Below are positions 1 through 64,000 of a stretch of 64,000 nucleotides of DNA, one piece after another. The position numbers and the translations under genes were made by a program. The notes beneath the pieces were generated by a model, which saw only the letters and a list, made by a program, of their open reading frames with translations, was not told the DNA's origin and ran no database searches. Source of the stretch: Candidatus Sulfomarinibacteraceae bacterium. GTDB lineage: Bacteria > Acidobacteriota > Thermoanaerobaculia > Thermoanaerobaculales > Sulfomarinibacteraceae. Where the stretch lies: contig CAWCLO010000003.1 in assembly GCA_963796455.1 (NCBI GenBank), positions 160,001 through 224,000 on the forward strand, read 5' to 3'. Positions within the stretch are counted from its first letter, which is position 1. The number at the start of each line of letters is the position of its first letter.

Positions 1-164
1 GACCCGGCACGCCCTGTCCGAGACCCGGTTCCGGGTGTTCGTGAAGGTCCACCCTGACATTTGAAGAGCCTCCTCGTGGTCGGGGGACTGGTGATAGTGG
101 AAACCCAGACGTTCAAAGGACCGGCCCACATCGACGTGCGCCGTGCGAGAGGCCCGTTCGGCGA

Positions 165-347
165 TTGCGCACGCTCGGTTATTCCGCCAAGGCCGGCATC
201 GGGATTTCCCTCGGCAAGAACAGCAAATGGGCGGCCTTTGGCAGCCTCCGTTACATCTGGTCGGATTTGGAGGTCACGCAGGAAGAAACAGCGACCTTCG
301 ATTTCAATATCGTGAACGCCACGGTTGGCTTCGCCTACAGCTTCTGA
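165..347 (+). pseudogene. C-terminal fragment of an outer-membrane beta-barrel protein (OmpW/OmpA-like)
   Basis: Alternating beta-strand pattern ending ATVGFAYSF (terminal Phe BAM signal). The upstream frame is closed by TGA at 42-44 and does not look like a barrel, so the 5' part appears missing. Confidence 0.5.
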
Positions 348-393
348 GGACGGATCATGGACGCGGGCCCGTGCCCGTGTCCGTGACCGGACG

Positions 394-1145
394 GAGAAAC
401 CGCAGATCACGCAGATAGACGCAGATGCCAGGCTCGTTGCGAAGACATCAGCCACCGCTGCAAACAAACCACGTCCGCCTCCCGAGTTCTTAACGCAGAG
501 ACGCAAAGGCGCAACGACGCAGAGGGCTTCCCGGCAACATCCCCAGTCCGGCGAGATCCTGGCCGCCCTGGGCGGCCAGGTACCGCTGGGTCAGGAAACC
601 GCTCCGAAAACCAACTCTCGTCGCGGTTTCCTGACCCAGCGGCCTGCGCAGTCGCGTAGGTCTCGCCTCCTTCCTCTCCTATTCTTCAATCATGGGAGGA
701 AGTCACCGAAGCAAGGCAGAACCGGCATGCCGGAGGCGTGCCGGAGGGTGGGAAGCGGGGTGACTCCGAGCGCTGGCGATTGGAGTCTCCCCTCTTCTCA
801 CCGGCGACGGGCGATCGGAGATCGTCTGGCGATCTGCCGACACTGATGGCACCCTCGCACAAGATCTGCAACTTCACCTTGGCGTCTTTGCGACTTTGCG
901 TTCTTTGCGTTCTTTGCGGTTCAACCATGTGCACGCGAGACGCGTGCACCACCATGGTGGTGCAGCCGTCCCGGCTGCACTCCGGTCGTGCCTTTGCGAT
1001 GGCTTCTGTGTTTTTCTGTGTGTTCTGTGGGCGTTCTTCCGCCTTTTCTACTCTGTGGTTCTTTCTCCCGTGCTCCTTTGCCGGATTCGAACTTGGACGC
1101 GGACTCGGACGCGTACGAGGGTCCTCGGGATCGGGATCGGCTCAA
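394..1145. repeat. Cluster of nested tandem-repeat arms and hairpins
   Basis: CGCAGAT 9-mer units at 400-426; ACGCAAAG/ACGCAGAG units at 492-525 with complementary CTTTGCGT units at ~876-920; TTCTGTG units at ~1004-1030; perfect hairpins at 558-580 and 583-602/623-642. Confidence 0.75.
929..980. repeat. Pair of GTGG-type REP palindromes
   Basis: GTGGTGCACGCGTCTCGCGTGCAC (minus, 929-952) and GTGGTGCAGCCGTCCCGGCTGCAC (plus, 957-980); same family at 14744-14794 and 58919-58969. Confidence 0.75.
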
Positions 1146-1148
1146 GAA

Positions 1149-1802
1149 TCAGCCGGAAACGTAGGGATTGGTGGAGCGCTCGCGGCCGATCGTCGTATCG
1201 GGTCCGTGACCGCAGATCACTCGGGTCTCATCGGGCAGAGTGTAGAGCTGCTCTCGGATCGAGCGCTCCAGAACATCAAAGGACCCGCCCGGCAGGTCGG
1301 TCCGGCCGATGGACCCGGCAAAGAGCACGTCACCCACCACCGCCGTCGCGCCTTGCTCCGGCGAGAGAATAAAGCAGACCCCACCGGGTGAATGGCCAGG
1401 GGTGTGGCGCACCTCAACGTTGAGGTTTCCAATAGTGAGCGTCTCGCCGTGTTTCAGATCGAGATCCGGTTCGGGTGGCGCCTCCACCTCGAGCCCGAAC
1501 ATCTGGGCCTGCATTGGAGCATTGCGATAGAGATCGATCTCGTCGGGGTGGAGGCCGACCGGCAAACGGCCTCCGAGCAGGCGGTGGATCTCGGCGGTGG
1601 CTCCGACGTGGTCGAGGTGCCCGTGGGTGTGGAGAATCATAGTGGGTCGCAAACCCGAATCACGAACACGCTCGGCGATCCGCTCACCCTCTTCACCCGG
1701 GTCGATGACGACCAGCTCACCCGCTTCGGCATCACCCAGCAACACACAGTTGGCTTGAATCGGACCGACTGCAAAAACATCAAGAAAGAGCGAAGGCGTC
1801 AT
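1149..1802 (-). CDS. MBL-fold metallo-hydrolase (glyoxalase II/YcbL-like)
   Basis: THGHLDH, HTPGHSPG, GDVLFAGSIGRTD and GHG motifs. Confidence 0.93.
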   Translation of the reverse strand: MTPSLFLDVFAVGPIQANCVLLGDAEAGELVVIDPGEEGERIAERVRDSGLRPTMILHTHGHLDHVGATAEIHRLLGGRLPVGLHPDEIDLYRNAPMQAQMFGLEVEAPPEPDLDLKHGETLTIGNLNVEVRHTPGHSPGGVCFILSPEQGATAVVGDVLFAGSIGRTDLPGGSFDVLERSIREQLYTLPDETRVICGHGPDTTIGRERSTNPYVSG

Positions 1803-1809
1803 TAGCCCC

Positions 1810-2757
1810 TTACCCGTGGAGAATTTCGGAGTTCGGATTTCGGGTTGCGGGTTTTCGTCTCCACCCGCTCAGTGGCTGAGGTTGCCGGCACTCCGAATTC
1901 CGAATTCCGAATTCCGAACTCATTTGAAATACCCTTTCCACCAGAAGCCCCATCATCTTGACCAATTTAGGTTTCGCCTTCTCACCCTCTTCGAGAACCT
2001 CGGTATGGGTCAACGGTCGATCCACCAGACCGGCAGCCGGGTTGGCGGCAAAGGACAGAACCAAGATCTTCAGCCCCATGTGGTGGGCTGCGATGACTTC
2101 CGGGACGGTCGACATACCGACCACCGTTCCGCCGAGCTTCTGCAGCATGCGAATTTCTGCCGGTGTTTCGAAGGAGGGGCCGAGCAGGGCCGCATAAACG
2201 CCTTCGCGGACATCGAAACCGGCTTCCGAGGCCGTTGCAAGCGCCACCCGCCGAAGATCGGCGTCATAAACCTCGGACATGTCAGGGAACTGGGGACCGA
2301 ATGCTGTGCCCCATTCCCCTACGAGTGGGTTGGAACCCTGGAGATTGATGTGGTCGGCAATGACCACCAGGGACCCGGCCACGACTGCAGGATCCAACGA
2401 ACCCGTGGCATTGGTCGCGATCATCGTCTCCGCACCGAGCAGACCCGCAAGCCTCACCGGCGCCACCACCTCCTCCGGCCGGTAGCCCTGGTAGAGATGG
2501 AAGCGACCATTGAGAACCATCAGGGTCTCGACGCCGCGGCGCCACAGCGTGATGCTCTGGCGATGGCCCATGAGGGTCTGGATATGGAAGGGAAAAACGG
2601 TCTGGAGATCGATCTCCTCGCGCGCCGTCCAGCCGGGAATCTCGAGGCTGAGGCCGGAGCCGGCCACCAAGAGACCGCGCACTTTTCCCGGAGAATGGTG
2701 TTCTCGGAAATCGTTCGCAACCTGCCGCATCTGATCGGGTGTCAACTGAGCGCCCAT
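1810..2757 (-). CDS. Purine-nucleoside phosphorylase (trimeric PNP family)
   Basis: GSGL, GRFHLYQG, GPSFETPAE and VGMSTVPEV motifs; start chosen at ATG 2757; C-terminus runs into a heptamer repeat. Confidence 0.92.
   Translation of the reverse strand: MGAQLTPDQMRQVANDFREHHSPGKVRGLLVAGSGLSLEIPGWTAREEIDLQTVFPFHIQTLMGHRQSITLWRRGVETLMVLNGRFHLYQGYRPEEVVAPVRLAGLLGAETMIATNATGSLDPAVVAGSLVVIADHINLQGSNPLVGEWGTAFGPQFPDMSEVYDADLRRVALATASEAGFDVREGVYAALLGPSFETPAEIRMLQKLGGTVVGMSTVPEVIAAHHMGLKILVLSFAANPAAGLVDRPLTHTEVLEEGEKAKPKLVKMMGLLVERVFQMSSEFGIRNSECRQPQPLSGWRRKPATRNPNSEILHG
1820..1920. repeat. Inverted pair of heptamer tandem arms (TTCGGAT / CCGAATT)
   Basis: gaatttcggagttcggatttcggg ... ccgaattccgaattccgaattccgaa. 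Confidence 0.75.
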
Positions 2758-2778
2758 GGCGCGAAGACTAACACAAAA

Positions 2779-2900
2779 GGAAATTCCGGATTTCAAATTT
2801 CGGATTTCGGAATTTCAGCCTGCCCCCCAGTCAATCGCCGGGTAAATCGAAAGGGATCAGGAAGATAAATTCCCAAATGCGAAATCCTAAATCCAAAATC
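2779..2900. repeat. Inverted pair of heptamer tandem arms (GGATTTC / GAAATCC)
   Basis: ggatttcaaatttcggatttcggaattt ... aaattcccaaatgcgaaatcctaaatccaaaatc. Confidence 0.75.
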
Positions 2901-2961
2901 TGCGTCCGGTGATCTCCATCTCTACCAACGCCCCGTCAGTTCTGCTAGTGTTGCGCCCGCA

Positions 2962-5900
2962 ATGGCACGAATTCGTCTGCACTCGGTGAAGCTGTCGGGC
3001 TTCAAGTCTTTTCCTGATGAGGTGGAACTCGCCTTTCCGGGAAGGGTGTCGGCGATTATCGGACCGAACGGATGCGGCAAGTCCAATCTGGTGGACGCTA
3101 TCCTCTGGGTTCTGGGCGAACAGAGCCCCTCGCTCATGCGCCTCAAACAGATGGGGGATGTGGTCTTCTCCGGTGCCAAATCGCGACCGGCGGCGGGCTC
3201 GGCGGAGGTCACTCTTGTCCTGGCATCGGACGAGGGTCACTGGAAAGAAACCGACGGCCGGCTCGAGGTTCGGCGCCGCGTCTTCCGGACCGGTCCTTCC
3301 GAATACCGGCTCAACGGGCGCACCGTACGACTGAAGGACATCTTCGATGAACTTGCCGGCGTCGGTCTCGGCACCCGTGCCTACTCCATCATCGAACAGG
3401 GCCGGGTCGGTCAGGTGCTTTCAGCGCGCCCGATCGACCGCCGGGCGCTGCTCGAGGAAGCCGCCGGAATCACCCGCTATAAGGCCCGCAAGCACGAATC
3501 TGAGCTCAAGCTCGAGCACACCCGCCAGAATCTTCTCCGCCTCGATGACGTGATCTCCGAGGTCGACCGGACGCTGCGCCAGATCAAACGCCAGGCCAAA
3601 CAGGCCGAACGTCACCAGAAGCTCGAAATCGAACTCGTCGAACACCTGCGACGTCTCTTCACCATCGAGGCCCACAGCCTCGACGCACAGCGAACCGAAG
3701 TGACCCGCCGGCGCGCGATGGGCCAGAATGAGGTCGCTGCCGCCGCTGCGGCCCTCGGTGGCTGCGACGCAGACCTCGGCGGGGCCAGAAAAGAGCTCGA
3801 GGTAGCCCGTCACGAGACTGAAGCGGCTCGCGAAGAGGTCGCGACCCTGCTCGGTTCCCGCGAGCGCCTGGAGGCCTTTCTCGAACGCTCCGCCGACATG
3901 CTCGACACGCTGCGTGCGTCGCTCGACCACACCAAGACCGAGACAGCCACCCTTGGTTCCTCTCGCGGTACCCTCGAGACCGCACTCACAGAGGCCGGCA
4001 GCCGCCATGAGGATCTGCTGACCAATCTCGAACGGATGCAAAAGGACGTCGCCGCCGCACGCACATCCTACGAGGAGACGGACGGACGACGCGGGGAGGC
4101 CGAACAGGCCGCCGCGAAACAACGGCAGGATCTTCTCCGGACCATCTCATCGCTGACCGAGAGCCGCAATCGTCTCGGCGATTTCGAGCGCGAAAAAGAC
4201 CGTCTCACCTACACCCTGAGTCAACTCGACCGCGATCAGAAACGGCTCATGGAGCGTCACCAGGAACTCGGTGAAAACGTCGGACAGGCCGCCGAGAAGA
4301 GTCGGGCCGCAGCGGCAAGCGCCAAAGAGATCGCAACACGCCGTCGTGAAATTTCCGACCGCCGAGCCCGCCTCCAGGAGGAAGCGACCACCGTCAAACA
4401 CGACAACGAGTCCCTCGGCCACTCTTTGTGGGATCTCCGCCACCGGCTCCAGGGAGTCGAACGCCAGATCGCACGACATGCAGCCGCGGCCGACGCGATG
4501 AGTGACATGATCCCCACCGATCTCGTGATCGGTCAGCTTGGTGACTTCCTCCACCCCGACGCCGAGCTCGCACCGCTGCTCGACCGCGCGTGGCGGGAAT
4601 GGCTCGAGCTCCCCGTCGTCCGTGCTCAGGCCCTTTCGAGCGAACAGCTCATGATTGCCAGAGAACTCGAAGGGCGCGTGCGGCTGGTGGCGGCGGACGA
4701 GGTGCCCGAGGCGGCGCCGGCGGCGGTGCCGAACGGTGCCCGCGACCTCCTCGCCGAGGCCGGTGTCGAGCCCAGACACCGCGGTTGGCTGACCCGCTCA
4801 TTGCCGCCGACATACTTTGTTGACGACGCACGACGGGCCGCGGCAATCGCCGACGAAAACCCGACCGCGATCGTGGTCAGCTCAGACGGGGTACTCCGAC
4901 AGGGGCGGGTTCTAGAACCCACCACCGCTGGAGACCGTCATCCCGGTGCTTTGGTCCTCCGCACCCATCAGCTTGAACTGCGAAAAAATATCGACGAGTT
5001 CACGGCTCGCACCGAGAGTTCGTCCGACCGCCTGCGAGAAGTCAGCGCCGAGTTGGAGGGCCAGACCCTGAGCCTGTCCAGCCTCGATGCCGAACTGGTG
5101 GATGCAGAACAAGAACGGGCGAGGACCGCGGCGATCGCAGACTCCCTGGCGCAGGATCTCGGCCGGGTCGAACGGGAGCTGGAGTCACTGGCGGCTGAAA
5201 AAGACCGCAACCTGGCGACCGCCACGGAGATCGACAACCGCCACCAGCGCCTTGAAATCGAGGTTGGAGAACTTGACCAACGCAGCCATGATCTCGAACA
5301 CGCCGTCGAGGACGCAGCCAACAAACTCGCGGTCCGGCGTGAAGAGACCGCCGAGAGACTTCGCGAACTTGACAGATGGCTCGCCGAAGAGCGGCTGGCC
5401 AAAGAACGAACCGAGGCCGCCCGGATCGAGGTCGAACGCGTAAAGAGCGAAATCGCCGCACTTGAAACCAGGGTGGGCGCGCTCGGGACCGAAGCCGAAC
5501 GGCTCGGCGCCGAAAAGGAAAACACCGAAAGAGAGGTGGTTCGGTCACGCACTCGTCTGGCGGAGGAACAGGGGCTGCTCGCCGCAGCGAGAGAACACGA
5601 ACGCCGGCAGGCCGAGGGAGTCGAGAACATCGCCAATCGTGTGGAAACGCTGGAAAAAGAGGTCCGTAAGCGGCGTGAACTGCACGACCAGGAACGCGAG
5701 AAACTGCACGCGATCGAGGTCGAGCTGACCCGCACCGAAGGAGAATGGGAGCGACTTCGAGAGCACGCGGCGGACGAACTGGGGATCGGACCGGAAGAGC
5801 TGCTTGCCGCCGAGCCCGATACCGAGGAAGACGCCGATGTCCTGCGCACCGACATCGACGGTATCCGGGCCAAACTGGAACGTCTCGGCCCTGTCAATCT

Positions 5901-6480
5901 CCTGGCGCTCAAGGAACTCGACGAACTGCAGGAACGATCGGAGTTTCTGGGTGGCCAGCGCAAGGACCTCGTGGAGGCCCTCAAAGCCCTGGACGAGACG
6001 ATTCGCGAAATCGACGCCACCTGCACCGAACGTTTTGTCGCGACATTCGAAAAGGTCAACGCAGTCTTTGCCGAAACCTTCAGCACGCTTTTCGGTGGCG
6101 GCACGGCCCGTCTCGATCTGGTGGACGAGGACGACCCGCTGGAGTCCGGAATCGATATCACCGCGCAACCTCCCGGCAAACGGAACCAGTCGGTGCAGTT
6201 GTTGTCCGGTGGCGAGAAGGCCTTGAGCGCTCTGTCTCTTCTGCTGGCGCTTTTCCGCATCAAGCCTTCCCCCTTCTGCATCCTCGATGAGGTCGACGCG
6301 CCCCTCGATGACGCCAATGTCGGCCGTTTTTCAGATCTCGTGAAGGCGATGACCGAACACACCCAGTTTGTCCTCATCACCCACAACCGCCGCACCATGG
6401 CCCACGCCGATCTGCTTTATGGCGTGACGATGGAAGAGCCCGGTGTCTCCAAGGTCGTTTCGGTGCGGGTGGAAGAGTGA
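2962..6480 (+). CDS. smc: Chromosome segregation protein SMC
   Basis: GFKSF, Walker A GPNGCGKSN, long coiled coils, LSGGEK signature, LDEVDAPLD Walker B/D-loop; 1172 aa. Confidence 0.97.
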   Translation: MARIRLHSVKLSGFKSFPDEVELAFPGRVSAIIGPNGCGKSNLVDAILWVLGEQSPSLMRLKQMGDVVFSGAKSRPAAGSAEVTLVLASDEGHWKETDGRLEVRRRVFRTGPSEYRLNGRTVRLKDIFDELAGVGLGTRAYSIIEQGRVGQVLSARPIDRRALLEEAAGITRYKARKHESELKLEHTRQNLLRLDDVISEVDRTLRQIKRQAKQAERHQKLEIELVEHLRRLFTIEAHSLDAQRTEVTRRRAMGQNEVAAAAAALGGCDADLGGARKELEVARHETEAAREEVATLLGSRERLEAFLERSADMLDTLRASLDHTKTETATLGSSRGTLETALTEAGSRHEDLLTNLERMQKDVAAARTSYEETDGRRGEAEQAAAKQRQDLLRTISSLTESRNRLGDFEREKDRLTYTLSQLDRDQKRLMERHQELGENVGQAAEKSRAAAASAKEIATRRREISDRRARLQEEATTVKHDNESLGHSLWDLRHRLQGVERQIARHAAAADAMSDMIPTDLVIGQLGDFLHPDAELAPLLDRAWREWLELPVVRAQALSSEQLMIARELEGRVRLVAADEVPEAAPAAVPNGARDLLAEAGVEPRHRGWLTRSLPPTYFVDDARRAAAIADENPTAIVVSSDGVLRQGRVLEPTTAGDRHPGALVLRTHQLELRKNIDEFTARTESSSDRLREVSAELEGQTLSLSSLDAELVDAEQERARTAAIADSLAQDLGRVERELESLAAEKDRNLATATEIDNRHQRLEIEVGELDQRSHDLEHAVEDAANKLAVRREETAERLRELDRWLAEERLAKERTEAARIEVERVKSEIAALETRVGALGTEAERLGAEKENTEREVVRSRTRLAEEQGLLAAAREHERRQAEGVENIANRVETLEKEVRKRRELHDQEREKLHAIEVELTRTEGEWERLREHAADELGIGPEELLAAEPDTEEDADVLRTDIDGIRAKLERLGPVNLLALKELDELQERSEFLGGQRKDLVEALKALDETIREIDATCTERFVATFEKVNAVFAETFSTLFGGGTARLDLVDEDDPLESGIDITAQPPGKRNQSVQLLSGGEKALSALSLLLALFRIKPSPFCILDEVDAPLDDANVGRFSDLVKAMTEHTQFVLITHNRRTMAHADLLYGVTMEEPGVSKVVSVRVEE

Positions 6481-6495
6481 AGTAAGGATCTGGAA

Positions 6496-7165
6496 CCACT
6501 CTTGTCCAAGACAGAGTCTCAGACAGCGTTCAGGGACAGCGACGGCGAACAGTAGTCAGGGGCAGCGTTCAGTCATCAGCGGCAGCGAACAGCGGCCGGG
6601 GCAGCGATAGCACCAGTGATCAGCTCTCACTTCGTCGGGTTCAGCAAACGCCAGGTCATCGCACGGACCTGATCGAATGCGTTCATCGCTTCACTGGCTC
6701 CGTTCGGGCTGATCGCCCCGGCGTGGGCGAGGAGCTCCAAGTGGCTGTCGACCTCTTTCGCCGAAGCGTAGGCGATCCTCCAGTCGTTCAACCGGTCTCT
6801 ACCGAATCGACCGTACCCTTCTGCCAGGTTCGCAGGGACTGAATTTGCCGACCGGATTACCTGATCGGCAATGAACTTCAGCGGAGCTGGAACCCTCATT
6901 ACAAGCTTGATCGCGATGCCTGCTGCTTCGAGGGCTTTCGCGTGGGCAACGAGGTTGGTGTGCTTGGCGGCGTTGGCCATGGTCACCTCCGGGTCGTTCA
7001 TGCCCAGTCCCACAAGCCGGTGTGGCCACGCCGCCACTGCACCTGATCGCTGGCCCTGAACACTGATTGCTGCCCCCTGTCCCTGTTCGCTGTTGCCTGT
7101 CGCTGTCGCTGGTAGCTGACGCGGATTCCTGTCGCTGATCGCAGATGCTGTCCGCCGCCCCTGAT
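6496..7165 (-). mobile_element. Putative four-helix-bundle cassette, full copy A (CAG-rich arm, gene, CTG-rich arm)
   Basis: Gene enclosed by complementary degenerate ~6-mer arms; the same arms recur at 14601-14945, 28241-28575 and 58700-59100. Confidence 0.65.
6627..6980 (-). CDS. Four helix bundle protein (23S rRNA IVS protein / bAvd-like), 117 aa
   Basis: DQVIRSANSVPANLAEGYGR...IAYASAKEVDSHL matches the family motif; GGAGG RBS 5 nt before ATG 6980. Confidence 0.9.
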   Translation of the reverse strand: MANAAKHTNLVAHAKALEAAGIAIKLVMRVPAPLKFIADQVIRSANSVPANLAEGYGRFGRDRLNDWRIAYASAKEVDSHLELLAHAGAISPNGASEAMNAFDQVRAMTWRLLNPTK

Positions 7166-7193
7166 CGGCCCAGGGTTTGTTACCCTCCACCTC

Positions 7194-7988
7194 ATGCCGG
7201 AATCGAGCAGACAATGGCGGCTGATCATCGACGGCGCCCTCCCGGGCGCCTCGAACATGGCCCGCGACGTGGCCACCCTCGAGGCCGTCTCGAAGGGTGA
7301 GTCCCCACCCACCCTGCGTCTTTACGGTTGGACCCCACCCTGCCTGACCCTCGGCCGGCACCAGGGCATCGAGGCGGCGGACACGGATTTCTGTCACGAC
7401 GAAGGCATCGACGTGGTGCGTCGCCCGACTGGCGGCAGGGCGCTGCTTCACCACCTTGAACTGACCTACTCGGTGGTCGCTCCTCTCGACCAGGGGCCGC
7501 TGCCGCGCGGCCTCCAGGAGGCCTACGGGACCATCTGTGGGGTATTGGTTCAGGCGATGCGAGATCTCGGCGTCGACGCCGAACTGACAGGCGGCGAAGT
7601 CAACCTGCAGCTTCCGGGCCCGAGAACCGCTGTCCCCTGTTTCGAAGCACCGGCCGGCGGAGAGATCGTTGTTCGAGGAAAGAAACTCATCGGTTCGGCC
7701 ATGCGCTCGCACAAAGGCGTGATCCTCCAACACGGCGCCATCCTGCTCGACTGGGACAGCCGCCTTCAGGCGGGCTCGATGGGTCTGGCCGACGACCACG
7801 GCCTCCGACCCCACATCACCACGCTCTCGGACGAACTCGAAGGAACCATCAGCCGCGACGAGCTGCAGAAGGTGATCCTCTCCGGCTTCAGCGACGTGCT
7901 CGATATCAGCTGCGTCGAAGCTCGGCCGAGCCCGTCCGAAGAACATCGAATGGGCGGGTTGGCGGATTCATTCGTCGTCAAAGGATGA
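7194..7988 (+). CDS. Lipoate-protein ligase A family protein (LipM-like)
   Basis: NMARD, LRLYGW, VRRPTGGRALLH, PCF, KKLIGSA and LQHG motifs. Confidence 0.9.
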   Translation: MPESSRQWRLIIDGALPGASNMARDVATLEAVSKGESPPTLRLYGWTPPCLTLGRHQGIEAADTDFCHDEGIDVVRRPTGGRALLHHLELTYSVVAPLDQGPLPRGLQEAYGTICGVLVQAMRDLGVDAELTGGEVNLQLPGPRTAVPCFEAPAGGEIVVRGKKLIGSAMRSHKGVILQHGAILLDWDSRLQAGSMGLADDHGLRPHITTLSDELEGTISRDELQKVILSGFSDVLDISCVEARPSPSEEHRMGGLADSFVVKG

Positions 7989-9180
7989 TCCGGCGGCATC
8001 GCCGGTGCCTTCCCGGATCCTCGGTCTGATCGCGGGCAGGAGGGCCAGACCAGGCAGGGCGAGCGCGGTTGTCAGGGCAAAAAACACGGCATAACCCAGA
8101 CTCTCGACTCCGATTCCCGTAAAGGCGCCGGCCACATCGCGGGTGAGCGCGAACATCGCGGAAAGAACCGCGTACTGGGTCGCCGCGTGCTCTTTGTCGC
8201 AGAGGTTCATGAGGAAAGAGAGAAAAGCGGCGGTGCCGAGACCCTGCGTGAAGGACTCGATGACGGACGCCACATAGATGCTTTCGCGCGGCAGCGCCAC
8301 CGCCGCGAAAAGCACATAGCCGAGGTTTGAGACCATCTGCGCGAGGCCGAGCCACAGGAGCGACTTGAAGATCCCGATACGGTTGACGATCCAACCTCCG
8401 GTCAAGGCGCCGAGAATGGTCAAAATCGTCCCCAGGGTCACCGAAATGAAGCCGATCTCAGTCAGCGAATACCCGCGGTCCACCCAGAAGGGTTTCACCA
8501 TGCGGCCGAGGGTCGAATCGCCCACCTTGTAAAGGAGGATGAAAAGCACCACCGGAACCATCCGCCATCGGAATATCCATTGCAGAACCGGGCGGATGGC
8601 GTGCCGACGTTTCGATGAATCCAGCGCCACGCGAGGACTCGCCCAACCGACCACGGCGAGCCCGAAGAAAACAACTGCGAGCATCACCCAGAGCAGGCCC
8701 CAACCGGTGAAATCAGCCAGCATCAAGAATCCACCGCCGCCGACAAAATACGCGGCGCGGGCTGCAGAGACCCTGGTGCCGTTGATGCTGCCCACGGTAT
8801 CCGGCGTCGACACATCCACCGCATAGGCGTCGATCGCGATGTCCTGGGTCGCCGATGCGGTCGTGAAGAGCAGCAGGAGAGCCCACATCAGGTATGAAGG
8901 ATTGGAAGCGTCCTGCGGCACCAGGGCGAGGGTCGTCGCCCCGAGAACGAAAAGGGCTGCGGTGATCCAGTGCTGACGGGTGCCGAAACGGTCCACCAGC
9001 GGCGCCCAGAGCAGCTTCCACGTCCATGGCAGGGATAGCAGGCTCATGAACCCGATTTCGCGCAGCGAAACGCCATGGACCCGGAAAAAGACCGGCCACA
9101 CGTCATAGGCGATGCCGAAGGGCAAGCCCTCGGCAAAATACAGGATCGATGATCCAGAAGAGGACTTTGCTTTTTGTCAC
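7968..9180 (-). CDS. ampG: AmpG-family MFS muropeptide permease, frameshifted near 9150
   Basis: LYFAEGLPFG, WKLLWAPLVD, SATQDIAIDAY and ATQYA motifs; GTG 9180 (MTKSKVLFWI) lies in a different frame from the body. Confidence 0.85.
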
Positions 9181-9268
9181 AGGGCGATCTTACCGCTGCC
9201 GCCGGCCGCGGTCAGCCAGGTTCCTCAGAGTATCCTAATCAGGGGTTTTCCGTGATGCTCCAGAAAAA

Positions 9269-9327
9269 GGCGGCACAGGCGCCGCCACTACCCAGATGGC
9301 CCTGGGTAGGGGCGGCGCCGTGCCGCC
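9269..9327. repeat. Pair of GTAG-type REP palindromes
   Basis: ggcggcacaggcgccgccactaccc ... gggtaggggcggcgccgtgccgcc. Confidence 0.6.
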
Positions 9328-9396
9328 CGGTCTCAATCAGCCGCGAGAAATTTATTCTCGGTGGAGAAGTTCGAATGACGCTATCGAAGTCGAGTT

Positions 9397-11940
9397 CTAA
9401 CCCTCGACCGGAATCGTCGCGATATCCTTACGGCGCAGGAACAAAGCGATCATGATCCCCACAACCACCAGAATCGTCCCGATCCACACCAGTGAGATCA
9501 GCGGCTTGGTGGAGACATCGATCACCAGGCTCGATGGCTTGGCCGGCTCGGGTGCCAGCGAAGGATCGTAGACCTGGAGCTGGACCGTGCCTTTTTCGGC
9601 ATCGATCCGGCCCGGGCTCAAGGAGATACCGCCGGTCCCCGGCACGACTGCCGAGGTGACTTGCGGTTCGCCGCCCATGCCACCTCGGTAGGTAGGGATA
9701 ACCTCGAAGCTCTGGCCCTGATGTTCGACCGAAAAGACAACGCCGAAATTGATCTTGCCGGCTTCCGGATCGAAGTCCGAGAGATCAAAATCGTCAAAGG
9801 TGATGTGGAGCTGACCATAGTCGAGGGTCTCGCCCTTGGAGAGAACCACCGTACGACCGACTCCGCCGCCGAGACCGACGATCTCGACTCGAACGACACC
9901 CTGGTCGACGCTCATCCCGGTGGCCTGCAGCCTCGCGCCCGAAAGGCCCGGGATCTCGACCGCCACCGTTTGCACCTCTTCGTTGGCTGAGACCATCGAA
10001 GGCTCGAGGACGACCGTTTCGGCACCCGGCCGCTCGAGCTCGATGACGACACCGACGGTGAGCGCTCCCGGAACCGCGTTCTGGCGCGTGAGATCAAATC
10101 CCTTGAAGGTCAGGGTCCAGTCGCGGAATGCGGAGGGCTGGTCCTTGGTCAGCATCAGACGCGCCGAGACCGGGGCCTCTTCGCCCGGTTCGAACTCGAC
10201 CGGGGCGACATAGAGATCGTTGCTGAAGAATGATTTGATGTCGGGGTTCGCGATCAGCTGATTGGTCTTCTGGTTGACCCACATCTTGGGTTTGAGAATG
10301 AAGTTTCCACCCTTTGGCGAGGTCACCTCGACCACCATCGCATCGCGCGCCTGCGGGGTCGGTTTTTCGACGCCGCGGAAGGTCATCGTGTAACCGAGCA
10401 CCTCCGCCGGTTGGTCCTGGGCGAGCCGTACCTTGTGCTCTTTACCCAGCCAGCCCGTGGTCAAAAACGCGAGCAGGAGAAGACCGAGGCCGACGTGGGC
10501 GACGGGCCCGCCGGCCATCCGCCAGCGACCGTTGCGCGCATATTCGGAGAATGCCCAGCTGTTGGCCACGATGTTGAACAGAGCCGCCCCGATATAAATG
10601 ATCGATGGCAGGCCCCGGAGCCCGAACGCGATTCCCGCACCCAACAAGACCGCTGTGATGACGAGAGTGATCGCGAGGTAGCGCTGCCAACCCTTTCGGG
10701 CGCGGCTCCAGCCGAGAAACGGCGTGCCGCCGACGAAGAGCGCAAAGACCACCGCCAGCCAGAATCCCATACGATTGTAGAAATCAGGCCCGACCTGAGC
10801 CGGCGCACCCCAGATCCTCGAGAGCAATGGCGCCGAGGTCCCAAGCAGAACTACCAGACCGATCAACACGGTCAGCAGGATCCCGACCACAAAGAAAATT
10901 GTTCTCGACATGAAGGGCTCGTCGCCGACCTCAGCCGGAATCTCACGCCACCTGTAGGCCAGAAGCCCGATCGACAGGACCAGGAAGAAGCCCATGATGA
11001 AAACCAGAAACCCGGTGATTCCAAGATCCACGAATGAGTGGACCGAGAAATCCGCCAGCACACCGGAGCGCGTCAAAAAGGTCGCGTAGACCACCAACAG
11101 GAAGGCTGACACCGCGAGCACCAGGTTAAGCCTGCGAAATCGGCTGCGGCCGCGCTGCAATACCATTCCGTGAGTCAAGGCGAGGGTCGCCAACCAGGGC
11201 ACGAGCGAAGCGTTCTCGACCGGGTCCCAGCCCCAATAACCGCCCCAACCGAGGGTTTCATAGGCCCAGTAACCGCCGAGCATGATCGCCGTACCGAGAG
11301 TCGCCAGCGATAAAAGCACCCACGGCAGTGAGATCTTGGTCCATTCGTCGTAGCGTTTCATCCATAAAGCCGCGATGGCAAAGGAAAAGGGCACCGCAAG
11401 CGATGCATAACCGATGAACATGATCGGCGGGTGAATCACCATCCACGGATTCTGCAACAGTGGATTGAGTCCCTGACCGTCCATTGGCGTCATGCCGGTG
11501 GTCAATCCCTGGTGGAATCGGAAGGGATCCTGTTTGACGAGCAGCATAACCAGCGAAAGAATCGTCAGGTTGTAAACCACCATGACCCGCGGTTCGTACT
11601 TCCTCGCGTATCGCATCAAAGGCAACCCGAGCAGCACACCCCAGAAGGTCCAGAGCATGAAGCTGCCTTCCTGGCCTCCCCAGAAGGTGGAGATCAGATA
11701 TTTCAGCTCCAACAGATTGTCGGAGTAGGCCCACACATAGTGGAGGCGGTAGTCGTGGGTGACCAGGAGGTACATCAGTAACCCCGAGCCCACCACTATC
11801 GCCGCGGTCATGAGCAGATAGCTCTGCCGCGCCGGGGAGCGCCAACGCTCGGGGTTCTTGATCGAAAGCCAGTAGGTCACCGTTGACGCCACACCGGCGA
11901 GCAACGCCGTCCACATCAGGAGGGTTCCTGGAAGGTACAT
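9397..11940 (-). CDS. ccmF: Heme lyase CcmF with enlarged C-terminal extracytoplasmic region
   Basis: WGGQEGS, LNPLLQ, HPP, WGGYWGWDPVENAS (WWD) and SVHSF motifs. Confidence 0.95.
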   Translation of the reverse strand: MYLPGTLLMWTALLAGVASTVTYWLSIKNPERWRSPARQSYLLMTAAIVVGSGLLMYLLVTHDYRLHYVWAYSDNLLELKYLISTFWGGQEGSFMLWTFWGVLLGLPLMRYARKYEPRVMVVYNLTILSLVMLLVKQDPFRFHQGLTTGMTPMDGQGLNPLLQNPWMVIHPPIMFIGYASLAVPFSFAIAALWMKRYDEWTKISLPWVLLSLATLGTAIMLGGYWAYETLGWGGYWGWDPVENASLVPWLATLALTHGMVLQRGRSRFRRLNLVLAVSAFLLVVYATFLTRSGVLADFSVHSFVDLGITGFLVFIMGFFLVLSIGLLAYRWREIPAEVGDEPFMSRTIFFVVGILLTVLIGLVVLLGTSAPLLSRIWGAPAQVGPDFYNRMGFWLAVVFALFVGGTPFLGWSRARKGWQRYLAITLVITAVLLGAGIAFGLRGLPSIIYIGAALFNIVANSWAFSEYARNGRWRMAGGPVAHVGLGLLLLAFLTTGWLGKEHKVRLAQDQPAEVLGYTMTFRGVEKPTPQARDAMVVEVTSPKGGNFILKPKMWVNQKTNQLIANPDIKSFFSNDLYVAPVEFEPGEEAPVSARLMLTKDQPSAFRDWTLTFKGFDLTRQNAVPGALTVGVVIELERPGAETVVLEPSMVSANEEVQTVAVEIPGLSGARLQATGMSVDQGVVRVEIVGLGGGVGRTVVLSKGETLDYGQLHITFDDFDLSDFDPEAGKINFGVVFSVEHQGQSFEVIPTYRGGMGGEPQVTSAVVPGTGGISLSPGRIDAEKGTVQLQVYDPSLAPEPAKPSSLVIDVSTKPLISLVWIGTILVVVGIMIALFLRRKDIATIPVEG

Positions 11941-11999
11941 GGGTTCTCCTCGTATTCGCGAATCGAGACGGGATCAGCCGCCCGCCTCGATTGGCGGGA

Positions 12000-12416
12000 T
12001 CAGGTTTCGGATCCGTAGCTTTTGACGTCGTCCTCGAGACCCTGGTATTTGGAGGGACACTTCACCAGCAGCTGTTCGGCATGGAATTGGCCGTCGCTGT
12101 AGGCGCCGACGGCGACGATCTGAATCGCCTCCTCGAAGTTGCCGGGTTTGACCCCTTTGTAGACCACGGTCATGGTGGCGCCGTCTTCTTCAACCATATC
12201 GAAGCGCAGCTCCTCGGTGGCATCGACGTACTCGGTGGAGTTTTCGACCAACCCACCCGCAACCTGCACTTTTCGGCCGCTTTGGGTGGCCTCATCGAAA
12301 CTGACGTAGGGTGTCAGATTCGATTTGAAGGAGGTCGTTCCATAGGCTAGAAACGCCACCACCAGAACTCCGCCAACCGCATACCAAATACGACGTTGTC
12401 GTCGTGAATCCGTCAT
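12000..12416 (-). CDS. ccmE: Heme chaperone CcmE, CxxxY variant
   Basis: N-terminal TM segment, OB-fold, LVKCPSKY. Confidence 0.92.
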   Translation of the reverse strand: MTDSRRQRRIWYAVGGVLVVAFLAYGTTSFKSNLTPYVSFDEATQSGRKVQVAGGLVENSTEYVDATEELRFDMVEEDGATMTVVYKGVKPGNFEEAIQIVAVGAYSDGQFHAEQLLVKCPSKYQGLEDDVKSYGSET

Positions 12417-12521
12417 TCAATCCTCCAATCGACTGACCTTGCGATCGAGCCGAAAAACATAGGCGAACAGTCCAACCCAGATCATCAGGGTGACCACTGC
12501 GATACCCATGAGGTCAGTCAT
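12417..12521 (-). CDS. ccmD: CcmD family small membrane protein (34 aa; absent from ORF track)
   Basis: MTDLMGIAVVTLMIWVGLFAYVFRLDRKVSRLED, abutting both ccmC and ccmE. Confidence 0.85.
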   Translation of the reverse strand: MTDLMGIAVVTLMIWVGLFAYVFRLDRKVSRLED

Positions 12522-13190
12522 CTAAAGCTCCTCTTGCTCACGCCGCTGCCGAATGGCCTCGATCCGACAGCCGATAGTATATAACCATACGTACAAACAC
12601 GTAAATCCTACAAGCGATGCCATCAGCACCTGCGTGTAGCGCGAATCGAAGTCGTTGGAACCACGGGTGTTTATGATGGTGTCCGGGTGGAGCGACCAGT
12701 AGATCCTCGGCACCACAAAGACCAGGAACGGCACGGTTACGAAGGCAAGGATGGCATAAACCGCCGACAGACTCGCTCGCCTCTCAGGGTCCTCGATCGC
12801 TCCACGAAGCGCCAGATAGGCGGCGTAGATCAACAATAAAATGGTGATCGAGGTCTGGCGCGGGTCCCAATTCCAATAGGCGTTCCACATGATCCGAGCA
12901 AAAACGGAACCGGTGGTGGTCGCCAGCACCGCAAAGAGCAGACCCAGTCCTGCGCTCACCGAAGCCCTGATGTCGTCCTTTGGATCCCTGCGCCAGAGAT
13001 ATCGAACCGACGCCACACAGGAAACCAAGAACGCCAGGACCGCAATCCACGCCATGGGCACATGGAAAAAGACGATCCGCGATGATTCTCCGATGAAACC
13101 TTCGGCCGGCTGCACATAGAAAAATGCAGCCAGGATGACCCCGCCGAGCCACACCAGAAGAACCCATTTCAGTATTTCTGACACCCGCAT
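12522..13190 (-). CDS. ccmC: Heme exporter CcmC
   Basis: FHVP, WNAYWNWDPR (WWD) and SLHP motifs. Confidence 0.95.
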   Translation of the reverse strand: MRVSEILKWVLLVWLGGVILAAFFYVQPAEGFIGESSRIVFFHVPMAWIAVLAFLVSCVASVRYLWRRDPKDDIRASVSAGLGLLFAVLATTTGSVFARIMWNAYWNWDPRQTSITILLLIYAAYLALRGAIEDPERRASLSAVYAILAFVTVPFLVFVVPRIYWSLHPDTIINTRGSNDFDSRYTQVLMASLVGFTCLYVWLYTIGCRIEAIRQRREQEEL

Positions 13191-13272
13191 CTTCTACTTC
13201 AACCTCTCTGGTTTCGAAAACATGCCATGATCGGCGGAAATAATACCCCAAAGAGCCCGATCGGTGTGAAAA

Positions 13273-13953
13273 TCAGTCCGACCAGACCACGGGGAAGAGC
13301 GCCGCCGACACCACGGTCATGATCCCGCCCATCGACAAAACCGCCCGAAGGGCCGATGCGAGGGTCTCCGCGGACCCATCTGCTGCGGCTGCAGTACCCT
13401 GGATGAGGAAAATGATCAGAGGCAAGAGGAGCGGCAAGGAAAGAACCGAAAACAGGGCCCCGCGCGTCATCGCCCTGGCGATGATCGCAGCGATGATGGT
13501 CGTGATCACCGCCAATGCAAAGCCCCCGGAAACCAACAGCAGCACGAACTCTCCGACCATCACGATTTGATACCCCATCAGGACACAGAACAGCGGCACC
13601 AGAATCGCCATCAGCAAAAAGATCAGAATCAGGTTAAAAAGAAGCTTGCCTACCCAGACTGCATGGGCCGAGGCCGCCAAACGCAGCAGCGGCGCGGTGT
13701 GGCTCTCTTCCTCCTTGACGAAGGAACGGTCGAGCCCGGCCAGGGCGGCGAAGAGAATCACGATCCACAACAAAACGGCGAGCAGAAAGGGGCGGTCGTC
13801 GACCGAGATCCTGTACGGCCCGACGGTGTAGGACACCGCCGCCAGGACCGTGAGGGCAAACAGTCCCAACGAATTGAGAGCGACCCGGGTCCGGAACTCG
13901 GTGCGCAGATCCTTGGCGGCAACCGCCAGCGCCTCAACCACCAAGCGCCACAC
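13273..13953 (-). CDS. ccmB: Heme exporter CcmB
   Basis: KDLRTEFR, multiple TM helices, LSLPLLLP; GTG start overlaps the ccmA end. Confidence 0.9.
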   Translation of the reverse strand: MWRLVVEALAVAAKDLRTEFRTRVALNSLGLFALTVLAAVSYTVGPYRISVDDRPFLLAVLLWIVILFAALAGLDRSFVKEEESHTAPLLRLAASAHAVWVGKLLFNLILIFLLMAILVPLFCVLMGYQIVMVGEFVLLLVSGGFALAVITTIIAAIIARAMTRGALFSVLSLPLLLPLIIFLIQGTAAAADGSAETLASALRAVLSMGGIMTVVSAALFPVVWSD

Positions 13954-14563
13954 GGCGTTCCCCCCATTCCATTTCGCGCCGGTCGTTGGTAGCCAGGAGC
14001 ACCGTCTTGCCCTCGACGGCAAGGCCTCGAACATGGCCTTCGAGCCAATCTTTGCCCTCCGGATCGAGATTGGATCCCGGTTCGTCGAGAACCAGCACCA
14101 AGGGGTCGTGGAGCACCGCCTGGGCAATCTTCAGCCGTTGTGCCATGCCGGTGGAAAAGCCACGCACGGGAGTCTTTCGTGCGGGATCCAACCCGACCAT
14201 CTCGAGACACTCCCGGCACCGGTCTCGAGCGCCGTCGATGCCTCGGACGCGGGCAAAGAAGCGCAGGTTCTCCATCGCATCGAGCTCTTCATAGACAGCC
14301 ATCGAAGGCGCCACGACACCCAGGTGATGACGCCACGATCCACGTTCGAGATCGGCCTCACCCTGAAAATGGTGGATCGAACCCCGAGTGGGCCTCAACA
14401 GACCGCAGAGGATGGACAAAAGGGTCGATTTGCCGGAACCGTTGGGCCCGGTGATCACCAATACTTCCCCGGGAACGGCTTCACCGCTCACCGAGCGAAA
14501 AATGACCCGCAGATCGTAGCGCTTGGCCACGTCTGCGAACGAGATTCGAATGCCTTCCGCCAT
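13934..14563 (-). CDS. ccmA: Heme ABC exporter ATPase CcmA
   Basis: GPNGSGKST, FSTGM and LDEP motifs; first gene of the ccm operon; start uncertain. Confidence 0.9.
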   Translation of the reverse strand: MAEGIRISFADVAKRYDLRVIFRSVSGEAVPGEVLVITGPNGSGKSTLLSILCGLLRPTRGSIHHFQGEADLERGSWRHHLGVVAPSMAVYEELDAMENLRFFARVRGIDGARDRCRECLEMVGLDPARKTPVRGFSTGMAQRLKIAQAVLHDPLVLVLDEPGSNLDPEGKDWLEGHVRGLAVEGKTVLLATNDRREMEWGERRVALGG

Positions 14564-14600
14564 CGCGAGGAACAATAGCATTCCCGGCGGTCGGGGGGAC

Positions 14601-14945
14601 ACAAGACGCAGAATTCAGGGACAGCGACAGGGAACGGCAGACAGCGGCGGCGATCAGTGTGCAGCGGCAGAGATCAGGGGCAGCAATCAGGTGCAGTGAC
14701 GGCGTGGTCACCTCCGGGTCGTTCAACAGAAGGAACAGCCGTTGTGGTGTAGGCGTCTCGCCTGCACACCGTGCGGCCGAGACGGCCGCACCACAAATGC
14801 CGGAGCCCCGAAGATATGACTGCTGTTCACTGTCCCGGCCGCTGATCGCTGACCCTGATGACTGAACGCTGCCGCTGACTCCTGTTCGCTGTCGCTGAAT
14901 TCTGTTGCTGGCGCTGAACTCTGACGCTGTCGTCCCTGTCCCGGA
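14601..14945 (+). mobile_element. Empty four-helix-bundle cassette derivative B with internal REP pair
   Basis: Arms match copy A; ~200 bp near-identical to the reverse complement of 58848-59050; REPs at 14744-14794. Confidence 0.7.
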
Positions 14946-15159
14946 CAGCAGTGATGGTCGGTGTTCGATCGGGCCCCATAACCCGAACGACCAAACGGGT
15001 CCTTGAGGCTTGAGGCGCCGATTCAGTCGCCGCATCACCACGATTGTCAAGCCCCAAGCCTCAGGTCCCAGGCCCTTTGAGGCGAGTCCCGTCCCCTCCA
15101 TTGGGCACCATGTGTCGGGAGCGCGAACTAGGCTAGAATCGCCAGCGAAGGAGGCGCCA

Positions 15160-16221
15160 ATGCGTGCAGTTATTACGGGGACAGGAATGTACATCCCGGA
15201 GGCTACGGTCGACAATCACGCCCTCGCTCGCGTGATGGACACCTCCGATGAGTGGATCCAGATCCGAACCGGAATCGCCAGAAGGCAGTATGCCGCGCCC
15301 GACCAGGCGACCTCCGATCTTGCGGTCCCGGCCGCCCGCCAGGCAATCGAGAAGGCCGGCCTCCAGGCTTCGGACATCGACTACCTGGTGGTCGCCACCA
15401 TGACTCCCGATTTCTTTTTCCCCGGTTCGGCCCCCTTTCTCCAGCGCAAACTCGGGCTCGAACACATTCCATGTCTCGACATCCGCCAACAATGCGCCGG
15501 CTTCGTCTACGGATTGCAACTCGCCGACGCGCTGATCCGGTCCGGCCAGCACCGCCGGGTTCTGGTGGTCGGGGCCGAGGCCCACGCCTCCCTGGTTCCC
15601 TGGAGCGACCAAACGTGGCGAATCGCTCTGGGTGAGGAAGCCGGAGAGATCTCGACGGAGGAGTACGAAGAAAACACCTCGACTCGAGACAGGGTGGTTC
15701 TTTTCGGCGATGGCGCCGGAGCGGTTGTGGTGGAAGCTTGTGAGGAAGATGACAAAGGAGTCATCGACTGTCTGCTGCACACCAACGGCGACCAGGCCGA
15801 GCGGCTGTGGACCAAGGCCGCCGGCAGCGCCTTCCGGCCCTATATCCGTCAGGACATGATCGATTCCGGCGATGTCGTGCCCATCGTGGAGGGGCGAAAG
15901 GTTTACGCACTGGCCGTCACTTTCATGCCGCAGGTCACCCTGGAGATCCTGGAGAGAAACGGCCTCACCACCGACGATCTGGATCTCGTCATCATGCACC
16001 AGGCCAACTTGAGGATCAACGAAGGCGTCCAGAAACGACTCGAGCTACCCGACGACAAAGTGTTCAACAATATTCAGAACTACGGCAACACGACCGCCGG
16101 TACCATCCCCATCGCCTACCACGAGGCACTCGAGCAGGGACGTGCCAAGGAAGGTGATCTGGTGTGCTTTGTCGGTCTCGGGAGTGGGCTGAATTGGGGA
16201 GCTATTCTGTATCGATGCTGA
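15160..16221 (+). CDS. fabH: 3-oxoacyl-ACP synthase III family
   Basis: QCAGF, FGDGAGA, HQAN and YGNT catalytic motifs; AAGGAGG RBS. Confidence 0.92.
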   Translation: MRAVITGTGMYIPEATVDNHALARVMDTSDEWIQIRTGIARRQYAAPDQATSDLAVPAARQAIEKAGLQASDIDYLVVATMTPDFFFPGSAPFLQRKLGLEHIPCLDIRQQCAGFVYGLQLADALIRSGQHRRVLVVGAEAHASLVPWSDQTWRIALGEEAGEISTEEYEENTSTRDRVVLFGDGAGAVVVEACEEDDKGVIDCLLHTNGDQAERLWTKAAGSAFRPYIRQDMIDSGDVVPIVEGRKVYALAVTFMPQVTLEILERNGLTTDDLDLVIMHQANLRINEGVQKRLELPDDKVFNNIQNYGNTTAGTIPIAYHEALEQGRAKEGDLVCFVGLGSGLNWGAILYRC

Positions 16222-16239
16222 GCCCACCCAGGAGGACGA

Positions 16240-16393
16240 TGAGGCAATGGGGCTATGGAGCTATGGGGCTATGGGGCTCTCAGGCTTCAGGATCGGGAGA
16301 CCAGGCGGAGAGAATCCTCAAAGCCCCATTACCAGGGCGGGTAGCAACCGGTCATAGCTCCATAGCCCCATACCGCCATGCCCCATTGCCTCA
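16240..16393. repeat. Inverted pair of GGGGCTAT / ATAGCCCC octamer arms
   Basis: tgaggcaatggggctatggagctatggggctatgggg ... catagctccatagccccataccgccatgccccattgcctca. Confidence 0.8.
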
Positions 16394-16513
16394 GAGCCTT
16401 TCGCACCCGAAACCTATCAATAATCGAAACTTATGCTACCCTTGCCCGGTCAGCGGTTTGGTCGCTCGATCGCCGAGCACCCCGCTATTTCTTCATCAAG
16501 AACAGGAGACGTC

Positions 16514-18427
16514 GTGACCCGACGCATGCTCATCAACGCCCAGCGCCCCGACGAGGTGCGCATCGCCACCATGTCCGGCAAGATTCTCGACCGATACGAG
16601 GTTGCCGCCACCGAATCCGGTCTTTGCCGCGGCAATATCTATCGCGGCAACGTGGCCAATATCCAACCATCGCTCGATGCCGCCTTCGCAGATTTCGGCG
16701 AGGAGCGGGATGGTCTGTTGCGCGCGGCCGATGTGGTTCCCTCCCAGTACTACAAGAAACCCGACAACAAGGGCAAATACCCCCGCGTCGACCAGATACT
16801 GCAACGCGGCCAGCCCGTTCTGGTTCAGGTCGTGCGGGACGGTGTCGGCCGCAAGGGCGCCTTGCTGACTACCAACATCAGTATTGCCGGCCGCTATCTG
16901 GTTCTGATGCCCTTTGATGATGTCAGGGGCGTATCGCGCAAGGCCGAGGACGAAGAACGGGAACTCGTCAAGGATCGGGTGGCAAAACTCGAACTCCCGG
17001 AAGGATTCGGCGTCATTCTCCGGACCAACGCCCTCGACCAACCACAGAAAACGCTCAACCGCGATCTCAACGCCCTGCTCCGCCTGTGGAAGAAGATCCG
17101 AGCAGAATCCAAAACCGGCAAGGGCCCGAAGTTGCTTTACAGCGACCAGGACCTGATCGTTCAGGCGCTCCGCGACTCGCTCGACTCGTCGATTTCCGAG
17201 ATCCTTGTCGATGACGAAAAGGCATTCTCCAAGGCGCGCGGATACATGCAGACATTCATGCCGCGGGCGGGCAACCGGCTCGTGCACTACACCGATCGAA
17301 TGCCCCTCTTCAGCAAGTATGAGCTCGAGGAACAGATCGATCGCATCTACCAACGCAAGGTCGATCTCCCAAGCGGCGGGTCGATCGTTATTGACGGAAC
17401 CGAGGCGCTGACCGCCGTCGATGTCAACTCTGGAAGGGCCAACAAGGCCGGAAGCCAGGAAGAAACGGCCTACAACACCAATCTCGAAGCCGCCCGTGAG
17501 GTCGCCCGACAGCTCCGCATGCGCGACATCGGCGGTCTCGTGGTCGTGGATTTCATCGACATGCGCTCCCCCAAACACCGTCGCGAGGTCGAAAAGGTGA
17601 TGCGGGATGCGCTCAAGGACGACAAGGCGAGGACCAACGCCAGCCGTCTGTCGGAAAACGGCCTCTTGGAAATCAATCGTCAGCGCTTGAAAAAAGCGCT
17701 CCAGCTCCGCACCCACCGCGCCTGTCCGACCTGCAGCGGCACCGGCAGTATCGCCAGCCCGGAGCTTGTCGGGCTCAATATTCTGCGGCGGATCGAAACC
17801 CGCGCCGTGACCGGTCGTCTCGGTGGCGCCCGTGTCGAGCTGCACCCGGAACTTGCAGATGCCCTCCAGAATGAACGCCGCCAGGAGCTTGCAGCACTCG
17901 AACGTGAGTTCGATATTCAGGTGGAGATCATCGCCGCCCCGGATCTCCACCGCGCCGAAGAACGCATCGTTTGGAACGAGCGCTTGAAAAGCGAGGAGTC
18001 CACCGCTTCACCTGCGGTGAGCGCCGCCGATCTGGCCGAAGGCATGGGTCGCCAGAAAGCGCCGCGTCGAAAACAGAAGACCGAGGCAGCTGAGCCTGTC
18101 GAAGCTGCTGCGAGCGAAGACAGTCCGCCGGCCGGCGACAGCCCGAAGCCCCGACGCCGACGCCGGGGCGGACGGCGACGGAAGAAAAGCGCCAGTGCCG
18201 AGGCCGAGAGCACTGCCTCCTCCCCAGACAACGGCACTTCAAAAGACGCCGAACCGGCTCCCGCAGAGACGGAAGAGACAGTCGAGGCAAACGGACAAGA
18301 GAGCAAGACTCCGGCAAAGAAGAGTCGCCGTCGTCGTCCGAGGAGATCCAAGAAAAAGCCGGCAAAGACAGAATCTGCGGCTGAAGAGCCGCCGGCGACG
18401 CCTTCATTTGATCCCTTTGCGTATTAG
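16514..18427 (+). CDS. rne: Ribonuclease E/G family
   Basis: GNIYRG, S1 domain, EALTAVDVNSG, IGGLVVVDFIDM, CPTC Zn-link, Arg-rich disordered tail. Confidence 0.93.
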   Translation: MTRRMLINAQRPDEVRIATMSGKILDRYEVAATESGLCRGNIYRGNVANIQPSLDAAFADFGEERDGLLRAADVVPSQYYKKPDNKGKYPRVDQILQRGQPVLVQVVRDGVGRKGALLTTNISIAGRYLVLMPFDDVRGVSRKAEDEERELVKDRVAKLELPEGFGVILRTNALDQPQKTLNRDLNALLRLWKKIRAESKTGKGPKLLYSDQDLIVQALRDSLDSSISEILVDDEKAFSKARGYMQTFMPRAGNRLVHYTDRMPLFSKYELEEQIDRIYQRKVDLPSGGSIVIDGTEALTAVDVNSGRANKAGSQEETAYNTNLEAAREVARQLRMRDIGGLVVVDFIDMRSPKHRREVEKVMRDALKDDKARTNASRLSENGLLEINRQRLKKALQLRTHRACPTCSGTGSIASPELVGLNILRRIETRAVTGRLGGARVELHPELADALQNERRQELAALEREFDIQVEIIAAPDLHRAEERIVWNERLKSEESTASPAVSAADLAEGMGRQKAPRRKQKTEAAEPVEAAASEDSPPAGDSPKPRRRRRGGRRRKKSASAEAESTASSPDNGTSKDAEPAPAETEETVEANGQESKTPAKKSRRRRPRRSKKKPAKTESAAEEPPATPSFDPFAY

Positions 18428-18540
18428 GCTTTGGGGCTATGGGGCTATATGGGGCATTGGGGCTCAAGCCGACGGCTTCAGCGGCCTGCCATAGCCTCAC
18501 TGCCAGGCCGAGTCAGCGGCCGATCATAGCCTCACAACCC
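18428..18540. repeat. GGGGCTAT / CATAGCC inverted arms
   Basis: Begins immediately after the rne TAG; complementary catagcctcac units follow. Confidence 0.65.
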
Positions 18541-18573
18541 GCTGACTCGATGGCGTAAAAATCCCCACCACGA

Positions 18574-19113
18574 CTACCCCTCATCCACGTGGGGAAACAC
18601 CTTGGTATCGACTCCGACCTCGTCGCCGATGAATTCGAGCGCCTCGCGGAGATCATCAACACCGAGCTGGGGCGGCACCCTGACCATTGCCGACATCGAA
18701 AAGAGCGGAGTGCCGCTCATCGGTGCCGCCGAAACTTCGGTGGTCATGGTCTCGATATTGATCCCCTGCTCGGCGAGATAGCGCGTGACCTGGTGGATGA
18801 TCCCCATGTGGTCTGCGCCCAGAACCGTTATGGCACACGGCACGGCCGATGTTTCTTCCGGTTCGGCGACCTCGCTGAGACGGGTGTGGATGTCGTATCG
18901 CGCATAGTGCACTTCCGCCAGTGCCGCGCGAAGTTCTTCAATTGAGCTCTCCGCCGCGGTCACGAACATCAGCAACGCAAAATCGCCACCCAGTCGCACC
19001 ATCCGGGTTGACTCGACATTGCCCTCGAAGCGGAGGATCAACTCCGCCATCTCGTCAACGACGCCGACCCGATCCCGCCCCGAGGCTGTGAGCACCAATT
19101 GTTTGCGCTTCAA
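18574..19113 (-). CDS. GcvR-like double ACT-domain protein
   Basis: LTASGRDRVGVV, NVESTRM, GADHMGII, APMSGTPLF; TTG start with GAGGAGG RBS. Confidence 0.85.
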   Translation of the reverse strand: MKRKQLVLTASGRDRVGVVDEMAELILRFEGNVESTRMVRLGGDFALLMFVTAAESSIEELRAALAEVHYARYDIHTRLSEVAEPEETSAVPCAITVLGADHMGIIHQVTRYLAEQGINIETMTTEVSAAPMSGTPLFSMSAMVRVPPQLGVDDLREALEFIGDEVGVDTKVFPHVDEG

Positions 19114-19170
19114 TGATCCCTCCTCAATGAAGGCACCTTTCCATGGTATCTCACGCTGGATTGGGAAACC

Positions 19171-19463
19171 GGGATGGGAAAGGGAGAAAGGGGGAAAGGG
19201 AGAAAGGGAGACCGAGTATTCAGCCTCGTTTGGGGCAGGGACAATGAGCTGGCAGCCCACTTTCAAGATGTCATCCTGAGCGAAGCGCCCTTGGCGCGAA
19301 GTCGAAGGATCTGCGGCTCGAGGTCTTTGTTGTCCACCTCATAGATCCTTCGACTACGCCCCCTGTGGGGCTCCGCTCAGGATGACATCGGGAGACGACA
19401 TTCACATACAGGAGAATTCGGTGCCGGGCGTTTCTCCCTTTCTCCCTCTCCCCCTTTCTCCCC
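19171..19463. repeat. Composite repeat: GGGAGAAA arm, GTCATCCTGAGC palindrome, TTTCTCCC arm
   Basis: 16-bp IR at 19267-19282/19374-19389, inner IR at 19300-19312/19343-19355; related copies at 36.5-36.9 kb and 60.9-61.6 kb. Confidence 0.8.
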
Positions 19464-19466
19464 AGC

Positions 19467-19497
19467 AAAGAAAAGGGCGGGGCCGAAGCCCCGCCCT
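19467..19497 (-). terminator. Rho-independent terminator after the DUF4097 gene
   Basis: AGGGCGGGGC-TTCG-GCCCCGCCCT followed by TTTCTTT on the minus strand. Confidence 0.85.
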
Positions 19498-19519
19498 CGA
19501 ATTTCCTTGATCTGTTGAG

Positions 19520-20422
19520 TTATTTCGCCATCAACTTGATCGTACCGCTGAAGCTGGTCAGCGAAATGCTCGGGCCGCCGTGACCGGTGTTGAAGCTCAA
19601 CTCTTTCCCAGGAGTGTACTTACTCGTGCGTTGCGCCTCCGGACCGAACTCGTTTTTGATCGAGCCCGAGAAGGTGCTCAGATCGTAGGACGCGGGCGCA
19701 TTGGAGTCGACCAGGAGCGTGATGGTCCCGCTCATGGTTTCCATGTCCACATCGACTTCCGCGCTGGGCACCGCGTAGCAGTCGATGTTGCCCGACACCG
19801 TTTCCATGCTCGCCTCGCCGAGAGAACCGCCGTTGATGATGATCTTGCCGCTCACGTTTTCGGCATCGAAATCACCGAGGGCCGTGTCGACTTCGATTTC
19901 ACCACTCACCGATTCGATCGACGTGCCCGAGGGGGCGGTTTCCACATTCACCGAACCGCTCACCGCCTCGATGTCGAGACCTTCGGGTTGGCCGCGGACG
20001 ATCACCGCACCGCTGACGGTCTCGATATCCACCCAACTCGTCATTCCGGAGACCGAGATCGACGAGCTCACCGTCTCCACCGAAAGAGGTGAGTCTGCCG
20101 GCAGGCGGATCACGAGATCGGTGTTGGTGATCTGCTTTCCGTGATAGTCCTCGTCAAACTCGACTTCGATATGGATCTCACCATCCTCTTCATCGACGCT
20201 GATATCGAGTTCTTCCACCCCATCGCCAAGAGTGCCCGTCACTTCGAGCGTGCTGTTGTTCCAGGCTTCAAAAGTCAGCGAACCGGCCAGATTCTCGACC
20301 TGGATCTCGGCTCCGGGCGCCACCGGGACGCTCTCGTTGACCGTTTGGCCCGCCGATGCGGCAGCAGCGGCCGCAACAACCAGCACCATCACCAGAGTTG
20401 CCAATTTCGTCGTGTCTTTCAT
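19520..20422 (-). CDS. DUF4097 family beta-strand repeat protein, secreted
   Basis: Signal peptide; repeated ETVSG/ESVSG/ENVSG motifs. Confidence 0.85.
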   Translation of the reverse strand: MKDTTKLATLVMVLVVAAAAAASAGQTVNESVPVAPGAEIQVENLAGSLTFEAWNNSTLEVTGTLGDGVEELDISVDEEDGEIHIEVEFDEDYHGKQITNTDLVIRLPADSPLSVETVSSSISVSGMTSWVDIETVSGAVIVRGQPEGLDIEAVSGSVNVETAPSGTSIESVSGEIEVDTALGDFDAENVSGKIIINGGSLGEASMETVSGNIDCYAVPSAEVDVDMETMSGTITLLVDSNAPASYDLSTFSGSIKNEFGPEAQRTSKYTPGKELSFNTGHGGPSISLTSFSGTIKLMAK

Positions 20423-20453
20423 GCTCACCTCCACTCCCATTCGAACGGGATTA

Positions 20454-21110
20454 TTAAACTTCAGCTGGTAGCCGCACAGCGCGTTGCAGGAGACCGATCT
20501 GCTGCCGATAGGCGCCGGCGAGTTGTTTCATCAAAAATTCGTCCTCGGGGTTCTCACTCAAGGCCCCCGCAATTCGTGCCATGGCCTCTTCGATGACCTG
20601 CATGTTTTCGGTCAAGATCTTCTGCGTATCAGGCGACAATTCATGCCGCCTCGCCTCGAGCGCATCGAGAAGCCCGTCCCGGGTGACCAGGTAGTCGTCT
20701 ACTCCAAGCTCCGCAAAGGAAGCGAGAAGGATGGTTGATTCGTCGATTTCAATCGGCGCCGGAAGCTGGGCGACCGGCATCGCCTGATGGCGCCCGACCA
20801 GGTAGGCCGTGGCGACCGATGCCATGATCAGGAGGGCGGCGGCGGCAGCCAGCAGAGCACGTCGCCCGAATGAGGCACGTACGATTTTCGCCGATTCGAT
20901 CTCGTTGGCGATAGCCGGCCACAGGTCATGGGGTGGTTGCGCTGACCGCGGCATTCGATCGACCCGGGCACGCAATTCGCCCACCAACTCGATCTCGTCG
21001 CCACAGGTGGCACATCCACCGAGATGGTCTTTGATCGCCTTCGCGGTGGCCGAATCGAGACAACCATCGAGGAAATCGTCGATACGATCGAGGACGTCGT
21101 TGCAGTTCAT
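20454..21110 (-). CDS. zf-HC2 anti-sigma factor
   Basis: MNC...HLGGCATC, single TM helix; overlaps the sigma-factor stop. Confidence 0.88.
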   Translation of the reverse strand: MNCNDVLDRIDDFLDGCLDSATAKAIKDHLGGCATCGDEIELVGELRARVDRMPRSAQPPHDLWPAIANEIESAKIVRASFGRRALLAAAAALLIMASVATAYLVGRHQAMPVAQLPAPIEIDESTILLASFAELGVDDYLVTRDGLLDALEARRHELSPDTQKILTENMQVIEEAMARIAGALSENPEDEFLMKQLAGAYRQQIGLLQRAVRLPAEV

Positions 21111-21658
21111 GTTTTTAACGCCTTTCGCAGGAGCTTTCGGGCCCGGTGGAGTTGCGCCTTGGATGTTCCAACCGCCACCCCGGTGATCTCAGCGATCTCC
21201 CGGTGCCGAAATCCCTCGATGTCGTGGAGGACAAAGATCGTTCTCGCGCGATCGGGGAGCGCCGTCACTGCCCGTTCAAGATCGAGCGCATCTCCGGGCC
21301 AACCGTTCAAACCCTGGACTTCGTTCAGCACCGCATCGCTCACCGCATTGATCCGTGCCTCGCGCCGCGCCGCACTGCGTCGGTTGCCGAGCACCACGTT
21401 GACGGTCACGCGATGAAGCCACGTCGAGAACGCGCTCGATCCCCGAAAGGACCCCAGTTTCTGCCATGCCCGGACAAAGGCCTCCTGCGCCAGCTCTTCG
21501 GCCATCGAGGGATCGCCCGACATCCGCAGACACAAAAGATAGACCCTGCCGGAGTTGGCTCGATAGAGCTCCTCGAAAGCAGCCACATCCCCCCTGGCGG
21601 CACGTTGGACGAGCTCGCGGTCTGACGGCTGGTGGGAGTCGACAACGATTTTCGGCAT
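21107..21658 (-). CDS. ECF RNA polymerase sigma factor
   Basis: AEELAQEAF, FSTWLHRV, EIAEITG...GTSKAQLHRAR; start uncertain. Confidence 0.92.
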   Translation of the reverse strand: MPKIVVDSHQPSDRELVQRAARGDVAAFEELYRANSGRVYLLCLRMSGDPSMAEELAQEAFVRAWQKLGSFRGSSAFSTWLHRVTVNVVLGNRRSAARREARINAVSDAVLNEVQGLNGWPGDALDLERAVTALPDRARTIFVLHDIEGFRHREIAEITGVAVGTSKAQLHRARKLLRKALKT

Positions 21659-21876
21659 CGGCGGCCTCACCGGCTCGGTCAACGGGTTCAAGAGCTGCGT
21701 TTCCACACCCATTGAGATGCCGGAGGTGACCGAATGGTTGTACTGCGGAATCGGCGATCCCGCAAGGCTCGGTCCCCGGATCATTGTTCCGCCACATTTC
21801 TCACTTTGGTCCACCGGCTTCGGAATCTTCTCCACTCGACGGGGGTTGATGGCAGAGAGGTCGATGGAGGGAAACA

Positions 21877-22267
21877 ATGTACGACTCGGAAGCCCAAACT
21901 CGGGGGGTGGTGGTGGCTGTCAAGTCAAGCTATGTTCCCGAACGATCACAGCCGCTGCAACAGCGGTGGTTTTTTTCTTTACAGGATTCGGATTTCCAAC
22001 AACGGCCCGGACCCGGTTCAGCTTCTCAATCGCCACTGGGTCATCACCGACGCCAACGGAAATGTCGAAGAAGTGCGCGGTCCCGGAGTGATCGGTGAAC
22101 AACCCCAATTGGCACCCGGCGAGTCCTTTGAATACACCTCCTTCTGTCCCCTTTCGACCCCATTTGGAACCATGGAGGGCAGCTACGAGATGGTCACCGA
22201 GCAGGGTGAGCATTTTCTTGCCAATATCGGACTCTTCACCCTCAGTCAACCGATGGCGGTGAATTAA
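21877..22267 (+). CDS. apaG: ApaG protein, frameshifted at a T-run near 21970-21980
   Basis: N-terminus ...SYVPERSQP..RWFFS in one frame, YRIRISN..QLLNRHW..VRGPGVIGEQP..YTS in the next. Confidence 0.9.
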
Positions 22268-22270
22268 CGA

Positions 22271-23185
22271 CTACACGCTCTCGGCGAGCACCGTCTCGAC
22301 ATCGTCTGGGTCGATCCATTCGATCGCGATGCCCCGCTTCTCCATGCCCCGGAACCAGGTCTGTTGCCGCTTGGCAAAACGGCCGATCGCGCGCTCGAGA
22401 TCGGCCTGCATGCGGTCGCGGCTCTTTTTTCCAAGCAGATAGGCTGCGACTTCACGGTATTCGAGACCGAGATCGTGGAGGCGCTTCGGCTCGAGACCGC
22501 TATCGAGCAGCGTCCGGACTTCATCGATGAGCCCTTCATCGAGACGAGCGACCAGACGGCGCCGAATTCTTGCCTGCAGCGTCTGCCGCTCGATAGCGAA
22601 GCCGAAGACCGAATAGGAGATCTCGAGCCCGGGCCCACTGCTCGACTCCACCGGGCCCTGTCGTCTGGCTTCGGCAATCTCGAGCTCACGAATCAACCTG
22701 CGGCGGCTCGCGAAATCGATCACCTCCGGGTCGGCCATCTCGCGACGGGCCATCAAAACCAGTTCATCGGTCGCCAGCCTGTCCAGGCGCTGCCGAAGCG
22801 AAGCGTTCTGCGGCACATCGACGATTCGATAGTCCCGGACCACCGATTCGACGTAGAGCCCGGTCCCGCCAACCATCACCAGGGGAATCGCCCCCGTCGC
22901 GAAGCCCTCTCGTTCGGAGAAAGAACGAAAAACCGAATAACAATCTTTTTGGAAACGAAAAAGCGTATAGACCTCGTCGGGTTCGGCGATATCGATGAGG
23001 TGGTATGGAACCGGAGGTGTAACCTGCGAGTACTCGTCGAGATCCTTGCCGGTGCCGATATCGAGACCGCGATAAACCTGACGCGAGTCGGCGGATACGA
23101 TTTCCGAACCCAGACGATGGGCCACCTCGACGCCAAGCCGGGTCTTGCCGCTCGCGGTTGGCCCGACAATCACAATGACTCTCAT
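22271..23185 (-). CDS. miaA: tRNA dimethylallyltransferase
   Basis: GPTASGKT, SADSRQVYRGLDIGTGK, VGGTGLY, FAKRQQTWF. Confidence 0.93.
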   Translation of the reverse strand: MRVIVIVGPTASGKTRLGVEVAHRLGSEIVSADSRQVYRGLDIGTGKDLDEYSQVTPPVPYHLIDIAEPDEVYTLFRFQKDCYSVFRSFSEREGFATGAIPLVMVGGTGLYVESVVRDYRIVDVPQNASLRQRLDRLATDELVLMARREMADPEVIDFASRRRLIRELEIAEARRQGPVESSSGPGLEISYSVFGFAIERQTLQARIRRRLVARLDEGLIDEVRTLLDSGLEPKRLHDLGLEYREVAAYLLGKKSRDRMQADLERAIGRFAKRQQTWFRGMEKRGIAIEWIDPDDVETVLAESV

Positions 23186-24375
23186 TGCTCGAACTGTCCC
23201 CGGAGTCGTTCGTCGAGACGCTCCACCTCCGGCCGGTCCATGCCTGCCAGAAGTACCCCGTAACGCAGGGGACGGCCAGCGTCGAACCCAAGGGGCGAGG
23301 TGAGCAGGACGCCACACCGCCGGAGCGGATCGAAGGCATCGTCGCCCAAAGCCACGACCAGGTCATCGAACGACGAGGGCAAACGCAGCTTTCGAGCTGA
23401 AAAGAGACGCCAGTAGACCACCCTGTCCCGCCCCCAATCACGCCACAGGCTCTTTCCGGGGGCAGACATACAGCCGCGCGCGTTGATGTCGACAAGTGCG
23501 CGCAGCCGGGGCAGACCATCGTCGTCCCACACAAAGCTATCGATACAAACCGGACCTTTGTACCCGTCGCGCGCAAGCCGACGAGCAGCCGTTTTCACGG
23601 CTGTCCCGATCTTCTCGCGCCACGGCTCCACCGTTCTCGAATCGAGATCAAAGATCGCCCCGATAAAGGCGCCGTCGGCGGTATTGACGACCTCGTGAAT
23701 CTGCAATCCGTGAATCGATCCATCACCCGACACCTCGAAGACCGAGGCGAGATCGAGCACGCGCGGACGGAATCGTTCAAGCACGACACACGGGTTCTCG
23801 ACCAGCATTCCTTCGATGACGCGTCGATCGGCCTCGCTCAATGGGAGAGATCGGAGTCTGCGATTCCCCAATCCGGAATTCCCGTGCTCCGATTTGACCA
23901 TCCACTCGACCCCGGATGAAGGCTGCCCGGCCAGGAAATCCACCACTGATTCGACGGAGGTGAAAACACCGAGGACCTCTTTTCCATCACCGATCGCAGT
24001 CTCGACCTCAGCGGCAAAGCGACGTCCATTCACTCGGCGCACGACATCGAGAAGGGGATGATCAACCGGCTCCGCGTAGCGACGATTGAGCTCGGATGCC
24101 TGCAGATTCCAGCCGAAGGGCCTGAGAGTGGCATGCCGCCGGATCGATGGCGCAACACTGACCTTCGGATGCTCGATGCCGCAATCTTTGAAATAGCGGG
24201 CGAAATCTCGATCCACCTCCCGATCGAGGAGGATCGAGTCTCCGCCTCGAGCCAGGAGCAGAAAATGCCACGGCAATTCGGCGGCCTGACGCTCTCGCGC
24301 TCGCCCGAAGGGTCTGACGCCACCCCGACGCAGACTGAGGTCAAAATCCGCATTGATGAAATGCTCCCGGCCCAT
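23182..24375 (-). CDS. Hypothetical protein with ATP-grasp-like C-terminal half
   Basis: VKSEHGNSGLG, GYKGPVCID and DINAR resemble ATP-grasp motifs. Confidence 0.6.
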   Translation of the reverse strand: MGREHFINADFDLSLRRGGVRPFGRARERQAAELPWHFLLLARGGDSILLDREVDRDFARYFKDCGIEHPKVSVAPSIRRHATLRPFGWNLQASELNRRYAEPVDHPLLDVVRRVNGRRFAAEVETAIGDGKEVLGVFTSVESVVDFLAGQPSSGVEWMVKSEHGNSGLGNRRLRSLPLSEADRRVIEGMLVENPCVVLERFRPRVLDLASVFEVSGDGSIHGLQIHEVVNTADGAFIGAIFDLDSRTVEPWREKIGTAVKTAARRLARDGYKGPVCIDSFVWDDDGLPRLRALVDINARGCMSAPGKSLWRDWGRDRVVYWRLFSARKLRLPSSFDDLVVALGDDAFDPLRRCGVLLTSPLGFDAGRPLRYGVLLAGMDRPEVERLDERLRGQFEQ

Positions 24376-24539
24376 CGGCCCCAGAGTAACCCAGGTCGAC
24401 CTGACGCAATGTACAATGACGCCAGCAGCAACAATGGAATCAAGGACCTCGAAAACATGGCATGAAGCTGTGGTTGGGCGGTGCGCCCAGGTCGCATTGT
24501 TTGTTGAGCGGATCGTTTCAGCGTCATCGGGAGGGCATT

Positions 24540-27104
24540 TTGATCGGCAGCACGGTCTCTCATTACCGCATCCTGGAACGACTGGGCGGTGGCGGCATGG
24601 GCATCGTTTACAAGGCCCAGGACACCCGCCTCGATCGTGCCGTTGCGCTCAAGTTTCTGCCCGCGGAATGGGTTCAGGAACAACTTCTTCGAGAACGCTT
24701 CAAGCGCGAGGCACGGGCGGCCTCCTCCCTCGATCACCCCAACATCTGCACCATTTTCGACATCGGAGAAACACCGGAAGGCCAACTCTTCATCGCCATG
24801 GCGCACTGTTCCGGCGAGACCCTGAAACACCGGATCCTGCGTGGGCCGCTCGCGGTCGAAGACGCGGTGGAGATAACGATCCAGATCGCCGACGGCCTCG
24901 AGAACGCCCACGAGGCGGGCATCGTCCACCGCGACATCAAACCGGCCAACCTGCTTTTTGACGACCGCAAACAAATCAAAATCGTCGATTTCGGCCTCGC
25001 AAAGCTCGCCGGAGAGGCCGCCGTCACCCTCGAAGGCTCGGTGGTAGGCACACCGGCCTATATGTCACCCGAGCAGGCCACCGGTGAGACGCTCGACGGC
25101 CGCAGCGATATCTGGGCCGTGGGCGCGGTGCTGTACGAGATGCTGACCGGCCGCCGGGCCTTTGCCGCCGGACACGACCGCGCCATCCTGCTCGCCATCA
25201 CCAGCACCGACCCGACGCCGATCGACGATCTTCGTCCTGAAGTCCCCGGCGAGTTGCTGCGAATCGTCGGCAGGTGCCTCGAACGCGAGCCTGCAGAACG
25301 TTATCAGCACGCACGCCATCTGGTGGCCGAACTGAAGCGCTTCCGGGGCGAATCCACCCCCGCAGAAATCGTGACTCAAACGATGCCGTCCTCGATGGTC
25401 GTGCGCCGCCCGAGAAAATTGCGCCGCTGGCTGCCGGCCATCGCAGGGGTCGCGATCCTCGCTGCCGGGGTCTTTCTCTACCCCTTGCTGATTCGTCCTG
25501 CAAAACAACACCTTGTTGTCTTGCCCTTCAATTGTCCGGCTGCTGACGTGCAGTCCCAGATCATGTGCGTCGGATTGCTCGACACAGTGACTGCAAAACT
25601 CTCCGAGTTGAGGAGGTTCCAAGACTCACTCTCGGTCGTTCCGGCTAGCGAGATCCGCAGCCGCCGGGTCAACAGCGCCGATCTGGCGCACAAGATATTC
25701 GGCATCGATCTGGTGATCTCGGGGAGCGTCCTTGCAGAAGAAGAGACCCTCCGCATCCCGATCGAACTGGTTGATGCAATGCGCTTGCGTCAATTGCGCT
25801 CTCGCACCATCACCACCGAGAAGACGGCGGATTTCGTGCTCCAGGACCGTGTCGCGGAGGTGATCGAAGAGATGCTCGACATCGAACTCCGCGATCATGA
25901 GCGCAATGCCATGCAGATCGGCGGCACCCGCAACGCGGAAGCGGCGGAGCTCTTTCTCGAGGCGCGCGGGCGATCCAGCGACAACCCGTCGGAGAACCAG
26001 CTCTCTCAGGCAATCCGCCTCTACCGCGAGGCACTCGACCTCGACCCGGATTATGCGGAAGCCATGATCCAGCTGGCGCACTCGTGTCATCAACGTTATC
26101 TGTCGAGCCGAGATCCGATCTGGCTCGAACACGGTACGACTTATGCCCGGCGAGCGGTCGATGTGGCGCCGGATCTGCCGGCTGCGCACGCCGCCGCCGG
26201 ACATCTGGCTCTGGAATCGGGAGATCCCTCCTTTGCCATCGATCACCTTCAGCGCGCGGTCGCCCTCGATCCGCTGGATCTCGTGGCCTCGATGCTTCTC
26301 GCCACGGCTTATCGAGCCACCGGAGACGAAGAAAATGCCCAGGCGGTGGTGGATCGCGCCATCCGTACCGGTCCCGAGGACTGGCGCACCTTCTATGCAT
26401 TCGGCAAGTTTTTCTACAAGCGCCACGACCTCGCCCAGGCCGCAGAATACTTTCGCCGGGTCGTGGAATTGCTGCCCGATTTCAGCATCGGTCACACCGC
26501 CCTGGGCAGCACGCTCTTTTATCTCGGTGACCGCGCCGGCGCCCGCGAGCATCTCGAGCGGGCCTGTGCCATCGGCTGCGGTTATGAGGGCCTGAACAAT
26601 CTCGCGACCCTCGAGTTCTACGACGGCCGATCGGCCGCGGCCGCGGATCTCTACCGGCGCGCCCTCGATCTCGACGATCGCGACTACAGCGTCTGGAACA
26701 ACCTCGCCGAGGCCACGGCAGGCCTCGAACCAGCGCAAACGGAACGCGTTCAGGCGGCCTACCGGCGGGCCGCAGAGCTGGCGGAAAAAGTGCTCGAAGA
26801 GCGCGAAGACGATGTGACGGTGTTGGTGGACCTGGCTTCCTTCAATGCACATCTCGGGGACGAGGCGGAGGCTCGTCGCCTCCTCGAGCGGGTCGCCTCG
26901 TTGGACGTCAAAGACCCCAACATCATGGTTGCCCTCGCCGACGTATTCGAAAGGCTCGGCGAGCGCAACCTGGCGATGGATTGGATCAAACGCGCGGTCG
27001 AGGCGGGATACCCGATCCAGATCATCCTGGACTATGCCGGTTTTGCCGAGTTGAAGACCGACCGGCGATTTGAAGAATTGGTCGAAGCCGCCACGATCGA
27101 GTAG
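24540..27104 (+). CDS. Ser/Thr protein kinase with TM segment and TPR repeats
   Basis: GGGGMG, VALK, HRDIKPAN, DFG and YMSPEQ motifs; TM helix; TPRs; TTG start. Confidence 0.93.
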   Translation: MIGSTVSHYRILERLGGGGMGIVYKAQDTRLDRAVALKFLPAEWVQEQLLRERFKREARAASSLDHPNICTIFDIGETPEGQLFIAMAHCSGETLKHRILRGPLAVEDAVEITIQIADGLENAHEAGIVHRDIKPANLLFDDRKQIKIVDFGLAKLAGEAAVTLEGSVVGTPAYMSPEQATGETLDGRSDIWAVGAVLYEMLTGRRAFAAGHDRAILLAITSTDPTPIDDLRPEVPGELLRIVGRCLEREPAERYQHARHLVAELKRFRGESTPAEIVTQTMPSSMVVRRPRKLRRWLPAIAGVAILAAGVFLYPLLIRPAKQHLVVLPFNCPAADVQSQIMCVGLLDTVTAKLSELRRFQDSLSVVPASEIRSRRVNSADLAHKIFGIDLVISGSVLAEEETLRIPIELVDAMRLRQLRSRTITTEKTADFVLQDRVAEVIEEMLDIELRDHERNAMQIGGTRNAEAAELFLEARGRSSDNPSENQLSQAIRLYREALDLDPDYAEAMIQLAHSCHQRYLSSRDPIWLEHGTTYARRAVDVAPDLPAAHAAAGHLALESGDPSFAIDHLQRAVALDPLDLVASMLLATAYRATGDEENAQAVVDRAIRTGPEDWRTFYAFGKFFYKRHDLAQAAEYFRRVVELLPDFSIGHTALGSTLFYLGDRAGAREHLERACAIGCGYEGLNNLATLEFYDGRSAAAADLYRRALDLDDRDYSVWNNLAEATAGLEPAQTERVQAAYRRAAELAEKVLEEREDDVTVLVDLASFNAHLGDEAEARRLLERVASLDVKDPNIMVALADVFERLGERNLAMDWIKRAVEAGYPIQIILDYAGFAELKTDRRFEELVEAATIE

Positions 27105-27135
27105 GCGACTCGACAACAAACTGGACGGAGGACAA

Positions 27136-27534
27136 ATGGACTATAAGGACGAAAACCACATCACCATCGACGTGAATCCCGAGAAAAAACCAATGGTCGG
27201 AAAAATCGAGGTCGATGCGGTCAGCCGGACCGCCAGCGTCACGGCGGAAGGCGGCGACGTGGTGGTCTTCCTACCGGTGCGTGGAGGGCTCGTGGAACGC
27301 TCGACCAACGAGAACGCGAAATTCGCGAACCGGGAGAAGATCGGCACCTTCTATGGATTCGCATTCGATGTGGAGGCCGGGCAGACCGCGCAATTCAGGG
27401 TCGAGGTCGAAAACACCGAGGAGCTGATCGTTCACTATCTGGTCAGGTGTCATTCCGGTGACACCGGCGGCTACTGGGCGAAAGGCGACGCTTCTCCGCC
27501 ACGGATGATCATCCCGCCTGTTCCACCAGGCTGA
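27136..27534 (+). CDS. Hypothetical protein
   Basis: GGAGG RBS; follows the kinase on the same strand. Confidence 0.7.
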   Translation: MDYKDENHITIDVNPEKKPMVGKIEVDAVSRTASVTAEGGDVVVFLPVRGGLVERSTNENAKFANREKIGTFYGFAFDVEAGQTAQFRVEVENTEELIVHYLVRCHSGDTGGYWAKGDASPPRMIIPPVPPG

Positions 27535-27536
27535 GT

Positions 27537-28157
27537 TCAATCGAACTGAATTTGCAGGGCCCGCTGAACGGCGGGTCTCTGGCCGATGGCATCGAGCCAC
27601 CTCGCCGTGGCCGGGTAGTCATCGATATCGATGCTGAATCGTGCGTGGTTCTTCATCCACGGGTAACAGGCGATGTCGGCTATGGAGTATTCGCCCGCAA
27701 GATACCGCCGGTTTCGAAGCTGGCTCTCGACCACGCCATAGAGGCGCTCGGCTTCGGTGATGAATCGTTCCACCGCAAAGGGCACCGGCTCCGGCGCCCG
27801 ATGAAGGAAATAGCCCGCCTGGCCGAGGAAGGGGCCGATACCGCCCACCTGGAACATCAGCCAGGACAGAGTCTGCCACCTCCCCGCCGGATCAGACGGC
27901 AGCAACATGCCGCTTTTCTCGGCGAGATAGAGCAGGATGGCGCCCGACTCGAAGATCGCGATCGGATTGCCGTCCGGGCCCGCCGGGTCCACGATGGCCG
28001 GTATCTTTCCATTTGGGTTGATGGTCAGGTACCTGGGTGATTTCTGTTCGCCCTCGTCGAGGTTGATTGCGTGGAGGCGGTATTCAATCCCGGTTTCTTC
28101 CAGCATGATGTGGATCTTGTGCCCATTGGGCGTGGACCAGGTGTAGAGGTCGATCAT
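27537..28157 (-). CDS. Glutathione S-transferase (YfcG/Nu class)
   Basis: TPNG, INPNGKIP, ESGAIL and SIADIA motifs. Confidence 0.92.
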   Translation of the reverse strand: MIDLYTWSTPNGHKIHIMLEETGIEYRLHAINLDEGEQKSPRYLTINPNGKIPAIVDPAGPDGNPIAIFESGAILLYLAEKSGMLLPSDPAGRWQTLSWLMFQVGGIGPFLGQAGYFLHRAPEPVPFAVERFITEAERLYGVVESQLRNRRYLAGEYSIADIACYPWMKNHARFSIDIDDYPATARWLDAIGQRPAVQRALQIQFD

Positions 28158-28240
28158 ATATTCTCCTCGTCTGCTGCAACACTCTACCTTTGCTCTTCTA
28201 CTCCCGCTCGATCGATGCTGGATGCTCGATGCTCGATCAA

Positions 28241-28575
28241 TCTTTTCCAAGACAGCGTTTTCAACAGCGTTCAGGGACAGCGGCGGGGATCAGCAGACAG
28301 CGTCAGCGAACAGGAGTCAGCTATCAGCGGCAGTGAGCAGCGACAGGGGACAGCGACAGGGAACAGCGTTCAGCCATCAGTGTTCAGGGGCAGCGGTCAG
28401 GAGTACAGGCGGCGATGGAGGTCTTCGCTCACGTCCGTGCCATCCCCCGGCGGCTGTTGAACCCGAAGAACCGAGTGCTGTTTGCTGCCGCTGGTGGCTG
28501 AACGCTGACGCTGACTACTGTTCGCTGTCACTGATTCCTGTTCGCCGACCCTGATTACCGTCGCTGCCGCTGCAA
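28241..28575 (+). mobile_element. Internally deleted four-helix-bundle cassette C
   Basis: Same arms as copy A; core 28412-28468 encodes AMEVFAHVRAIPRRLLNPK, similar to the copy A C-terminus AMNAFDQVRAMTWRLLNPTK. Confidence 0.75.
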
Positions 28576-28691
28576 TTCGGGCACGGACACGGGCCACCGC
28601 AAACCGGATATGCCAAAAACCAACCCGTAGACCTCGTGTTGTTAAACGGACAACTTCAAATGAAGATTTTTCTTGGACAGAAGTGGATTCC

Positions 28692-28732
28692 GATGGCGAT
28701 AGCGATAGAAGCGATAGCGATAGCGATAGCGA
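28692..28732 (+). repeat. GCGATA hexamer tandem
   Basis: gatggcgatagcgatagaagcgatagcgatagcgatagcga; the same unit recurs at ~36840 and 61115-61145. Confidence 0.7.
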
Positions 28733-28804
28733 ACACACAGTGACAGCAACGGACTCATAAGCGGCGTTACAATGCTTCTGCAGACCGAGCGAAGGAGGCA
28801 AACC

Positions 28805-29464
28805 ATGGGCAAAAAAATCGGGGTCGTTCTCTCCGGTTGCGGCGTCTACGATGGCGCAGAAATCCACGAATCGGTGATCACCCTGCTGGCCATCGACCGG
28901 CATGGGGCCGAGGCCATCATGTGTGCACCCAACAGACCTCAGCTCCACGTCGTCAACCATTTGACGGGAGAGGTGGAGGAAGGCGAAGAACGCAACGTCC
29001 TCGTCGAGTCGGCCCGAATTGCGCGCGGCGCAGTCAAGGATGTCATAGATATGTCGGCCGACGAATTGGACGGATTGATTCTCCCGGGTGGTTTCGGCGC
29101 GGCAAAGAATCTCTGTGATTTCGCCGTCTCCGGCGCGGAGTGTGCCGTCGATCCGGGCGTCGCCGCCCTGGTCCGCGAGGTCCACGAACAAGGCAAACCC
29201 GTCGCCGCGGTCTGTATCGCGCCCGCTCTCCTGGCCAAGGTCCTTGGCGGCGAGGGGCCCGAACTGACGATCGGCAACGACGCCGACACCGCCGGCGCGA
29301 TGGAGAGCATGGGCGCGACACACGTCGCCTGCCCGGTGGAGGACTTCGTGGTTGATCATGAGCGCAAACTGGTGAGCTCGCCAGCCTACATGCTCGCGGG
29401 CAACATTTCCGAGGCGGCCGAAGGGATCGAGAAGACGGTCGCTGCGCTGATCGAGATGGCTTAG
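28805..29464 (+). CDS. elbB: Glyoxalase ElbB (DJ-1/PfpI family)
   Basis: LSGCGVYDGAEIHE, RNVLVESARIARG, PGGFGAAKNL and CIAP motifs. Confidence 0.95.
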   Translation: MGKKIGVVLSGCGVYDGAEIHESVITLLAIDRHGAEAIMCAPNRPQLHVVNHLTGEVEEGEERNVLVESARIARGAVKDVIDMSADELDGLILPGGFGAAKNLCDFAVSGAECAVDPGVAALVREVHEQGKPVAAVCIAPALLAKVLGGEGPELTIGNDADTAGAMESMGATHVACPVEDFVVDHERKLVSSPAYMLAGNISEAAEGIEKTVAALIEMA

Positions 29465-29480
29465 GGGGCTCCAGGCCCCC

Positions 29481-29520
29481 GGGGCTATGGGGCTATGGGG
29501 CTATGGGGCTATGGGGCTAT
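29481..29520 (+). repeat. (GGGGCTAT)5 tandem repeat
   Basis: Five exact copies just after the elbB stop. Confidence 0.9.
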
Positions 29521-29564
29521 GGGCGTTGAGCGTAGAACCGACAACCCATGACGGATTGCCCGGG

Positions 29565-30383
29565 CTACCAATAGCGCTCCACAAAGACCTCTCCAGGTTC
29601 TTTGCGGCTGTGTTCGCGATAACCCTCGGATTGCAGGAGCGTCGCCATGTCATCGATCATCGCCGGGTTGCCGCAGAGAAAGACCCGGGTGTTCTGGGCG
29701 GTCGGGACAAAACCCCAGGCCTTGCCGACCTCGCCATCCCGCCACAGATCCTGGACATAGCCGGTGCGTCCGCCCCAGGGGACCGATTCTTCGGCCGGCC
29801 GGCTGATGATCGAAAAATAACTCAGGGCCGCACATTGTGCGTCCATCGTCAGGAGCTCCGATTGATAACCGAGGTCCCACGAGTGCCGCGCTCCCAGAAG
29901 AACCGCAATGCGGCGATGATTCTCGGCGGGCAGGATCGTCCTCAACATGCTCATATACGGTGCGAGCCCGGTCCCAGTCGCCACCAGAACGAGGTTTGCG
30001 TCGGATGAGACTTCGTCAAGAGTGAATTTTCCCGTGATCTTCGGCCCCAGCCACACCCGATCACCCGGCCGCAGGGCGAAGAGCCGGGGGGTGAGCGAAC
30101 CCGACCGAACAAGCGTGATATAGAACTCGATGTACTCCCTCGCAACCGACGACGAGGCGATCGAATAGGCGCGCCGGATCAGCCGACCCGGTTTGGGCGG
30201 CATCTCCTCGGCAACATCGGCAAGTTCACACCTCGGTGCCTCGGGAGACAAACCCAGCACGGCAAATTGGCCCGGCGTGAATTCAGGCAACTCCCAGTCG
30301 TCAGGCGCGACCCTCAGGACGATCAGACCAGGGGCAGCCTCGATTCGCTCGGTGACGACGGCATTCAGTTCATTCTTCTGCAT
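29565..30383 (-). CDS. Ferredoxin-NADP+ reductase (bacterial Fpr type)
   Basis: GQF, RAYSIAS, TGTGLAP, CGNPAM, terminal ERYW. Confidence 0.9.
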   Translation of the reverse strand: MQKNELNAVVTERIEAAPGLIVLRVAPDDWELPEFTPGQFAVLGLSPEAPRCELADVAEEMPPKPGRLIRRAYSIASSSVAREYIEFYITLVRSGSLTPRLFALRPGDRVWLGPKITGKFTLDEVSSDANLVLVATGTGLAPYMSMLRTILPAENHRRIAVLLGARHSWDLGYQSELLTMDAQCAALSYFSIISRPAEESVPWGGRTGYVQDLWRDGEVGKAWGFVPTAQNTRVFLCGNPAMIDDMATLLQSEGYREHSRKEPGEVFVERYW

Positions 30384-30424
30384 CAATCCCACCCATATTC
30401 GCAGAAAGAGTACACTGCCCCGCG

Positions 30425-31177
30425 ATGTTCGGTCTCGAGACAATCTTTGAATCGCTCCCTCAATTTCTGATCGTCTGTCTTGTTCTGGCCGTCGCCGAGG
30501 CGGTTTATGTGCTGTTGGGCTTTGGCGCCGGGCTGATTGCGGTGGGAGCCCTGGCCCTGGTCCTGCCCGAGCTTCGCGACGCCGTCGTTCTGATCCTGTT
30601 GGTCAATTTGCCGGCCGAACTCTATGTGGTGACCCGATCGTGGAAAAAGATCGAATGGCGCGGGGTGCTCTTTCTGTTCGCCGGGGTTGCGGTCGGTATT
30701 CCGATCGGATCTTGGCTGCTGCGCTCCGGCGAACCCCAATTTCTGCTCACCGTGCTCGGTCTTTTCCTGGTGGCGGTCGGAGTTGTCTTCATCGTCCGAC
30801 CGCGGACGGAACGACAACCATCCACTCCCTGGGTCGCACCACCCGTGGGATTGCTGTCGGGCATTTTCACCGGTCTCTTCGGAACCGGCGGCCCACCCTT
30901 GATCGTCTACTACCAACTCTCCGGAGTGGACAAGACGATCTTCCGCGGCAATCTGATGGCCCTTTTCCTCCTCATGACAACGGTGAGAGTGCCCTCCTAC
31001 GCCGCCCTCGGACTCATCACCGGACCAAGGACGTGGTCCGCCCTCCTGGTATTGCCGGCCGTGCTCGTCGGCGCCCTGGTGGGAAATCGAATTCACCTTC
31101 GTCTCGACGAGACGAGCTTCCGCCGTTTGGTGAGCACCGCAATGATCGTCATCGGGCTGCTTCTCCTCGTCCCCTGA
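30425..31177 (+). CDS. Sulfite exporter TauE/SafE family
   Basis: GFGAG and GLFGTGGPP motifs; multi-TM. Confidence 0.88.
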   Translation: MFGLETIFESLPQFLIVCLVLAVAEAVYVLLGFGAGLIAVGALALVLPELRDAVVLILLVNLPAELYVVTRSWKKIEWRGVLFLFAGVAVGIPIGSWLLRSGEPQFLLTVLGLFLVAVGVVFIVRPRTERQPSTPWVAPPVGLLSGIFTGLFGTGGPPLIVYYQLSGVDKTIFRGNLMALFLLMTTVRVPSYAALGLITGPRTWSALLVLPAVLVGALVGNRIHLRLDETSFRRLVSTAMIVIGLLLLVP

Positions 31178-31228
31178 AGGTCGAAGATATACTCTTGATG
31201 AGATTCTTTTCGAGAGGGTGTCTGCCGC

Positions 31229-33310
31229 ATGACCACCACCATTGAGCCAAGTGAAGAGCAAGCCGCCAGCGAAGAGCGGCTCACTTTCAGCCGTCTCGAT
31301 CTCGTATTGATGGCGGCGGTCCTGCTCTTCTACCTGCTCACCAGGCTCATCGCAATCGACGACTTCCCGATCTTTTTCTTCTGCGACGAGGCGACTCAAG
31401 CCAATCTCGCCAGCGAACTGGTGGATCGCGGATTCCGAGACGGCGAAGGCAACCTCTTCCCGGCGTTTTTTCGCAATGTGAAGGTCTACAACCTGGGATT
31501 CTCGATCTGGGTCCATGTACCTGCAGTCGTTCTTTTCGGCAAAAGCATCACGGCGGTGCGTGCCACCTCCGTTGTTATCGGTCTCTTCGGAGCAGCCGCG
31601 ATCATGCTGGCCCTCAAGTTCGGGTTTCGGAGCAGATTGTGGTGGATCGGCGGCCTCGTTCTGGCCGCCCTGCCGGGCTGGTTTCTCCACTCCCGAACCG
31701 CGTTCGAAACCGCGATGATGGTGGGCTTCTACGCCTGTTTCATTCTCACTTATCTCCTCTACAGATTGTATTCTCCGCGCTGGCTTCCCGCCGCCATCAT
31801 CTTCGGGGGAGCCACCTTTTACAGCTACTCAAACGGTCAGGGCGTGATGTTCGTGACCGTTCTTTTGCTGCTGCTGACCGATTGGCGGTACCACTGGCGG
31901 GTCCTCAAGGAACATCGTTGGGTGGTGATCGCCGGCTTGGTCACGGCCATACTCGTTGCAGGTCCATACCTTCGATTCCGATTCGTCCTCCACCCGGAGA
32001 TGATGGAGTCGCACATGGAGGACCTGCAGTCCTACTGGATCACCGACATTCCCTTGCAAGAGAAGGTCGGCATCTTCGCCCGTACCTACACCAGAGGACT
32101 CAGCCCCGGTTACTGGTTCTTCGACGACACAAATGAGCTGGTCCGTCACCGGATGTTGGGCTACGGTTATCTCCCGCTGTGGTTGTCGCCGGTGATTTTG
32201 CTCGGTCTGGGAGTTGCCATCCGCAAGTCGTGGGGATCTGCAGCCCACCGCCTGGTTTTGATAGCGGTCCTGGCGGCGCCGTTCTCGGCCTCATTGGTCG
32301 ATATCCGGATCACCCGTGTCCTCTCGATGATGGTGCCGGCCACGATCCTGGCGGTCATCGGTTTCGACTGCATCCAGAACTGGTTGAGGCGTTTCGTGCC
32401 GTTTCGGGTCTTCGCCGCCGCGAGCGCTGCCGTAATTGTCGTGACCGCGACCACGATGACGGCCGATGCCCTTACGAACGGAGCCACATGGTTCCGCGAC
32501 TATGGCATGGGTGGTATGCAGTGGGGAGCCAAAGAACTCTATGCCGAGCTCCGCAAACCGTTGTCAGATGACCCTGAGATCCACTTTGTGGTTTCTCACA
32601 GTTGGGCCAACTGGCCCGACGCCTTCCCGGTCTTCTTTCTCGAGGAATCGATGCGCAACCGTGTCCGGATGGGTGTTGTCGAAGAATACGTCGTCGAACA
32701 CCGGCCGCGCGAAATGTCTCCACGGCAGCTCTTCGTGATGACGCCACACGAATTCGAGATGGCCCGACAGAGCCCGATGCTCGTGGTCAGCGAACCGCTC
32801 GAAATCATCTCCGCTCCGGACGGCGAGCCTGGATTCATGATCGTGCACCTCGATTACGCGCCTGACGCCCGCGATATCTTCGAGGCGGAACGGCGAGAAC
32901 GTCGGATGCCCGTACAGAACACCCTCCAGATCGACGGCGCCGAAGTCCGTGTCGTGCACCCGAAATTCGATCTCGGCACCCTCGATTCCGTCTTCGACGG
33001 TAATTTCAAATCAATCGCCCGCACCCTCGATGCCGACCCCAGCATCATTCAATTTCACTTTGCAGCTGAACGAAGCATCACCGGGGTCCGGTTGACGGTG
33101 TGGTCTCCAGAGTACGATCTCAGCCTCAGGGTCGTCGCCACCGATGACACGGTGTCCCTGGCGGAAGCCGAGGTCAATACCGGAGAGGGTTTCACCACCT
33201 TCGAACTCAAGCTGCCGACACCGGTTCTCAACGCCCGTGAAGTCTCGCTGACCATCGACAAACACGGAGACAACAAGCTCCACATCCAGGAGATCGAGTT
33301 TCTGCGTTGA
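31229..33310 (+). CDS. GT-C glycosyltransferase (GT39/ArnT/PMT-like) with C-terminal extracellular domain
   Basis: DE motif after the first TM, SRTAFE, many TM helices. Confidence 0.78.
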   Translation: MTTTIEPSEEQAASEERLTFSRLDLVLMAAVLLFYLLTRLIAIDDFPIFFFCDEATQANLASELVDRGFRDGEGNLFPAFFRNVKVYNLGFSIWVHVPAVVLFGKSITAVRATSVVIGLFGAAAIMLALKFGFRSRLWWIGGLVLAALPGWFLHSRTAFETAMMVGFYACFILTYLLYRLYSPRWLPAAIIFGGATFYSYSNGQGVMFVTVLLLLLTDWRYHWRVLKEHRWVVIAGLVTAILVAGPYLRFRFVLHPEMMESHMEDLQSYWITDIPLQEKVGIFARTYTRGLSPGYWFFDDTNELVRHRMLGYGYLPLWLSPVILLGLGVAIRKSWGSAAHRLVLIAVLAAPFSASLVDIRITRVLSMMVPATILAVIGFDCIQNWLRRFVPFRVFAAASAAVIVVTATTMTADALTNGATWFRDYGMGGMQWGAKELYAELRKPLSDDPEIHFVVSHSWANWPDAFPVFFLEESMRNRVRMGVVEEYVVEHRPREMSPRQLFVMTPHEFEMARQSPMLVVSEPLEIISAPDGEPGFMIVHLDYAPDARDIFEAERRERRMPVQNTLQIDGAEVRVVHPKFDLGTLDSVFDGNFKSIARTLDADPSIIQFHFAAERSITGVRLTVWSPEYDLSLRVVATDDTVSLAEAEVNTGEGFTTFELKLPTPVLNAREVSLTIDKHGDNKLHIQEIEFLR

Positions 33311-33406
33311 CCAGCTGACGTCAAGGGTTATGGGTCATGAGTCATGAGAGAAATTTTCATCACGACGGTTGTCAGAGTGGATTGTGCGGTCTTCACTCTG
33401 AGCTCA

Positions 33407-33790
33407 TCACCCTGAACTCAACTTGTGGCCCGCCGACCGCAAAACGCCCTTGGCGGTCTCCAGCTTCTCCTGCTTCACCAACACATAGTCGGTATCGAAG
33501 GTAGAGATCACGAAAATCGGCACGTCAGCCGCGGCGAGCGGCGAGGCGATCGAGGCCAGAATACCGGTCATCTCGAAATCGAGCGGCCCCGCCACCTCGA
33601 AACATTTCCAGCCCTTTTCTATCGAAACACCCTTGGGGGCCAACTCCTCCCGACCGACGATCGACAGCTCTCCGTCAGTCCGGGTAATCGAGAGCAGTCC
33701 GGATGTCTCGAAATCTGGTATTTGTTCCACACTCGCGAGCTGCCAGACCGCGTAGACGCCGTCGAGCACCCGAAGATTGAGGTGTTTCAC
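33407..33790 (-). CDS. ACT domain protein (ACT_7-like)
   Basis: SITRTDGELS, GPLDFEMTGIL and STFDTDYVLV motifs. Confidence 0.85.
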   Translation of the reverse strand: MKHLNLRVLDGVYAVWQLASVEQIPDFETSGLLSITRTDGELSIVGREELAPKGVSIEKGWKCFEVAGPLDFEMTGILASIASPLAAADVPIFVISTFDTDYVLVKQEKLETAKGVLRSAGHKLSSG

Positions 33791-33804
33791 GCGTCTTTGT
33801 CTCG

Positions 33805-34281
33805 TCAACCGGTGTCGAGCATCGTTCCGGTTCGCAGGAAATGATTGAGTTCGTTCTCCCAGACCTCCATGAAGCTCTGAAAATGGGCTTCGGTGAACTC
33901 TTCCAGGGCGCGGTCACCGTGGTCGCTCAGAGATGTGTAGGAGTAGGTAATGGCGGCCTTGGAGGCCTCGCCGCCATCGGCCGAGAGTCCGATTTTGATC
34001 GTGCCCATCACCACACCGGGAATGACCTTGATCATTTCGAGCCGGTAATGCTCACGATCATGATCGGTGATCAACCACAAAGCGTCCTCGGGAATACCGG
34101 GCGTGACGAATACACATCCTGCCTCCGCAACCCCGGACTCCGAAAGCACGAGTTTTGGCCTCCAGTCGTTGACCCACTCGGTCTCTCGCACCGGACAAAG
34201 GAGATCGAAAACCTTTCCCGGCGGGGCGCACAGCGCCTGCGTGTAGCTACGACTGACACGATTCGGTTTCTCGACCCGCAT
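33805..34281 (-). CDS. Hypothetical SRPBCC-like protein
   Basis: VFDLLCPVRETEW...WENELNHFL; GAGG RBS. Confidence 0.7.
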   Translation of the reverse strand: MRVEKPNRVSRSYTQALCAPPGKVFDLLCPVRETEWVNDWRPKLVLSESGVAEAGCVFVTPGIPEDALWLITDHDREHYRLEMIKVIPGVVMGTIKIGLSADGGEASKAAITYSYTSLSDHGDRALEEFTEAHFQSFMEVWENELNHFLRTGTMLDTG

Positions 34282-34375
34282 AGTGCCCTCCTCGGCCCGA
34301 TGATCCACGGAATTTTCCGGAAACTTCACCGATGAGAGTACACCGTCGCCACCCACATCGTCGACTCCCGTCAGA

Positions 34376-35440
34376 TCAACTCCGGCGTTCGGCCATTCCG
34401 ATCGGATCAACATCGAGATCAACAACCTCGAAACCGATCTGCTCTACCCGATCGACGAATTCTGCAACCGACTGATCCGTACGTGAACAAGCCACTCCGA
34501 AATCGCCACCGCCGGCGCCGCTGGGTTTGTAGTGGTGGCCACACCTTGCCGCGAGCTCACGGAGTCTCCGGTGTTCGTCCGAGAGGATCGACATCCCGAT
34601 CGCCTTACCGAGGCTTTCGAGAGCATCACCGAAGTGATCGACGACCTCGAGAAAAACTGCCGTCTCGCTCCGCCCGAGAGCCTCGATGCCCCGTTCCGAG
34701 AGGGAACCGAGCCGGTCCAGGGCTGCATCGATTATCTGCGGGTCGCGCATCCGGCACTCTTCGAGCCGCTCGAGGAAATCACCGGTGCTGGCCGACCGTC
34801 CCGTCCAGATGAAGGTCATCCTGAGATCGGCCGGCAGTGTCACCGGGGCCGCTTCACCGACACCCCCTTTTGGATCGAGCCGATAGCGCACCGCGCCCCC
34901 AAGTAGGCTGGCTGCGACGTCGATCCCCGATCCCCGGCCTCCCTGCATCTCGCGGTGGACCGCAACCAACGTCTCCAACCACTCTGACGAGGGTGCCGGG
35001 CACCCATCGCCGGACCAGGCAACCAGCGCGTTCGCCAGGGCCGTCGTCAGCGCCGCACTCGAGCCCAGACCCAACTTGCGCCTTGCTCCGTCGCGGCGCT
35101 GAAAGAAGGATCTCGTGTCGAGAGTCGCTGCCACGGGCCGCATTTGGACCGGATTGATCACCGCCGACGCAACGAGTCCCTCAAGCAGGGCGTCAACGAG
35201 GCCAAAAGACTGCGCCCCTTCGGGGTCGGACCACCGCATGCCCCCTTCGGGTTCAAACTCGAGTTCCATCGCTTCGTCGACGAGGCCCGGAGCGGAAAAC
35301 GTCCAGCGATCGCTCGGCGATGCTTCGATGGCCACCCGTGCCCTGCGTCCGACCGCCACCACCAACGCCGGTGCGCCAAACAACACCGAGTACTCACCAA
35401 TCAACACAAGCTTACCCGGCGCCGTGACTTCGAGGGTCAC
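34376..35440 (-). CDS. (Phospho)mevalonate kinase family GHMP kinase
   Basis: APGKLVLIGEY, KLGLGSSAA, GSGIDVAAS and KPSGAGGGD motifs. Confidence 0.85.
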   Translation of the reverse strand: MTLEVTAPGKLVLIGEYSVLFGAPALVVAVGRRARVAIEASPSDRWTFSAPGLVDEAMELEFEPEGGMRWSDPEGAQSFGLVDALLEGLVASAVINPVQMRPVAATLDTRSFFQRRDGARRKLGLGSSAALTTALANALVAWSGDGCPAPSSEWLETLVAVHREMQGGRGSGIDVAASLLGGAVRYRLDPKGGVGEAAPVTLPADLRMTFIWTGRSASTGDFLERLEECRMRDPQIIDAALDRLGSLSERGIEALGRSETAVFLEVVDHFGDALESLGKAIGMSILSDEHRRLRELAARCGHHYKPSGAGGGDFGVACSRTDQSVAEFVDRVEQIGFEVVDLDVDPIGMAERRS

Positions 35441-36420
35441 TCCCGGCCCCCGATAACCCGTGCGCCGGCTCCGAGCCCACTCGAAATGATGCGGGAAACG
35501 CCCGGAATCGATTCGAGCTCCGTCACCACTCGATCCCGCGCTTCAGGCAGGCACACCGCTTTGAGTTGGGGCCCGGCGTCAATGGTAAAAAAGACCGGCA
35601 CCCCGTTGCCACGCAGACCGCGCACCCGACGGATGCCTTCCACCGTCGCGCCATTCCAATAAACCAGCCCCGGTCGCGCCGACAACATCACCGCGTGCAT
35701 CTTGAGGCAGCTTGCCTCGGCGATTTCGGCCAGCGCCTCGAAATCGCGCCGATCGACTGCGCTCCGTGCCTCGGCGAGGTCATCCGTCGACGACTCGACC
35801 CAGGAACGGTAGAACGGCGAGGTCTGTTCGGTTCGGATCATGCCCTCGGTGGAACCGATCGCTTTGGGTCCGGCCTCGGTCACCGCCACGACAACCTGGA
35901 GCGGCCATTCGGCAGCCCTCAAGAGCTGCCGGGTCAGGGTCTCGGGACGACCATCCCGCTCGATGAGCTCGATCTCGGCGAAACCGCCATAGAGGGACCG
36001 TGCGGCGGAACCGGAAGCCTGGCGGGCGAGGTCCGCAAGCACTTCTCGATCAAGGCCCGTATCGAGAGCCGCGTCCGCCGCCACCACCAGGGCCGCAAAA
36101 CCGGAGGCCGATGACGCGAGCCCTGCGGCGGTCGGAAAATCGTTATCGCTCGAGATCTCAGCATAGAGCCTCGACCCCGCCAGAGACCGGATACGATCGA
36201 GGCACGAAGTCACCCGTCCGGCCATCCTGGGTGCTTCGTCACCGCCAAGCAGAAACCTATCCGCCTCGCGATCGGGATCAAACCGAACCGATGTCGTGGT
36301 CGTCAGCCCGTCGAGCGTGATCGACAGCGAACCGACCGCGGGAATGTTGCGCTCGATGTCCGATTTGCCCCAGTACTTGACCAGGGCGATATTGGGGTGG
36401 GCTATGGCCGTAGCGAGCAT
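35437..36420 (-). CDS. mvaD: Diphosphomevalonate decarboxylase
   Basis: NIALVKYWGK, GLASSASG, SGSAARS and TIDAGP motifs. Confidence 0.9.
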   Translation of the reverse strand: MLATAIAHPNIALVKYWGKSDIERNIPAVGSLSITLDGLTTTTSVRFDPDREADRFLLGGDEAPRMAGRVTSCLDRIRSLAGSRLYAEISSDNDFPTAAGLASSASGFAALVVAADAALDTGLDREVLADLARQASGSAARSLYGGFAEIELIERDGRPETLTRQLLRAAEWPLQVVVAVTEAGPKAIGSTEGMIRTEQTSPFYRSWVESSTDDLAEARSAVDRRDFEALAEIAEASCLKMHAVMLSARPGLVYWNGATVEGIRRVRGLRGNGVPVFFTIDAGPQLKAVCLPEARDRVVTELESIPGVSRIISSGLGAGARVIGGRE

Positions 36421-36470
36421 CGGTCTGTTGTCAGTCACGAGGTCATGATACCTGGGCCGACGGAAGACGG

Positions 36471-36925
36471 CAGAGGGGAAGAGGAGAAAGGGGGAAAGGG
36501 GGAAAGGGGGAAGGCTCGATTCGAGATTCTGGATGCAGGGTGCTTGACCCCCTCGACATGGCAGAGGGGCAGAGGGGCAGAGGGGCTCGAATCGAGATAC
36601 TAGATGCTGGATCCGGCCACCGCTCCAATCCCAAAAGGGAGAACCACTCGGCACCGATTCCTCCTGCATGCGAATGTCGCCTCCCGATGTCATCCTGAGC
36701 GGAGACCCAAGCCCACAGATCCTTCGACTTCGCGCCTTAGGCGCTTCGCTCAGGATGACATTTTGAACGACCGTTCCGATCCCGATCCCGTTCCCGAAAG
36801 TGAGAACAAGCCTCTACATGGCAGAGGGGCGAAGTAACGATCGCTATCGCTATCGGAATCACTATCGAACGGCTGAGGTGGATACCGTTCCTGAAAGGGA
36901 GAAAGGGAGAAGGGGGAAAGGGAGA
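36471..36925. repeat. Composite repeat with GTCATCCTGAGC palindrome (36687-36761)
   Basis: 36640-36910 matches the reverse complement of ~61075-61440; GGGGAAAG and GCAGAGGG tandem units. Confidence 0.8.
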
Positions 36926-36962
36926 TCGTCGCGGGTCGATCTACGTGATAAGGGCGGAGTCT

Positions 36963-37090
36963 CTCCTCTGCTCCTCTGCTCCTCTGCTCCTCTGCTCCTC
37001 TGCTCCTCTGCTCCTCTGCTCCTCTGCTCCTCTGCTCCTCTGCTCCTCTGCTCCTCTGCTCCTCTGCTCCTCTGCTCCTCTGCTCCTCTG
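36963..37090 (+). repeat. (CTCCTCTG)16 perfect tandem repeat
   Basis: 16 exact octamer copies counted. Confidence 0.95.
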
Positions 37091-37168
37091 CTTCCTTGCC
37101 CGGAATAAAGGAGTAGAATCGTCAACTGGGCGGAGTCAATCCGATCGCAACCGCCCGCTGGAGGCGTC

Positions 37169-37585
37169 ATGGGTCGCTCGTATTTTTGTCCGCACTGCAA
37201 CAAACTTCTCAACCCGGGCACCAAGGTCGTCTTTCTGGTCGAAAACGGCAATTCCTGCGAGCTCATGCTGCTGAGCGCCGAACTCGGGGACTACACGGCG
37301 GTCCACGCTCGTTCGATGGTCTTCGAGCAAGGCAGGCTCTACACCTTTCGTTGCCCGGTTTGCCGCGCAAAACTGACCTCGCGAGTCGATGACAAGTTGG
37401 TGGAAATCTTGACTGCCGAGGGCGAGGAAACGCCGGCACAGGTGAATTTTTCCAGGGTCTATGGCGAGGAGGCGACCTTTCTCGAAGCCGACGACGGGGT
37501 CGCCCGATTCGGCGAACACTCGAACCGCTACGAGGAACTCAATTTCTTTGGCGCAGCAGCCGACACGGACGGCGAAATCACCTGA
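37169..37585 (+). CDS. Hypothetical protein with two CxxC motifs
   Basis: CPHC and CPVC; GGAGG RBS. Confidence 0.8.
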   Translation: MGRSYFCPHCNKLLNPGTKVVFLVENGNSCELMLLSAELGDYTAVHARSMVFEQGRLYTFRCPVCRAKLTSRVDDKLVEILTAEGEETPAQVNFSRVYGEEATFLEADDGVARFGEHSNRYEELNFFGAAADTDGEIT

Positions 37586-37596
37586 GGCCACGGTTT

Positions 37597-37750
37597 TGGG
37601 CTACAGGCTCGAAGCTATAAGCTATGGGCTATAAGCTATGGGCTATGGGCTATGGGCTATAAGCGGTACAACACAGGCTGAAGCCTCAGCCCACGAGCAG
37701 TCAATTTCTAGAATCCGGGGCTTATAGCGTAAAGCCTATAGCCTACAGCC
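37597..37750. repeat. GGCTATG/GCTATAA heptamer arm with complementary TATAGCC arm
   Basis: gctataagctatgggctataagctatgggctatggg ... cttatagcgtaaagcctatagcctacagcc. Confidence 0.8.
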
Positions 37751-37756
37751 CTTTGC

Positions 37757-38935
37757 CTACTCCAACGAATCCGCCAACAGCTCCGAGATATCCTTGACCT
37801 CGAGATCCAACTCCATCGTCCCGACCGAATCCTCGAACATCTGCAGGCAATAGGGGCACGCAACCGCGAGAATGTCGGCGCCGGTGTCCACCGCCTGCTG
37901 GACCCGGATGTCGGAGAGCCGTTCGCCCTTGGCCCTTTCCAGCCAAACGCCCCCGCTACCGCCGCCACAGCACAAGCTGTATTCGCGGTTGAGGTTGGGA
38001 ATTTCCAGCAACTCGAGACCCGGGATGCTCTTGAGAACATCGCGCGGTTCTTCGTAGACCCCACAGCCGCGACCTAGCGCGCACGGATCGTGATAAACGA
38101 CCTTTTTGCCGAGCTCCTTGGTCGGTGTCAGCCGCTGCTGTTTGATCAGCTTGGCAAAAAGCTGGGTCTGGTGGATGGACTCGAAATCGCCATCAAGCTC
38201 CGAATACTCGCGGTCAAAGGTCCGGTGGCAGTGGGGCGAAGCGGCCACGACCTTCCGAACGCCTGCCTCGGCAAAGGCCGCCACATTGGCCCCAGCGACC
38301 TCCTGGAAGACCTCTTCGGCCCCGGCACGGCGGATCGCCTCCGAACAGCACGACTCGCCATCGCCGAGCACACCGAAGGTGACGCCTGCGGTGCGCAAGA
38401 CGTTGACGGTGGCCCTGGCGACGTGAACGGCCCGCGGATCATAGGCCGGCACGCAGCATGGTGAGTAGAGGTAATCCATCCCGGGTTCGAATGATTGGAC
38501 CTCCATCTCCTCGGCCCAGGCTCCGCGGCGCTCGCGCGGCTCGCCGAAGGGATTGCCCGAACTGTGGATCCGCGAAACCGACTCCGAGAGCTCCGCTGGT
38601 ACGGATCCGAACTCGACCAGAATGCGCCGGATGCCGCGCATGATGTTGGGCATGCTGACGCCGTGTGGACACCAGGTCGTGCAGGATTCACAGGCGAGAC
38701 AGCGGTAGATCTCGGTCACCTCACGCTCGACCTCTGCGGTGTCCTCCGACGCCATGATGGCGCCGAACTTCACCAGCTGCGGGGTGCGATAAACGGGAAA
38801 GGACACGCTTTCCACATAGGCCCAGGGGCAAACCGCCATGCACTTTCCGCATTGGTAGCACTTGTAGGCTTCTTCGGCCCCCATGTCGAGAATCGCGTCC
38901 CTGATATCCCAGTCCGGTCTGATTCTGGCGTTCAT
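37757..38935 (-). CDS. HdrD/GlpC-like Fe-S oxidoreductase (2x4Fe-4S + CCG domains)
   Basis: CYQCGKC..CP, CLACESC..CP, CC, YHDPC, CCGGG and ACPYC motifs. Confidence 0.88.
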   Translation of the reverse strand: MNARIRPDWDIRDAILDMGAEEAYKCYQCGKCMAVCPWAYVESVSFPVYRTPQLVKFGAIMASEDTAEVEREVTEIYRCLACESCTTWCPHGVSMPNIMRGIRRILVEFGSVPAELSESVSRIHSSGNPFGEPRERRGAWAEEMEVQSFEPGMDYLYSPCCVPAYDPRAVHVARATVNVLRTAGVTFGVLGDGESCCSEAIRRAGAEEVFQEVAGANVAAFAEAGVRKVVAASPHCHRTFDREYSELDGDFESIHQTQLFAKLIKQQRLTPTKELGKKVVYHDPCALGRGCGVYEEPRDVLKSIPGLELLEIPNLNREYSLCCGGGSGGVWLERAKGERLSDIRVQQAVDTGADILAVACPYCLQMFEDSVGTMELDLEVKDISELLADSLE

Positions 38936-38976
38936 GGCAGTTCAGCTCCGATCTGCTGTACGCAGTTTTCCAGCCC

Positions 38977-39852
38977 CTAATAGTCCTTTGGCAGTGCGTT
39001 GAGTTCGCGCCAGGTCACCACCGGCCCATCACGACAGACCGAGAACGGACCGACGTAACAACGACCGCAGTGGCCGATGCCGCATTTCATTTTGTTCTCC
39101 AGCGTCGTCACCACCTGATCGGGCCCATAACCCAATTTGCCCAGACTCAGGAAGAGAAAGTGCAGCATGATCGGCGGACCGCAGGCCACGACGATTCGAT
39201 TCTCAGGATCGAGACCGAGGTCCTCGAAGACATTCGGAAGGAGGCCGACCTCGCCGTCCCAGCCGTCACGCTCTCCACCGGGATCCACAGTCCGCACCAC
39301 CCGGACACCATCGACCGCATCCCACTCGGGCATCTCGCTCTTGTAGACCACATCGCCGACCGACCGGGCGCCGTTGAGAATCAGCACCTCACCGAATTCA
39401 GATTTGCGATCGATGACCTCGAGCATCGCCGATCGCAGGGCGGCCATTCCGATTCCGCCACCAATGAAGGAGATGTGTTTGCCCTTCCAGTCATCGAGTG
39501 GGAAGTGGTTGCCGTAAGGGCCCCTGAAGCCGATCACCTGCCCCTCCGACATGGCCCGCAACGCCGTCGTGACCTTCCCGACGACGCGAAAGGTGCACTC
39601 GATGGTGGGCGGCTGGGCACCGTTGTCCGTCGGTCGCCACGGCCGGTTCGAGATCGCGAAGACCGATTCTCCGGCGCCAAAGACCGTGAACTGGCCGAAT
39701 TGACCCGGGTTCCAACCGGCAAAGGCACCGGCCTCGCCGGCATCGGTGAATTGCAGGCGAAGAGTCCGGACATCGGGCGTCTCATCGTTGAATCCTTCGA
39801 TTCGCATCAGGTTCGGCTGATAAGGATTAGGTACGGCTTCAGCCAACTGCAT
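38977..39852 (-). CDS. FAD/NAD-binding 2Fe-2S subunit (FlxA/AsrB/HydG-like)
   Basis: PGQF, RGPYGN, GGIG, CGPP and MKCGIGHCGRC motifs. Confidence 0.88.
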   Translation of the reverse strand: MQLAEAVPNPYQPNLMRIEGFNDETPDVRTLRLQFTDAGEAGAFAGWNPGQFGQFTVFGAGESVFAISNRPWRPTDNGAQPPTIECTFRVVGKVTTALRAMSEGQVIGFRGPYGNHFPLDDWKGKHISFIGGGIGMAALRSAMLEVIDRKSEFGEVLILNGARSVGDVVYKSEMPEWDAVDGVRVVRTVDPGGERDGWDGEVGLLPNVFEDLGLDPENRIVVACGPPIMLHFLFLSLGKLGYGPDQVVTTLENKMKCGIGHCGRCYVGPFSVCRDGPVVTWRELNALPKDY

Positions 39853-40900
39853 CTGCGCCCTCCTCCCGAATGGCCTCGACTGCCGCGGCCACGGTACTGA
39901 CGATGTCGAGCCCCGCCGGACACAGATCGACACAGCGGCCGCAGCCGACGCAGCGGAATGGATCATCGTCTTCTTCTCGGAACGCGAACTTGTGGAGCAC
40001 CCGCTGTCTGTAGCGATCCTGTTTGGAGGAACGCGGGTTGTGACCGGAAGCGTGGTGGGTGAACTGCGAGAATGTGCAGGCGTCCCAGGACCTGTTCTGT
40101 TCGCCGGACCAGGCGTTGGCCTCGTGATTCATGTCAAAGCATGAACACGAGGGGCAGACATAGGCGCAGACGCTGCATCCGAGGCAGTGCTGCGCCAGCC
40201 GGTCCCAGGCTCCATGCTCGAAGCCGTCCTCCAGCACCTGCGACCACTCCTTGTTGACCGGGTTGCGTTGGATTTCGCCCGCGACCCTTTCGGCGACAGC
40301 GGCAATCCGCGCGGGGCCGTCTGCAACCGACTCCCAGGAAGCACCGGCCTCCCCGATCAATGCCACCCCTTTGTCCGTCATCGCACGCAGCAGCCAACCA
40401 TTCTCGAGGGGCACCACCTGCACATCGGCGCCCTCTTCGCCGACCGGTGAACCACCGACGGCGGTGCAGAAACACTCGGGATCGGCCCCTCCGCAGGCCA
40501 TCGAAACAACGGTGGTGTTTGCTCTCCTCGCCGCGTAGAGCGGGTCCTTGGTGCCCGAGAGAAAAACCTCATCCAATCGGACCAATCCCGAGGCATCGCA
40601 GCTCCGCACTCCGAAGAGGACCTGAGGTCGGTCCGGGCCGTCCGGATTCTGCAGCTGCACCATCGACCCCGAGAGATCGTATCGGTACAGGGTCTCGGTC
40701 CGTGGAAAGAGAAACTCTTTGGGCGACCACCTGGTCTTGCCGGAGGGCTCGATCACCACCTGCTCTGGAGACTCAACCGGACGAAAGAGCTTGACCCCGT
40801 CCTCGATCGCCGGTGCAACCACATTGTTCTCGGCGTTGATAAGGATCTTCAGCCACTCCCGGAGCTGATCTTCTGAGAGCATCCACTCGTTGTGTTTCAT
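39839..40900 (-). CDS. 4Fe-4S dicluster subunit (FlxB/AsrA-like)
   Basis: SPKEFLFP, CFC, CLGCSVCAYVCPSC and CVGCGRCVDLCP motifs. Confidence 0.87.
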   Translation of the reverse strand: MKHNEWMLSEDQLREWLKILINAENNVVAPAIEDGVKLFRPVESPEQVVIEPSGKTRWSPKEFLFPRTETLYRYDLSGSMVQLQNPDGPDRPQVLFGVRSCDASGLVRLDEVFLSGTKDPLYAARRANTTVVSMACGGADPECFCTAVGGSPVGEEGADVQVVPLENGWLLRAMTDKGVALIGEAGASWESVADGPARIAAVAERVAGEIQRNPVNKEWSQVLEDGFEHGAWDRLAQHCLGCSVCAYVCPSCSCFDMNHEANAWSGEQNRSWDACTFSQFTHHASGHNPRSSKQDRYRQRVLHKFAFREEDDDPFRCVGCGRCVDLCPAGLDIVSTVAAAVEAIREEGADAVG

Positions 40901-40910
40901 TGATTGCTCC

Positions 40911-42323
40911 TCACAGGATGAACTCCTCGGAATCTTCCATCCGAAAGTCGACCAACGCCGTCTTCTGCTCCGGGTCCAACCCGACGCCTCCGTACTGTCG
41001 TTCGACTTCCAGAGCCAACTTGCGATTGATCAGATCGAGATGGATGTCGGCGGGACAAACCCGCGCACACTCATCACAACCGGAACATCTGCCCGCCAGA
41101 TGGACGGCTCGAATGATGTTCCAACTGCTGTTGCCCCGGCTGTCGATGGATGTGGGGACCCACTGTGGGCGGTGTTTTTCACTGATGCAGGAGGAGCAGT
41201 AACACATCGGGCATGCCGCGCGACAGGCATAACACCGCAGGCACCGGGCAAACTGCCGCTGCCAATAGGCCCACCGTTCGTTGTGCGGCAGGGTCTCGAG
41301 ATAGGCGATCTGCTCATCGCGCGCGTCCGGGAGATCGAAGGTTGCGTCATCCGGATCGACACAACTCTCTCGAACACCATCCACACTCACCACCAGATCG
41401 CAGATCGGGTGCGGCTCGCCGGAGCACGAAAGGCACTTGCCCGCCAACCCATCGTCCTCTCGAACACCCGGACACTGGACACCGATCAACCGCAACCGGT
41501 CGCGCTCGATCTGGCCCTCGCGAATGAGACCGCTGACTGCACCCAGATCGCAGGTCTTGACGACCACCGCAACGCGTTTGTGGTCCTCCATCGCGTTTTT
41601 GACATAGGCGCTGAGGTTGTTGCGGCAGTTGTCGTCCCATACGAGTCCGTCGCACTCGGCGACATCGGTCAGCAGCACCGGCACCGTGGTGCCGGGCAAA
41701 GATCCCGCGCCATAACCGATGACGACGTCCGCACGCTCCGTGCTCAGCAGATCGGCGGCGGCGCGGCGCAAATGGGTGCGGAGCGCGGCCATCTGTTCAT
41801 CGGAATACTCTTGCGGACCATCGCCGCTGACCTCGGGAAGCTCGATACCATCCCACCCCTCGGGACCACCGAAAGAGGGCAGAGGCCCCGCTTCCTGGAC
41901 CTTGGCGGTGACATCCGAAACGACCTTGGCCCACTTGTGGCCTTCGGCCGCCGACACCCAAGCAAAGTGGAGGCGATTGAGGTCGATGCCAATGAAATCC
42001 ATCAAGGACCTGAAGATCGTGAAACGGCGGCGCGCCACGAGATTTCCCTGCACGTAATGACAGTCTCCCGGGTGACAACCCGAGACCAGCACGCCGTCAG
42101 CGCCCTGTTCAAAAGCACGCAGGATCATCAATGGGCTCATCCGACCGGTGCACGGAAAACGAACCATCCGCACGTTCGCCGGGTATTCCAGTCGGGTGGT
42201 GCCGGCCATATCGGCGCCGGCATAGCTGCACCAGTTACAGACCAGCGCGACGATATGGGGCTTCCAACCTTCGGGAATCGTTTCGCTTCCGCTTCGAGCA
42301 ACACTCGTATTGGCTTCGGTCAT
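40911..42323 (-). CDS. MvhD-like 2Fe-2S domain fused to a 4Fe-4S protein (FlxDC-like)
   Basis: CNWCSYAGAD, PCTGR, GCHPGDCHY, then CLRCYACRAACPMC and CSGCDECARVCP. Confidence 0.87.
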   Translation of the reverse strand: MTEANTSVARSGSETIPEGWKPHIVALVCNWCSYAGADMAGTTRLEYPANVRMVRFPCTGRMSPLMILRAFEQGADGVLVSGCHPGDCHYVQGNLVARRRFTIFRSLMDFIGIDLNRLHFAWVSAAEGHKWAKVVSDVTAKVQEAGPLPSFGGPEGWDGIELPEVSGDGPQEYSDEQMAALRTHLRRAAADLLSTERADVVIGYGAGSLPGTTVPVLLTDVAECDGLVWDDNCRNNLSAYVKNAMEDHKRVAVVVKTCDLGAVSGLIREGQIERDRLRLIGVQCPGVREDDGLAGKCLSCSGEPHPICDLVVSVDGVRESCVDPDDATFDLPDARDEQIAYLETLPHNERWAYWQRQFARCLRCYACRAACPMCYCSSCISEKHRPQWVPTSIDSRGNSSWNIIRAVHLAGRCSGCDECARVCPADIHLDLINRKLALEVERQYGGVGLDPEQKTALVDFRMEDSEEFIL

Positions 42324-44335
42324 CGTCCGAATACCTCCGGCGACCGGCCCAGGGCCCCGAGTTGGGCAAAGACCTGTTCGTCGCTGTAGCCCTCGAGATC
42401 GATATAGCCTCCACGGCAGGTCACGGTGCAGACGCCGCAGCCCTCGCACACGGCCGGGTTGGGCGCCGCCACCTCACGCCGAACTTCTCCCTGCGCATCG
42501 AGCAACTGCTTGGGTTCGATGGCACCGTAGGGACACACCGCCAGGCACTCGAAACACCCCGCACATGCCGCCTCGTTGACGTGTGCGGTCGACGGATCCC
42601 GTTCGAGCACATCGCGGGACAACATTTCCATGCTCTTGGAGGCGGCAGCGGAAGCTTGTGAGACGGTCTCCGGGATGTCCTTCGGCGCCTGCGCGGTGCC
42701 GGCGAGAAAGATCCCGGCAGTCAGAGTCTCGACCGGCCTCAGCTTGGGGTGGGCCTCCTTGAAAAAGCCGTGGGTGTCCGACGCGATCCGCAGCTTGCCG
42801 GCAATTTCGCCGCGGTCGGCAGGCTCCATCGCGGTGGCGAGGACCACCATGTCGGCGTCGATCTCGAGCTGCCGGCCTGACAAGGTGTCGACGCCACGGA
42901 CCTTGAGCTTGCCGTTCTCCTTTGTGATCCGGGAGGGACGGCCGCGGATATACATCACCCGTTCCTCCTCCATCGCCCGGTGGACAAATTCTTCGTAACC
43001 CTTGCCGCCCGCCCGGATGTCCATATAGAAGATGTAGGCGCGCGAATCGGGCACCTTGTGGCGCAGCAGCAGCGCATGTTTGGCGGTATACATGCAGCAG
43101 ATCTTCGAGCAGTATGAAACGCCGTGTTCCGGGTTGCGGGAGCCCACGCACTGGATGAAGACCACATCCTTCGGGGTTTTGCCGTCGGAAGGTCTCCGCA
43201 CCTCGCCCTCGGTCGGGCCCGAGGCCGAAAGCATACGCTCGAACTCGAGACCGTCCATGACATCGACGTGCTCTCCGTAGCCGCATTCCTGAGCCTGTTC
43301 ACCGAGCTGCATGTCGTATCCGGTGGCGGCGACGATGATGCCGATCTCGCGTTCGACGATCTCCGGTTTCATGTCGAAATCGATGCACTGGGGTTTGCAG
43401 ACCGAATCGCACTTGTTGCAGGCGAGGACCCGGAATCCGGTCGGTGAATCGAGGTTGGCGTTGAGGCACCGGTCGCCATCGAGGGTGTAGGTCGATGGAA
43501 CCGCCTGTGGGAAGGGGATGTAGATCGCCTTGCGGCTCGACAGACCCATGTCGAACTCGTTGCTGCCCGGTTGCGGGCAGACCTCGGCACAGTCGCCACA
43601 GGCCGTGCAGTCTTCCGCGACCACAAAACTCGGTTTGCGGCGGATGCGGGCCTTGAAGTTCCCGACATAGCCCGACACGCTTTCGACCTCCGAATAGGTC
43701 AGGAGCTCGATATTGGGGTGCCTCGAGACCTGGACCATGAGCGGTGTCAGGATGCACTGCGAGCAATCGAGGGTCGGAAAGGTCTCCGAGAGCTTCGACA
43801 TATTGCCGCCGAGGGACGCCTGCCGCTCGACCAGCACCACCTGATGGCCGGCGTTGGCGATATCGAGGGCCGATCGGATGCCGGCGACACCGCCTCCGAT
43901 GACCAGGGCCCTTTTTGTGACTGGAACCTCGACCGGATCGAGCGGCTTCGAACGCTTGACCCTCTCGACCGCGGCGGTAATGGTCTGGCAGGCTTTGGCG
44001 CTGGCATCGGCCTTGTCGTGGTGGACCCACGAACAATGCTCACGGATATTGGCGATCTCCACCAGGTGGGGGTTGAGACCCGCCTGCGCTGCGGCTGCTC
44101 TGAAGGTTGGTTCGTGGAGTTGCGGCGAGCATGCAGCAATTACCACCCGGTCGAGACCGTTTTCCTTGATGGCATCGATCACCATCTGTTGCCCGGGCGC
44201 CGAGCAGAGATAGGGATAATCCTCCGTGACCGAAGCACCGGGAATCTCGGAGGCGAAGTTCACCACGTCCTTCACCTGGACGGTGCGAGCGATATTTTCG
44301 CCGCAGTGACATACAAAGACGCCGACCTTTGCCAT
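42320..44335 (-). CDS. hdrA: Heterodisulfide reductase subunit A
   Basis: VCHCG, ACSPQLHE, NIREHCSW, GGGVAG, TFPTLDC, QCVGSR and CSKICC motifs. Confidence 0.95.
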   Translation of the reverse strand: MAKVGVFVCHCGENIARTVQVKDVVNFASEIPGASVTEDYPYLCSAPGQQMVIDAIKENGLDRVVIAACSPQLHEPTFRAAAAQAGLNPHLVEIANIREHCSWVHHDKADASAKACQTITAAVERVKRSKPLDPVEVPVTKRALVIGGGVAGIRSALDIANAGHQVVLVERQASLGGNMSKLSETFPTLDCSQCILTPLMVQVSRHPNIELLTYSEVESVSGYVGNFKARIRRKPSFVVAEDCTACGDCAEVCPQPGSNEFDMGLSSRKAIYIPFPQAVPSTYTLDGDRCLNANLDSPTGFRVLACNKCDSVCKPQCIDFDMKPEIVEREIGIIVAATGYDMQLGEQAQECGYGEHVDVMDGLEFERMLSASGPTEGEVRRPSDGKTPKDVVFIQCVGSRNPEHGVSYCSKICCMYTAKHALLLRHKVPDSRAYIFYMDIRAGGKGYEEFVHRAMEEERVMYIRGRPSRITKENGKLKVRGVDTLSGRQLEIDADMVVLATAMEPADRGEIAGKLRIASDTHGFFKEAHPKLRPVETLTAGIFLAGTAQAPKDIPETVSQASAAASKSMEMLSRDVLERDPSTAHVNEAACAGCFECLAVCPYGAIEPKQLLDAQGEVRREVAAPNPAVCEGCGVCTVTCRGGYIDLEGYSDEQVFAQLGALGRSPEVFGR

Positions 44336-44336
44336 A

Positions 44337-44924
44337 TCAGCTCCCTACCGGCGCGGCTGCCTCCGCAGTTTTGGCCTTGCTGCCATAACTCTCACGAAAG
44401 GCGGCACAGCCCGCATCGAAGGCGCGAAGATTGAGCTCTTCGGTGCCTTTTGGAACCGACTCCTCCACCGCCTTCCGCATGATTTCGACTGCTACGATTT
44501 CGGTTGCGGCGGCAAAGAAACCCAGCATGACGATGTTCTGTACGATCGACCGGCCGATCTCCTCAGCGATTCGGGTCGAGGAGACCCCAAAGGAGTTCTG
44601 ACCTTCTTTCGCTTCGATCGAAACCAGGTCTTTCTCATAGACCAGGGTGCCCTCGTCCTTGAGTTCGTCGCGGTATTTCTCGTAGCCCTCGGCTGACATG
44701 ACGACAAAAATGTCGGGACGGCTGATATAGGGGTAGAGCACCTCGGTGTCGGAGACCGCAAGGGTCGTCGAGCACGCCGAGCCACGGGCTTCGGGCCCAA
44801 AGCTCTGAATCATGGTTGCGTGCTTGCCACCGTTGACCGCACAGGCGTGACCGATGATGTGGCCGGCCAGCACCACGCCCTGGCCGCCGAACCCGGTGAT
44901 CCGGATCTCGGTACGGTTACTCAT
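44337..44924 (-). CDS. 2-oxoacid:ferredoxin oxidoreductase gamma subunit (KorC-like)
   Basis: GFGGQG, FGPEARGS and NIVMLG motifs. Confidence 0.9.
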   Translation of the reverse strand: MSNRTEIRITGFGGQGVVLAGHIIGHACAVNGGKHATMIQSFGPEARGSACSTTLAVSDTEVLYPYISRPDIFVVMSAEGYEKYRDELKDEGTLVYEKDLVSIEAKEGQNSFGVSSTRIAEEIGRSIVQNIVMLGFFAAATEIVAVEIMRKAVEESVPKGTEELNLRAFDAGCAAFRESYGSKAKTAEAAAPVGS

Positions 44925-45807
44925 GGAGCCACCCCCCCTCGTCGGGCATGGGCACATAGCGGTCGCCCAGGATCTCCGTGTAATGGGAATGCATCATTTC
45001 GAGAAAGGTCGGTCGTTCTTCGTCGACGAAATCACCGCAGATGAAATGATCCTGATAACCGATGTCGAGCTCGCGGGTGTCGGCGCCGTGCCGGATCTCC
45101 GAGTTGTCGTGGTAGAACTTGATCAGATCGAGCCCGCTTCCCAATCGGTTGAGGCGCGAGTAGAGGGTCGGACAGGGTGCGATGACCTCGATAAAACGAA
45201 AACCCTTTCGCCCGAGGGCGGTGCGGATGGTTTTTGTCAGCCGCCGGATGTGGAGGCACGTCCATCGGGAGACAAAGGTCGCGCCGCAACTGGCCGCCAG
45301 GTGCGGCAGATTGAAGGGCCTTTCGAAGTTGCCAAATGGCATCGTCGACGAGCGGGCGGTGGCGGGGGTCGTGGGTGCATTCTGACCGCCGGTCATGCCG
45401 TAGATGAAGTTGTTGACGAGGATGACCAGCATGTCCATGTTGCGACGGGCGGCATGGATGAAGTGATTGCCGCCGATGCCTGTGAGGTCACCGTCACCGG
45501 AGAAGACCACACACTCGAGTTCCGGTCGCCCGAGCTTGAGACCGGTGGCGAAGGGGATCGCACGGCCGTGAGTGGCGTGGAAGGCATCCAGATTCATATA
45601 ACCCGCCACACGTCCCGTGCAGCCGATGCCGGAGGTGATGGCGACCTTGTCGAGATCTACCTTGGCCTCGTCGAGTGCGGTCGCAAAGCACTTGACGACA
45701 GTTCCGATGCCACAGGTCGGACACCAGATGTGGGGCATCCGATCCATGCGAAGAAAGGGCGCAATCGGGTGTTGGAGGGCGAGTGTTGCGTCGGATTGTG
45801 TGCTCAT
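44917..45807 (-). CDS. 2-oxoacid:ferredoxin oxidoreductase beta subunit (KorB-like)
   Basis: WCPTCG, GIGC, GDGD..IGGNH and NNFIYGMTGGQ motifs. Confidence 0.92.
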   Translation of the reverse strand: MSTQSDATLALQHPIAPFLRMDRMPHIWCPTCGIGTVVKCFATALDEAKVDLDKVAITSGIGCTGRVAGYMNLDAFHATHGRAIPFATGLKLGRPELECVVFSGDGDLTGIGGNHFIHAARRNMDMLVILVNNFIYGMTGGQNAPTTPATARSSTMPFGNFERPFNLPHLAASCGATFVSRWTCLHIRRLTKTIRTALGRKGFRFIEVIAPCPTLYSRLNRLGSGLDLIKFYHDNSEIRHGADTRELDIGYQDHFICGDFVDEERPTFLEMMHSHYTEILGDRYVPMPDEGGWLHE

Positions 45808-46961
45808 TTGGCGGCCTCCACAATGGCTTTGCAGATATCGGCCGGGTCGTGCACGTTGCCGCCCCCATGGGGCACCAGCGTCGTTGTTGCTTTCCCTGCC
45901 GCGCAACGCTCCAACTCGAGCACCATCTGACCGTAGTTGATCTCCGGCATGACGAAGGCCTTGACCTGATCGGCCAACTCACGAATCCGGTTCTCGGGGA
46001 AAGGCCAGACCACGATCAGCCGCATGAAGCCGACCTTGATGCCCTTGGCACGGGCCATATCGATTCCTGCCCGGGTCACCCGCGCGGTGATGCCGTAGGC
46101 AACCACCACCACATCGGCGCCCTCGATGTCCTCTTCCTCGTAGCGCACGATCTGGTCAGCGTTGAGGCGGATCTTGTCGATCAGCCGTTTGACGCTCACC
46201 GATTGGCAGGCGACCGACATCTCCGGGTAGCCTCGTTCGTCGTGGGTCAGACCGGTGGTGTGGAAGCGGTGGCCGTCACCGGCCCGGCACATCTCCGGCA
46301 CCGGTTTGCCGTTGACCTCGTACGGTTTGTATTCACCCGGTTTCTTGTCGGTCAGAGTGCGCGGCACGATCTCGATTTCGTCTGCCGGCGGGATCACGAC
46401 CTTTTCGGTCATGTGGCCGACGCACTCGTCCATCATGAACATCACCGGCACCCGCCAGGTCTCTGAAAGATTGAACGCATCGATGGTGAGATCGAAGGCC
46501 TCCTGCGGCGACTGCGGACAGAGGGCTATCAGCTCATAGTCACCGTGTGAGCCCCACCTCGCCTGCATCATGTCGGCCTGTCCCACCATCGTCGGCAAAC
46601 CGGTGGATGGACCACCGCGTTGTACGTTGACCACCACGCAGGGCGCCTCCATCATCGTCGCGAGGCCGATGTTTTCCATCATCAGAGAAAAACCGGGGCC
46701 CGAGGTGACCGTCATGCACTTCGAACCGGTCCAGGCGCCGCCGGCGACCGCTGCCATCGACGCCAGCTCGTCCTCCATCTGGATAAAGGTCCCGCCCATC
46801 ATCGGAAATCGTTGAGAAATGCGCTCGACCACCTCGGTGGACGGCGTGATCGGATAGCCGGCCACAAAGCGGCAACCAGCAGCCATGGCGCCTTCGCCAC
46901 AGGCGTAGTCACCGTCGAGGTAATGCGCACCAGTCAGCACGCCAGCTGGATCAGCTTTCAA
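45804..46961 (-). CDS. 2-oxoacid:ferredoxin oxidoreductase alpha subunit (KorA-like)
   Basis: GYPITP, QMEDE, TSGPG and QRGGPSTG motifs; TTG start. Confidence 0.92.
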   Translation of the reverse strand: MKADPAGVLTGAHYLDGDYACGEGAMAAGCRFVAGYPITPSTEVVERISQRFPMMGGTFIQMEDELASMAAVAGGAWTGSKCMTVTSGPGFSLMMENIGLATMMEAPCVVVNVQRGGPSTGLPTMVGQADMMQARWGSHGDYELIALCPQSPQEAFDLTIDAFNLSETWRVPVMFMMDECVGHMTEKVVIPPADEIEIVPRTLTDKKPGEYKPYEVNGKPVPEMCRAGDGHRFHTTGLTHDERGYPEMSVACQSVSVKRLIDKIRLNADQIVRYEEEDIEGADVVVVAYGITARVTRAGIDMARAKGIKVGFMRLIVVWPFPENRIRELADQVKAFVMPEINYGQMVLELERCAAGKATTTLVPHGGGNVHDPADICKAIVEAAK

Positions 46962-47248
46962 TTGGGACCTCCCTCGTCCGCCCCCTCCACCTCTCCTGCC
47001 GGGACGCAGAAAATGGCAAAATCGGGACAGATCATCTCGCAGAGATTGCAGTTCACACATTGACCGTCTTGCAGGACCTCGGGCGGGTGGTAGCCCTTGC
47101 GGTTGAAGCTCTCGGACATGGCCAGCACATCCTTGGGACAGTACTCGACACAGAAAGCACAGCCCTTACACCGGTCGGCGATGACGACCACTCGCCCAAC
47201 CGGAACCTTGACCTTGTCGGCGTCAAGCGGTGTTCTCCAGTTCCTCAT
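46958..47248 (-). CDS. OFOR delta subunit, 2x4Fe-4S ferredoxin
   Basis: CKGCAFCVEYCP and CVNCNLCEMICPDFAI. Confidence 0.9.
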   Translation of the reverse strand: MRNWRTPLDADKVKVPVGRVVVIADRCKGCAFCVEYCPKDVLAMSESFNRKGYHPPEVLQDGQCVNCNLCEMICPDFAIFCVPAGEVEGADEGGPN

Positions 47249-47263
47249 CAAGTCCTCCACACC

Positions 47264-47372
47264 CGAATTTCGGATTTCGGATTTCCGATTTCGGATTTGG
47301 CGTCTGCGGTTCTACCGAATCTCTTATCGAACAGAGAAGAAACCCAAAATCCAAAATCCAAAACTCGCAATT
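47264..47372. repeat. Inverted heptamer arms (GGATTTC / AAAATCC) between the MarR gene and the OFOR delta gene
   Basis: gaatttcggatttcggatttccgatttcggattt ... aaacccaaaatccaaaatccaaaactcgcaatt. Confidence 0.8.
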
Positions 47373-47378
47373 TCACTC

Positions 47379-47999
47379 CTATGCCTCCACGCCGTCTTCA
47401 CCGATACGCGGCCTCATCGCACACTCTCCCTGGAACTTTTCAAACGGGCAGTCCGCCCGGTAATAGCCGGCACAACGGAGACAGATCTCGCGAGGGTGCT
47501 CTGCCCGCTCGAGCATCCCGCCGCAGATCTCTTCGAGAAGGTCGCAGAGATCCTCCGTCTTTTTTGTTCCCAGCGATTCAATCACCGGTTTGAGATGCGC
47601 CGCCTTGAGGCTTTCGTACTTTCGGACCAGTTCCTTCCCCGGGGCACTGGCACGCAGCAAGATCACCCTCCGATCCTGTTCTGAGGACTCGCGATAAACC
47701 AGACCGAGTTGCTCCAGTCTGTCGAGGTTCTTGCTGCTGGCCGCGGGAGACACTCCGAGCGCCCGGGCGAGCTCACCAACATGAAGATCCGATTTGGCGG
47801 ATATGAGTTTCAGAAAACAAAACTGCGATCGGGTGAGACGGTGCGGACGCACCTGGTGCAGAAAATCTTCTTCGAGGAACTCGCGCAACAGTGACCTCAG
47901 AACGTGTCCGGCATGGAGAAAGCGGTGAAGGCGCTCACCCGGCACGGCCGCTTCCGCGGTTATTTCGCGGCCGTCAAAGCGTTCGTCGCCAATTGACAT
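47379..47999 (-). CDS. MarR family regulator with Cys-rich C-terminal extension
   Basis: ELARALGVSPAASSKNLDRLE..GLV..DRR winged HTH, then CLRC-x7-C-x8-C. Confidence 0.85.
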   Translation of the reverse strand: MSIGDERFDGREITAEAAVPGERLHRFLHAGHVLRSLLREFLEEDFLHQVRPHRLTRSQFCFLKLISAKSDLHVGELARALGVSPAASSKNLDRLEQLGLVYRESSEQDRRVILLRASAPGKELVRKYESLKAAHLKPVIESLGTKKTEDLCDLLEEICGGMLERAEHPREICLRCAGYYRADCPFEKFQGECAMRPRIGEDGVEA

Positions 48000-48245
48000 A
48001 TTTAACTCAGCGAATATTTTCCGCCGTTAACAATTTAGTGCGTCAAATACAGACGTCAAGCTTATTACCTCATTCTTGTATGAGATTGAGATTGTCCATC
48101 GGCAATTTCTGTGGCGATCCTCCGGCCCGCTGTCCCGATTTTTGGCCGATTCGTTCTTGCAACACGGGCAATCACAGGCCGCCGGTAGGATATGCTCGGT
48201 GGCCGCACGGTCAACATTTATCGCCGCAGCCGTTTGGGAGGCTCC

Positions 48246-49634
48246 ATGCAGTTGTATTCGAAGAGGTCGCGCAGACTCCCCACCATCCTGGTGGTGTTGC
48301 TGGTCGCAGCAGCGGCGGTCATCCTGTGGTTCGGGCTGCGAGTCGGGCCCAAGCCCACCATCAGCCTCGATACCGACTGGCCGGCCATTGGTTCCGCCAC
48401 GGTTGTTACGGCCTCTTTTGCCGAACCGTCTCAGGGCCTCGGCGTCATTCGGCTCGAACTCCAACAGGGCGAACGGACGGAAGCGCTCAACACTCTGACT
48501 TTTGCCCCCGGTTCGCCTCTTCCGGCCATGCTTCGCGGCGGCGGCGGGGTCGCAGACGCCAAGCTCGAGGCCGTCGTCGGCACCGACAGCATGCCCTGGC
48601 TCGAAGAGGGCGAGGCGGTGCTGCGGGCGACCGGCACGCGAACGGCGGGCTTTCTTCGTCGGCCGCAACCGACAATAGTCGAACAAAAACTTTTTGTGCG
48701 ACGACGCCCGCCACGTCTTGAACTGGTCTCTTCTCAGCACTACGCCCGCCAGGGGGGCAGCGGCGCTGTGGTCTACAGGGTCGGCGACACGGTCCTTCGG
48801 TCCGGAGTCCGAGCGGGCGTCTTCGAGGCCACCGGCTTCCCGCTCGAGGGCGGTGGAGCGGGCGATCGCTTTGTGCTGTACGCCATTCCGTGGGACCTGG
48901 ACGACGCCTCCGAGATACGGCTTTTCGCCGAAGACGACGCCGGCAACCGCAACGAACAACCGTTTCTCGATATCCTCAAGACCATGCCGCCCAGGACCGA
49001 CACCATCCAGGTGAGCGATGACTTTCTCGCTCGGGTGGTTCCTGCGATCGCCAGCCGGACAACTGACTTTGACGCGTCGGGATCGCTCATTGACCAGTAC
49101 CTCACGATCAACGGCGAACTACGGGCCAAAGAACTGGCACGGGTCGCCGAACTCGCGGCTCGGAGCCAGCCGGCATTTCTCTGGTCGAGCCCGTTCGTCC
49201 AGATGCCGAATACTGCACTGAAAGCCAATTTCGCACAGACCCGAAGCTACGTCTTTGACGGCGAGGTTGTCGACCGCCAGACTCACCTCGGGCTCGACCT
49301 CGCCTCCACGGCGCGGGCGCCGGTGCCTGCGCCCAACGCCGGTTTGGTCGTGTTCGCGGGCTGGATGACCCTCTACGGCAACGCCGTCGTCATCGACCAC
49401 GGCTACGGCCTGTTCTCGCTCTGCGGCCACATGGCTTCGATCGATGTCTCAACTGGAGACCCGGTCACCAGGGGACAGATCGTCGGCTTAAGTGGCGCCA
49501 CCGGACTTGCCGGCGGCGACCACCTCCACCTCGAGATCTTCGTTCAGGGCCAGTCGGTCGATCCCATCGAGTGGTTCGACGCCAAATGGATCCGCGACAA
49601 CCTGGCGAGCAAACTGTCAGTACCGGTCGAATAG
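48246..49634 (+). CDS. M23 family metallopeptidase, membrane-anchored
   Basis: HLGLD, YGNAVVIDHG and HLH motifs. Confidence 0.9.
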   Translation: MQLYSKRSRRLPTILVVLLVAAAAVILWFGLRVGPKPTISLDTDWPAIGSATVVTASFAEPSQGLGVIRLELQQGERTEALNTLTFAPGSPLPAMLRGGGGVADAKLEAVVGTDSMPWLEEGEAVLRATGTRTAGFLRRPQPTIVEQKLFVRRRPPRLELVSSQHYARQGGSGAVVYRVGDTVLRSGVRAGVFEATGFPLEGGGAGDRFVLYAIPWDLDDASEIRLFAEDDAGNRNEQPFLDILKTMPPRTDTIQVSDDFLARVVPAIASRTTDFDASGSLIDQYLTINGELRAKELARVAELAARSQPAFLWSSPFVQMPNTALKANFAQTRSYVFDGEVVDRQTHLGLDLASTARAPVPAPNAGLVVFAGWMTLYGNAVVIDHGYGLFSLCGHMASIDVSTGDPVTRGQIVGLSGATGLAGGDHLHLEIFVQGQSVDPIEWFDAKWIRDNLASKLSVPVE

Positions 49635-49673
49635 CCGCGCCCGATTTTCGAACGCGATACCGAGAGCGAGAGC

Positions 49674-49705
49674 AAAAAAAGGCCCCCGGCGAGGCCGGGG
49701 GCTTT
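49674..49705 (-). terminator. Intrinsic terminator between convergent genes
   Basis: A7, then GCCCCCGGC-gag-GCCGGGGGC, then TTT. Confidence 0.85.
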
Positions 49706-49725
49706 GTGCGATCTGGTTTTCGGAG

Positions 49726-50604
49726 TCAGATCTTGGGATAGAACTCCTTGAGCATCTCTTTGGCCGACAGCGGGGGATTCCCATCCATCGCCCGTTCCTT
49801 GATGTCTTCGACCCTTTCGGTCATGGTCGGAGCCTCGACCTCGTAGAGCACGCCACAGGTCATGACGTCCTTTTCACGGGTATAGGCGATGGCGTTTGCG
49901 CGCTTCGACGGATCGTGGTCCTCGGGGAGCTTCCGCAACATGCCCTTGAGGCGTTTGAATTCATCATCGCCGCGCCAGGTCACGCAGGGCGACATGGCGT
50001 TGAGGAAGGAGAACCCGTTGTGCTCGAGGGCCGCGGTGATCAGTTCGGTCATCCCCTTCATGTCGCCCGAGAAACCGCGTGCGACCCAACTGGCTCCAGT
50101 CGAGATCGCGAGCTCGCACGGGTCGACGGAGGGCTCCGGATTGCCCCAATAGGTCGACTTGGTTTTGTCGCCGGTAGGGGTGGTCGGCGCGACCTGGCCC
50201 TTGGTGAGCCCGTAGATTTCGTTGTCCATCAGGATGTAGGTGACATCGAGGTTGCGGCGGCAGGCGTGGATCAGGTGGTTGCCGCCGATCGCGAGCCCGT
50301 CGCCGTCACCGCCGACCGCGATCACGGTCAACTCGGGACGGGCCATCTTGACGCCGGTGGCAAGGGTCAACGCACGCCCGTGGACGCCGTTGAAGCCGTA
50401 TGTCGTGACATAACCCGGTAGCCGCGAAGAGCAGCCGATACCGGAGAGGATCACGGTGTTCCACGGTTCAATCTGGAGTTTTGCCATCGAGCGATAAAGC
50501 GCATTCAATACGCCGAAGTCTCCACATCCCGGACACCAGACCGGTTTGAGGTCGGTCTTGTAGGCACCCGGTTTCAACTCGACCTTGGTGTGTGCGGAGC
50601 TCAT
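49726..50604 (-). CDS. 2-oxoacid:ferredoxin oxidoreductase beta subunit
   Basis: WCPGCG, SGIGCS, GDGD and YGLTKGQ motifs. Confidence 0.93.
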   Translation of the reverse strand: MSSAHTKVELKPGAYKTDLKPVWCPGCGDFGVLNALYRSMAKLQIEPWNTVILSGIGCSSRLPGYVTTYGFNGVHGRALTLATGVKMARPELTVIAVGGDGDGLAIGGNHLIHACRRNLDVTYILMDNEIYGLTKGQVAPTTPTGDKTKSTYWGNPEPSVDPCELAISTGASWVARGFSGDMKGMTELITAALEHNGFSFLNAMSPCVTWRGDDEFKRLKGMLRKLPEDHDPSKRANAIAYTREKDVMTCGVLYEVEAPTMTERVEDIKERAMDGNPPLSAKEMLKEFYPKI

Positions 50605-52379
50605 ACCAGCACCTCCCGCCGGAGCGCGCTCATCTCCAGCACCTTCTCGATCTTGTCCTCGACCTCGGCGACGGTCAGGTTCTTACCACCGGACCGCTTG
50701 TAGACGTAGGTGTGTCCCTCGGGCAATTCGAGGAATGTCTGCAAGTACTTGTAGAACTGGGCAGAGAAGCTCAGCTCGATGACGATGACCTCACGGACGC
50801 TCTGGAGGAACTCTTGAAACTCGGCTGTCGGGAATGGATAAAGAAGCTGCGGCACAAAGGCGGCGACCCGTTCGCCACGTCCGTTGGCGGCCAGAACCGC
50901 CTCTTTGACCGGGCCCTTGGATGAACCCCAGCAGATAATGCCGAGATCGGCTTTCTCGGCGCCATAGCGCCGGTAGAAGCTGTACTTGTCGCGGACCAGG
51001 CGCAGCTTGCGGTAACGCTTTTCGTTCATCTGTTCGTGGACGATGTGCATCGAGGTCGGCGAACCGTCTTCTTTGTGCTCGAGACCGTTGGTCTGGTACT
51101 CGCCGCCCTTCATCCCAGGCCACGACATGGGGGAGACGCCGGACTTGGTGTCCTTGTATCGTTTGTATTCCCTCAGATCCCCCGCCGACGGCACCTGGCG
51201 GCCAATCACCTCGTGGTCGAGGGTCAGCATCGACAGGGTTTCGCGTCGTTGGGCGATGAACTGATCGGAGAGCACGATGACCGGCATCTGCGCTTCTTCG
51301 GCAATGTTGAACGCGGCCACGGTGGCGTGGAAGCAGTCCTCCACATCGGCCGGTGCCAGCACCACGCGGGGCGCGTCGCCGTGCGAGCCCCACAGGGCCT
51401 GCCAGAGATCGGACTGTTCCGATTTGGTCGGAAGACCGGTGGAAGGGCCACCGCGCTGGACATCGATGATGACCGCGGGGATTTCGGCCATCGAGGCCAG
51501 ACCCAGCATTTCGGTCATCAGTGCGAGACCGGGGCCGGAGGTTGCCGTCATCGATTTGACACCGGCAAAGGATCCACCGATCACGGCACCGATTGCCGAC
51601 AACTCGTCCTCGGTCTGGACGAGATAACCACCGACCTTGGGCATCAGCTCGGACAACAGGTGAAGAACCTCGGACGAAGGAGTGATCGGATAACCTGCAA
51701 AAAAGCGACACCCGGCGTGCAGGGCTGCAATCGCCGAAAGTTCGTTACCCGACATCAGCAACATCGGCTCGGCGGGGGTGAACTGGAGGCGTTTACCCGA
51801 GGCCTCGTCACCCACCTTCTTCGCGTAATCTTTTCCGGCGTTGAAGCCCTTGATATTGGCTTCCAATACCTCTTTTTTCTTTTTGCTGAACTTCGTGGTG
51901 ATCGCACTCTCCATCGCATCCGTCGGCAGGTTGAAGAGTTCGCCGAGGAGGCCGAGGGTGACGATGTTTTTTGCCAGGGCCGTTCCGGCGGATTCCTTGG
52001 CGAGCTCGATGAATGGCACTGGAATCCAGCGCACCTCCTCGACCGGCCCAAGGTCGATCTGATCGCGCGGGGTCTCATCGGTCGCCTCATAGAGCACGAC
52101 ACAGTCATCGGCGGCCAGAATCTCACCCCGGAACTGGGCGAAATCAGCCCAGTTGAAGACCACCAGGACCTGCACCAGATCCCCCTGGGCAAAAATCGGA
52201 TCGGCGCTGAGCCGCACAGTACACGAGGATTCTCCACCCCGGATCTGCGGCCCATAGGCCTCTACCTTCATGACGTGAAGACCCTTCGACGCGCCTGCTT
52301 GCGCCATCATGTCTCCGACGGTGATGACTCCGTCACCACCAGATCCGACGATCGCGAACGTCAAGTCCCGTGTCGGCAT
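50601..52379 (-). CDS. 2-oxoacid:ferredoxin oxidoreductase alpha subunit (gamma-alpha fusion)
   Basis: GSGGDG, QIRGGES, GYPITP, TSGPG and QRGGPSTG motifs. Confidence 0.93.
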   Translation of the reverse strand: MPTRDLTFAIVGSGGDGVITVGDMMAQAGASKGLHVMKVEAYGPQIRGGESSCTVRLSADPIFAQGDLVQVLVVFNWADFAQFRGEILAADDCVVLYEATDETPRDQIDLGPVEEVRWIPVPFIELAKESAGTALAKNIVTLGLLGELFNLPTDAMESAITTKFSKKKKEVLEANIKGFNAGKDYAKKVGDEASGKRLQFTPAEPMLLMSGNELSAIAALHAGCRFFAGYPITPSSEVLHLLSELMPKVGGYLVQTEDELSAIGAVIGGSFAGVKSMTATSGPGLALMTEMLGLASMAEIPAVIIDVQRGGPSTGLPTKSEQSDLWQALWGSHGDAPRVVLAPADVEDCFHATVAAFNIAEEAQMPVIVLSDQFIAQRRETLSMLTLDHEVIGRQVPSAGDLREYKRYKDTKSGVSPMSWPGMKGGEYQTNGLEHKEDGSPTSMHIVHEQMNEKRYRKLRLVRDKYSFYRRYGAEKADLGIICWGSSKGPVKEAVLAANGRGERVAAFVPQLLYPFPTAEFQEFLQSVREVIVIELSFSAQFYKYLQTFLELPEGHTYVYKRSGGKNLTVAEVEDKIEKVLEMSALRREVLV

Positions 52380-52516
52380 GAAATTTCCTCCCTTGATTGC
52401 GATACGAGCCCGATATCTACCGGGCATACGCTGCGGAATTCGAATGGCGTCGGTCCGCCGTACTTTTCAAAAATCGCTGCTCAGCACATCTGCGGGCATC
52501 CACCCGCCATATGAGA

Positions 52517-52534
52517 TTGTGAACCCTTTCACAT
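52517..52534. promoter_or_regulatory. Rex-like (or CRP/FNR-like) operator upstream of the OFOR pair
   Basis: TTGTGAA-CCCT-TTCACAT, one mismatch to the Rex consensus TTGTGAA-N4-TTCACAA; also fits TGTGA-N6-TCACA. Confidence 0.6.
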
Positions 52535-52604
52535 CATTTGTCCACCGTTCGATTCCGGGGGCCCGCGAAGCTCCAGATCGAGTCCGAAAATCGAAGAAAA
52601 GAAC

Positions 52605-53396
52605 TTAGATGAGGCTTCTCCCGAGACCGCCATCAACCGCCAACGCGACTCCCGTGATCCCGGAGGAGCCCTCCGAACACAAGAAACCGACGGCTGCAGC
52701 AACCTCGTCGGGCTCGAGGAGCCGACCGACCGGCGCCTGCGCCGCCCAGCCGGCATAGACCTCCTCCACCGTCGATCCATCACGCTGCGCCACGTTTGCA
52801 GCCAACACACCGAGGCGATCGGTAGCGGTGAATCCCGGACACACCGTGTTCACCGTGACGCCATCGCAGGCCACCTCGTCGGACACGCTCTTGAGATAGC
52901 CGGTCACCGCGGCACGGAGGGCGTTGGAAAGCACCAGCCCCTGCAGGGGTTCGCGGGCCGCAATCGATGTGATGGTGACAAAGCGTCCCCACCCCGCGGC
53001 GCGCATGTCCGGGAGGGTCAGTTCGACCAGACGCTGAACCGGTAGAAGCAGAAGCTCACACGCCGCGCTGAGGTCATCGGAGGAGGCAGCCGTTGCCGCC
53101 ATTCCCGGCGGTCCACCACCATTGGCCACAACAATTTCGGGATTGCCGAAATGGCTGCGGGTTGTCTCGACGATCGCCCGTGGTGCATCAGCGTCAGTCA
53201 GATCAGCTGCACAACCGGCAACCGATGAGCCACTGGCAGCCGCGATCTCTGCAACCGCTGCGTCGACCCGTTCTTTGGAGCGCGAAACCACCATGACTTT
53301 GGCACCTGAAACCGCCAAGAGCTGCGCCACCGCAAAACCGAGACCTGAGGACGATCCGCCGACGACCGCGACTCGGCCTTCAACGCCGGGGATCAT
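52605..53396 (-). CDS. SDR family oxidoreductase
   Basis: GSSSGLG, NGGGP, SNALR and TVCPG motifs. Confidence 0.9.
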   Translation of the reverse strand: MIPGVEGRVAVVGGSSSGLGFAVAQLLAVSGAKVMVVSRSKERVDAAVAEIAAASGSSVAGCAADLTDADAPRAIVETTRSHFGNPEIVVANGGGPPGMAATAASSDDLSAACELLLLPVQRLVELTLPDMRAAGWGRFVTITSIAAREPLQGLVLSNALRAAVTGYLKSVSDEVACDGVTVNTVCPGFTATDRLGVLAANVAQRDGSTVEEVYAGWAAQAPVGRLLEPDEVAAAVGFLCSEGSSGITGVALAVDGGLGRSLI

Positions 53397-55063
53397 TGCA
53401 GACCCTCCAGCGGATAGTAGGGATCGATGTCGACGGGCAGGTCGGTCAGGCTTTCAATCGCCGCGCTCATCGCCGGGTGGACGCTGCCATAACGCTCGAC
53501 CAGAGCCCGTGCGGCGTCATAGTCGCCCAGGGCCTGGATCATCAGAAACTCCCCGGCGAGATCGCGGAAGACCTGCTCGAAACGAGCGGGCAGCGGACGA
53601 AATCTGCCGTCTTCGGTGATCTCGACCGCTCCGTGTTCGAGCAAATAGTTGGTCTGCAGCACCATCCCGAGGCCATGGGCCTCCGCGACACCGAAGCGGG
53701 TGGTTCGGAACATCCCCGCTGTATAGGTCCAGGGAAGACTGTCGAGAATCTCCGGCTCCATCACACCGCGCTCAACCAGAGCGTAGATATCGTAGACACC
53801 CAGAACATCGGCCTTGGCTTCTTCGAAAGCCGAGTACAGATCCTTGAGTTCGAGCCGCACTTCGGTTTCGCGGCCGTCGATGACGATCTGACCGGGCCCG
53901 ATGCCATGGGACAACTCGTGGTGCAGCGTGAACTGGTAGAAAGCTTCAAAGGAGATCGAGTCGGCCTCCCCCTCCGGCAGTACCCGCGCCGCGATCGGGG
54001 TCAGAATGGCGTCGTATTTGGCCCGCATGACGTTTTTCAAAAGAACCTTCTTCGATCCTTTAGCCTCGCGCACCCGCTCGTCGTTGGGCAGATTAAAGGC
54101 TATGGTCTGCACCCCAGCACGGGAATCGCCACCGACAAAGAGTTCATCCACAACCCGGATCGGGGAATCCGTGCCGCGATCGAGATTCTTGTGTTCGTCC
54201 GGAATCGGAAGGTTGCGCTCGAGGAAGGGAAGCTCGGACTTGAAGACCTCGAGCTTTGCGGAATCCTCGGGCTGGGCAACACAAACAAAGGACTCGAAGG
54301 CCGCCTTGTAGCCGAATAGCTGGTCCTCATAGGTCTCGTAGGGCCCGATGACGACCTCGATCGCCGAATCGAGATCCATCCACGCCATATCCGAGGCGTA
54401 GTAGTCGTCGGTGAAAAGGGCCTCAGCGCGGAGTTCGAGGAAATGCCGCAGGCTCTGGTTCTCGGTAGCGCCCGCCGCCGCCTTCAATTCGGTGGCCACG
54501 TCCTCGAGCAGCTCCCTGAAAGCCACCGAGTACGGCACCGCCACCAGCGCGTCGCCATCACGGCGAACAACGGTGTGGAGCGACGTGAGCGCCGCACGAT
54601 CTCCTGGGTGCGTCTCGAGCCAGGCCTCGAATTCGGCGACTGTCATGTCTTCCGGGTAATAACCCGCGCCCGGGGGATGGGGCTGATCGCCGATGAACGG
54701 ATGGTGGTGATCGAGGCGGTCCCACGGTCCGTACATGATCCGGTAGTAGTCGGCCAGGGCCTCGGCCTCATCCCCCTGGTGAGCAGCCACCAGCGGGGCC
54801 AGTTCCGGGTTTCCAGCCCACGCCTGCAGCTTGAAGATCTCATTCACCACCTTTGCTGCGGCCACAAGGTGTTCCAGCGCCTGGCGGTCGCCGTCCGACA
54901 AATGATCGAGATCCGCTGTCAAGGGCTGGACGACGAATTGAGCACGAAGGGCCGCGATATCATCCGTCACATCGAGCCCCGGTTTGTTAGGTGTCTCCTG
55001 AGGCTGGGCACAACTCAAAATCATCAAGCCACACAGCCCAAGCAACATTTTGTTTCGCCACAT
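53393..55063 (-). CDS. Peptidase M49/DPP III-like lipoprotein
   Basis: Lipobox ILSC, GPYETYED, AFNLPND, HELSH and EEAKAD motifs. Confidence 0.85.
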   Translation of the reverse strand: MWRNKMLLGLCGLMILSCAQPQETPNKPGLDVTDDIAALRAQFVVQPLTADLDHLSDGDRQALEHLVAAAKVVNEIFKLQAWAGNPELAPLVAAHQGDEAEALADYYRIMYGPWDRLDHHHPFIGDQPHPPGAGYYPEDMTVAEFEAWLETHPGDRAALTSLHTVVRRDGDALVAVPYSVAFRELLEDVATELKAAAGATENQSLRHFLELRAEALFTDDYYASDMAWMDLDSAIEVVIGPYETYEDQLFGYKAAFESFVCVAQPEDSAKLEVFKSELPFLERNLPIPDEHKNLDRGTDSPIRVVDELFVGGDSRAGVQTIAFNLPNDERVREAKGSKKVLLKNVMRAKYDAILTPIAARVLPEGEADSISFEAFYQFTLHHELSHGIGPGQIVIDGRETEVRLELKDLYSAFEEAKADVLGVYDIYALVERGVMEPEILDSLPWTYTAGMFRTTRFGVAEAHGLGMVLQTNYLLEHGAVEITEDGRFRPLPARFEQVFRDLAGEFLMIQALGDYDAARALVERYGSVHPAMSAAIESLTDLPVDIDPYYPLEGLQ

Positions 55064-55090
55064 ATTGAACCTCCGAGATCGGCCAAACGG

Positions 55091-56257
55091 CTATTCTTCG
55101 TCCTTCGAAGCCCACACCGCGAAATCGCGGGGGCCGTTGATGACCTCGTCGAGCCGCGACCGCAGACGGTCGACCCTCTCGGCGAGCGCAGTCAGATCGA
55201 TATCCGCCACCGCACCCGTACCGCCCTCGTCATCAGCAAAGAGCTGTTCTGTCGGAAATGGGTGCAGCATCTCTCGCCGCGAGACTTTCAGCCCCGCTGC
55301 GCGCACGAAGACTTCGAGGGTTTCGGGCAGGAGCGGCCGCGAATGGGTCGGGTCCAGCCAGAAGAGTGAACCGCCGACCCGCAGCGAATGAGGATTCGGG
55401 CACTCCACGATCAAAATCCCACCCGGGCGCAGAACACGGCGAATTTCGCCAAGTACCGCCGCCAGCATATCCGGGGGCAGATGCTCGAAGAGATGAATCG
55501 CCGTCACCGCACCGACCGAACGATCAGCGAATCCACCCAGGGCCTCCAGGACGTCACCCTCGATGACCTCCAGCCCTCGCCGGACGGCAGCTGCCGTGAG
55601 GGCCGGATCTCCCTCGATACCGGAAGCCTGAATGCCGGCTTCACGCAGCAGCAAGAGCAGTTCGCCGCGACCGCAACCGAGATCGAGGACCGGCGCAGCC
55701 GGACGTAGATCGTCGAGATACCGGTCGAGACGATGCCTGATCTCCTCACTCTCACCGCGGAATGCCTCGAGCAATTCCGGCTGCACCTCGGCGAGTGCCT
55801 TTGCCAGTTTTCGCTCCGGGCTCGACCCCACCTTGACGCTTGGAAGCGGCTCTGCCAACAGCATGCGCTCGACCATCGAGGCGGTTTCTTCGAGTTCTTC
55901 GGCAAGTCGGTCGACAAGGACATCGGTCCGCGACAAGGCTGCGGGGATCACCCCGTCGCGGAGCCGGGCAATTTCACCCGAAATCTCCGCCAATGCAGTT
56001 TCCAGGCTGTCGACCCGCTTTTCGATAGGGGTCAAGCGCGCATCGCGCACTTCGGCCAGTTCGCCCTGCACGGTACGGATCGATTCTTCGATCGTGTTCA
56101 GCCGGTTTTCCGCAGCCTCATGTCGAATCGTGAAGCGACGGTTGATGCCCCACGGCGTCAACGCAGCGAGAGCCCTCACCACGCGTCGGTGAAGGCTCAT
56201 GTGCTGCCCGTCGTCGTTTGACGGGGATGAGGGCGCGGCGTGATCGTCGCCGCTCAC
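55091..56257 (-). CDS. Coiled-coil + class I SAM methyltransferase (glycan chain-capping type)
   Basis: Heptad N-terminus, FRG, LDLGCGRGE, HLFEHL and FWLDPTH motifs. Confidence 0.82.
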   Translation of the reverse strand: MSGDDHAAPSSPSNDDGQHMSLHRRVVRALAALTPWGINRRFTIRHEAAENRLNTIEESIRTVQGELAEVRDARLTPIEKRVDSLETALAEISGEIARLRDGVIPAALSRTDVLVDRLAEELEETASMVERMLLAEPLPSVKVGSSPERKLAKALAEVQPELLEAFRGESEEIRHRLDRYLDDLRPAAPVLDLGCGRGELLLLLREAGIQASGIEGDPALTAAAVRRGLEVIEGDVLEALGGFADRSVGAVTAIHLFEHLPPDMLAAVLGEIRRVLRPGGILIVECPNPHSLRVGGSLFWLDPTHSRPLLPETLEVFVRAAGLKVSRREMLHPFPTEQLFADDEGGTGAVADIDLTALAERVDRLRSRLDEVINGPRDFAVWASKDEE

Positions 56258-56260
56258 CCG

Positions 56261-56881
56261 CTACTCTTCAGTCGTCTTGGTTTCGGGAAGATCTTCGTCG
56301 ACCGGGGCTTCTTCGGTGCCGGTCTCTTCGACCGCCACAGTCTCCGCCTCGAGACCGCTGTCGGTCTCCTCGGTTTCCTCAGGCTCCTCGAGCTTGCCCT
56401 CGGCGACGAATGCCGGAGCGGCCGCATCGGGATCTTCTCCCGGCCTTACGACCCGGACAGGAATGGTCACATCGATATCGCGGTGCACGTGGATCACGAT
56501 ATCGACCGCACCAAGCTCCTTGATCGGAGATTCGAGGCGAATTCTCCGACGATCGATCTCGAAGCCCTTCGCAGCCAACTCGCGTTGGAGATCGGCGGCA
56601 TTGACCGATCCGAAGAGCACGTTCTTCTCACCCGCACGGCGCTCGAAGGCGAGCTTGGTGCCGGTCAGCTCGGCGGCCAATTGTTCGGCCGCACTTCGTC
56701 GAGTCAGATCCATCTCTTCCCAACGATTCTGTTCTTGCTCGAAGCGCTTTCGATTGCCCGGCGTGTCGGGATAGGCAAGGCCCTTGGGCAGCAGGTAGTT
56801 GTTCGCGTAACCAGGCTTGACCGCAACCGATTGACCTCGTTCTCCGAGGTTCTCGATGTGGTCGTTGAGAATCACTTTCAT
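56261..56881 (-). CDS. rplI: 50S ribosomal protein L9 with acidic tail
   Basis: MKVIL..LG..VKPGYANNYLLP and LFGSV motifs. Confidence 0.96.
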   Translation of the reverse strand: MKVILNDHIENLGERGQSVAVKPGYANNYLLPKGLAYPDTPGNRKRFEQEQNRWEEMDLTRRSAAEQLAAELTGTKLAFERRAGEKNVLFGSVNAADLQRELAAKGFEIDRRRIRLESPIKELGAVDIVIHVHRDIDVTIPVRVVRPGEDPDAAAPAFVAEGKLEEPEETEETDSGLEAETVAVEETGTEEAPVDEDLPETKTTEE

Positions 56882-57858
56882 TGCGTTCCTCCGTCATCAT
56901 CAACACGGGGCCGGAGCGGGCGGAAACTGTCCGCGATGCCGAGAGTCGCAACCAACAACGGCAGCGGACCCTGCAGGCACAGCAGGGCAACCCCCCAGCG
57001 CACCAGCCATCCCCGCCCGAACCAGCGCGCGAGGTGGGCACGAATCATAGCCAAACCCTGTACAAAATACAAGATGAGGGCAACCGCCAGCAAATTGACG
57101 GCGACCCAACGTCCGACACCATTGAAGACCAGTGTTCCGATCCCGGCCAGCGCAAAGAGGGCCGCCAGGAGATCATCATTACGAAAGCTCTCGAAATCGG
57201 CGACTTCAACCGGCAGGCCGAGCAGCTGAAGGCGGGGCCGGACCCAGAACAAAACCATCACCACGTACGCCACCGGAGCGATCGGCATCAACATCGCGAT
57301 CAAGGTTTTGACCGGCTCGACCGCCACCAGGATCCTGTCGACCTCACTCTCGGGAACGCCAGATTCCAGATAGAGCTCACTGACCCCGGTCATCGCCTCG
57401 TCGGACCACACCTCGGCGGCCTCGATGGGGGTTGAAGGGCTCGCGATCCAGGTCACCACCGCCAGCGACGCGATGGACGCGGCGAGGGTCGTCGCCAGGA
57501 CCCACCGGCCCTCATTCCAACCGAATCGCACCCACATCTCCGCACTGGAGGAAGGCAGCACGATGACGAGCAGATAGCTCAACAAAAGCGGCAGAAAGAG
57601 ATCCGCGACACCGAGAAGCGCAGCCATGACCAGCAGGACGGCCACGGGGCCCCAGGCGCGCACCCCGGAACCTTCACCGGACTGGAAGTGGAATACCGGC
57701 AGCAGACCCAAGGGCGCAACCACGGCGCCAAAGGGAAAAAGAAAGTAGAGCGCACTTACTAGAAGGAGTGCGACGAGTCCGGACGCGGTTGCCCCGAGCC
57801 GCGGAACGCGCGGCATCGAGACTTTCACTTCCGGCGTTTCAGGCTGTTCGATCGTCAT
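56878..57858 (-). CDS. DUF2232/YybS membrane protein
   Basis: Multi-TM; YFVQGL and LGIAD motifs; conserved position between rpsR and rplI. Confidence 0.82.
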   Translation of the reverse strand: MTIEQPETPEVKVSMPRVPRLGATASGLVALLLVSALYFLFPFGAVVAPLGLLPVFHFQSGEGSGVRAWGPVAVLLVMAALLGVADLFLPLLLSYLLVIVLPSSSAEMWVRFGWNEGRWVLATTLAASIASLAVVTWIASPSTPIEAAEVWSDEAMTGVSELYLESGVPESEVDRILVAVEPVKTLIAMLMPIAPVAYVVMVLFWVRPRLQLLGLPVEVADFESFRNDDLLAALFALAGIGTLVFNGVGRWVAVNLLAVALILYFVQGLAMIRAHLARWFGRGWLVRWGVALLCLQGPLPLLVATLGIADSFRPLRPRVDDDGGTQ

Positions 57859-57921
57859 TTCGAAATCTTCGATCCGCCACCCACAATCATCGGCAGGCGG
57901 GAAGGAATCCGATGTGGCGAA

Positions 57922-58155
57922 CTAGTTGCCGGTGTACGGCATCAACGCCATGAACCGCGCGCGCTTGATCGCCCGGGTCAGCTTGTGCTGAAACGCGGGC
58001 CGCGTGCCGGTCACACGGCGGGGCAGAATCTTGCCGTTCGTCGGCGTGTACTCACGCAACAGGCCGATGTCCTTGTAGTCGATATAGTTGATTTTCTCGA
58101 CTGTGAAACGGCAGACCTTGACCCGACGGCGAAAACGTTTCTTCTGTGGTCTCAT
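57922..58155 (-). CDS. rpsR: 30S ribosomal protein S18
   Basis: [15 protein letters not shown] and AIKRAR motifs. Confidence 0.97.
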
Positions 58156-58165
58156 GACAGCCTCC

Positions 58166-58555
58166 TCATTCCGCCGCGGCCGCGGCCTCGGCCTTGGCAG
58201 CCGCTTTGGCGGCCTTCTTGGCGGCGCGGGCCTCGAGCTTGACGTCCATCTTGCGCTTGCGGCGCAGCTCGCGATCCATATTGAGGATCAGCGAACGCAT
58301 CACCGCGTCGTTGGTGCGCATCTCGAAATTGAGCTTGTCGAGAACTTCGCCTTCGACGTTGAACGCCCAAAAATGGTAGACGCCATAGTTCTTTTTCTGG
58401 ATCGGGTAGGCGAGCTGCCGGCGACCCCAGGGGTCCTTGTCGATGATATCGCCACCGGATTCGGTGATGATCGCTTCGAGCTTCTCCAGCGTTGCAGTCT
58501 CGTCCTCGGGCGGAACCTCGGGGTCGATGATGACCCCCAACTCATACAAAGGCAT
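58166..58555 (-). CDS. rpsF: 30S ribosomal protein S6
   Basis: [15 protein letters not shown] and VMRSL motifs. Confidence 0.96.
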
Positions 58556-58625
58556 ATTTTTCTCCTCTCGGCCTTCGGCTCCGGGTCATTGCCAGGAGCA
58601 AGGAGTTTTCCCGGACGAACCGGGA
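58556..58625 (-). promoter_or_regulatory. Putative S6:S18 ribosomal leader RNA
   Basis: 5' UTR ACTCCTTGCTCC...GACCCGGAGC...GAGGAG; CTCCT can pair with the SD and CCCG is present. Confidence 0.5.
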
Positions 58626-58699
58626 GTCGGTATTGTACGGGTTTTGGCCCTGAAATCAAGTGTTTTGTGAGTTTTTGATTCTGGATTCCGGATGCTGGA

Positions 58700-59100
58700 T
58701 CACTCTTGTCCAAGACAGAGTCTCGGATAGCGTTCAGGAAGGGACCTGAAGGTGGGCCAAGGCCCACCTTCAGAGTTGGTTCCCAAAGCCTGGATCACTC
58801 GGCCCAGGTGGGAAGCACGGGACAGCGATCAGGGGCAGCGGCAGTGTTCAGTCGTCAGCGTCAGCGATCAGCGGCCGGGACAGTGAACAGCACTCATTTC
58901 TTCGGGGATCCGGCCTTGGTGGTGCGGCCGTCTCGGCCGCACGGTGGGCAGGAGAGACGCCGACACCACAGCGGCTGTTCCTTCTGTTGAACGACCCGGA
59001 GGTGATCACGCCGTCACTGCACCTGATTGCTGCCCCTGATCTCTGCCTCTGATCGCTGATCCCTGTCGCTGCCCCTGGACACTGTCGCTGCCGCTGCAAA
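58700..59100 (-). mobile_element. Empty four-helix-bundle cassette derivative D with REP pair and extra hairpin
   Basis: End CACTCTTGTCCAAGACAGAGTCTC is identical to the copy A end; core is the reverse complement of copy B; CTGAAGGTGGGCC hairpin at 58746-58773. Confidence 0.72.
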
Positions 59101-59138
59101 CCGGACAATAGCCCGGTCTCGGGCACGGGCTTCGATCC

Positions 59139-59495
59139 TCAATACTCGTGCGTCCCCATATGCACCGGAACGCCAAACTTCTCCTCGAGGGCCCTGGTCA
59201 CCCCGTCCACATTCATCGGGCAGTTCATCAACCCGGTCGCCTTCTTGACACAGGTTCCGAAGTAGATCTCATCGACCCCCACCCCGAGGCTGTCGAGAAC
59301 CGTCATCTGGAGATCGACCCTCGGCACCACCAAACCGGGACAGTCACCGCAGCCGGTCTTGAATACCACCCGTACATCACCCATATCCTCGAAAACAAAG
59401 GTGTTTTCGTTGACCGACTTGTAGCACTTCGCGCAACCCACGCAGCTTGCATCCTGGATTCGTTCGCAGTAAATGATGCCGATTCTTTTGCCCAT
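59139..59495 (-). CDS. CGGC domain protein
   Basis: C..CVGCAKC, CGDCPG, C..CP and terminal GTH. Confidence 0.85.
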   Translation of the reverse strand: MGKRIGIIYCERIQDASCVGCAKCYKSVNENTFVFEDMGDVRVVFKTGCGDCPGLVVPRVDLQMTVLDSLGVGVDEIYFGTCVKKATGLMNCPMNVDGVTRALEEKFGVPVHMGTHEY

Positions 59496-59580
59496 CGCAA
59501 CCTCCGACCCTTCTTGATGAAAGCATCGTAAGTCGCTTTATTTAGAATAGTAAGCTGCTCAATTGAGCAAGAGCGATGCT

Positions 59581-59683
59581 GGGGCTATGACCGGCCGCTC
59601 GCGCGACCTGGCTTTGTGGCTATGAGGCAGTCCGTGGGCGGCTCAGTGCCTCATAGCATCATAGCCCCATAGCCCCATAGCCA
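59581..59683. repeat. GGCTATGA / CATAGCCC inverted arms
   Basis: ggggctatga...gtggctatgaggca ... tgcctcatagcatcatagccccatagccccatagcc, abutting the purM stop. Confidence 0.75.
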
Positions 59684-59685
59684 AT

Positions 59686-60741
59686 CTACCGGAGACCCGA
59701 AGGATAACCCTCAGGGGGATGGTCGTACTCGACGCCACTCTCACCATCGACGACGTTGCCCATGGGGAATCCGGGGCTGCCGGTCTCGCGCAGGCTTTTG
59801 AGGACCTCTTTGAGCTTTTTGGGGGGCACGATCAGAACCATGCCGACCCCGAGATTGAAGGTCCGCCACATATCGTCCTCCGGCACCTGTCCCTTCTCGG
59901 CCAGGAGGCGAAAGACGGGGGGGACCTCCCACGCACCAACCTTGATGATCGCCCGCGCACCATCGGGCATGACCCGGGGAAGATTGTCGGTCAGGCCACC
60001 ACCCGTGATATGGGCCAGACCATGAACCGATCCGGCTTCGAGCAACGGCCAGACCTGCTGCAGATAGCACCTGTGCACGGCGAGCAACTCATCGGCGACG
60101 CTTCGCCCGAGTTCCGGGACCATATCGGTCGGGGCCATCCCGAGGGTCTCGAAGAAGACCTTCCGCGCCAGTGAGTAACCGTTTGTGTGGAGGCCGCTCG
60201 ATGGCAGGCCGACCAGCACGTCGCCCGGCCTCACGGCCGATCCGTCAACGATTCGCCGGCGGTCGACGATACCGACGATAAAACCAGCGAGATCGTATTC
60301 TCCGTCACCGTAAAACCCCGGCATCTCTGCCGTTTCACCGCCGAGGAGGGCCATCCCCTGCTCACCGCACCCGGCGGCCACCCCACCGATCACATCGGCC
60401 ACCACATCCGGTTCGAGACGACCGGTCGCCAGATAGTCGAGAAAGAAGAGCGGTCGAGCGCCCTGGACGAGGATGTCATTGATGCAGTGGTTGACCAGAT
60501 CGCGGCCGACGGTCGTATGACGACCGGTGGCAATCGCCACCATCAGCTTGGTGCCGACTCCATCGGCGGAGGAAACCAACACCGGTTCCTTGAATCCCTT
60601 TGGCACCCGAAAGAGCCCGCCAAAGGAGCCCTGGTCCGAGAGCACATCCTTGGTGTAGGTGCCGCGCACCATCTTTTTGACCTGGGCGAGAGCCCGGTCC
60701 TGGGCATCGATATCGACTCCGGCTTCGCGGTAGGTGGTCAT
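59686..60741 (-). CDS. purM: Phosphoribosylformylglycinamidine cyclo-ligase
   Basis: YREAGVDI, DGVGTK, GGETAEMP, GLHTNG, HITGGG and TFNLG motifs. Confidence 0.97.
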   Translation of the reverse strand: MTTYREAGVDIDAQDRALAQVKKMVRGTYTKDVLSDQGSFGGLFRVPKGFKEPVLVSSADGVGTKLMVAIATGRHTTVGRDLVNHCINDILVQGARPLFFLDYLATGRLEPDVVADVIGGVAAGCGEQGMALLGGETAEMPGFYGDGEYDLAGFIVGIVDRRRIVDGSAVRPGDVLVGLPSSGLHTNGYSLARKVFFETLGMAPTDMVPELGRSVADELLAVHRCYLQQVWPLLEAGSVHGLAHITGGGLTDNLPRVMPDGARAIIKVGAWEVPPVFRLLAEKGQVPEDDMWRTFNLGVGMVLIVPPKKLKEVLKSLRETGSPGFPMGNVVDGESGVEYDHPPEGYPSGLR

Positions 60742-60748
60742 GTGGGCT

Positions 60749-61625
60749 CCGATCCCGTTCCCGATCCCGTTCCCGATCCCGAAGGGGATCGTTCAGAAGG
60801 ACCGAGCCTATCTTGTGACGAGACCATATCGACCGGATCGACGACACGCAAGTGCCGAGAGATCCCGGTTCGCCGCGGATCGGGATCGAAGCGGAATCAA
60901 AAACCAAGGCTGAGAAACCGCAGATCACGCAGATGGACGCAGATAAGGAATCGGTGCCGGAATCGCTATCGAGGTGAGGGCAATCCCCCTCTGCCCCTCT
61001 GCCACATGGCGTATGGTTCCCCCTTTCTCCCTCTCTCCCTTTCTCCCTTTCGGGAATCGGCGTCGGGTGGTCTCCCTTTCTCCCTTTCATGAGCGGTATC
61101 CACAGCAGCCGTTCGATAGCGATAGCGATTCCGATAGCGATAGCGACGATGCCGAGCGATCCTCTGCCCCTCCGCCACCAAGCCCCTCTGCCATGTGGAC
61201 GCTTGTTCTCCCCATAGGGATCGGGACGGTGCGTCAAGATGTCATCCTGAGCGAAGCGTCTATGGCGCGGAGTCGAAGGATCTGCGGTCATGGGTCTTTC
61301 CCTTGTGCGCCATAGATCCTTCGACTGCGCCCCTTCCGGCTTCGCCTTTCAGGCTACGCCGTGACAAGGCGGGGCTCCGCTCAGGATGACATCGGGAGGC
61401 GACATTCCCGTACAGGAGGAATCAGCGCCGGGTGGATTCCCCTTTCCCCCTTTCGGGAACGGATAGGGTGGTGTCTTTCCCCCGTCGGGATTCGTATCCA
61501 CAGCAGCCGTTCGATAGCGATAGCGACGATGCCGAGCGGTCCTCTGCCCCTCTGCCCCTCTGCCAAGTGGCATATGGTTCCCCCTTTCTCCCTTTCTCCC
61601 TTTCCCCCTTTCCCCCTTTCGGGCT
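60749..61625. repeat. Large composite repeat with internal direct duplications and GTCATCCTGAGC palindrome (61238-61393)
   Basis: Modules shared with 394-426, 19267-19430 and 36640-36910; duplications ~60985-61050 vs 61541-61620 and ~61097-61170 vs 61496-61552. Confidence 0.8.
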
Positions 61626-61676
61626 CGGCCTCGGCAAAAACTGGCACAACCAACCCATACCTGATACAACCTCCCC

Positions 61677-64000
61677 ATGACGCTGATCCGACGTTTTCGT
61701 GCCTACGAACTTCAATCAGCCACCCAACACGACTTGCTCGAATCCGCGCGCTCGGTCCTCGGTCCGGAGGTGGTCGGTCTCGATACCGAGCACTGCTTCT
61801 ATATCGAGACGTCAAAACCGCTGAACAAGACCGAGCAACAGGTCCTCGATTGGCTGCTCACCGAAACCTTCGAACCCGAGCGCTTCTCTCGCGAGTCCTT
61901 TCTCGATGTCGGCGCCGGAACGGTCATCGAGGTCGGGCCGCGAATGACCTTCACGACCGCATGGTCGACCAACGCGGTTTCAATCTGCCACGCCTGTGGG
62001 ATCGACTCCGCCGTGCGGATCGAACGCTTTCGGCGATATCTCCTGCGAGGTCTGGCGGCTGCCTCTCCTGAGGCAACCGAGGCATTCACCGGTCTGCTCC
62101 ACGATCGCATGACCGAGTGCGCCTACCCAAATGCCTTGACGGCCTTCGGCACCGGCATCAGCCCCGAACCAGTGACAACGGTCCCGGTGATGCAAGAAGG
62201 ACGGGCGGCACTGGAGCAGATCAACCTCGAGCTCGGTCTCGCCTTCGACGACTGGGATCTCGATTTCTACACCACCCTCTTTCGTGAGCGCATCAGGCGC
62301 GACCCGACCGATGTCGAGTGTTTTGACATCGCTCAATCCAATAGCGAGCACTCACGACACTGGTTTTTCAAGGGCCGGTTGATCGTCGACGGCGACGAGG
62401 CGCCCGACCACCTCTTCTCCATCGTCCGCCGTCCGTTCGAGGCCAACCCCAACAACAGCGTCATCGCCTTCCACGATAATTCGAGCGCCATCCGCGGCTT
62501 TTCGACCCCGGCACTGGTCAGTTCCGAACCCCGGGGTCCGTCGCCTTTGGTGCTCAGGGACATCGACCTCGATCTGACCCTGACCGCCGAGACCCACAAC
62601 TTCCCCTCCGGGGTGGCGCCGTTCCCCGGCGCCGAAACCGGTACCGGCGGCCGCATCCGCGACACCCACGCCACCGGCCGCGGTTCGCTGGTGGTGGCCG
62701 GCACCGCCGCCTATTGCGTCGGCAATCTGCGGCTTCCCGGCTACGATCTGCCGTGGGAAGACCGCGACTTCAGCTACCCACCAAACCTTGCCTCGCCGAG
62801 CAGCGATCGAGATCGAAGCCTCCAACGGTGCCTCGGATTACGGCAACAAGTTCGGCGAACCGGTGATCACCGGTTTCACCCGCTCGGCCGGGTTGCGGAT
62901 GCCTGATGGCGATCGGCGCGAGTGGATCAAACCCATCATGTTTTCCGGCGGTATCGGTCAGATCGACCACAGCCACGCGGTGAAAGGCAAGCCCGAAACC
63001 GATATGTTGGTGGTCAAGATCGGCGGTCCCGCCTACCGCATCGGGATGGGCGGCGGCGCTGCCTCATCGATGGTCCAGGGCGACAACGCCGAACACCTCG
63101 ACTTCAATGCCGTCCAACGCGGCGATGCCGAGATGGAACAGAAGGTCAACCGGGTCATCCGCGCCTGTTCGGAACTCGGAGAGGGCAACCCCATCGTCAG
63201 CATCCACGACCAGGGGGCAGGCGGCAACTGCAATGTTTTGAAAGAGATCGTCGAACCGGCCGGAGCGCGGCTCGAGATCCGCGAGATCCCGACCGGCGAC
63301 GACAGCATGTCCGTGCTCGAGATCTGGGGCGCCGAGTACCAGGAGAACGACGCCCTGCTGGTTCGCCCGCAGGACGAGCAGCTGTTCCGGGACCTGTGCG
63401 AGCGCGAGCAGGTGCCGGTCTCCTTTGTCGGTCGGGTGACCGGCGACGGCCGGGTCGTGGTTCACGACGCGGCCGACGGGTCCACGCCGGTCGACCTGGT
63501 GCTCGAGGACGTACTCGGCGATGTCCCGCAGAAGACCTTCGAGCTCGACAGGAACGATCGAAAGCTCGAGGCGCTTGCCCTGCCGCCCGGTCTCGAGGTG
63601 GCCCAGGCCCTCGACCGGGTGCTGCGGCTGCTGTCGGTGGGCTCGAAGAGATTCCTCACCACCAAGGTCGACCGTTCGGTCAGCGGCTTAGTGGCGCGCC
63701 AACAGTGTGCGGGGCCGCTCCAGCTCACCGTTGCCGATGTGGCCGTCATTGCACAGAGCCACTTCGGCACCACCGGCACCGCCACCGCCATCGGCGAACA
63801 ACCCCTCAAAGGCCTGGTCGACCCGGCCGCGATGGCGCGGATGGCGGTCGGCGAGGCGCTGACCAATCTGGTGTGGGCGAGGGCAACCGCGCTCGCGGAC
63901 GTGCGGTGTTCGGCCAACTGGATGTGGGCCGCCAAGATCCCCGGCGAAGGCGCCGATCTCTACGATGCCGCGGTCGCCATGAGCGATCTGATGGTCGAGC
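61677..64000 (+). CDS. purL: Large-type FGAM synthase, +1 frameshift near 62799, runs off the window end
   Basis: QSNSEHSRHWFF, AETHNFP and GAETGTGG; after the shift ASNGASDYGNKFGEP, GMGGGAASS and IHDQGAGG. Confidence 0.93.

Follow-up and report, generated by a model that had tools for sequence, protein, structure and literature searches.

Introduction

A gene for a four-helix-bundle protein that lies between two complementary repeat arms, with the same arms recurring between other genes, raises the question of what unit it belongs to and how that unit has spread. Such a locus is found in a genome of Candidatus Sulfomarinibacteraceae, within the stretch of 64,000 nucleotides of contig CAWCLO010000003.1 that was analysed here (the window). 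An initial annotation had proposed that arms and gene form one mobile unit with MITE-like derivatives, a candidate new mobile system whose movement might rely either on the hairpin and the four-helix protein or on a factor encoded elsewhere. In what follows, G000 is the source genome and other G-numbers are related genomes, L-numbers are loci taken from them, and C-numbers are contigs.

The Locus between smc and the Lipoate Ligase Gene

The open reading frame at this locus, hereafter copy A, is a real gene, as had been supposed. In profile searches its protein matched PF05635 (E 1.3e-14, 54.7 bits, cut-off 33.8) and TIGR02436 (E 8e-16, 58.1 bits, cut-off 24). The complementarity of the arms was likewise confirmed by a local score of 50 (500 shuffles: mean 16.6, maximum 30), and the whole segment folds at z -3.4, which none of 20 shuffles equalled. 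Three further arm copies (B, C and D) lie where they had been reported, and the terminal motif said to be shared by copies A and D is identical over 24 nt (6497-6520 and 58701-58724). The boundaries originally drawn were wrong, in that intact copies elsewhere in the genome continue for about another 120 bp on the 5' side of the gene, as far as a second inverted repeat. Copy A retains the right end only, and since it is without the other end, a 9-bp target duplication cannot be scored for it. Its 89-nt deletion removed the 5' half of the leader hairpin, which is missing in copy A alone among 60 near-full copies and present in the other 59.

Table 1. Coordinates in the window of copy A, its flanking genes and copies B, C and D.
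Feature	Position	Strand	Remarks
smc, flanking host gene	2962-6480	+	outside the element
Copy A terminal inverted repeat and subterminal sequence, gene's 3' side	6497-6526 (repeat 6497-6514)	+	source: left end of an IS4-family element
Copy A downstream arm, mixed 6- and 7-nt units	6524-6626	-	begins at the stop codon
Copy A gene, PF05635/TIGR02436 four-helix bundle	6627-6980	-	117 aa from ATG; open; 8 private amino-acid changes
Copy A leader stem P1, 3' strand	6978-7000	-	holds start codon and Shine-Dalgarno-like site (6984-6990); pairing partner deleted
Copy A inner stem P2 remnant and 89-nt deletion junction (7022-7029)	7011-7029	-	aligned to 59 other copies
Copy A upstream arm, complementary to the downstream arm	7030-7165	-	~120-bp IS-derived end of intact copies absent beyond
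Lipoate-protein ligase family gene, flanking host gene	7194-7988	+	outside the element
Copy B, gene-less derivative	14601-14953	+	
Copy C, 448-bp two-ended derivative	28238-28685	-	
Copy D, REP-core derivative	58701-59130	-	

The Full-Length Cassette and Its Copies in the Genome

Flank alignment of the G000 copies placed the intact cassette at about 855 bp. An 18-bp left repeat opens the cassette and is followed by about 105 bp of unique sequence and by the first arm, which mixes units of 6 and 7 nt. A nested hairpin of 133 nt comes next, ahead of the gene, and beyond the gene lie the second, complementary arm and the right repeat, also of 18 bp. The outer stem of the leader hairpin pairs with the Shine-Dalgarno site and the start codon; in the upstream arms of 60 copies, CAG spacings of 6 and 7 are the commonest (354 each). 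No transposase lies in the interior, where the passenger ORF takes its place.

The 5.0-Mb genome contains 70 matches to PF05635, all except four of which are close paralogues or fragments, and 60 of the paralogues align over at least 100 aa. Ends of the 6497-6526 type number 136 in the whole genome, and arm loci 244: 65 carry at least 300 nt of the gene, 40 a fragment, 66 a REP core only and 73 neither. Arms with and without the gene thus bear out the proposal that arms and gene belong to a single mobile unit from which MITE-like derivatives have arisen. The arm loci are also intergenic, as had been noted in the window; none of the 195 longer than 150 nt sits mostly within a gene, with genes defined by an ORF model built for this analysis. 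The cassette copies share a mean identity of 89% and have distinct flanks on long contigs. Among 56 scorable copies the gene runs convergent to the host 3' end in 39 (p 0.005), and 23 lie between converging genes, against a background of 21%. End types are swapped or doubled in 5 of the 60 gene-bearing copies.

The four divergent PF05635 genes of G000 each lie within their own inverted short repeats, and no IS ends were seen in the flanks read; their repeat units are among the commoner arrays of the genome. Other 6-8-nt tandem arrays in the window (36955-37100; 16226-16400, 18410-18460, 29458-29531 and 59635-59693; 28683-28735 and 61118-61140) use units that flank the divergent four-helix-bundle genes at C4:1278094, C1:983149 and C10:733004, with a fourth unit at C9:2726. 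There is one gene subfamily per repeat unit, and many arrays are without a gene. Arrays of the GAATTCC/GGATTTC type, the commonest 7-nt array of G000, occur at 1812-1921, 2786-2814 and 47263-47305, partly as inverted pairs.

Ends, Target Duplications and Cognate Transposases

When 56 left-right pairs of cassette ends were compared, flank identity at an offset of 9 bp was 0.79 as against 0.52 in mismatched pairs, and 0.12-0.29 at other offsets; for the inner five bases of the 9-mer it was 0.76 against 0.41. The 9-bp duplications are perfect in 17 of the 56 pairs and have at least 3 mismatches in 18. The target consensus is AT-N5-AT. Most targets lie within heptamer arrays, which are able to mimic a duplication, and duplications were also seen at several non-array targets; 43 of 101 heptamer arrays of the target type adjoin a cassette end.

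The source of these ends was found in related genomes. By pattern search, 10 of 24 congeners were found to have the left repeat (control: 0-1 matches each), and one of 40 fetched loci (L015 of G017) is an intact IS4-family element of 1411 bp. Its transposase matches NF033592 (E 1e-74), has the domains DUF4372 (PF14294) and DDE_Tnp_1 (PF01609), and carries a Y-2-R-3-E-6-K motif in translation. The right end of this element equals the cassette left repeat at 18 of 18 positions, with similarity continuing over the following 90 bp (score 47; highest shuffle 40). In a second element (G054, L043), 78% identical to the first, the left end upstream of the IS4 transposase matches 6497-6526 at 27 of 30 positions. 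Because the two ends correspond in this way, the passenger is antisense to the lost transposase gene. The same IS4 ends also bound unrelated gene-less elements of 250-390 bp in G008, G012, G020, G021 and G024. Members of the subgroup IS4Sa have ends of the form CA------T and duplications of 8-10 bp (PMC2266710, Table 1), and size, ends, motif and duplication length agree with this subgroup.

With the G017 transposase as query, no cognate IS4 transposase was matched in G000, an assembly that is 90.5% complete. The G017 type was matched in 7 of 77 genomes of the family and in only one of 24 congeners, G017 itself; none of the congeners that are copy-rich like G000 had it. As a candidate mover, G000's own DDE transposase (C7:291107), its sole PF01609 gene, was rejected on account of its unrelated ends.

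The suggestion that the hairpin and the four-helix protein alone bring about movement does not agree with a unit that has IS4-family ends and 9-bp target duplications, and these same features make a factor encoded elsewhere the option that fits. Because the ends are of the IS4 family and the cognate transposase was not matched in G000, we favour a mobile insertion cassette, probably mobilised in trans, over a transposase-free system. With a probability of roughly 0.8, copy A is a truncated, transposase-less cassette of about 855 bp with IS4-family ends that has likely been spread by an IS4 transposase in trans. Judged by its sequence features, the cassette appears to be a variant of the known mobile insertion cassettes, with MITE derivatives, and not a new mobility chemistry.

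Gene-Less Copies and the REP Doublet

The reading of copies B, C and D as gene-less derivatives holds as regards the absence of the gene, but B and D are not simple deletions. Copy B contains the leader 5' strand (14709-14725), a REP doublet (about 14742-14796), a remnant of the gene's last codons and a degenerate right inverted repeat (14936-14953). In copy D the right inverted repeat is intact (58701-58718), the left end is truncated, and there is an additional 28-nt hairpin (58746-58773). In both copies the REP doublet lies between the first strand of the leader and the last codons of the gene. Copy C is two-ended, and its gene remnant (28412-28470) is on the + strand, so that the core is inverted relative to both ends.

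The REP doublet of copies B and D is nearly identical to repeats beside a Y1 transposase gene at C1:952748. Such REP cores number 72 genome-wide, and cassette copies contain 72 of the 120 matches to that REP. The mark of a REPIN, a REP doublet with counterparts on either side of a Y1 gene, was found in the B/D cores only and not in the gene-bearing form. REP-core copies also occur with both IS4 repeats and 9-bp duplications, and their ends have decayed at 5.7% of sites compared with 5.2% in gene-bearing copies.

G000 has six Y1 genes. Three short ones (C1:952748, C4:210157 and C1:740752) each have REP-like palindromes of their own on either side, and inverted repeats bound two longer ones that are nearly identical to each other (C4:1144044 and C4:1147021). 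A separate family of 55-85-bp palindromic repeats, which we take to resemble CGTC-tagged REPs, occurs at three places in the window (19262-19450, 36634-36786 and 61214-61445).

Empty Sites and Reuse of Gaps

The junction between smc and the lipoate ligase gene (lplA) was readable in 6 of the 22 congeners with a ligase match. The gene is absent from it in five, and the sixth, G020, holds its own variant with other ends, which is 92% like other G020 copies and 75% like copy A. On a larger scale, 109 cassette loci from relatives yielded 39 syntenic sites, of which 20 are empty in G000; the other 19 contain an arm element, a share to be set beside a background of 6-10%. Vacant orthologous sites are thus frequent, in the relatives as in G000. 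Side by side with these, the smc-ligase gap of L114, L121, L122 and L124, where it is without the cassette, carries another palindromic repeat family.

At the shared gaps the cassettes have the same orientation in 8 cases and the opposite in 6, with 5 of 19 unscorable, and their local flanks differ. This near-equal split indicates reuse of permissive gaps, as with independent insertions. Overwriting at fixed ancestral sites, an idea prompted by the G020 variant, was given up in favour of hot-spot reuse, given the random orientation. A younger burst is seen in a related genome, where 29 of 29 loci are two-ended, 16 have perfect duplications, end decay is 2.3% and gene identity 96%.

In conspecific data no precise empty allele was seen; 17 DNA data sets share words with the locus, at most 0.29 of them, no RNA data set with such words was found, and contig sets from four sediment runs, compared with C7:245000-259600, gave only short-sided joints inside repeats. 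Between G000 and G006 the cassette genes share 86% DNA identity and the lipoate ligase genes 73%, both genomes having cassettes with IS4 ends, and a transfer of the cassette between the two lineages is possible. Cassettes with 77-83% protein identity were also found in bins labelled Alphaproteobacteria or Bathyarchaeota (L235, L261, L265 and L269), the former with IS4 ends and duplications with 0-1 mismatch, the latter with ISL3 ends; they would represent either horizontal transfer or mis-binned contigs.

The Same Passenger between Other Ends

The four-helix gene is present in 18 of 24 congeners, and in several of them, G005, G008, G014, G016 and G020 included, the ends on either side of it are of another type and the duplication measures 8 bp (identity 0.68 at offset 8 and at most 0.38 at other offsets). 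Pattern and DNA searches for the transposase of this second shell gave no result, and an ISL3 family search succeeded: ISL3 elements of G017 and G022 have the second-shell ends. These distinct shells indicate that IS4 and ISL3 ends captured the passenger independently. At L294 (G017:C613), an intact ISL3 element adjoins a four-helix cassette that has an end of the ISL3 type; the cognate IS4 element is likewise present in G017.

G040, which lies outside the family, yielded 44 matches. Their leader folds in a similar way, hexamer arrays occur, the genes are often paired and convergent, and IS4 or ISL3 ends were not seen in the flanks read. In the G040 loci L055-L074, two leader-gene modules face each other within same-direction hexamer arrays, with a REP-like hairpin interspersed. 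Inverted short repeats were seen by eye on both sides of at least 8 of 14 distant homologues from other phyla.

Selection and Recombination among Copies

For 59 genes (one frameshifted copy was dropped), pS is 0.28, pN 0.055 and dN/dS 0.16. The left end shows 19% diversity, the right end 15% and the leader 5.3%. Among 22 copies with both ends, the terminal repeats are off consensus at 5.2% of sites and new nonsynonymous changes amount to 0.47% (18/3812), a comparison that is not like for like in that the gene columns are limited to near-invariant ones; the better-kept target duplications are off at 6.8% (13 copies). Fragments differ at 1.2-4.2%, and for frameshifted and deleted copies the figure is no more than 1.2-1.6% of constrained sites; a younger age of intact copies may therefore account for some of the contrast. 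Two further genomes have an excess of synonymous variants among singletons (synonymous to nonsynonymous 47:34 and 35:23, on sites of about 1:3). In G000 the singleton N/S is 0.57, a value closer to neutral and inflated by synonymous-site saturation. Together, these data indicate that the passenger gene is under purifying selection among copies and far better conserved than the surrounding ends. Copy A differs from the others, with changes at 8 of 173 sites (4.6%) against 52 of 10058 (p 7e-6), a comparison that concerns one copy and was noticed after the fact; it appears to have decayed at a near-neutral rate.

Neutral decay is what would be expected of a passenger mobilised in trans, and therefore the model of IS4 transposition in trans does not by itself explain this conservation. 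The contrast between shared and singleton dN/dS was considered as proof of cis action and rejected, given that saturation inflates the singleton ratio and that singletons are purified in the two other genomes too. A tie between selection and intact ends was likewise dropped, there being no clear pattern across end classes; end decay and amino-acid changes do not correlate (rho 0.19, p 0.38).

Linkage among copies decays within about 30 nt (r2 0.11 within 20 nt and 0.025 far apart; maximum of 60 permutations 0.053), from which it follows that the copies recombine. They are mosaics that cluster by genome.

The Leader Hairpin

Compensatory changes were found in 20 of 44 leader pairs among 30 copies. 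Wobbles comprise 16 G-U and 33 A-C, or 13 and 19 by position; they show no bias towards the sense strand, so that a hairpin of RNA cannot be told from one of DNA. A strand-specific wobble signal, strong in raw counts, became weak after shared variants were collapsed and was dropped as evidence. A conserved RTAG lies just before the inner stem. When a sigma-70 promoter starting from the TTGACA of the inner stem was looked for by eye, no consistent -10 site was seen at canonical spacing. Rfam gave no match in the window or in three other G000 loci; in 20 related loci it gave only tRNAs and one Acido-Lenti-1 match (L235:943-989, within a cassette arm). In loci from several genomes (L021, L078, L087 and L235), a shared insert of about 110 nt breaks or replaces the inner leader stem, and the start-codon strand is retained.

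Protein Fold and Relation to Known Systems

The predicted structure of the copy A protein has four helices (pLDDT 92.9). It is closest to Xcc0516 and BT_0352, with 2GSC and 2RLD at a TM score of at least 0.8, and it matches bAvd (4DWL) and chains of the DGR ribonucleoprotein at a TM of about 0.8 and an rmsd of 1.6-1.8 A, in agreement with the Avd- and IVS-like fold first suggested. Cassette proteins are basic, with a median net charge of +6, and the protein may form a putative homopentameric nucleic-acid-binding ring. The likeness to DGR bAvd extends to fold and basic charge; unlike that system, sequence identity is about 10%, and a search of G000 for reverse transcriptases (PF00078) gave 0 matches. 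A resemblance of PF05635 to Avd is also described in the available part of PMC10053308.

The closest parallel is MIC231 of Bacillus cereus s.l. (IS231 subgroup of IS4), which, like the cassette, has two IS4-family inverted repeats and a passenger ORF without a transposase. According to the available part of PMC6199540, MIC231 elements measure 0.7-3 kb and keep a conserved subterminal IS remnant, as the cassette does, and their transposition in trans has been demonstrated. Unlike MIC231, the cassette has ends that fit IS4Sa and not IS231, reaches about 60 gene-bearing copies per genome, carries a passenger with no known host benefit, brings its own leader and repeat arms, and also rides ISL3 ends. 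It resembles IS-derived MITEs in its many intergenic copies, its deletion subfamilies and a cognate transposase not found in the genome, but differs from them in that a gene under purifying selection is kept at a quarter of cassette loci and that one subfamily has captured a REP doublet.

The ORF-bearing intervening sequences (IVS) of 23S rRNA (S23p; Coxiella, Leptospira) encode the same protein family and fold, and there too complementary ends enclose the gene. In contrast to them, copy A lies between smc and the lipoate ligase gene, and rRNA models matched in 0 of 24 sources scanned; this analysis found no IVS carrying the cassette leader. The available text of PMC4990558 reports heptamer repeats upstream of the ORF in one IVS, and treats a transposon origin of the IVS, or a role of its ORF in mobility, as long-standing hypotheses. 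The REP doublet of copies B and D, with its counterpart around a Y1 gene, recalls REPINs/RAYT and the TIRtrons (Di Nocera et al. 2013, PMC3733652), but the cassette has ends of the DDE type, flanked by target duplications, and the available part of that paper does not mention four-helix proteins, S23 or heptamers. From sources likewise available in part, PF05635 genes are reported inside cas loci (PMC3936711) and in rRNA insertions of CPR bacteria (10.1101/2024.02.27.582315), and unexplained heptamer repeats are described in a text that does not mention a helix bundle (PMC4679880); related literature on the topic includes PMC5524665. No description of this cassette was found in the literature searched, most subscription papers lying outside its coverage.

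Possible Mechanism and Alternative Explanations

A course of events consistent with these observations may be outlined. The passenger would have replaced, in antisense, the transposase gene of an IS4Sa-like element, and a helper copy, now lost or unassembled, would then have multiplied both the cassette and the derivatives that have no gene. The new copies would have entered AT-N5-AT targets, often in heptamer arrays close to the 3' ends of genes. In one derivative a REP doublet may have replaced the gene and then been amplified in the same way. After insertion, leader-bearing genes would have remained under selection, most likely through a predicted Avd-like ring made from, and acting on, its own hairpin transcript; copy A, having lost its leader, would then drift. 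Such local action on the own hairpin transcript is our preferred explanation of the conservation, and a dominant-negative effect of faulty subunits, or a benefit to the host, would also fit. A more far-reaching reading, which we offer tentatively and regard as possible rather than probable, is that leader, gene and arms are a selfish or symbiotic element, a free-living form of the ORF-bearing rRNA IVS. Its ring protein would act at each locus on its own hairpin RNA or ssDNA and so keep dozens of copies under selection, while the module repeatedly takes on unrelated IS ends and its arms seed the 6-8-nt repeat arrays seen in genomes of this kind.

Three other explanations of the spread have to be weighed against IS4 transposition in trans. 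The module might move or overwrite copies by itself, through its hairpins and four-helix protein, with IS ends as occasional wrappers. Its constancy across shells (IS4, ISL3 and none seen in G040) would agree with this, as would the mosaic copies that cluster by genome (r2 0.11 against a maximum of 0.053), the four divergent genes in their own inverted repeats and the reuse of gaps (19 of 39). Yet the target duplications lie at the IS ends and not at the arms, gene-less copies have spread equally (72 REP-core copies, and 9 copies with one shared deletion), and in the reused gaps the orientation is random and the local flanks differ. Moreover, we know of no catalytic site in the four-helix-bundle fold, and a reverse transcriptase was not found in G000. 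We therefore consider self-movement unlikely.

Spread by a Y1/HUH transposase (RAYT or TIRYT), with the hairpins as REP-like substrates, seems more doubtful still. The six Y1 genes of G000, the closeness of the B/D core to the REPs at C1:952748, the share of REP matches that fall within cassettes and the RTAG before the inner leader stem all speak for such an enzyme. The REP-core copies, however, have both IS4 repeats and 9-bp duplications with end decay equal to that of gene-bearing copies, and Y1 enzymes are not known to make target duplications; a Y1 enzyme probably explains how the REP entered the cassette, not how the cassette spread. Least credible is the view that no transposition took place, the copies being old fixed insertions homogenised by gene conversion or products of mis-assembled metagenome bins. 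Recombination among copies is evident and 19 of 39 syntenic gaps are common to relatives, as this view would expect, but it is contradicted by the per-copy target duplications. Nor does it sit well with a mean identity of 89% and distinct flanks on long contigs, with 20 of 39 sites empty in G000, or with the younger burst in a relative. Insertion by an IS4 transposase in trans thus remains the preferred account of the spread.

Implications

The four-helix-bundle family has been without an assigned function for three decades. Here a relative of the IVS genes is found on a defined transposable unit for which a cognate transposase is at hand, and its mobility is therefore directly testable. A passenger that is purified at dozens of loci and has been captured by both IS4 and ISL3 ends is unlike a neutral passenger, and copy A offers a natural leader-less control.
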